DNA from: Pseudomonadota bacterium
Lineage (GTDB): Bacteria > Pseudomonadota > Gammaproteobacteria > UBA4575
NCBI GenBank assembly: GCA_039030355.1
Contig: JBCCEI010000002.1
Span: 1-41,455, forward strand
Length of the DNA: 41,455 bases
Direction: 5' to 3'
This document shows, piece after piece, positions 1 through 41,455 of the stretch; positions within the stretch are counted from its first letter, which is position 1, and every line of letters starts with the position of its first letter. The translations under genes and the position numbers were made by a program. The notes below the pieces were generated by a model. The model ran no database searches, had not been told where the DNA came from, and saw nothing but the letters and a program-made list of their open reading frames with translations.

Positions 1-106
1 ACGATGGAAAGTGATAAAAACACTACAAAAATACTAGTATTTACGTTTTAAATATATATACTTTGGCGCGTTTACAACTCACATTAATTGTTTGGAGGGA
101 GTATTG

Positions 107-598
107 ATGGCCATCAAACGTAAAGCTACCACTAAACGTCGTACTAAACGTAAGGCGACTAAACGTAAGGCTACTAAGCGTAAATCAACTGCAAAGCGTA
201 AAACCGCTAAGCGCAAGACGAAACGCAAAGTCAAACGTAAAACTACTAAGCGTAAAACCAAACGCAAAACTAAGCGTAAGGCAAAGCGTAAGACCAAACG
301 TAAGGTAAAACGTAAAACTACCAAGCGTAAGACTAAGCGCAAAACTAAACGTAAAGCGAAACGCAAAACTAAGCGTAAAACCGCTAAGCGTAAGACGAAG
401 CGCAAAACTAAGCGTAAAACCGCTAAGCGTAAGACGAAACGCAAAACTAAGCGTAAGACGAAACGTAAAACTAAGCGTAAGACGAAACGTAAAACTAAGC
501 GTAAAACCGCTAAGCGTAAGACCAAGCGCAAAACTAAGCGTAAAGTCAAACGTAAGACTACGAAGCGTAAAACTAAGCGCAAGACTAAACGTCGTTAA
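107..598 (+). CDS. Extremely basic K-R-K-(T/A/V) repeat protein; candidate histone H1-like nucleoid-associated protein
   Basis: ATG at 107 lies 8 nt after GGAGG (94-98); the ORF-track start at 92 is a TTG. The 163-aa product is MAI followed by 37 K-R-(K/R) units with T/A/V/S spacers. It has no acidic or aromatic residues. A strong terminator follows the gene. Confidence 0.6.
   Translation: MAIKRKATTKRRTKRKATKRKATKRKSTAKRKTAKRKTKRKVKRKTTKRKTKRKTKRKAKRKTKRKVKRKTTKRKTKRKTKRKAKRKTKRKTAKRKTKRKTKRKTAKRKTKRKTKRKTKRKTKRKTKRKTKRKTAKRKTKRKTKRKVKRKTTKRKTKRKTKRR
116..595 (+). repeat. In-frame degenerate 12-nt tandem repeat (AAR CGY AAR NNN) with a 75-nt higher-order unit
   Basis: Reading the codons directly shows AAA/AAG-CGT/CGC-AAA/AAG-ACN/GCN/GTN repeated about 37 times. 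The block KRKV-KRKTT-KRKT-KRKT-KRKA-KRKT occurs twice in tandem and a third time in part. Repeat copies differ mainly at wobble positions. Confidence 0.9.
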
Positions 599-623
599 AC
601 GTAGTTGGATTAAACATCCAAAT

Positions 624-653
624 AAAAAAGGGCTCTTTCAGAGCCCTTTTTTT
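624..653. terminator. Bidirectional rho-independent terminator between the repeat-protein gene (+) and ilvA (-)
   Basis: Structure is A6 (624-629), stem GGGCTC (630-635), 5-nt loop, stem GAGCCC (641-646), T7 (647-653). Confidence 0.8.
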
Positions 654-679
654 ATGTTTATATTATATTTTAATCAGCT

Positions 680-719
680 CGCATCATCCCTGATGCGTCT
701 TTTCTATCGTACCTCCATG
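680..719 (-). repeat. Post-stop-codon extragenic element, copy 3 (inverted relative to copies at 17392 and 18376)
   Basis: The minus strand reads TAA(ilvA stop)-GT-A-CATGGAGG-N15-CGCATC-AGGGAT-GATGCG. The same CATGGAKG ... GCATCAGGGAYGATGC layout follows the zrgD-like stop at 17386. Confidence 0.5.
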
Positions 720-722
720 TAC

Positions 723-2366
723 TTAACCTAAAAACAGCTTATAGATAGGATTATCTGACTCATCCCAATAGCGATATCCAAGTTTATTCAAAAATTCAAT
801 AAGACGTGGACGCTGAGATTCAGGTACTTGCATGCCCACCAATACTCGACCATATGCTGCACCATGATTGCGATAATGGAATAAACTGATATTCCAATCG
901 TGGCCGATGGTTTCCAAAAATTGTAGCAACGCGCCAGGTCTCTCTGGAAACTCAAAACGAAAAACTATTTCATCCTCAATACTTGCACAATGCCCGCCTA
1001 CCATATGCCGCAAGTGTAATATCGCCATTTCATTGTCGGAGATATCGAGAGCGGTATAACCATTATCATGCATCGCATTGAGTAATTGCGACTTTTCTTT
1101 GTTTGAATCTTCCACTTTCACGCCAACAAAAATATGCGCGTCCGTGTTATCGGCATATCTATAATTAAATTCTGTTATGCCTCGTGCACCTAGCAACCGG
1201 CAAAATTTCAAGAAACTGCCCGGTATTTCGGGAATTGTAACGGCAAACAAACATTCACGGCGTTCACCTAATTCTGCGCGCTCTGCAACATGACGCAGAC
1301 GATCAAAATTGATATTGGCGCCACAATTGATACCGACTAGTGTTTTATCCCTGCATTTTTCACGTGCGATGTATTGTTTGATGCCCGCAAGTGATAAGGC
1401 ACCCGCAGGTTCTACTAGCGTACGTGTCTCATCAAAAATATCTTTAATACCTGCGCAGATTTCATCGGTTGAAACCAGTAAAACTTCGTCAATTAACTCT
1501 TTTGCAATTTCGTAGGTCTTTTCACCAATTTTGCGCACAGCTACACCATCTGCGAATATGCCAACTTGCTCAAGTTCAACGCGTTTATTTGCTTGCAGGG
1601 CGGCATGCATCGTTGCGGCATCCTGCGGTTCCACACCAATAATTTTGATTTCCGGTTTGTAATGTTTGATGTACGCCGCCATACCTGCAACCAATCCACC
1701 GCCGCCAATAGCGATAAATATCGCATCAATTTTCCCGGGGTGTTGTTTAAGAATTTCCATCGCAACCGTGCCTTGGCCAGCAATTACATCTTCATCGTCA
1801 TAAGGATGCACATAACACAGCCCTTGCTGCTCGGCTAACTGTAATGAATGTTGATGTGCCTCATCATAAGTGTCGCCATGTAATATCGCTTTACCACCCA
1901 ATCGCGTAACCGATTCAACTTTGATATTCGGCGTTGTGGTAGGCATTACAATGGTAGCCGGTATGCCGAGTTTGTTTGCAGCCAGCGCCACACCCTGAGC
2001 ATGATTACCGGCGGATGCCGCAATCACTCCTCGTTTGCGATCGTCGTCAGGCAAATGCGCAATCTTGTTATATGCGCCACGAAGCTTAAATGAAAATACA
2101 CTTTGCAGATCTTCACGTTTGAGAAAAATATGATTTCCCAATTTTGATGATATGACCTTGGCATGATCAAGTGGCGTTTCGATTGCAACATCATAAACTT
2201 TGGAATGCTCAATTTTTGTAATTAAATCTTTATGCACTGGCGTTATTTTTTTACAGAATTTTTTATTGGCTAATTTATAGCCTATGTCGAATATCAATTT
2301 TGTTAATTTACGATGCTTTTGGCCACGACTTTGGGTATTATTCAGCAAAACAGCGTTGAACCCCAT
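723..2366 (-). CDS. ilvA: Biosynthetic threonine dehydratase (threonine ammonia-lyase)
   Basis: It resembles IlvA along its whole length. Motifs include the PLP-lysine motif [17 protein letters not shown] and the GGGGL loop, and there are two C-terminal regulatory repeats ending NPIYKLFLG. The longest ORF's start codon directly abuts the rpiA ATG (CATATG, 2364-2369). The real start is therefore probably internal, for example GTG at 2237. Confidence 0.93.
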
Positions 2367-3020
2367 ATGTCTTTAGAAAAAAATAAAGAAATTGCTGCTG
2401 AAGCTGCACTCGATTACGTACAAAACAACGATATCGTCGGCGTGGGAACAGGATCGACTGCTAATTACTTCATTGATGGCTTAGCAAAACTAAAAAACAA
2501 AATAGATGGTGCCGTAGCAAGCTCTGTAGCGTCCTCTGAGCGATTAAAACAACATGGTATAGAGGTGATTGATGCAAACCAAGTTACTTCGCTTTCTATC
2601 TATGTAGATGGCGCAGACGAAACAACAAAACATAAACATCTCATTAAAGGCGGAGGTGGTGCACATACACGTGAAAAAATTGTTGCTGCAATGAGTGAAA
2701 AATTTATATGCATAGCCGATGATTCCAAGCTAGTAGATGTTTTAGGTGCGTTTCCATTGCCACTTGAAGTCATTCCAATGGCACGCAGTTATGTTGCAAG
2801 AGAATTGGTGAAAATAGGCGGAGCACCAGAGATGCGCGAAAATTTCACTACCGATAATGGTAATGTAATTTTGGATGTGCACAATTTGGAGATTCTCAAT
2901 CCTGTAGAAATGGAGCAACAACTTAATAATCTCGCCGGTATAGTTACAGTTGGAATTTTTGCACTTCGCCCAGCAGATGTGCTCATTCTTGGCACCGATA
3001 AAGGTGCGATTACTTCTTAG
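2367..3020 (+). CDS. rpiA: Ribose-5-phosphate isomerase A
   Basis: Motifs [25 protein letters not shown] and DNGNVILDV are present. The N-terminus [18 protein letters not shown] aligns with the RpiA start, so the start moves from the ORF-track 2313 to 2367. Confidence 0.93.
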
Positions 3021-3044
3021 AACCTAATCTTCTGAGGAAATCTT

Positions 3045-3467
3045 ATGAAAATTAAACTTTATATTGTAATTTTACTTGGCGTTTCTATTATCAGCTCTGC
3101 TATACAGGCTGATAATGCCACTACACAACCTTATGTTTATTTTATCAGCCCCTCGAATGGAGAAGTGATACAAAGCCCCGTATTGGTTAAATTTGGGTTG
3201 CGCGGCATGGGGGTGGCACCGGCAGGTATCGATAAAGAAAATACCGGACACCACCATTTGTTAATTAATCTGGAAAACTTACCTGCATTAGACAAACCTA
3301 TTCCAGCAGACGACCAACACAAACACTTTGGCAAAGGACAAACTGAAGCATATGTAGAACTTGCTCCAGGCACGCACACATTGCAGTTATTGTTTGCCGA
3401 TTTTTCACACATACCGCATGACCCAGCTGTAGTTTCAAAACCGATTACCATTCATGTAGTGGAGTGA
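3045..3467 (+). CDS. Secreted DUF4399-like protein
   Basis: It has a signal peptide (MKIKLYIVILLGVSIISSAIQA) and the GHHHLLIN motif that I associate with DUF4399. AGGAAA precedes the ATG. Confidence 0.6.
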   Translation: MKIKLYIVILLGVSIISSAIQADNATTQPYVYFISPSNGEVIQSPVLVKFGLRGMGVAPAGIDKENTGHHHLLINLENLPALDKPIPADDQHKHFGKGQTEAYVELAPGTHTLQLLFADFSHIPHDPAVVSKPITIHVVE

Positions 3468-3473
3468 GTCTTT

Positions 3474-4220
3474 TTGAATTCTTTTCGTCAACGCTTACAA
3501 CAAGGCGAGGTCCTCCTTAGCACGCTAGTTTCATTACCTAGCCCAGAAATTGTAGAGCTACTTTCAAAATTAGACTTTGATTGGTTATTTATTGATGCTG
3601 AGCATGGACCATTTGGCACCTTGGATATGCAACGAATGTTACAGGCATGCAAAGATGATTTTCCTTGCCTAATTCGGGTAGCGAGCAATGATGTAGTAGC
3701 CATCAAGCATGCACTGGATATCGGCGCCGCAGGCATTATAGTTCCGCAAATCAATAATGCTGATGAAGCACAAGCTGCAGTACGCGCCGCTAAATACCCA
3801 AGTAAAGGTAATCGCGGTGTTGGCTTGGCTCGTGCACATGAATATGGATTGTCCTTTAGCGAATATCTTTCTGATGCAGATCATGACACATGTGTCGTCA
3901 TTCAAGCAGAAACACCAGGTGCAATTGAAGATATTGAAAATATAGTAAGCATTGATGATGTTGATGCAATTTTGATTGGTCCTTATGACTTATCAGCCAA
4001 TCTTGGCCATACCGGCGAAATTGAGCATCCCAAAGTTGTTGCAGCAATTAGCAAAGTAGAACATGCATGTAAGCAAGCAAACGTTAAGCTAGGATATTTT
4101 GGTGTAAATGCAGCTGCAGTGCTACCTTACAAAGAAAAAGGCTTCACGCTGCTTACAATCGGCGTAGATAGCCTTTTTGTTTTAAATGGTGCACAAACAC
4201 TTCTTGATGAAATGAAATAA
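3474..4220 (+). CDS. HpcH/HpaI-family (class II) aldolase
   Basis: A TTG start lies 8 nt after GGAGTG. Motifs FIDAEHGP, LIRV, IIVPQINN and IGPYDLS are typical of 2-keto-3-deoxy-sugar-acid aldolases. Confidence 0.75.
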   Translation: MNSFRQRLQQGEVLLSTLVSLPSPEIVELLSKLDFDWLFIDAEHGPFGTLDMQRMLQACKDDFPCLIRVASNDVVAIKHALDIGAAGIIVPQINNADEAQAAVRAAKYPSKGNRGVGLARAHEYGLSFSEYLSDADHDTCVVIQAETPGAIEDIENIVSIDDVDAILIGPYDLSANLGHTGEIEHPKVVAAISKVEHACKQANVKLGYFGVNAAAVLPYKEKGFTLLTIGVDSLFVLNGAQTLLDEMK

Positions 4221-4240
4221 ACTCGGCGAACTGATGCAAT

Positions 4241-4621
4241 ATGGCACGCGCAATTGAAATTTCAATCAACGAACACCGTATCCGTGTGTATTTGCGCGAC
4301 ACAAACACTGCTGATGCAATATTTACTGCTTTGCCGTTTCAATCCAAAGCACAAACATGGGGTGATGAGGTTTATTTTTCAACACCTATTAGCAATCAAA
4401 CTCTTGAAGAAGATGCAAAAGATGTCGTGCAGCTAGGAGAACTCGCTTATTGGGTAGAAGGAAATTGCATTGCAATTGGATTTGGCCCAACACCCATTTC
4501 CCACGCAGATGAAATTCGACTCGCCGCACGCACTAATATTTGGGCCGACACTGAATATGATTTAACGACTCTCAAGAATGTTCGCAGCGGAGATACAATT
4601 AACGTTACTGCTGCCGAATAG
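4241..4621 (+). CDS. Cyclophilin-like fold family protein (uncharacterised)
   Basis: The 126-aa product carries WGDEVYF and GELAYWVEGNCIAIGFGPTP motifs, typical of the small cyclophilin-like family. Confidence 0.6.
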   Translation: MARAIEISINEHRIRVYLRDTNTADAIFTALPFQSKAQTWGDEVYFSTPISNQTLEEDAKDVVQLGELAYWVEGNCIAIGFGPTPISHADEIRLAARTNIWADTEYDLTTLKNVRSGDTINVTAAE

Positions 4622-4981
4622 TCAGGCTAAGCTCAATTTTCTGCTAAACAATTTGTACACCATAAATGCCACAACAATGCCGCATAGATCAGCTGCAAAA
4701 TCAATAATGCTAAACATACGGTTTGGTATATATAGGTGTAAAACCTCAATAACCATTCCAAACAAAGCCATCAAAATTGCAGTCACTATATAAGGACTTT
4801 TAAAGTTATACGCAAATAATAATAAAATCGACAACACAAAAAATGTTACAAAATGCGCGAGCTTATCTATGTTTTTTATGAATATTAATTGGTTACTCGA
4901 TCCAGGCACACATGACAGGATAAAGACGCCTATAACGCAGCACCAGAATAAAATTCTCAGCTGTTTTTGTTTGATCCACAT
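4622..4981 (-). CDS. VanZ-like small membrane protein
   Basis: The 119-aa product has four hydrophobic segments and a DKLAHF motif. Its stop codon directly abuts the stop of the convergent gene at 4621. Confidence 0.6.
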   Translation of the reverse strand: MWIKQKQLRILFWCCVIGVFILSCVPGSSNQLIFIKNIDKLAHFVTFFVLSILLLFAYNFKSPYIVTAILMALFGMVIEVLHLYIPNRMFSIIDFAADLCGIVVAFMVYKLFSRKLSLA

Positions 4982-5052
4982 GATATGAAAAGCTCAACAA
5001 AAACCTTTCGACACAACATGCGCGAGATGGTTTCATCAGACAATTTTAATTT

Positions 5053-6231
5053 ATGCATTTAAGAACTAGATACTTAGTCATCACAGCAACATTGTTCATT
5101 GCCTTGATGTTATTCTTTACCTGGCTACCTGTATACATTGAACAATCTCGCAATCGAGTACAAACAAAATCGCTTGCAACTATTTCGAAGCAAAGTAAGC
5201 AACTACATCAGTCTTTATTTATTGCAGATTTACATGCTGACTCATTGCTCTGGGATCGCAATTTAAGCAGAAAATCTAATTATGGACACGTAGATATACC
5301 TCGTCTTATTGAGGGCAACATCGGGCTACAGGTTTTTTCTGTGGTTACAAAAACACCAAAAAATCTAAATTTATACAAAAATTCAGATCGCACAGATAAC
5401 ATCACTTTACTAGCCTTAGCACAATTATGGCCGCCCAATACCTGGTTTAGCTTGTTTGAACGCGCCCAATATCAAGCAAAGAAATTGCATCGAGCCGCAC
5501 ACAAATCCAAGCAATTCTTTCATATCATCAAGTCACAGAATGATCTAAAACAATATCTACAAAAAAGAAAAGACAATAATCTAATAACTTCAGGATTACT
5601 GAGTTTGGAAGGTGCGCATGCGCTTGAGGGTAATATTAAAAACCTAGATCGGTTGTTTGATTCAGGCTACAGGATTATAGGATTTTCACATTTCTTTGAT
5701 AATGAACTTGGTGGTTCGGCACATGGCATGCTTAAAAGCGGCATCACTGAGTTTGGCAAACAAGTTTTACAACGCATACATGAGCTAGAAATGTTTGTTG
5801 ATGTCTCCCATGCGTCTCCTAAGTTGATAAATGACATTGTTTTTCTTAGTAAGCGCCCTGTACTGGCTACTCATACAGGGATTCAGTCAGTTTGTTCATC
5901 TAAATCGCATCGTAATTTAAAGGATGCGCAGATTGTAAAAATCGCAAATACTGGTGGCCTCATCGGCATAGGATTTTGGCCGACTTCAACTTGCGGCAAA
6001 GGCGTTATAGGAATTATTGATTCGATTCGTTATGTCATTGACTTGGTCGGCATTGAGCATGTTGCACTTGGCTCAGACTTTGATGGAAATGTATCAGTAC
6101 CATTTTCTGCTAAAGATATCTCACAAATTACCCATGCGTTGCTGCAGACCGGTTTCAATCATGGACAAATTGAAAAAATAATGGGCGGGAATATAAAAAA
6201 TTTATTATTACGCTATCTGCCAGCGCAATGA
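5053..6231 (+). CDS. Membrane-anchored dipeptidase, peptidase family M19
   Basis: There is an N-terminal TM anchor. Motifs DLHADSLLW, LEGAHAL, GFSHFFDNELGGS, VDVSHAS and LGSDFDG match the M19 metal-binding layout. Confidence 0.85.
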   Translation: MHLRTRYLVITATLFIALMLFFTWLPVYIEQSRNRVQTKSLATISKQSKQLHQSLFIADLHADSLLWDRNLSRKSNYGHVDIPRLIEGNIGLQVFSVVTKTPKNLNLYKNSDRTDNITLLALAQLWPPNTWFSLFERAQYQAKKLHRAAHKSKQFFHIIKSQNDLKQYLQKRKDNNLITSGLLSLEGAHALEGNIKNLDRLFDSGYRIIGFSHFFDNELGGSAHGMLKSGITEFGKQVLQRIHELEMFVDVSHASPKLINDIVFLSKRPVLATHTGIQSVCSSKSHRNLKDAQIVKIANTGGLIGIGFWPTSTCGKGVIGIIDSIRYVIDLVGIEHVALGSDFDGNVSVPFSAKDISQITHALLQTGFNHGQIEKIMGGNIKNLLLRYLPAQ

Positions 6232-6234
6232 TAA

Positions 6235-6633
6235 TTATTGCGCTTCTTGCATATCTTTCGTGGCGGAATAGTTTTTATCTTTATAGCGGTTATAAACCAT
6301 TTGCGTTGCAATATCCGATAAATATTTTTCAGGGTTATCATTACAGTGCTTTATCAACAAATCGGTAAGCACGTAAATATCTTCCCCCCAAGTGATGTCA
6401 TAAACATTTTTGGATGAAAAATTAACACCCGACATAAAGCCGGATAACCAAACTGCGCCCAATTCTTTATGAGCTTCATCTTTAGTTCTCTCGGAAAATT
6501 CCGAACACTGAATGTTTCCAAGTCCAATTGCTTCCCAATAACCACCCCCGTAGACTTCAGCAAAACAAAGTGGTGAAACAGACACTGAAATACAAATCAA
6601 AAATGCACTTATAATTTTAGTATATTTTTTCAT
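6235..6633 (-). CDS. Hypothetical secreted/periplasmic protein
   Basis: It has a signal peptide (MKKYTKIISAFLICISVSVSPLCFA) and two further Cys residues. I recognise no family. Confidence 0.5.
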   Translation of the reverse strand: MKKYTKIISAFLICISVSVSPLCFAEVYGGGYWEAIGLGNIQCSEFSERTKDEAHKELGAVWLSGFMSGVNFSSKNVYDITWGEDIYVLTDLLIKHCNDNPEKYLSDIATQMVYNRYKDKNYSATKDMQEAQ

Positions 6634-6638
6634 ATCAA

Positions 6639-6908
6639 TTATAAATTACACCAAAACGGTGCATTATCTTTTTTGCATTCTTCCTCAGATTCACTTAAAA
6701 CTTTTTGTTTATAGGCATTAATTTGGTTTGACACTGGAGCACTTAGTAATGTTAGTAATATATATACAACGCCAATCACGAATAGTGCATTCAACGCTAT
6801 ATTCGTAGGTTTATTACTAATTGAAATGACTTTATAACGCAGTAATAAAATCGCAATACCCGCAAGTATTGTAATCAGCACGGCTATCATTAAAAATATA
6901 GTTGCCAT
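6639..6908 (-). CDS. Hypothetical small two-TM membrane protein
   Basis: The 89-aa product has two clear hydrophobic helices. It lies 5 nt upstream of the previous gene on the same strand. Confidence 0.4.
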   Translation of the reverse strand: MATIFLMIAVLITILAGIAILLLRYKVISISNKPTNIALNALFVIGVVYILLTLLSAPVSNQINAYKQKVLSESEEECKKDNAPFWCNL

Positions 6909-6943
6909 TACGAACTTAATAACAGGTCAAATTATCACAATTT

Positions 6944-7534
6944 CTAAATTTCACATTTCATTAAATAGTTTGCTTTAAGATTTCTTGACGAGAAAAAAGA
7001 ATGGGCACTTAAATCTATTTTTTTCTCCTTAATAAATCCATAAGATTGATATAAGTCAATTGCAGCTAAATTATTCTCATAAACATGCAAGCTTAAACTC
7101 TGAAAATCATTTTGCAATGCTCTATTTGCAGCCAAATCTAGTAATTGCCGTGCAATGCCTTGACGACGGTATGCAATGTCTACACCTAATGTGTTGATAT
7201 ACCAACTATTACTAATTTGATTTTCAGAAAAATATCTCATCCATTGAACACGATCCTTACTAAGGATTTTAATCATTTCTGGCTTCAATTCATTTGAGTG
7301 CGCATCATAAGAGAATATTAAACCGATAACGTCATTTTTCTGAATTGCCAGATCAACATTTTGATAGGAATAGTCAGGGTCTTCGCCCAACACACGTTGC
7401 AAATGCTCGAGCGCAGACCGTTTCGGCATCAATCCATCAAGCAAATACTCAATATGGCCATAGCCAATTGAGTTAATCCAACTAGCAATATGACCGCAAT
7501 CATGGAGTTCAGCAAACTTATACTGGATTGTCAT
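6944..7534 (-). CDS. GNAT-family N-acetyltransferase
   Basis: It carries the acetyl-CoA binding motif RRQGIARQLL and the downstream LHVYENNLAAIDLYQSYGF. Confidence 0.8.
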   Translation of the reverse strand: MTIQYKFAELHDCGHIASWINSIGYGHIEYLLDGLMPKRSALEHLQRVLGEDPDYSYQNVDLAIQKNDVIGLIFSYDAHSNELKPEMIKILSKDRVQWMRYFSENQISNSWYINTLGVDIAYRRQGIARQLLDLAANRALQNDFQSLSLHVYENNLAAIDLYQSYGFIKEKKIDLSAHSFFSSRNLKANYLMKCEI

Positions 7535-7587
7535 TGCAAACTATTTTTGCAAATTAATCACGAATAGAGCAAGAGGATATATTACGG

Positions 7588-7657
7588 AAAAAAATTGCCC
7601 GCTTGGATGCGGGCACTTAGTAGTCATGAAAATGCTACATTTATTGGCATGTAGCAT
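7588..7657 (-). terminator. Two tandem hairpins downstream of rpsI; the distal one is a rho-independent terminator
   Basis: On the minus strand, a 9-bp perfect stem ATGCTACAT/ATGTAGCAT spans 7632-7657. It is followed by stem TGCCCGC/GCGGGCA (7596-7615) and then U7 (7588-7594). Confidence 0.7.
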
Positions 7658-7670
7658 AAATAAATTGGCT

Positions 7671-8063
7671 TTAACGTTTAGAGTACTGTTCTTTCTTACG
7701 TGCTTTTCGTAAACCAACTTTTTTGCGTTCAACCTCACGCGCATCGCGAGTGAGAAATCCGTGCTGTCGAAGTGGAGATCGTAATTCTTCGTTATATTTT
7801 AACAATGCACGAGCAATGCCTAAGCGAATCGCACCAGCTTGACCATTAGGGCCGCCACCTTTAACCATGACATTTAAGTCAAAATTATTTTCCGTGTCAG
7901 TCACTTCAAATGGTTGACGAATAATCATTCTAGAAGTTGGACGACCAAAATAATTATCGTCCGATCGCATATTGATCGTTATATTGCCTGTGCCAGACTT
8001 CATATAAACACGTGCAGTGGAACTTTTCCTACGCCCTGTTCCATAAAATTGTTCTTGTGCCAT
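7671..8063 (-). CDS. rpsI: 30S ribosomal protein S9
   Basis: [19 protein letters not shown] ... [11 protein letters not shown] is a full-length S9. Confidence 0.97.
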
Positions 8064-8066
8064 TTA

Positions 8067-8510
8067 CTAAACCTTTAACTCTAAAACTTGTGGTTGTTGT
8101 GCTGCATGGTTGTGCTCAGGCCCCGCGTAAACTTTTAATTTTCTAAACATTGCGCGACCAAGAGGGTTTCTAGGCAACATGCCTTTGACAGCAGTTTCTA
8201 AAACTCGAGTCGGATGTTTTTCTAACATTTCACCCAATGGCACAGACTTTAAATTTCCAACGTAACCCGTATGCTTTTGATACAACTTTCCTTTTAACTT
8301 ATTTCCCGTGATGCCAACTTTTTCAGCATTGATCACAACTATGCAGTCACCAGTATCAACATGTGGTGTATAAATTGGCTTATGCTTGCCTTTAAGTCGC
8401 TTGGCAATTTCGCTAGCCAAACGTCCGAGAGGTATATCTGTGGCATCTATAAGAAACCAATCTCGTTGGACTTCGGCTGGCTTAGCACTAACAGTGGTCG
8501 TGGTTAACAT
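8067..8510 (-). CDS. rplM: 50S ribosomal protein L13
   Basis: [15 protein letters not shown] ... [19 protein letters not shown] is a full-length L13. It lies 3 nt upstream of rpsI. Confidence 0.97.
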
Positions 8511-8574
8511 CTTATTTTTTCTACTATTTTATATATCGTTTTGACCGAGTTTTATATCTCGGGAAAGGCGCGAA

Positions 8575-8603
8575 ATACTATCGAACAACGCCTGTCCTGA
8601 CAA
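8575..8603 (-). promoter_or_regulatory. Candidate sigma70 promoter of rplM-rpsI
   Basis: The minus strand has TTGTCA (8603-8598), a 17-nt spacer and TAGTAT (8580-8575). This sits about 65 nt upstream of the rplM ATG. Confidence 0.35.
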
Positions 8604-8689
8604 GGAAATCGAGACCATTCAATCGACTCTTTTGGGCTAGATTTAAGGGTTTTGATGGCTGTACTCACTAGGTCAGATACATTTTGGAC

Positions 8690-8720
8690 AAAAAAAAGCG
8701 CGGAAACTTGCGTACCGCGC
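8690..8720 (-). terminator. Rho-independent terminator (minus strand)
   Basis: The minus strand reads GCGCGG-11 nt loop-CCGCGC followed by U8 (A-run 8690-8697 on the plus strand). It lies about 170 nt downstream of the ferredoxin gene. Confidence 0.8.
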
Positions 8721-8891
8721 TCAAATCTATGTCTACCAGAAGTAGATGGAGGAGTTCTGAATGTTTTTAAACTATCAGAATATGACTATTTTCTAATATT
8801 CTTTTATTAATGTCAACTAACATTGAAGCGAAATGTAGCTAACTACTTCTAATTAGTCGCGATAACTAACCTATTTGAGATAAAGTTTGTA

Positions 8892-9197
8892 TTAAATTTT
8901 CAATCTTTCAACAATTTCACCATCAATCAGATGCTTAGAAATAATCTCATCAAGATCCTCTTCATTACTGTAGCGATACCACACGCCTTCTGGATACACC
9001 ACGGCAACGGGCCCTTCAGAGCAGCGATCCAAGCAGCCTGCTTGATTGACGCGCACCCCACCTTGACCTGAAATACCTAATTTTTTGGTCTTATTTTTCG
9101 CATAGCTGCGTAGTTCAGCGGCACCATGATCCTGGCAGCAACTTTTATCCTCACGCTCATTTACACACATAAACAAGTGGCGTTTGTAATACGACAT
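8892..9197 (-). CDS. Thioredoxin-like [2Fe-2S] ferredoxin
   Basis: The 101-aa product shows the Cys pattern C11...CC(20,21)...C55..C59 and PVAVVYPEGVWY, typical of this family. Confidence 0.8.
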   Translation of the reverse strand: MSYYKRHLFMCVNEREDKSCCQDHGAAELRSYAKNKTKKLGISGQGGVRVNQAGCLDRCSEGPVAVVYPEGVWYRYSNEEDLDEIISKHLIDGEIVERLKI

Positions 9198-9279
9198 CTC
9201 TTCTACTCTTATTCTAATTTCTTATTGCTAATAGCTAAGGCACACTATCCTTTCAACATTCACAACATTGTAGCAAAAC

Positions 9280-10467
9280 GTGCAAACACACAGCATCGAT
9301 AAAAATATGATCATTCAAGCCAGTGACAACTGCGTGATGTGCGGTTTATGCCTGCCACATTGTCCTACCTATAACGCAGCACAAATTGAATCAGAATCTC
9401 CAAGAGGTCGAATTGCTTTAGTGCGTGCACTCTATGAAGAAAAGCTGCCTGCAGATGAAACAGTACAAAATCATTTAAATCATTGTTTGGGCTGTATGAA
9501 CTGCCAGTATGCGTGCCCTGCAAATGTTGACTATGAAAAAATCATTGACGCTGGACGTGCAAAAACAGCCATTCATGCTAGTTGGCGCAGCAAGCTTAAA
9601 AAATCATTTGTATTACTAATTTTGAGCCATACTAAAATTAGGAAATTATTTAAGTATTTGATCTCAGTTATTAAAAGCCTTGGTTTAATAAAGCTAGTTT
9701 CAATGTCACGTCTTGTACAACTTTTACCAAGTAAAAGTCTAACTTTTGAAACACCTAACTCTTCTAATACAGGCCCCAAAATTGTTATTTTTCAATCTTG
9801 TGCAAATGAATTAATAAATGATCCTACCATTTCAGCTACAACTTCACTTTTAGCAAGATTGGGGTGTGAAATTGTTAGCCAAAATGAAGTTCATTGCTGT
9901 GGTGCACTACATCAACACAGCGGTAAATTGGGTACAGCAAAAAAACTCAAACATAAATTTATACACAAAAGCAACAGCATAAAAGTCGATTTCATCGCCT
10001 CAATCGCAACAGGATGTGGCGCACAAATCAAACATTATGAAAATGAGATCAATAGTAAAATTATTGATATCAATGAATTGCTATTGACGCAATTGCAGCA
10101 AAGTGATTTAAGCTTTCAACCGTTGGCTAAAAAAGTATTTATCCATAAACCATGTACTCTAAAACAAATTGCTATACAAGATGATGTTACAGAACAATTA
10201 TTAAATTACATCCCAGAAATTGAGTTGCTTCAATTCGATGATCAAGCTGGGTGCTGTGGCGCTGGCGGATTGAATAGTGTTACACATCCCAATCTTGCCA
10301 ATGATTTAATTGATAACAAAGTAAATGAATTAAATGCTTCTAAAGATACAATTTTAGCTAGCAGTAATATTGGTTGCGCTATACATTTTCAGGCGCGACT
10401 TAAACAGGAAAATATACCTGTACAGGTAGTTCACCCTGTCACGCTTTTAGCCCAGCAAATGTTATAA
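9280..10467 (+). CDS. GlcF/HdrD-like Fe-S oxidoreductase subunit (two 4Fe-4S motifs plus two CCG domains)
   Basis: CVMCGLCLPHCP and CLGCMNCQYACP are ferredoxin-type motifs, and HCCGALH and GCCGAGG are CCG motifs. The start is GTG at 9280, with ATG at 9307 as an alternative. No glcD/glcE is adjacent. Confidence 0.75.
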   Translation: MQTHSIDKNMIIQASDNCVMCGLCLPHCPTYNAAQIESESPRGRIALVRALYEEKLPADETVQNHLNHCLGCMNCQYACPANVDYEKIIDAGRAKTAIHASWRSKLKKSFVLLILSHTKIRKLFKYLISVIKSLGLIKLVSMSRLVQLLPSKSLTFETPNSSNTGPKIVIFQSCANELINDPTISATTSLLARLGCEIVSQNEVHCCGALHQHSGKLGTAKKLKHKFIHKSNSIKVDFIASIATGCGAQIKHYENEINSKIIDINELLLTQLQQSDLSFQPLAKKVFIHKPCTLKQIAIQDDVTEQLLNYIPEIELLQFDDQAGCCGAGGLNSVTHPNLANDLIDNKVNELNASKDTILASSNIGCAIHFQARLKQENIPVQVVHPVTLLAQQML

Positions 10468-10474
10468 TTAATTG

Positions 10475-11122
10475 ATGCGAAATTTAAACTCTACAGATCA
10501 GCTCGTTTCTCATATTGACCGAGGTTTGCGAACGTTATTTGCACAGCCAAGCAATAAACCCACCTCTTCTCCTTCTCCAGCGGAGAACATAGATGAGACC
10601 CCTGAATTAAATATTGAAGATAAAAAACGTGCCGCACGCTTAATGCGCGTTAACCATGCTGGAGAAATTGCAGCACAGGGTTTGTATCAGGGTCATTCCA
10701 GTGTTGTAAAAGACAAAGACGTAAGACAAAAATTTATCGAATCAGCAAAAGAAGAGGAAGCCCATTTAAGCTGGTGCGAATCTCGTCTAAACGAATTAGA
10801 AGATCGGCCTAGTGTGTTCGCACCGATATGGTACTTTGGCTCTTTTGCAATAGGCGCTGCAGTTGGTGTACTGGGAGATAAATGGTCACTCGGATTTGTA
10901 TCCGAAACCGAAAAACAAGTTGTGAAACATCTTGATAAACACCTAGAACGTTTGCCAGAAGATGATCTTAAAAGTAGAGAAATTTTATTAAAAATGCGTG
11001 AAGACGAAGCCATGCATGACCAAAAAGCCCAAGCTGCAGGTGCTTATGAACTACCTTTGCCTGCAAAAACTTTAATGAACGCTGTTTCGAAAGTAATGAC
11101 AAAAACTTCTTATTGGATTTAA
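10475..11122 (+). CDS. coq7: Demethoxyubiquinone hydroxylase (di-iron COQ7 family)
   Basis: Motifs RVNHAGEIAAQGLYQG, EEEAHL and REDEAMH match the di-iron carboxylate motifs. ATG at 10475 is preferred over the TTG at 10472. Confidence 0.88.
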   Translation: MRNLNSTDQLVSHIDRGLRTLFAQPSNKPTSSPSPAENIDETPELNIEDKKRAARLMRVNHAGEIAAQGLYQGHSSVVKDKDVRQKFIESAKEEEAHLSWCESRLNELEDRPSVFAPIWYFGSFAIGAAVGVLGDKWSLGFVSETEKQVVKHLDKHLERLPEDDLKSREILLKMREDEAMHDQKAQAAGAYELPLPAKTLMNAVSKVMTKTSYWI

Positions 11123-11166
11123 TAACTTTGGTTTATTCTAATCTTTCTTTGCCTGATGAGAATTGT

Positions 11167-11988
11167 CTAATCTAATGAGTTAATTCCATAGAAAATCTCA
11201 CTCATCTCTTTCTTTAACTGTTCTTCTATTTTTCCTTGTTCATTTGAATCAAGATCATGAACACCTTTTCCAAAAATGTAGTCATCAAGATCAAATTCTT
11301 TTAATAACATTTTGGTATGAAAAATATTTTCCTGATCTGCATTCATATCGATCATTTGGTACTGATTTTTTGTTTTGTCTGATAAAAAATCCTGAATTGA
11401 AGTTATTTCATGGTCTATGTAATGCTTTAATCCCTCGACATCTCGTGTAAATCCACGTACACGATAATCCAAAACCACGATATCTTCGTTAAAGCTATCA
11501 ATTAAGTAATTTAATGTTTTTAGAGGTGAAACGCGCCCGCAAGTTGAAACATCAATGTCTACTCGAAACGTACTAATTCCATTGTCGGGATGATATTCAG
11601 GGTAGGTGTGGGCTGTCACATGGCTTTTATCTAGGTGGCCGACTACAGATTGCTTAATAGATTCTTCGGCCTCCTCAAACTGAGTTTCTTCTTTAGAAAA
11701 AATAGCTTCAGCGAGGGCGAGTTCTTCCGAAATCAAACAGGTTACACTCGCTCCTCGTGGCTCATAGTCATAAACCGACATATTTAAAATACTGGCACCA
11801 ATTCTATTTGTTACTTCTTTAAGTACTGTTTCCAGGCGCGCAGCATTATATTCCTCGTCAACATACTCGAGGTATTCTTGCTGATGAGCAGGCGTATGGG
11901 CATAACAAATATCATAAAAGTTAAAGCTCAGTGTCTTTGTGAGATTATTAAAGCCATGTAATTGTATTTTGCTATCACTTAGTTCCAT
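11167..11988 (-). CDS. speD: S-adenosylmethionine decarboxylase proenzyme (long, enterobacterial type)
   Basis: [24 protein letters not shown] and [14 protein letters not shown] (self-cleavage/pyruvoyl region) are present. Confidence 0.9.
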
Positions 11989-12024
11989 AAAATTTATTCC
12001 ATATTAAACACAACCAATTAGTCG

Positions 12025-12435
12025 TTAACCAACCTCGTGGTCATAAGTAATCTCAACATTTGGTCGCAACATCTTTACAACGGAACAATATTTATCTATT
12101 GATAGCTCAACTGCACGTTTTACATGCTTCTGATTTAGCTCCTTACCTGCAATTACAAAATGCATGTGGATTTTGCTGAATACAGCCGGAATTTCATCAG
12201 CTCGCTCTGCCTCAATATTAATTTCACAACTTGTAACTTTTTGTCTGGACTTCTCTAGAATCTCCACCACATCAAATGCACTGCATCCTCCCAATCCAAC
12301 TAAAACCATCTCCATGGGCCGCGCGGCAAGATTTCGCCCACCATGGTCTGGAGGACCATCCATAGTGGTTGTATGGCCACTTCCTGTGTGCGCTTCAAAG
12401 GTGCGCTCCTCTAACCACTTGATTCGTACTTGCAT
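12025..12435 (-). CDS. OsmC/Ohr-family peroxiredoxin-like protein
   Basis: The 136-aa product carries GLGGCSAFD and DKYCSV, the two conserved Cys motifs. Confidence 0.8.
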   Translation of the reverse strand: MQVRIKWLEERTFEAHTGSGHTTTMDGPPDHGGRNLAARPMEMVLVGLGGCSAFDVVEILEKSRQKVTSCEINIEAERADEIPAVFSKIHMHFVIAGKELNQKHVKRAVELSIDKYCSVVKMLRPNVEITYDHEVG

Positions 12436-12513
12436 TACTACCGTTTGACCTTATTTCCTGTCGACATCAGTGAGTTATCTGGCTTAGACTAGCCAAAATA
12501 ACAATTTCTGAAT

Positions 12514-13158
12514 TTGAGCTTGAACAATCTTAATCCAACTGTATCAACACAGGACACTGTCGTGGAACGTTTTCTAGAACACTGCCATACCAAGCGCTAT
12601 GCAGCCGGAAACCGCATCATCCATGCAGGCGATCCATCAAACACCCTTTATTACATCACGCATGGCTCTGTGAAGATTATGCTTGAAGATGATACTGGTC
12701 ATGAAATGGTATTGGCATATCTTAATAAGGGTGACTTCTTTGGCGAGATGGGCCTGTTCGAAGAAAATGAACGCAGTGCATTAGTTATCGCAAAAGAACA
12801 ATGCGATGTGGCAGAAATTCAGTATTCTAAATTTCGCGAGCTGGTTAAAAGCGACCCCGATATCTTAATGCATATGGCGGGCCAACTTGCCAAACGTTTA
12901 CGTGACACCAGCCGTAAAGTCATCGACCTTGCATATTTAGATGTGACTGGCCGAGTTGCCCATACCTTACTTGATCTGGCCAAACAGCCCGACGCATTAA
13001 CCCACCCAGAGGGCATGCAAATTCGTATTACTCGTCAAGAAATTGCCAAAATTGTAGGCTGTTCACGTGAAATGGCTGGAAGAGTACTAAAAGAGTTACA
13101 ACAGCAGGGTTTAATTTCTGCACATGGAAAAACCATCGTTGTGTATGGTACGCGTTAA
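12514..13158 (+). CDS. crp: cAMP receptor protein (Crp/Vfr) global regulator
   Basis: The start is [14 protein letters not shown] is the cNMP-binding region. [30 protein letters not shown] is the HTH, nearly identical in pattern to Crp/Vfr. Confidence 0.92.
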
Positions 13159-13250
13159 GTACGTCACGAAAACTTAAAGACCCAATTAAACCTCATTTAA
13201 TAACCCATTGTAGTGGCAACTATTTGGGATTCTAAGCTTGCATCACGCCT

Positions 13251-13270
13251 TTGTTATAATATAACATTTT
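13251..13270. promoter_or_regulatory. Zur box overlapping the zur-operon promoter
   Basis: A perfect 7-1-7 palindrome TGTTATA-A-TATAACA spans 13252-13266, within TTGTTATAATATAACATTTT. It overlaps the -10 candidates TATAAT (13255-13260) and TATAAC (13260-13265). A TTGCAT -35 lies at 13238-13243. Confidence 0.8.
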
Positions 13271-13273
13271 ATC

Positions 13274-13735
13274 ATGTGGCAAAAGCACAAACATAATGCC
13301 TGTGTAAAACAAGCACTTCAGAAAGCAGAAAAAATTTGCATTGAAAATAAGTGCAAACTTACACCCACACGTAAAAGAGTATTAGAACTGATTTGGAAAA
13401 GTCATAAGCCCATTAAAGCTTACGACTTATTAGCACAATTGAGTTCTGAAGATTTTGTAGAGAAGCCCCCAACAGTGTATCGTGCACTTGATTTCCTAAT
13501 TGAAAATAATTTAATTCATCGCATCGAAAGTCAGAATACATACATTGGCTGCAATACAAATCATGACACCTCTGACAGCAAATTTTTAATTTGTGACAGC
13601 TGTAATGAAGTAGAAGAACTAGTTGAACCAAAATTACAAAGAACATTAAACGAGGTGAGCAAAAAACAAGGTTTTACACCTAGTTTAGTAAATGTTGAAG
13701 TTCATGGCATCTGTGCCCAATGTGCACAAAACTAA
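13274..13735 (+). CDS. zur: Zinc uptake regulator, Fur family
   Basis: QKAEKICIENKCKLTPTRKRVLELI and KPPTVYRALDFL are present. Cys pairs CDSC and CAQC fit the Zur layout. Confidence 0.85.
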   Translation: MWQKHKHNACVKQALQKAEKICIENKCKLTPTRKRVLELIWKSHKPIKAYDLLAQLSSEDFVEKPPTVYRALDFLIENNLIHRIESQNTYIGCNTNHDTSDSKFLICDSCNEVEELVEPKLQRTLNEVSKKQGFTPSLVNVEVHGICAQCAQN

Positions 13736-13760
13736 AATAAGAAATATAAAAACAAATGTT

Positions 13761-14183
13761 ATGCAAACTTTTTTTGACCGAATCGCAATCACCTTATCCA
13801 GCATTTGTGTAATACACTGCATTGCATTCCCAATAATAGCGACACTAATCCCAATCTTTGCAACGACACTACATCATGGTAACGCCATGCATGAATTTTG
13901 GTTTCATCAGTTCATCTTAATATTTATCTTACCATTCAGCATTATTGCGATGATTGCTGGATTTAATCGACATCGGCAGCTGCTTCCAATTATTATTACC
14001 TCAATTGGATTAACATTTCTTGTGTTGATTGCATTATATGCCGGACCGCTCATTACAAATCATATTATCCCGCATGAAAGTGAAAAGGTTTTAACAATAA
14101 TCGGTGGGATTATTCACGCAGTTGGCCATTTCCTAAATCTCACTGCTACTGGAAATCATCGAATAGCGTGTACTAACCATTAA
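13761..14183 (+). CDS. MerC-like four-TM membrane protein
   Basis: It starts at the internal ATG 13761. LSSICVIHCIAFPI is a MerC-type CxxC-like motif in TM1, followed by three more TM segments. Confidence 0.6.
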   Translation: MQTFFDRIAITLSSICVIHCIAFPIIATLIPIFATTLHHGNAMHEFWFHQFILIFILPFSIIAMIAGFNRHRQLLPIIITSIGLTFLVLIALYAGPLITNHIIPHESEKVLTIIGGIIHAVGHFLNLTATGNHRIACTNH

Positions 14184-14195
14184 CAAATACGTCTC

Positions 14196-14825
14196 ATGCA
14201 TATTACCAAGTACTGTATAATTTTAGTTTTTGTATTCCACTCTACCTGCCTACTAGCTGGCTCTGATGACCATCATGACCATAGCCATGACCTCGAAACT
14301 GATGAATCCTTATTTGAAGAACATTCTTCTCATGTGCATGGTCACGCAAGCGCTCAAGTTTCTTATGAAAATGGAGTTTTAAATATAAATAAGTCTTTCT
14401 CTTCAATAGACATATTTGGGTTTGAACATGAGCCAAAAAATGATGAGCAAAAAATAGCAATTAAGCAGGCTGTAAAGAATTTGGAAATGACCGAAAAACT
14501 TTTTAGATTTAATGGCAACTCATGTGAGCTAGAATCAGTAAAAATTGAAAGCGATCTAATTAAAGCTGATGTGGAAAACCATGAAGAGCACCATGACCAT
14601 GATCACGAACATCACCATGATGAGGAATCATCTGATGACTCTCATTCTGATGTATATGCAAACTATAAATTTAAGTGCGACAACAAAAACATTAATTCCA
14701 TTGAGTATTCAATCTTTGATTATTTCCCCACTCTTGAAGAACTTGAAGTTCAATATATCGGGAGTGATCATCAAGCGTTATTCAATGCCACACCTACCAA
14801 TCGTATACAAGAGCTTAATAAATAA
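14196..14825 (+). CDS. zrgA: His-rich periplasmic metal-binding protein, ZrgA/DUF2796-like
   Basis: It has a signal peptide and His/Asp/Glu-rich tracts (DDHHDHSHD; ENHEEHHDHDHEHHHDEE). It precedes an ABC ATPase, an FtsX-type permease and a DUF3299 gene. Confidence 0.6.
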   Translation: MHITKYCIILVFVFHSTCLLAGSDDHHDHSHDLETDESLFEEHSSHVHGHASAQVSYENGVLNINKSFSSIDIFGFEHEPKNDEQKIAIKQAVKNLEMTEKLFRFNGNSCELESVKIESDLIKADVENHEEHHDHDHEHHHDEESSDDSHSDVYANYKFKCDNKNINSIEYSIFDYFPTLEELEVQYIGSDHQALFNATPTNRIQELNK

Positions 14826-14846
14826 TTTAAGAACAGAAGGCATTCA

Positions 14847-15548
14847 ATGATTGGTCATGCCTGCTTTGATATTTCTAATATCGAGTTTAATTGGAATAAC
14901 AGCAAAAAGCCTTTACTGAATATTGCTTCTCTAAAACTTAATCGAGGCGAAAACCTTTTTATCCATGGCCCCAGTGGATGCGGTAAATCAACTTTATTAA
15001 ATCTTATTACTGGTGTGTTAACCCCTGCTGAAGGTGAAATCAATATACTAGGTACAAATATTCATGCTATGAATCAAAAATCTCGAGATCAGTTTCGTGT
15101 CGATCATATAGGTATCATATTTCAACAGTTTAACTTAATCCCTTATCTTAATGTATTTGAGAATATAGCTCTGCCATGCACTTTTTCAAAGAAAAGAAAG
15201 CAAATACTTTCCGTTCAAAAACGCGACCTCCTTGAAGAAGCTCAACGTCTACTATTTTCACTTGGCATGGATGATGAAAACATTCTCAGTAAGAATGTGA
15301 CTGAATTGAGCACAGGTCAACAACAGCGCGTGGCTGCAGCACGTGCATTAATCGGTTCACCTGAAATGATCATCGCAGATGAACCCACGTCCTCTTTAGA
15401 TCAAGATACTAAAAATGGGTTTCTAGAGCTGTTATTTAACCAAGCAAAACAAAGTAACAGTGCCGTGTTATTTGTAAGTCATGATCTTGAATTATCAAAT
15501 TTATTCGACAGAACACTCTCTTTCGATGAAATTAATTCTCTAAGCTAA
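14847..15548 (+). CDS. zrgB: ABC transporter ATP-binding protein (MacB/LolD-like), ZrgB-like
   Basis: Walker A is GPSGCGKST, the signature is LSTGQQQRV and Walker B is IIADEPTSSLD. Confidence 0.85.
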   Translation: MIGHACFDISNIEFNWNNSKKPLLNIASLKLNRGENLFIHGPSGCGKSTLLNLITGVLTPAEGEINILGTNIHAMNQKSRDQFRVDHIGIIFQQFNLIPYLNVFENIALPCTFSKKRKQILSVQKRDLLEEAQRLLFSLGMDDENILSKNVTELSTGQQQRVAAARALIGSPEMIIADEPTSSLDQDTKNGFLELLFNQAKQSNSAVLFVSHDLELSNLFDRTLSFDEINSLS

Positions 15549-16816
15549 TGATTAAAAATATTTTTCAATTAGCATTGAAAAGTTTGCGTTTTCGCAAGAT
15601 AACCATTGGACTGACTATTCTTTCATTAGCCATAAGCATCGTCTTACTATTTGGTGTAGACATCATTCGTACACAAGCTAAAGAAAATTTTACGAATACT
15701 GTAAGTGACACAGATTTAATTGTGGGATCGAGAAGTGGTTCGGTACAGCTACTGTTATATAGTATTTTTCACATAGGAAGTGCAACTAATAATGTTTCAT
15801 GGAATAGCTACAATAAAATTAAATCTCACCCAAGGGTAAGCTGGTCAGTACCAATTTCTCTAGGGGATTCTCATAAAGGATTTCGAGTAATTGGAACAAC
15901 GCAAGATATTTTTGAACATTACAGATATGGGAAAGGAAATATTTTACGTTTATCAAGTGGAGAACGATTTTCCGGTTTATATGATGCAGTAATTGGTTCA
16001 AAAGTTGCCAATTCACTTGATTATAAAATAACTGACAAAATTGTTATTTCACATGGAATAACGAATGCAGATTTTGCAGAACACAAAGACTCCCCTTTCA
16101 CAATCACCGGAATTTTAAAACCAACTGGCACGCCATTAGATAGATCTATCCTCATTTCACTTCAAGGACTTGAAGCGTTACATATAGGGTGGGAAACAGG
16201 TGCACAGAATAAAAGTGTTGATCAAAATAAGAATATAGATATAGGCGAAGAATCACTTGAGCCTGAGTCCATCACAGCGTTTCTTCTAGGTCTTAAAAGC
16301 AAACACGATATATTTTCCATTCGGCGCGGGATAAATGAATTTAATTCAGAACCCTTATTAGCCATCATGCCTGGAATCGCATTGTTAGAGCTATGGAAAG
16401 TGGTTGATATTATTGAAAGGACATTACTGGTGATATCAGGGCTTGTCGTGCTAACAAGTTTAATAGGAATTTTCACAGTTATCATCACTAATCTCAATGA
16501 AAGACGACGTGAGATGGCGATTCTTCGCTCGGTAGGCGCTTCTCCAAAAACGATATTTTCATTAATGATCATTGAATCTGAAATATTAGTTTTTTTAGGT
16601 GTTTTGTTTGGGCTGGCTTTTTTATATTCGTTATTGGCAATGATCAACCCAATCCTATTCAACATCTTTGGATTTAATATTGAACTTGGCCCACCAACTA
16701 AGTTCCAAATATTGATGCTAGTTATAATTTTATTAGGAGGGTTTTTAGCTGCACTGTATCCTGCAATTAGCGCTTATCGAAAAACTTTACAAGATGGGCT
16801 TACAATACGTTTATGA
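15548..16816 (+). CDS. zrgC: FtsX/MacB-type ABC permease, ZrgC-like
   Basis: An N-terminal TM is followed by a large periplasmic domain and a C-terminal three-TM FtsX-like region (ERRREMAILRSVGASP). The start overlaps the upstream stop. Confidence 0.8.
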   Translation: MIKNIFQLALKSLRFRKITIGLTILSLAISIVLLFGVDIIRTQAKENFTNTVSDTDLIVGSRSGSVQLLLYSIFHIGSATNNVSWNSYNKIKSHPRVSWSVPISLGDSHKGFRVIGTTQDIFEHYRYGKGNILRLSSGERFSGLYDAVIGSKVANSLDYKITDKIVISHGITNADFAEHKDSPFTITGILKPTGTPLDRSILISLQGLEALHIGWETGAQNKSVDQNKNIDIGEESLEPESITAFLLGLKSKHDIFSIRRGINEFNSEPLLAIMPGIALLELWKVVDIIERTLLVISGLVVLTSLIGIFTVIITNLNERRREMAILRSVGASPKTIFSLMIIESEILVFLGVLFGLAFLYSLLAMINPILFNIFGFNIELGPPTKFQILMLVIILLGGFLAALYPAISAYRKTLQDGLTIRL

Positions 16817-17388
16817 AGTACATGCAATCTAAAACATATTTTACTTTTCTCGCATCCTTTCTATTTTTTAGTTCTGCTTTATTGGCTAAAGAAGCGCGTT
16901 TGCTAGATTGGGGCGACCTAGCCCCTGAAGGTTATTTTGAGTCATTAGAAAAACAACAAAAATCGATGATAGGTGGAATTTTTGATGACTTAGGATTTGG
17001 CAATGAGGAAGAAGAAGATGAATCGGAAGAGGTGCAAAAAGCATATGCAGAAATGCAAAGCACTTTACGCGCCGCACCCATCGTAAAAGAATTAAATGGT
17101 AAGTACGTAAAAATACCAGGTTACATCGTACCACTTGAATTCGATTTTGATAAAGGCACGTTTTCAGAATTTTTACTTGCACCCTACTTTGGTGCATGTA
17201 TCCATGTACCTCCACCCCCATCCAATCAAATTGTATACGTGAAATTAGACAAACCTTTAAAACAAAATTGGTTAGATGATGCAGTTTGGGTAACAGGCAC
17301 AATTACAACTGACAGTGTTGACAGTGAATATGGATTTGCAGGCTACTCGATGAATAATGTAGACCTTGATGTGTACGATGGTGAGTGA
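16813..17388 (+). CDS. zrgD: Periplasmic DUF3299-like protein, ZrgD-like
   Basis: It has a signal peptide and the LAPYFGACIHVPPPPSNQIVYV motif. There is an ATGA overlap with the permease stop. Confidence 0.65.
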   Translation: MKYMQSKTYFTFLASFLFFSSALLAKEARLLDWGDLAPEGYFESLEKQQKSMIGGIFDDLGFGNEEEEDESEEVQKAYAEMQSTLRAAPIVKELNGKYVKIPGYIVPLEFDFDKGTFSEFLLAPYFGACIHVPPPPSNQIVYVKLDKPLKQNWLDDAVWVTGTITTDSVDSEYGFAGYSMNNVDLDVYDGE

Positions 17389-17391
17389 GTC

Positions 17392-17434
17392 CATGGATGG
17401 GCAAATATGATGTGCATCAGGGACGATGCAACAA
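17392..17434 (+). repeat. Post-stop-codon extragenic element, copy 1
   Basis: Sequence is CATGGATG-N21-GGACGATGCAACAA, containing the hairpin TGCATC-AGGGAC-GATGCA (17413-17430). It begins 3 nt after the zrgD-like stop. Confidence 0.5.
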
Positions 17435-17534
17435 GTTAGAGTTAGGTAATTTCAATAAGAATGCTTCGCAATTGATGGTGCTGAAAGTAACTAACTTTCC
17501 TAAGCGGATATCTTCCGATCATTGACGTTAAAAT

Positions 17535-18008
17535 TTATAAAAGCAAATCTCCTTCAATTGGGTGATAAATACTTGCGGATTCAATTAGTGATTTAGCTGT
17601 CAAACCAGGCACACCATAAACTTTAGCCGTAACGTTATATTCGGTTTTAATTTTTTCTAGTAATAAGTCAAAGTCGCCATCACCAGACAATAAAATTACG
17701 ACATCCACGTCTTTTACAGTTTCTAGAATATCGATGGTGATGCCCACATCCCAATCACCTTTGCTGGAACCATCACTACGCTGAATATAGGATTTGAGTT
17801 TAATAGTAAATCCAATATGCTCCAGCGCTCGTTGAAATTTATGTTGTTTATCATCACCCCGATCAGTTGCATAAGCATTTGCTGCAACAATTTTGCCTTC
17901 AGCGCTTACTTGCTGCCAAAATTTGCGATAATTAAATTGGCGATCAAACACCTCACGTGTGGTGTAATAAATATTTTGTACATCAACAAATATTGCGATA
18001 GTTTTCAT
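17535..18008 (-). CDS. NYN/LabA-like (PIN-related) domain protein
   Basis: MKTIAIFVDVQNIYY ... VVILLSGDGDFDLLLEKI is typical of the LabA/DUF88 NYN fold. Confidence 0.75.
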   Translation of the reverse strand: MKTIAIFVDVQNIYYTTREVFDRQFNYRKFWQQVSAEGKIVAANAYATDRGDDKQHKFQRALEHIGFTIKLKSYIQRSDGSSKGDWDVGITIDILETVKDVDVVILLSGDGDFDLLLEKIKTEYNVTAKVYGVPGLTAKSLIESASIYHPIEGDLLL

Positions 18009-18268
18009 ACTGTTAGCATCAATGTGAAGAAAAGAATTATGCTCATTGCTAATACTATAGTAACGCTATAAAGTGTAACTATTATTTATCTAAATCCTGA
18101 CTCACTGTCTAGCGACGTATATCTGAATCTTTTCAGCATATAAAGCTTCATTCTTACGCTTCTTATCAGTCTGACCCAGAATAGGGTATCTATACGAGAC
18201 GTATTTGCGTCAGTCTATATTTAATAACTCACCATAACATTCTAATGTTTGGCAAAAGGAAAACTCAC

Positions 18269-18364
18269 ATGGAAGAATTACAACATGTTTTATACAACCC
18301 AATTTATTTAATAATGGGCTTATTCTTAGCTTATATCATTTGGAGTAACTTCATACGCAAATGA
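18269..18364 (+). CDS. Candidate 31-aa hydrophobic peptide
   Basis: AAGGA lies 8-9 nt upstream of the ATG. The product MEELQHVLYNPIYLIMGLFLAYIIWSNFIRK has one TM-like helix. It is too short for the supplied ORF track. Confidence 0.3.
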   Translation: MEELQHVLYNPIYLIMGLFLAYIIWSNFIRK

Positions 18365-18375
18365 TTTTTTTAGCG

Positions 18376-18418
18376 CATGGATGCGCGATTACGTAATCCT
18401 TCAAGGACGATGCAACAA
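18376..18418 (+). repeat. Post-stop-codon extragenic element, copy 2
   Basis: It has the same CATGGATG-N21-GGACGATGCAACAA layout and spacing as copy 1, and 11 of 21 internal positions are identical. It begins 11 nt after the stop of the 31-aa ORF. Confidence 0.5.
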
Positions 18419-18581
18419 TATAAAGTTTGGCTATCTTTAAATGACCGCTTTTAACCATTAGCAGTTATTAATTTGAAATTTATGTATTATTTGAGTTTGA
18501 TTCAAACTCGTTTGAAATCATAGCAGCGAGCTAGATTGCAAGAACATCTAGTGCATCAATTCGCATTTATCTAATACTGAT

Positions 18582-18806
18582 CTATGCGCCTTTGGCATCT
18601 CTATATTCTGGCTTGCATTCAAATGTAGCTGTCATTTCATCGTTAGTCCAGTTCTTCTGCCACTCTAAACCAAGCTCCATACAAACATCATGATCACGAA
18701 TACCAGATATACTCATTACTCCATATGTCAAAGGATTGAAGTCGCTATACGATTGAACAAATAGATGCCAACTAATGATTGTTGCTGCTACTGCTGCTAT
18801 ATTCAT
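18582..18806 (-). CDS. Hypothetical 74-aa protein with N-terminal hydrophobic segment
   Basis: AAGGA lies 9-13 nt upstream of the ATG. I recognise no family. Confidence 0.4.
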   Translation of the reverse strand: MNIAAVAATIISWHLFVQSYSDFNPLTYGVMSISGIRDHDVCMELGLEWQKNWTNDEMTATFECKPEYRDAKGA

Positions 18807-19035
18807 ACTCTATTTTCCTTTGCATATATTAATCAAATGTTATCTACATTATTAATTAAAATAAATACATCCCTGAGCCTCTATAGAGCAGAGATAAACT
18901 CACGTAAATACTATGTGTGAGCCCTTGATTTTGTAAATTAAATAATGTCTGCTTTGAGTAGTAAGCATTCATTCTATCAAGAAAATTTCTACTCTGAATC
19001 AGCTTATTAAAACTCAAATTTGCACATCCATAGGC

Positions 19036-19446
19036 TCACTCTGCCTGTTCTGTTTTATAAGGGAACTTAGAAGACCCGTATCTCAACGCAACGGATGCAA
19101 TTGTTAACAATAAAATGGCTGCGGCAAGCCAAACAATATCCAGCGCATTCAGCTCTTTCATGCCTAAAATTATGAAGCGTGTGATTGCCACTATAGAAAT
19201 ATAAATGGGGTAACGTACAGGCAATTTACCGCTGGTAAAGTAAAGCCCTACCATGGTTAAAATTTCTAAATATATAAATAACAACAAGATATCATGCAAC
19301 TCAACACGACCTTGTTCGTAGATCACATGCAATTCCTGCCCAATCGCGATTATTGTTGCAAGTGTGATGAGCACTAAACCAATTCGTTCTACTAACAAAA
19401 TAAAACGCATAATTGGATGTGAATTATTAAGGGTTGGTTTAGGCAT
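19036..19446 (-). CDS. psiE: Phosphate-starvation-inducible protein PsiE family membrane protein
   Basis: The 136-aa product has four TM segments, and LLFIYLEILTMVGLYF fits the PsiE-like pattern. Confidence 0.7.
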   Translation of the reverse strand: MPKPTLNNSHPIMRFILLVERIGLVLITLATIIAIGQELHVIYEQGRVELHDILLLFIYLEILTMVGLYFTSGKLPVRYPIYISIVAITRFIILGMKELNALDIVWLAAAILLLTIASVALRYGSSKFPYKTEQAE

Positions 19447-19472
19447 GCTTCACCTCAATTCTATATTATAGG

Positions 19473-20282
19473 CTAGAAAAATAACTCTTTGAGTTTCGCT
19501 CCAGGATCTTCTGCCACCATAAATGCCTCGCCAACTAAAAAGGAATTCACACCTTTTTCAATCATGACAGCAACATCTTCTTTTGTATGTATGCCACTTT
19601 CTGTAACGACATGGCAATCTTTTGGGATTTTTTCAAGAAGATCATAAGTTGTGTCAAGGGACACATCAAACGTATGAAGATTTCGATTGTTAATGCCAAT
19701 CATGGTAGGCTCGAGCATGAGCGCCCTGTCCATTTCTTCCAAATTGTGCACTTCTACCAGCACATCTAAACGTAACTCTTTCCCTAGTGAATAAAGCTCG
19801 GACATTTGCTCATCATCTAAACATGCTGCTATAAGTAATAAACAGTCCGCATCCACCGCACGCGTTTCATACACTTGGTAGCTGTCGATTATAAAGTCTT
19901 TGCGTAAGATAGGCAGAAAGCAGGTCTTACGTGCAAGCTCTAAAATAGTACAAGAACCTTTAAAAAACTCAGTATCAGTTAAAACTGAAACACAGCTTGC
20001 ACCATTCGATTGATAACTGGTTGCAATTTCCATGGGATTAAAATCTTCACGCAATATACCTTTGCTGGGCGATGCACGTTTTATTTCTGCAATGACACCT
20101 GGGCGTTTCGCCTCTTGTGCACCTCGCAAAGCTCTTTCAAATCCTCTTGTACTGGGTGCATCATTTGCCATTTCTTGCATCTTTTGCAATGGCATATGTT
20201 GCTTGCGCTCTACTAGTTCGTTTCGTTTATGCTCGATAATCTTATTGAGTATTTCTGGCCTTATTTTTGATGATTCAGTCAT
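19473..20282 (-). CDS. trpC: Indole-3-glycerol phosphate synthase
   Basis: Motifs [21 protein letters not shown] and INNRNL are present. Confidence 0.95.
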
Positions 20283-21306
20283 TATTAATTATAAAACTAT
20301 TCGTATATTCAATATAGTGTTGAAACTTATTTTTCGCACCGCCTGATTCGATCGCATCTGCTGCCATACTTACACCTTGTTCGAGATTCTCAGCTTTATC
20401 ACTTGCGTAAATCGCTGCACCCGCATTCAGTTTTACAATATCTAATGCTGCACCTGGCTGATTGTCAAAAACATCCATTACATACTGCAAACTTTGTTGC
20501 ACATCCTTTGCAAATACATCGCTCAAACGTCTGGGTTGCAAATCAAATTGCTGTGGAGAAACCGTATAGGTTGTAATTTCACCATCCTTTAATTCTGCAA
20601 TTTCAGATTCACTACCGATGCTGATTTCATCTAAACCATCATGTGCATGTACGACTAATACATGTTTACTGCCCAAAGACTTTAATACGTTTGCCAATGG
20701 CTTTACCCATTGATTACTGAACACTCCTAGAACCTGATGCGGCGCATTCGCTGGATTGGTAAGCGGACCTAGCAAATTAAACATCGTTCGCGTGCTCAAT
20801 TCTTTGCGTGGACCAATTGCATGTTTCATTGCACTGTGATGTGCAGGCGCAAATAAAAACCCAATGCCTATTTCTTCAATACAGTTTGCAACTTGATCTG
20901 GCGTGAGTTGTAAATTGACCCCTGCAGTTTCTAACAAATCGGCACTGCCGCTTTTACTAGAAACAGACCGGTTTCCATGTTTTGCCACACGTGCACCGGC
21001 AGCGGCTACTACAAAAGCTGCAGCAGTTGATACATTAAATGTTCCCTTTGAATCTCCACCTGTACCACAAGTATCAACTAAATTTTCAGTATTCACTTCT
21101 ACTTTGCTGGATAATTCTCGCATTACCGCCGCGGCTGCAGCGAGCTCTTCTACTACTTCACCTTTCATACGCAACGCAACTAATAATCCTGCTACCTGTG
21201 CAGGTGTTGCCTCACCAGACATGACTGTTCGCATGACACTCGTCATCTGTTCAGTATTAAGATGATTACCTTCAATTACAGTGTTAATTGCTTGTTGAAT
21301 ATCCAT
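20275..21306 (-). CDS. trpD: Anthranilate phosphoribosyltransferase
   Basis: Motifs [32 protein letters not shown] and GPLTNP are present. It overlaps trpC by 8 nt. Confidence 0.95.
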
Positions 21307-21319
21307 TGCTTAAGTAATT

Positions 21320-21901
21320 TTAATTTTGCTTCACGAAATTTGTTAATAAATGATGCCCAAAGTCAGTAAGGATTGATTCTGGATGAAATTGCACACCCTC
21401 AATTGCAAGTTCTTTATGTCGCACGCCCATAATTTCATCAATTTCACCTGAATCATTTTCTGTCCAGGCAGTGACCTCTAAACAGTCAGGCAGGCTTTGT
21501 TTTTCGATTACTAACGAATGATAGCGCGTTGCAGTGAAGGGGTTATCGCATTTTTCAAATACATTGTCATTGTGATGATGCACTAAAGAGGTTTTACCAT
21601 GCATCACTTGTTTAGCCTTGATTATGTTGCCCCCAAAAGCTTGACCAATGCTTTGATGCCCCAAGCAAACTCCAAGAATGGGGGTTTGCCCACCTAGTTC
21701 AGTAATGGTTTCTAACGATATACCTGCTTCATTTGGTGTGCATGGACCAGGAGAAATAACAATGTGATCGGGTTGTAGTGCTTTTATTTCTTTAACAGCA
21801 ATTTTGTCATTACGAACAACTTTAACTTCCTCGCCAATTTCACCTAGATATTGCACTAAGTTATAGGTAAAGGAGTCGTAATTGTCGATCATTAGTATCA
21901 T
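21320..21901 (-). CDS. trpG: Anthranilate synthase component II (glutamine amidotransferase)
   Basis: Motifs [18 protein letters not shown] and GVQFHPES (Cys-His-Glu triad) are present. Confidence 0.93.
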
Positions 21902-22743
21902 ATATGAGTCTTTTTAAGCTTGCTTGCAGGTGCATCTAAATCAAATGCATCTCGCAAAGATTCTTGTAATCGAGCTAACGTATCTTCGGCTTCTTGTAAC
22001 TGTTTCATAATCTCATCACGACCGGGTGGTTTACGTAGCTCCTTGAGCTTTGCTTGTTTTGCTTCATCAAGATTATTAATCACAATTGCAATAAACAAAT
22101 TTATTATCACAAATGTCCCAAGCACAACAAAGCTTACAAAATACATCCAGGCATAAGGAGACAATTCCATGCCGGCATACATCACGTCAGTCCAATCTTC
22201 CAATGTGGCAATTCTGAATAAGGTTAATAATGAAATACCAACATTACGCCAGTGGGTTGGATCATGTTCATGAAATAAGTGGAAACCCATGATCGCATAG
22301 ATGTAAAAAATTACACTCATTAATAACATGACATTGGCCATGCCAGGGATCGAGCGTAACAATGTACTTACGATCAGGCGCAATTCTGGCAATGCAGAAA
22401 TCAAACGCAGTACTCTAAGCAATCTTGCTAAACGCGCAATCATTGCAAATTGGCCTGTAGCCGGTATCAGCGAAAATACAATAATGCTGAAATCAAATAG
22501 GTTCCAACCATTTTTAAAATATTTGCTAATTTGTGGAGCAACAGCAGTAATTTTAATGACTGCTTCTAGAATAAATATGCCTAAAATAAACTGATTAAAA
22601 AAATGAAATAGGCTTCCATATTTAGAATTCAATTCAGGTGATGTTTCTAGACCCAATATGGCAGCATTCACTATAATTAAGGCGATAATGATTCTGTCAA
22701 ACCATTTGTTGGCCACAACATTTACACAAAACGTTCTCATCAT
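21898..22743 (-). CDS. Voltage-gated ion channel of the bacterial NaV (NaChBac/NavAb) family, with an acidic TLEDWTD pore filter
   Basis: It has six TM segments. S4 carries Arg at every third position ([11 protein letters not shown]). The pore loop is [14 protein letters not shown] and there is a C-terminal coiled-coil-like tail. Its stop overlaps the trpG start (ATGA at 21898-21901). Confidence 0.85.
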
Positions 22744-22785
22744 CTATATCTATTCCCTAGAATTTTAATTTTGCATCATTAAGCG

Positions 22786-24249
22786 CTAGGTTATTGATGC
22801 AGCAACTTGCGCCGCTTTCATCATTGCACCAGCTTTGTTATTTGTTTCAATCCATTCATTCTCAGGTACTGAGTCATAAACAATCCCTGCTCCTGCTTGA
22901 ATATAAAGTTTTTGATCTTTTACTACAGCAGTACGAATCGCAATTGCAGTATCCATATTTCCATCCCATGATATATAACCTACGGCGCCTGAATAAATAC
23001 CACGTTTACTAGGTTCAAACTCATCAATAATTTCCATAGCGCGAATTTTGGGTGCGCCACTGACTGTTCCGGCTGGAAATGTTGCTTTTAAGACATCAAT
23101 CGCATCAAGTTGGCTTGCCAGGCGACCTGTGACATTAGAAACGATATGCATCACATGTGAATATCGCTCGATAATCATCTTATCGGTAAGTTTGACTGAT
23201 CCTGTTTCTGCCACTCGCCCTACATCGTTGCGCCCCAAGTCGATCAACATCAAGTGTTCTGCCAACTCTTTTGGGTCGGCCAAAAGATCTTGTTCCATTT
23301 GTAAATCGTTTTGTGCATCTGTTCCTCGCGGACGTGTTCCTGCGATCGGTCGTACTGTGACTTCTTCGTCTTCCAGACGCACTAATATTTCAGGAGATGA
23401 GCCAACGATGTAAAAATCATCCAGGTTCATGTAATACATGTATGGAGAAGGGTTTAAACTACGCAAACTACGATAAAGGTTTATGGGTGGTGCAGTAAAT
23501 TCTGTACTTTGTCGTTGAGATAAAACAACTTGCATCACATCACCCGCACGTATGTACTCACGTGTTTCATTTACAGCTTTTTTGAACTTACTTTCAGTAA
23601 ACTCTGTAATAAAATTTACAGGTTTGGATTCTTCAAATTTAGAGATTGTTGGAATGGGTTGCTGCAAGTTTTCTGCAAGCTCCTTTAACCTATGTTTACC
23701 TTGTTCAAGTGCCAGTGTATTGCTTGGGTCGACATGAACAATTAAAAATATTTTGCCACTTAAACTATCAAACACAACTAGTTCTTTTGAAACCATCAGA
23801 AAGATGTCAGGAGTTTTCAAAACATCTGGTTTTGCCTCACCTTTTAATCGAGGTTCAATGTACTGAATGGTTTCGTAGCCAAAATAACCTACCATACCAC
23901 CTGTAAAACGCGGTAATTCGGGAATTTCTGGCACGTTATATTGTTGTATAAAAGTTTGAATCCAAGTTAATGGATTCTCTACTTCTTCTTGTTTGTTTGA
24001 ACCATCACCTAACTCATGCAGCACTGTATTACCAAATACTTTTACGCGTTCTGCGCATGACAAACCAATAAATGAATATCGTCCCCAGCGTTCCCCACCT
24101 TGAACCGATTCAAATAAGTAGGTATATGGTTGATGTGCAAGTTTTAAATACGCACTTAATGGCGTATCAAGATCTGCCAACACTTCGTGTACCAAAGGGA
24201 TACACGTGTAGCCTTGGCTTTTTAGTAAATCAAATTGTTCGGAATCCAT
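22786..24249 (-). CDS. trpE: Anthranilate synthase component I
   Basis: Motifs LFESV, GTRPRG, LIDLGRNDVGRV, GAPKIRAMEII and GIYSGAVGY are present. GGAG precedes the ATG. Confidence 0.95.
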   Translation of the reverse strand: MDSEQFDLLKSQGYTCIPLVHEVLADLDTPLSAYLKLAHQPYTYLFESVQGGERWGRYSFIGLSCAERVKVFGNTVLHELGDGSNKQEEVENPLTWIQTFIQQYNVPEIPELPRFTGGMVGYFGYETIQYIEPRLKGEAKPDVLKTPDIFLMVSKELVVFDSLSGKIFLIVHVDPSNTLALEQGKHRLKELAENLQQPIPTISKFEESKPVNFITEFTESKFKKAVNETREYIRAGDVMQVVLSQRQSTEFTAPPINLYRSLRSLNPSPYMYYMNLDDFYIVGSSPEILVRLEDEEVTVRPIAGTRPRGTDAQNDLQMEQDLLADPKELAEHLMLIDLGRNDVGRVAETGSVKLTDKMIIERYSHVMHIVSNVTGRLASQLDAIDVLKATFPAGTVSGAPKIRAMEIIDEFEPSKRGIYSGAVGYISWDGNMDTAIAIRTAVVKDQKLYIQAGAGIVYDSVPENEWIETNNKAGAMMKAAQVAASIT

Positions 24250-24325
24250 ATCATCTCCAGAATTTTATATTCTCTCAGATTAGAACCATCCAAGTTCTAT
24301 CTGAAGAAAAATAGCATGTAATAAA

Positions 24326-24392
24326 CGTCGGTGTTGAATTAGCAACGCCAACGAAGATACTCAGCTATTCCATCCTGAAAAGTCATGCTCAT
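24326..24392 (-). promoter_or_regulatory. Candidate trpE leader peptide (17 aa, one Trp codon) with overlapping hairpin
   Basis: The minus-strand ORF MSMTFQDGIAEYLRWRC* spans 24392-24339. The hairpin CGUUGGCGUUG-CUAAUU-CAACACCGACG (24353-24326; 10 of 11 positions pair, including one G-U) contains the UGG codon and is followed by UUUAUUA. There is no clear SD. Confidence 0.25.
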
Positions 24393-24405
24393 CGAAGACA
24401 ATTCC

Positions 24406-25095
24406 TTAGTTTGTATTAATTAAATATTGCGGCACTTCCGCGACGGAGTCGATTATATAGTCTGCGCCCAAAGCATCAACTCCTTTGCCCTGATGATATC
24501 CATATCGGACGCAAAATGACTGCATATTTGCTGCATTGGCTGCTTTCATGTCACTTGCAGAGTCCCCCACCATCACGGCTTGAAATGGACTAAGATCCGC
24601 TTGTTTGAGCACAGTTTGTAAAACTTGAGGGTCTGGCTTTTTGACTGCTAAATCATCCCCACAAATCAGATATTCAAAAAATCCATCAATCTCAAAAGCT
24701 CGTAAAAGTGGTGGAGTAAATCGCCTAGGTTTATTCGTTACACATGCAAGCATATAGCCACGCTCATGCAACTCGGTTAATCCTTCTAACGCACCAGCAT
24801 ACATTGTGCTTTGAACATTGATATGCTCAGCATATAAATCAAAAAATAATTGTTGTGCTTGTTTGAATAATGTTGCAGGTGGCTCCCCGCTAACCTCTCC
24901 CGTTAAGGCACGTTTGATTAATCGCATTGCGCCATTACCCATCCAATCTCGAACTTGTGCAATATCTTGCGTAGGTAGATCTAATTGCAACAACATTTTG
25001 TTTAAACTAATCGCAATGTCGGGCGCACTGTCGACTAATGTGCCATCCAAATCAAACATCACGCAACGTGTTTGCGCTAGAATTTTATTCGACAC
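24406..25095 (-). CDS. gph: Phosphoglycolate phosphatase (HAD superfamily)
   Basis: Motifs VMFDLDGTLVDS, VTNKP and VGDSASDMKAA are present, and the conserved rpe-gph-trpE context is intact. Confidence 0.88.
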   Translation of the reverse strand: MSNKILAQTRCVMFDLDGTLVDSAPDIAISLNKMLLQLDLPTQDIAQVRDWMGNGAMRLIKRALTGEVSGEPPATLFKQAQQLFFDLYAEHINVQSTMYAGALEGLTELHERGYMLACVTNKPRRFTPPLLRAFEIDGFFEYLICGDDLAVKKPDPQVLQTVLKQADLSPFQAVMVGDSASDMKAANAANMQSFCVRYGYHQGKGVDALGADYIIDSVAEVPQYLINTN

Positions 25096-25102
25096 GGAAA
25101 TT

Positions 25103-25798
25103 TTAGGAAGTAACTTTTGAAGTGTTAGCTAGTTCATTGCGCATTTTAGCGATCGTGCCTACGTAATCTTTAGTATTGAATATAGCCGAACCGGCCACAA
25201 ACGTATCCGCACCGGCAGCTTTAATTTCAGCAATGTTATCTATTTTCACACCACCATCGATTTCTAGTCGAATGGGCATACCTGAAGCATCAATCAGTTT
25301 TCTTGCTTGTTTAAGTTTTTTTAACACAGCAGGGATAAATTGTTGGCCACCAAACCCAGGGTTCACGGACATCAACAAAACCATATCAATTTTATCGAGC
25401 ACGTATTCAAGCTGATCCAATGGTGTTGCAGGATTAAACACCAGACCAGATTTGCAGCCTTGGTCACGTATCAGTTGTAAGCTGCGATCGATATGCTCAG
25501 AACCTTCAGGATGGAATGTGATGTAACTTGCACCGGCCGCAGCAAAGTCAGAAATTAATCGATCAACTGGCTTAACCATTAGATGCACATCAATAGGCGC
25601 TTGAATTCCGTAATCACATAGCGCCTTACAAATAACAGGACCAAACGTTAAGTTAGGAACATAGTGATTATCCATTACATCAAAATGGACAATATCCGCG
25701 CCAGCATCCAATACTGCGTTTACCTCTTCTCCCAAACGTGCAAAATCCGCTGAGAGAATTGAGGGCGCGATCCAATCATTGTTCTGATTTGTTGACAT
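25103..25798 (-). CDS. rpe: Ribulose-phosphate 3-epimerase
   Basis: Motifs [38 protein letters not shown] and DGG are present. Confidence 0.95.
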
Positions 25799-25933
25799 AA
25801 TTTAACTGTTACTAAGCTAAATGAGGCTCGCACTTTAGCTCATCAGCATGTAATTTGCAGCAAAGTTCCAGTAAACTTTATCTGTATATAAGGACGCACC
25901 ATCAATAATTCTGGATTAAAAGAGAAATAAATA

Positions 25934-26416
25934 ATGGATCTACAGCCGTACTACTATCCAGCTGCAGTTGCAGCCCACTTACTATCCGCGGTTATCTGGG
26001 TTGGCGGAATGTTTTTTGCATATATTTCATTACGCCCCGCAGCAGCAAAAGCGCTGGAGATGCCACAGCGGTTGAAGTTGTGGAAAAGAACACTTTCCAG
26101 TTTTTTCTTTTGGGTCTGGCTATGTGTACTCACTTTACCGTTAACCGGATATTGGATGATTGTGACACATTACGGCGGCATGGCTCGCGTCGGATGGCAC
26201 ATTCATCTCATGCAAGTACTTGGTGTAATTATGATTCTAATTTTCTTGCGTGTATTTTTCGCACCATTTCGTCGTATGTGCAAAGCTGTAAAACAAGAAA
26301 ACTTTCAACTCGCCAGTGAGCACCTTGCACAGGTACGTAAATTTATTGGTATAAATTTATTGCTAGGTGTGATTGTTATAATCGTAGCAGGTGGGCTACG
26401 TTACATCGCAACGTAG
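25934..26416 (+). CDS. CopD-like four-TM membrane protein (uncharacterised)
   Basis: The 160-aa product has four hydrophobic helices and an AHLLSAVIWVGGMFF start. The family call is tentative. Confidence 0.45.
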   Translation: MDLQPYYYPAAVAAHLLSAVIWVGGMFFAYISLRPAAAKALEMPQRLKLWKRTLSSFFFWVWLCVLTLPLTGYWMIVTHYGGMARVGWHIHLMQVLGVIMILIFLRVFFAPFRRMCKAVKQENFQLASEHLAQVRKFIGINLLLGVIVIIVAGGLRYIAT

Positions 26417-26450
26417 CTTTTTCACCTAAAGTTCCTAAATAAACGCTGAT

Positions 26451-26759
26451 TCATTTGCAGCCAAGAGACGCGTAATACGCGGCTAAGTTTGCAATATCTT
26501 CGTCGCTGAGGTTCGCAGCCATGGGAGACATTTGCGCGTTTTCTCTTGTGCCATCACGATATGCTTTTAACTGTGCCACGAGATATTCCTCTTTTTGTCC
26601 AGCAAGGTTTGGCCAAATACCTGTTGGACTAATGCCTTCGCCGCCATGACATGCTGCACAAGTTACAGACTTTTGTTTTCCTGCAGCTGCATCACCTGCA
26701 TGCACATTGATGGGTGAAATTAATAAAAATATACTGATCAAAGTAAAGAACTGCTTCAT
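26451..26759 (-). CDS. Class I c-type cytochrome (monohaem, c551/c552-like)
   Basis: It has a signal peptide, the CAACHG haem-binding motif and a distal Met in ENAQMSPMA. Confidence 0.85.
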
Positions 26760-26861
26760 TTATTATTCTCCGCTAAAATGAAATTAAATCATGTCTAAAT
26801 TAGATCACTCATATAGAATTATAGTTCATGAGTAGTCTATATTTTGCATAGATTGACTTAA

Positions 26862-28388
26862 TTATCCATTGTCCAATTGTGGAATGTGGTCGTTATCCGA
26901 GGTATTAGCACGCAAATTTCGTGTTACATACATCAACACCATCAACACGGATAATAGAAGCATTGTACCCATTAATAGAGCGTAATCTTCCAATTGCAGA
27001 AGTGAATACAACACGGCGTACAGTGCAGCTAACAATACAAATATAACCATCGCTTTGGACCATTTTTTAAGTGCTGCGGCTGTGTAAAGCGTAATGAGTC
27101 CAATATTTACCGATGCCGCAATTATATATGCATTTAAAAATGCAGTATGTTCCGCTATTGAGAGTAAAACAAAATAGAATATCGAGAGTGTCACGCCAAT
27201 TAAGCCATACTGTACATAGTGTAGGCGTACTTGTGTCGTCAGTTCAAAAATTAAAAATGTAAGAAATGTTAAACACACAAACAAAATTCCATATTTAACT
27301 GCTCTTGTCATTTTTGAATATAAAAATACCGGCTCAAACAAATCAACTCCTGCAATAAATTCACTCAAGTTATACTCTTGAGCTGAGATCCCACTTGCAG
27401 ATGTCACCCATGTTTGTGGAAAGTTACGCGCTAAATGAGAAATTGACCAGGATGAGGTGAAACCGTTATCACTAATTTCATATTCAGATGGTAATGTCAT
27501 ACCCTGAAAACTTGGATGAGGCCATGACGATTGCATATTCACTTTAGTAACCTTACCAAGTGGTGCAAACCGGAAACCCTGGCTTCCATTAACTGAAATT
27601 ATTGTATGAAACTGATGCTGCTCAGCCGCACCATCTAAACGTGCTAATTTTGCATGAAAACCATGGCTTAATAGTTTTGTTAATTTTGTTCCAGGAGAAT
27701 AATCAACATCTTCGCCATTCCAATCCAGCTCCGAGACCGAATTAATAGCTCGCGTATCCGATAAACCTAAAACGAGATAAGCCTTGTCCCACTCAACACG
27801 ATGAATATGGTCAGATAAACTCAGCACATCTAATCGACCAAAGCTTCCGTTTAAAGATAGATTCGCCTGATAAACCAAAGATTTGTAGATGCCACGTTTG
27901 CGATGTTGTTCATCAAGCTCAACATCAATATTTAAATCGTTTGGAAGATGTACTGAATATAACGTTACATATTTTGTTTTAGTTTTAATTTTTTCTTTTC
28001 CATTTTCATCTTTTATTGTTACGTTTGTGACATGTTTTTCTATAAATGGCACCACAAGAATTGGCGCTTGAATGATTTGTTGGCCACCCCAGGTTCTTCC
28101 TATGTCGGATAGCACATTTCGATATAAACCATCTCTCTCTTTAACAACACCTTGCATCATGCCTAGTGGAATTAGCATGACAAGTGCGATGAACCCAACG
28201 ATGATGCCACGGATTGTTAAATTCTGGTTAATACGTTGAAACACATCAGTGATTGCATTCTCTTTTGCCATAGCGGAATTTCCTAATCTAATAAATTTGC
28301 GAAATACCCAAACGAGTAAAAATACGAACCCTGCCAAACAAACAAGCATGAACAATAAAAACAGGAATCCATAAATCATTTGAGCCAC
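26862..28388 (-). CDS. creD: Inner-membrane protein CreD family
   Basis: It is collinear with CreD, showing WPHPSF, RAVKYGILFVCLTFLTFLIFE and LSIAEHTAF. The longest ORF adds about 39 N-terminal residues containing an extra hydrophobic helix. ATG at 28271 is an alternative start. Confidence 0.8.
   Translation of the reverse strand: MAQMIYGFLFLLFMLVCLAGFVFLLVWVFRKFIRLGNSAMAKENAITDVFQRINQNLTIRGIIVGFIALVMLIPLGMMQGVVKERDGLYRNVLSDIGRTWGGQQIIQAPILVVPFIEKHVTNVTIKDENGKEKIKTKTKYVTLYSVHLPNDLNIDVELDEQHRKRGIYKSLVYQANLSLNGSFGRLDVLSLSDHIHRVEWDKAYLVLGLSDTRAINSVSELDWNGEDVDYSPGTKLTKLLSHGFHAKLARLDGAAEQHQFHTIISVNGSQGFRFAPLGKVTKVNMQSSWPHPSFQGMTLPSEYEISDNGFTSSWSISHLARNFPQTWVTSASGISAQEYNLSEFIAGVDLFEPVFLYSKMTRAVKYGILFVCLTFLTFLIFELTTQVRLHYVQYGLIGVTLSIFYFVLLSIAEHTAFLNAYIIAASVNIGLITLYTAAALKKWSKAMVIFVLLAALYAVLYSLLQLEDYALLMGTMLLLSVLMVLMYVTRNLRANTSDNDHIPQLDNG

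Positions 28389-41455: not shown

Follow-up and report, generated by a model that had tools for sequence, protein, structure and literature searches.

It was found that a voltage-gated cation channel gene of the BacNaV family is lodged between trpE and trpG in a gammaproteobacterial trp operon, and that trpE stands directly upstream of such a channel gene at a further 18 loci, drawn from several orders of Gammaproteobacteria. Taken as a whole, the best explanation is probably that the gene encodes an "ancestor-like" BacNaV (AnclNav) with a Na+-type pore, which is an ancient resident of the trp operon, is gated by the trp attenuator, and hitch-hikes on the expression of the operon. The window, which is the whole stretch of 41,455 nucleotides analysed here, has the gene order rpe, HAD/gph, trpE, channel, trpG, trpD, trpC, and psiE according to Pfam, and all of these genes and all the features described below are on the minus strand. 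The trpE gene for anthranilate synthase component I (22786-24249) encodes 487 amino acids and matches Chorismate_bind (7.7e-95) and Anth_synt_I_N (9.9e-35). Its stop codon (22786-22788) is followed by a 42-nt spacer (22744-22785), where an AGGGA sequence (22758-22754) lies 10 nt before the ATG codon of the channel gene (22743-22741). The channel ORF (21898-22743) encodes 281 amino acids, and its stop codon overlaps with the start codon of trpG by 4 nt in an ATGA sequence (21898-21901). The genes for the glutamine amidotransferase subunit TrpG (21320-21901; 193 amino acids; Pfam GATase, 2.4e-63), TrpD (20275-21306; 343 amino acids; Glycos_transf_3, 2.9e-94), and TrpC (19473-20282; 269 amino acids; IGPS, 1.5e-93) follow, and the trpC start overlaps with the trpD stop by 8 nt.

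A promoter and terminator scan found neither a terminator-like nor a promoter-like site at the trpE/channel and channel/trpG junctions. The promoter scan used the E. coli sigma-70 consensus alone, which leaves room for an internal promoter, and promoter-like sites were fewer than in shuffled sequences across the scan, which makes this a weak piece of negative evidence. The GC content is 0.35-0.385 over the channel gene and about 0.38-0.44 over its neighbours, without a marked compositional break. From the lack of a terminator-like site at the junctions, the 42-nt spacer, and the ATGA overlap, I infer that the channel gene is co-transcribed and translationally coupled with the trp genes. The original prediction had read the spacer and the overlap in the same way, and the 42-nt gap, the AGGGA sequence, and the overlap of the TGA codon with the trpG ATG codon that it described were all confirmed.

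Judging from its sequence, the gene product is a single-domain six-transmembrane (6TM) voltage-gated cation channel of the BacNaV family. It matches the Pfam Ion_trans profile (PF00520) with an E-value of 2.3e-52 over profile positions 1-239 of 241; thus, a full-length six-TM Ion_trans domain is present in a polypeptide within the BacNaV range of about 260-300 amino acids. Its best bacterial matches in the PDB are NavCt (4bgn, 6e-54), NaChBac (6vwx, 1e-53), and NavAb (about 1e-49), while none of the NCBIfam models names it. The S4 segment has gating charges at every third position (R104, R107, R110, and R113; 22405-22434). An alignment of 24 sequences shows no variation at these four arginines or at the S1-S3 countercharges E33, N50, E60, and D84, in keeping with the BacNaV pattern. 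The pore loop (residues 176-189) has the T-L-(E/D)-x-W signature between the P1 and P2 helices, and the selectivity filter TLEDWTD occupies residues 180-186 (22186-22206). The tail has a putative helix with a heptad pattern (residues 243-267; 21943-22017), as in the coiled-coil neck typical of BacNaVs; the hydrophobic a/d residues are at 245, 249, 252, 256, 259, 263, and 266 in 4-3-4-3 spacing. An AlphaFold2 monomer model based on the 24-sequence alignment had a mean pLDDT of 59, with the pore domain below 50, and was used for secondary structure alone. It gave the S1-S6 and P1/P2 helix pattern and, with low confidence, a helix at residues 242-266. Four such tails may form a four-helix bundle. 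Thus, the intact 281-residue six-TM gene, the four S4 arginines, the pore loop, the coiled-coil-like tail, and the family assignment of the original prediction all hold. The channel gene is under strong purifying selection, far beyond chance expectation, since pN is 0.12-0.15 against a pS of 0.76-0.81 in comparison with three relatives, with trpE and trpD in the same range. Because these pS values reflect synonymous saturation, pN and pS are given instead of dN/dS.

Within the BacNaV family, the channel belongs to the AnclNav group. This group is defined by one or two extra acidic residues at positions 4 and/or 7 of the seven-residue filter (PMC7041947), and the channel has Asp at both positions. 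A neighbour-joining (NJ) tree, drawn without bootstrap, places the channel inside the AnclNav clade, apart from the NavAb-like and Bacillus groups. The channel is 54-65% identical to the short-loop AnclNavs of Mariprofundus ferrooxydans PV-1 (65%), Nitrosococcus halophilus Nc4 (58%), a Pseudomonadales RIF bacterium, and Kangiella, whereas its identity to canonical BacNaVs is 34-42% (36-38% for NavAb and NaChBac). The PV-1 and Nc4 channels, which PMC7041947 lists among the AnclNavs, are the closest named relatives and share its filter, HEHDPxHW turret, and length class. On the other hand, they differ in genomic context: no trp gene turned up at distances of up to 5 kb from the PV-1 channel gene (L073; L numbers denote loci), and the Nc4 gene lies in a peptide ABC operon. 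The short-loop AnclNavs with TLEDWTD form a large branch: databases contain over 6,400 of these proteins, and relatives were confirmed at 587 matched stretches in a species-representative genome collection.

The original prediction, extrapolating from mutagenesis of CavAb and NaChBac, regarded TLEDWTD as a Ca-type filter. This was not supported, since all of the best 120 homologues of the channel carry TLEDWTD, which is the commonest filter of its family and not a special Ca filter. Moreover, the sole characterised native channel with this filter is NavPp of Plesiocystis pacifica, which prefers Na+, with a PCa/PNa of 0.308, and shows block by Ca2+ (Shimomura et al. 2020, PMC7041947). NavPp is also an AnclNav, with a single-domain 6TM structure, four S4 arginines, and a C-terminal helix in common with the channel. 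However, their identity is 36%, and a long P2-S6 extracellular loop of NavPp (containing YGCDRYGYSADSVVQCVTPKAQP) is absent from the channel. By analogy with NavPp, the channel most likely has a modestly selective Na+ pore, which would be inhibited by external divalent cations. The transfer from NavPp is uncertain because of the low identity, the loop difference, and the behaviour of the same filter in CavMr of Meiothermus ruber. [quoted passage not shown] It belongs to the AnclNav group and shares Asp at position 7 with the channel, whereas its TLEGWVD filter has Gly4 and Val6 in place of Asp4 and Thr6. When TLEDWTD was put into CavMr, the resulting channel was poorly selective but still favoured Ca2+ about 14-fold over Na+ (PCa/PNa 13.8, PK/PNa 0.95; PMC7041947).

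That result, together with a slightly higher identity to CavMr (43%) than to NavPp, favours the rival reading that the channel is a native Ca2+-selective prokaryotic channel, made similar to the engineered CavAb by the acidic residues that follow the filter Glu and close the filter. The canonical and engineered channels (NavAb, TLESWSM; NaChBac, TLESWAS; CavAb, TLDDWSD; CaChBac) share the fold, gating charges, and T-L-E/D-x-W pore signature with the channel but belong to another phylogenetic group. Of the CavAb positions noted in the original prediction, Asp at positions 4 and 7 is indeed present in the channel, while position 3 is Glu and not Asp, on an AnclNav backbone instead of that of NavAb. 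Within the AnclNav group, the requirement for Gly4 argues further against Ca2+ selectivity, since the G4D mutation of CavMr reduced PCa/PNa from 218 to 7.7 with loss of monovalent selectivity (PMC7041947). Filter swaps showed that AnclNav and NavAb pores obey different selectivity rules, and the count of negative charges does not predict AnclNav selectivity (PMC7041947). The tempting rule that Ca2+ selectivity grows with the number of acidic residues in the filter is thus wrong. A Ca2+-selective channel is unlikely, although the pore may still pass some Ca2+, and I would give the CavAb-like reading little credence.

The trpE-channel pair was compared among the 18 further loci (L001, L002, L010, L028, L030, L036, L041, L043, L044, L045, L063, L065, L066, L067, L069, L074, L090, and L092), which belong to Thiotrichales, Pseudomonadales, Arenicellales, Halothiobacillaceae, and Sansalvadorimonas. 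All the trp-linked loci found are from metagenome-assembled genomes. In most of these loci, the gap between trpE and the channel gene ranges from -17 to +58 nt, and the trpE stop overlaps with the channel start in L036, L041, and L045. The 4-nt overlap between the channel gene and trpG in the window is also present in L001, L030, and L066, and L067 and L069 have overlaps of 17 or 20 nt. In L036, L041, and L065, a spacer of 100-609 nt with repeats or hairpins lies between the channel gene and trpG. Four lineages (L043, L044, L063, and L074) have kept the pair without trpG downstream. The pairwise identities of the TrpE proteins correlate strongly with those of the channels (r = 0.90, Mantel p ~2e-4; r = 0.93 without the close clade). 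It is probable, as part of the explanation favoured here, that the arrangement has been inherited across many marine Gammaproteobacteria and that the channel gene is a long-standing resident of a trpL-trpE-channel-(trpG-trpD-trpC) operon.

The original prediction had proposed a synteny check and named a strain-specific arrangement as a sign of a recent neutral insertion. The trpE-channel order was kept in all 18 loci, four of them lacking an adjacent trpG, and the arrangement is not confined to one strain. A recent, neutral, strain-specific insertion or a horizontally acquired cassette would agree with the occurrence of the channel family in many unrelated contexts and phyla, as well as with the nesting of Vicinamibacterales sequences among gammaproteobacterial ones in the NJ tree. 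However, relatives whose TrpE sequences are 58-83% identical have the same arrangement, and the flanking genes (CreD, cytochrome c, CopD, rpe, and gph on one side and trpGDC on the other) are common to the window, L001, and L002. With the lack of a GC anomaly and the purifying selection on the channel, these observations rule out a recent insertion, to which I give practically no chance.

A putative trpL leader was found upstream of trpE. The leader ORF (24339-24392) encodes MSMTFQDGIAEYLRWRC followed by a stop codon, with a single Trp codon (24350-24348) in a CGT-TGG-CGT-TGC-TAA motif. It is a short ORF, like a Pseudomonas-type trpL, and ends in L-R-W-R-C. Leader ORFs ending in W-R-C, W-R-W, or R-W-R are present upstream of trpE in most of the trp-linked loci. 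A hairpin that may be the attenuator terminator (24318-24353; arms 24353-24343 and 24336-24326) encloses the Trp codon and the leader stop codon and is followed by a T-rich run, TTTATTAC. The RNA fold of 24247-24400 has a free energy of -44.8 kcal/mol (z = -3.6 relative to shuffled sequences). The window, L001, L002, and L010 all retain the hairpin, with one-sided and two-sided changes. The terminator scan of the window did not flag this hairpin, no antiterminator alternative to it was identified, and an Rfam scan of the whole window gave no family at the gathering score, neither a curated trp leader nor another RNA. Since there is one Trp codon, no antiterminator, and an unflagged hairpin, the candidate attenuator is plausible but not proven.

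The P. aeruginosa trpE-trpG interval holds the R/F-pyocin cluster and is presumably a site that tolerates insertions. Pseudomonas transcribes trpE and trpGDC as separate units with a leader each; in P. aeruginosa, trpL1 and trpL2 have an R-W-R motif (RWRWRA), and attenuation of trpE and trpGDC was demonstrated experimentally (PMC13434334). The trpL1-trpE/trpL2-trpGDC system (Olekhnovich & Gussin 2001; PMC13434334) shares with the window the rpe-gph-trpE neighbourhood and the R-W-R(-W) leader, whereas it has no channel gene after trpE and has two Trp codons in the leader instead of the one in the window clade. By analogy, ribosome-dependent attenuation of the Pseudomonas type is the expected control of trpE in the window. 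With a trpL-like leader and hairpin upstream of trpE, expression of the channel is predicted to follow tRNA-Trp charging and to be switched on by tryptophan shortage.

The proposed mechanism is as follows. The channel gene would have neither a promoter nor a terminator of its own and would be transcribed by read-through from the trp promoter. This promoter would be gated by the ribosome-dependent trpL attenuator upstream of trpE, so that the channel mRNA should rise as charged tRNA-Trp falls. The channel ORF would be translated from its own weak purine-rich site, and the ATGA overlap would couple the start of trpG translation to the end of channel translation. An unlikely alternative is that position is all that is shared: a promoter in the 3′ end of trpE or in the spacer would drive the channel gene independently of Trp, trpG would initiate on its own, and the arrangement would be an accident of a compact genome. 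The spacer of the window is AT-rich, the long channel-trpG spacers in L036, L041, and L065 may split the operon, and the separate units of Pseudomonas offer a precedent. However, neither the window spacer nor the sequence immediately before it showed a sigma-70-like site, and the overlap of the trpE stop with the channel start in several lineages means that a promoter there would have to lie within the trpE coding sequence. Under the read-through mechanism, the linkage may result from a promoter-less gene for a low-abundance membrane protein having lodged, and then been frozen, in a steadily expressed housekeeping operon.

Such expression hitch-hiking is more likely than a biochemical partnership with anthranilate synthase, since related channel genes are wedged with overlapping codons in other operons: one follows purL in L081, and that of N. 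halophilus Nc4 separates the permease gene from the ATPase gene in the peptide ABC operon. A literature search for BacNaV, NaChBac, or voltage-gated sodium channels with trpE, trpG, anthranilate, or the tryptophan operon gave no link, the original prediction likewise having known of none, and a review of AnclNavs mentions neither operons nor tryptophan. The trpE-channel pair is deeply conserved and has stayed together where trpG moved elsewhere, which goes beyond the strict needs of simple hitch-hiking, and there could be selection for co-regulation.

It is conceivable, although unlikely, that selection has made the channel part of the response to tryptophan starvation, with induction under attenuation control changing Na+/cation flux or membrane potential as tRNA-Trp charging drops. 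For example, it might adjust Na+-coupled uptake, motility, or growth, or its transertion might tether the trpE-trpG mRNA to the membrane. This reading gains from the occurrence of the pair across orders with co-divergence of the two proteins, its retention in the four lineages without an adjacent trpG, the codon overlaps at both junctions in various loci, and the putative Trp-sensing leader of the operon; the purL and peptide ABC transporter contexts also concern nitrogen and amino-acid supply. Apart from the lack of a known biochemical link, it is weakened by equally conserved channels outside trp operons in about half of the sampled gammaproteobacterial loci and in all of the Nitrospirales, Zetaproteobacteria, Dehalococcoidia, and Vicinamibacterales loci. 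Conservation may also be passive, since a position in an essential operon is hard to change.

Bacterial voltage-gated channels are workhorses of structural biology. Outside alkaliphilic Bacillus, few physiological roles are known for the Na+/Ca2+-type channels. There is a limited chance that selection has made a voltage-gated cation channel one of the attenuation-controlled outputs of the tryptophan-starvation circuit across a wide range of Gammaproteobacteria. If so, falling tRNA-Trp charging would yield more channel along with anthranilate synthase, and amino-acid status would be turned into altered Na+/cation conductance or excitability of the membrane. The large AnclNav family would thereby gain its first physiological role, and the channel would be the first ion channel under amino-acid attenuation. 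The location behind a putative Trp-sensing leader offers a concrete regulatory handle for relating channel abundance to Trp supply, membrane potential, and growth. If promoter hitch-hiking alone is at work, the locus still shows clearly how a gene for a membrane protein can become frozen between the genes for the two subunits of a single enzyme. Its location between trpE and trpG has consequences for maintaining the TrpE/TrpG stoichiometry.

As a side observation, the trpE/trpG and purL neighbours are both linked to glutamine amidotransferases, which raises the idea of ammonium conduction; with these two contexts as its basis, the idea has a low probability. Two cultured Gammaproteobacteria, N. 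halophilus Nc4 and Kangiella, were checked as carriers, and neither has a trp-linked channel gene; that of Kangiella stands alone.

On the minus strand of the window, a 281-codon channel ORF (21898-22743) lies between trpE (22786-24249) and trpG (21320-21901), in a gene run that opens with rpe (25103-25798) and a gph-like HAD phosphatase gene (24406-25095) and continues through trpD (20275-21306) and trpC (19473-20282) to a psiE-family gene (19036-19446). The features named in the original prediction are all present: the ORF is intact, its S4 arginines are residues 104, 107, 110, and 113, its pore motif spans residues 176-189, and the hydrophobic residues of its C-terminal helix recur in a clean 4-3-4-3 pattern (residues 245-266). 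The 42-nt spacer behind trpE, the AGGGA 10 nt 5′ of the channel ATG, and the ATGA (21901-21898) in which the channel stop codon overlaps the trpG start codon were each found as described. The ORF matches the full Pfam Ion_trans model (E = 2.3e-52), and among bacterial proteins of solved structure it is matched best by NavCt, NaChBac, and NavAb (E = 1e-49 to 6e-54). Compared with three relatives, the channel gene shows 0.12-0.15 non-synonymous differences per site and saturated synonymous sites, a pattern shared by trpE and trpD. Since these non-synonymous differences are low and since the S4 arginines and the S1-S3 countercharges E33, N50, E60, and D84 are invariant among 24 homologues, the channel is maintained and presumably functional. 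In the literature searched, which took in the papers on the "ancestor-like" BacNaV (AnclNav) group, no account was found of a voltage-gated channel gene inserted, and conserved, in a trpE operon. What seems to be new is a variant trp-operon organisation in which amino-acid attenuation is predicted to control an ion channel.

Is this arrangement found in relatives? Among the loci fetched for comparison (numbered with L), the order rpe-gph-trpE-channel-trpG-trpD-trpC is common to L001, L002, and L010, whose channels are 79-83% identical to that of the window. The CreD, cytochrome c, and CopD genes upstream in the window also occur in L002, and the latter two in L001. When the window Trp proteins were compared with all 89 fetched loci by tblastn, the channel was found directly 3′ of trpE in 16 of them; beyond these, L090 and L092, which are complete-genome contigs, have the trpE-channel order too. 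In the distant trp-linked carriers (labelled Gammaproteobacteria, Pseudomonadales, Ca. Azophilus, Arenicellales, Halothiobacillaceae, and Sansalvadorimonas), the channel is 55-64% identical to that of the window. The trpE stop codon overlaps the channel start codon (ATGA) in L036, L041, and L045, and only 3-5 nt separate them in L043 and L063. On the other side, the channel stop and the trpG start overlap by 4 nt in the window, L001, L030, and L066, and by 17-20 nt in L067 and L069. Four loci (L043, L044, L063, and L074) keep the trpE-channel pair with no trpG downstream, a tsaD, glyoxalase-like, or Ysc84-like gene standing in its place. Pairwise identities of TrpE and of the channel are correlated across the 16 trp-linked loci (r = 0.90, Mantel p ~2e-4; r = 0.93 without the close clade), a co-divergence that would be expected from joint inheritance and unexpected from repeated recent insertion. 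Because the arrangement is shared with relatives, the two proteins co-diverge, and there is no marked compositional break at the channel gene in the window, the arrangement is not unique to this strain, and the trp embedding came out stronger than a reading of one sequence could show. No cultured carrier of the trp-linked arrangement was found (Nitrosococcus halophilus Nc4 and Kangiella were checked), which limits immediate genetics. The L045 record bears the label uncultured Rhodobacterales. In the neighbour-joining tree, its channel and those of L036 and L041 (Pseudomonadales and Ca. Azophilus loci) are nearly identical, and its trpE/channel overlap is the same as theirs. Mis-binning of this contig is more probable than an alphaproteobacterial origin.

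The channel gene also has other homes. Of the sampled gammaproteobacterial loci, about half have no trp link, and none of the sampled loci from other phyla has one. In L081 (1128-5800), the purL stop codon overlaps the channel start codon. In N. halophilus Nc4 (L093, CP001798.1, 2611-7878), a peptide ABC transporter operon holds the channel gene between its permease and ATPase genes, with a gap of 2 nt and an overlap of 8 nt at the flanks. In Dehalococcoidia (L032 and L035, ~2700-5800), a UvrD/PcrA helicase gene precedes the channel gene by 35 nt. In Nitrospirales (L005-L009, ~3300-6800), the channel has a conserved neighbourhood of its own: it follows an FTCD (formiminotransferase) gene and a CBS-domain gene, with TusA and DsrE-like genes ahead of them on the opposite strand. 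The channel family seems prone to residing inside housekeeping operons. These contexts, together with the many non-trp loci, were counted in favour of hitch-hiking: it is reasonably probable that a gene without its own promoter, coding for a membrane protein of low abundance, settled in an operon with steady expression and was then frozen there, because moving would need a new promoter and an imprecise change would harm trp expression. A selected co-regulation of the channel with Trp starvation would fit the data as well, given the depth of the trpE-channel conservation, the survival of the pair after trpG has moved elsewhere, and the embedding operons found so far, all of which concern nitrogen or amino-acid supply; I consider it rather unlikely and rank hitch-hiking ahead of it. 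One would not expect a conserved link between a BacNaV and a putatively Trp-sensing operon; this link can be tested, and it gives rare access to what these channels do physiologically.

A leader ORF of 17 codons, MSMTFQDGIAEYLRWRC (24392-24339, minus strand), precedes trpE. Its last codons, CGT-TGG-CGT-TGC-TAA, make up part of a hairpin (24353-24326), in whose 5′ arm and loop they fall, so that its single Trp codon and its stop codon are both inside the hairpin. A T-run, TTTATTAC, follows 3′ of the hairpin (whole element 24318-24392, minus strand). Most of the trp-linked loci have a corresponding leader ORF ahead of trpE; these ORFs end in …WRC, …WRY, …HWRW, …WRWRLG, …GWRWRQW, or …GWWR; those of the window clade have one Trp codon only. 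The hairpin is kept in the four close loci (the window, L001, L002, and L010) with one- and two-sided (compensating) changes. The terminator scan of the window did not flag this hairpin, the Rfam scan of the whole window gave no match for the leader, and no antiterminator structure was identified at the leader. In P. aeruginosa, trpL1 and trpL2 have an RWRWRA core, and replacement of Trp codons showed that trpE and trpGDC are attenuated in a ribosome-dependent manner (PMC13434334); for P. putida, that paper cites Olekhnovich & Gussin 2001 on attenuation. The R-W-R motif of the window leader and of its relatives matches this core, and the window leader is, as judged from its sequence, a member of this known attenuation class. 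No terminator-like or sigma-70-like site was found at either channel junction in a scan with the E. coli consensus; given that consensus, the result is weak evidence. Since the junctions are without such sites, the leader ORF and hairpin are conserved, and the motif matches that of Pseudomonas, the channel is predicted to be co-transcribed with trpE under Trp attenuation. Translation of trpG would be coupled to termination of the channel ORF.

No recognisable Shine-Dalgarno sequence precedes trpG in the window (21901-21915, minus strand) or at the equivalent sites of L002 and L010, where an A-rich stretch within the last channel codons is the sole feature. TrpG synthesis may for this reason depend on ribosomes finishing a membrane-protein ORF, which would be an odd way of balancing TrpE/TrpG stoichiometry. 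In three loci, the channel-trpG spacer is long: L036 (5775-5919) has ~40-nt tandem repeats (…CCTCGGAGCGGGGGCA.CTTGCCCTCGAACTGCC…), L041 (5793-5892) has a GC-rich hairpin, and that of L065 (4097-4705) is 609 nt and holds open reading frames. The operon may be split into trpE-channel and trpGDC in these loci. The psiE-family (phosphate-starvation-inducible) membrane protein gene lies 26 nt 3′ of trpC on the same strand in the window (19036-19446) and in L010 (7742-8149), and other genes take its place in L001 and L002. The trp transcript may carry this gene as an extra passenger.

Of the original prediction, the channel family and the operon coupling are supported, and the Ca-type filter is not. 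More than 6,400 relatives of the channel were found in the protein collection (E ≤ 1e-20); in species-representative genomes, at least 599 stretches matched, and 587 of the 599 listed encode a relative. Since the best 120 of the >6,400 relatives all have exactly TLEDWTD and the family is large, this filter can be taken as the family norm and no peculiarity of the window channel. Compared with the sequences published with the AnclNav description (PMC7041947), the window channel is 65% identical to that of Mariprofundus ferrooxydans PV-1, 58% to that of N. halophilus Nc4, 56% to that of a Pseudomonadales member with the filter TLEGWVD, 43% to CavMr (Meiothermus ruber), 38% to NaChBac, and 36% each to NavPp (Plesiocystis pacifica) and NavAb. 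A neighbour-joining tree (no support values) places it inside the AnclNav clade, in a subgroup where the long P2-S6 loop seen in NavPp and CavMr is missing. It is by these comparisons a new member of the described AnclNav/BacNaV group and no new kind of channel.

NavPp has the identical filter, and favours Na+ over Ca2+ (PCa/PNa 0.308), with extracellular Ca2+ acting as a blocker (PMC7041947). CavMr, the native Ca2+ channel of the AnclNav group, has TLEGWVD and relies on Gly at position 4 for its selectivity: G4D lowers PCa/PNa from 218 to 7.7, and CavMr fitted with the whole TLEDWTD filter discriminates poorly among cations (PCa/PNa 13.8, PK/PNa 0.95) (PMC7041947). According to the same authors, extra negative charge gives no Ca2+ selectivity in AnclNavs, whose pores follow different selectivity rules from that of NavAb (PMC7041947). 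Thus, reading a Ca-type filter from the CavAb and NaChBac mutants is unsupported. As a best guess, the channel would be permeable to Na+, have modest selectivity, and be sensitive to block by divalent cations, the closest measured proteins being 36-43% identical and none of them a short-loop AnclNav. In the neighbour-joining tree (no support values), channels of Vicinamibacterales (Acidobacteriota) and one of Longimicrobiales (L049, L055, L056, L060-L062, L064, L078-L080, L082, L083, and L088) nest within the trp-linked Pseudomonadales cluster, which suggests horizontal transfer of the channel out of Gammaproteobacteria.
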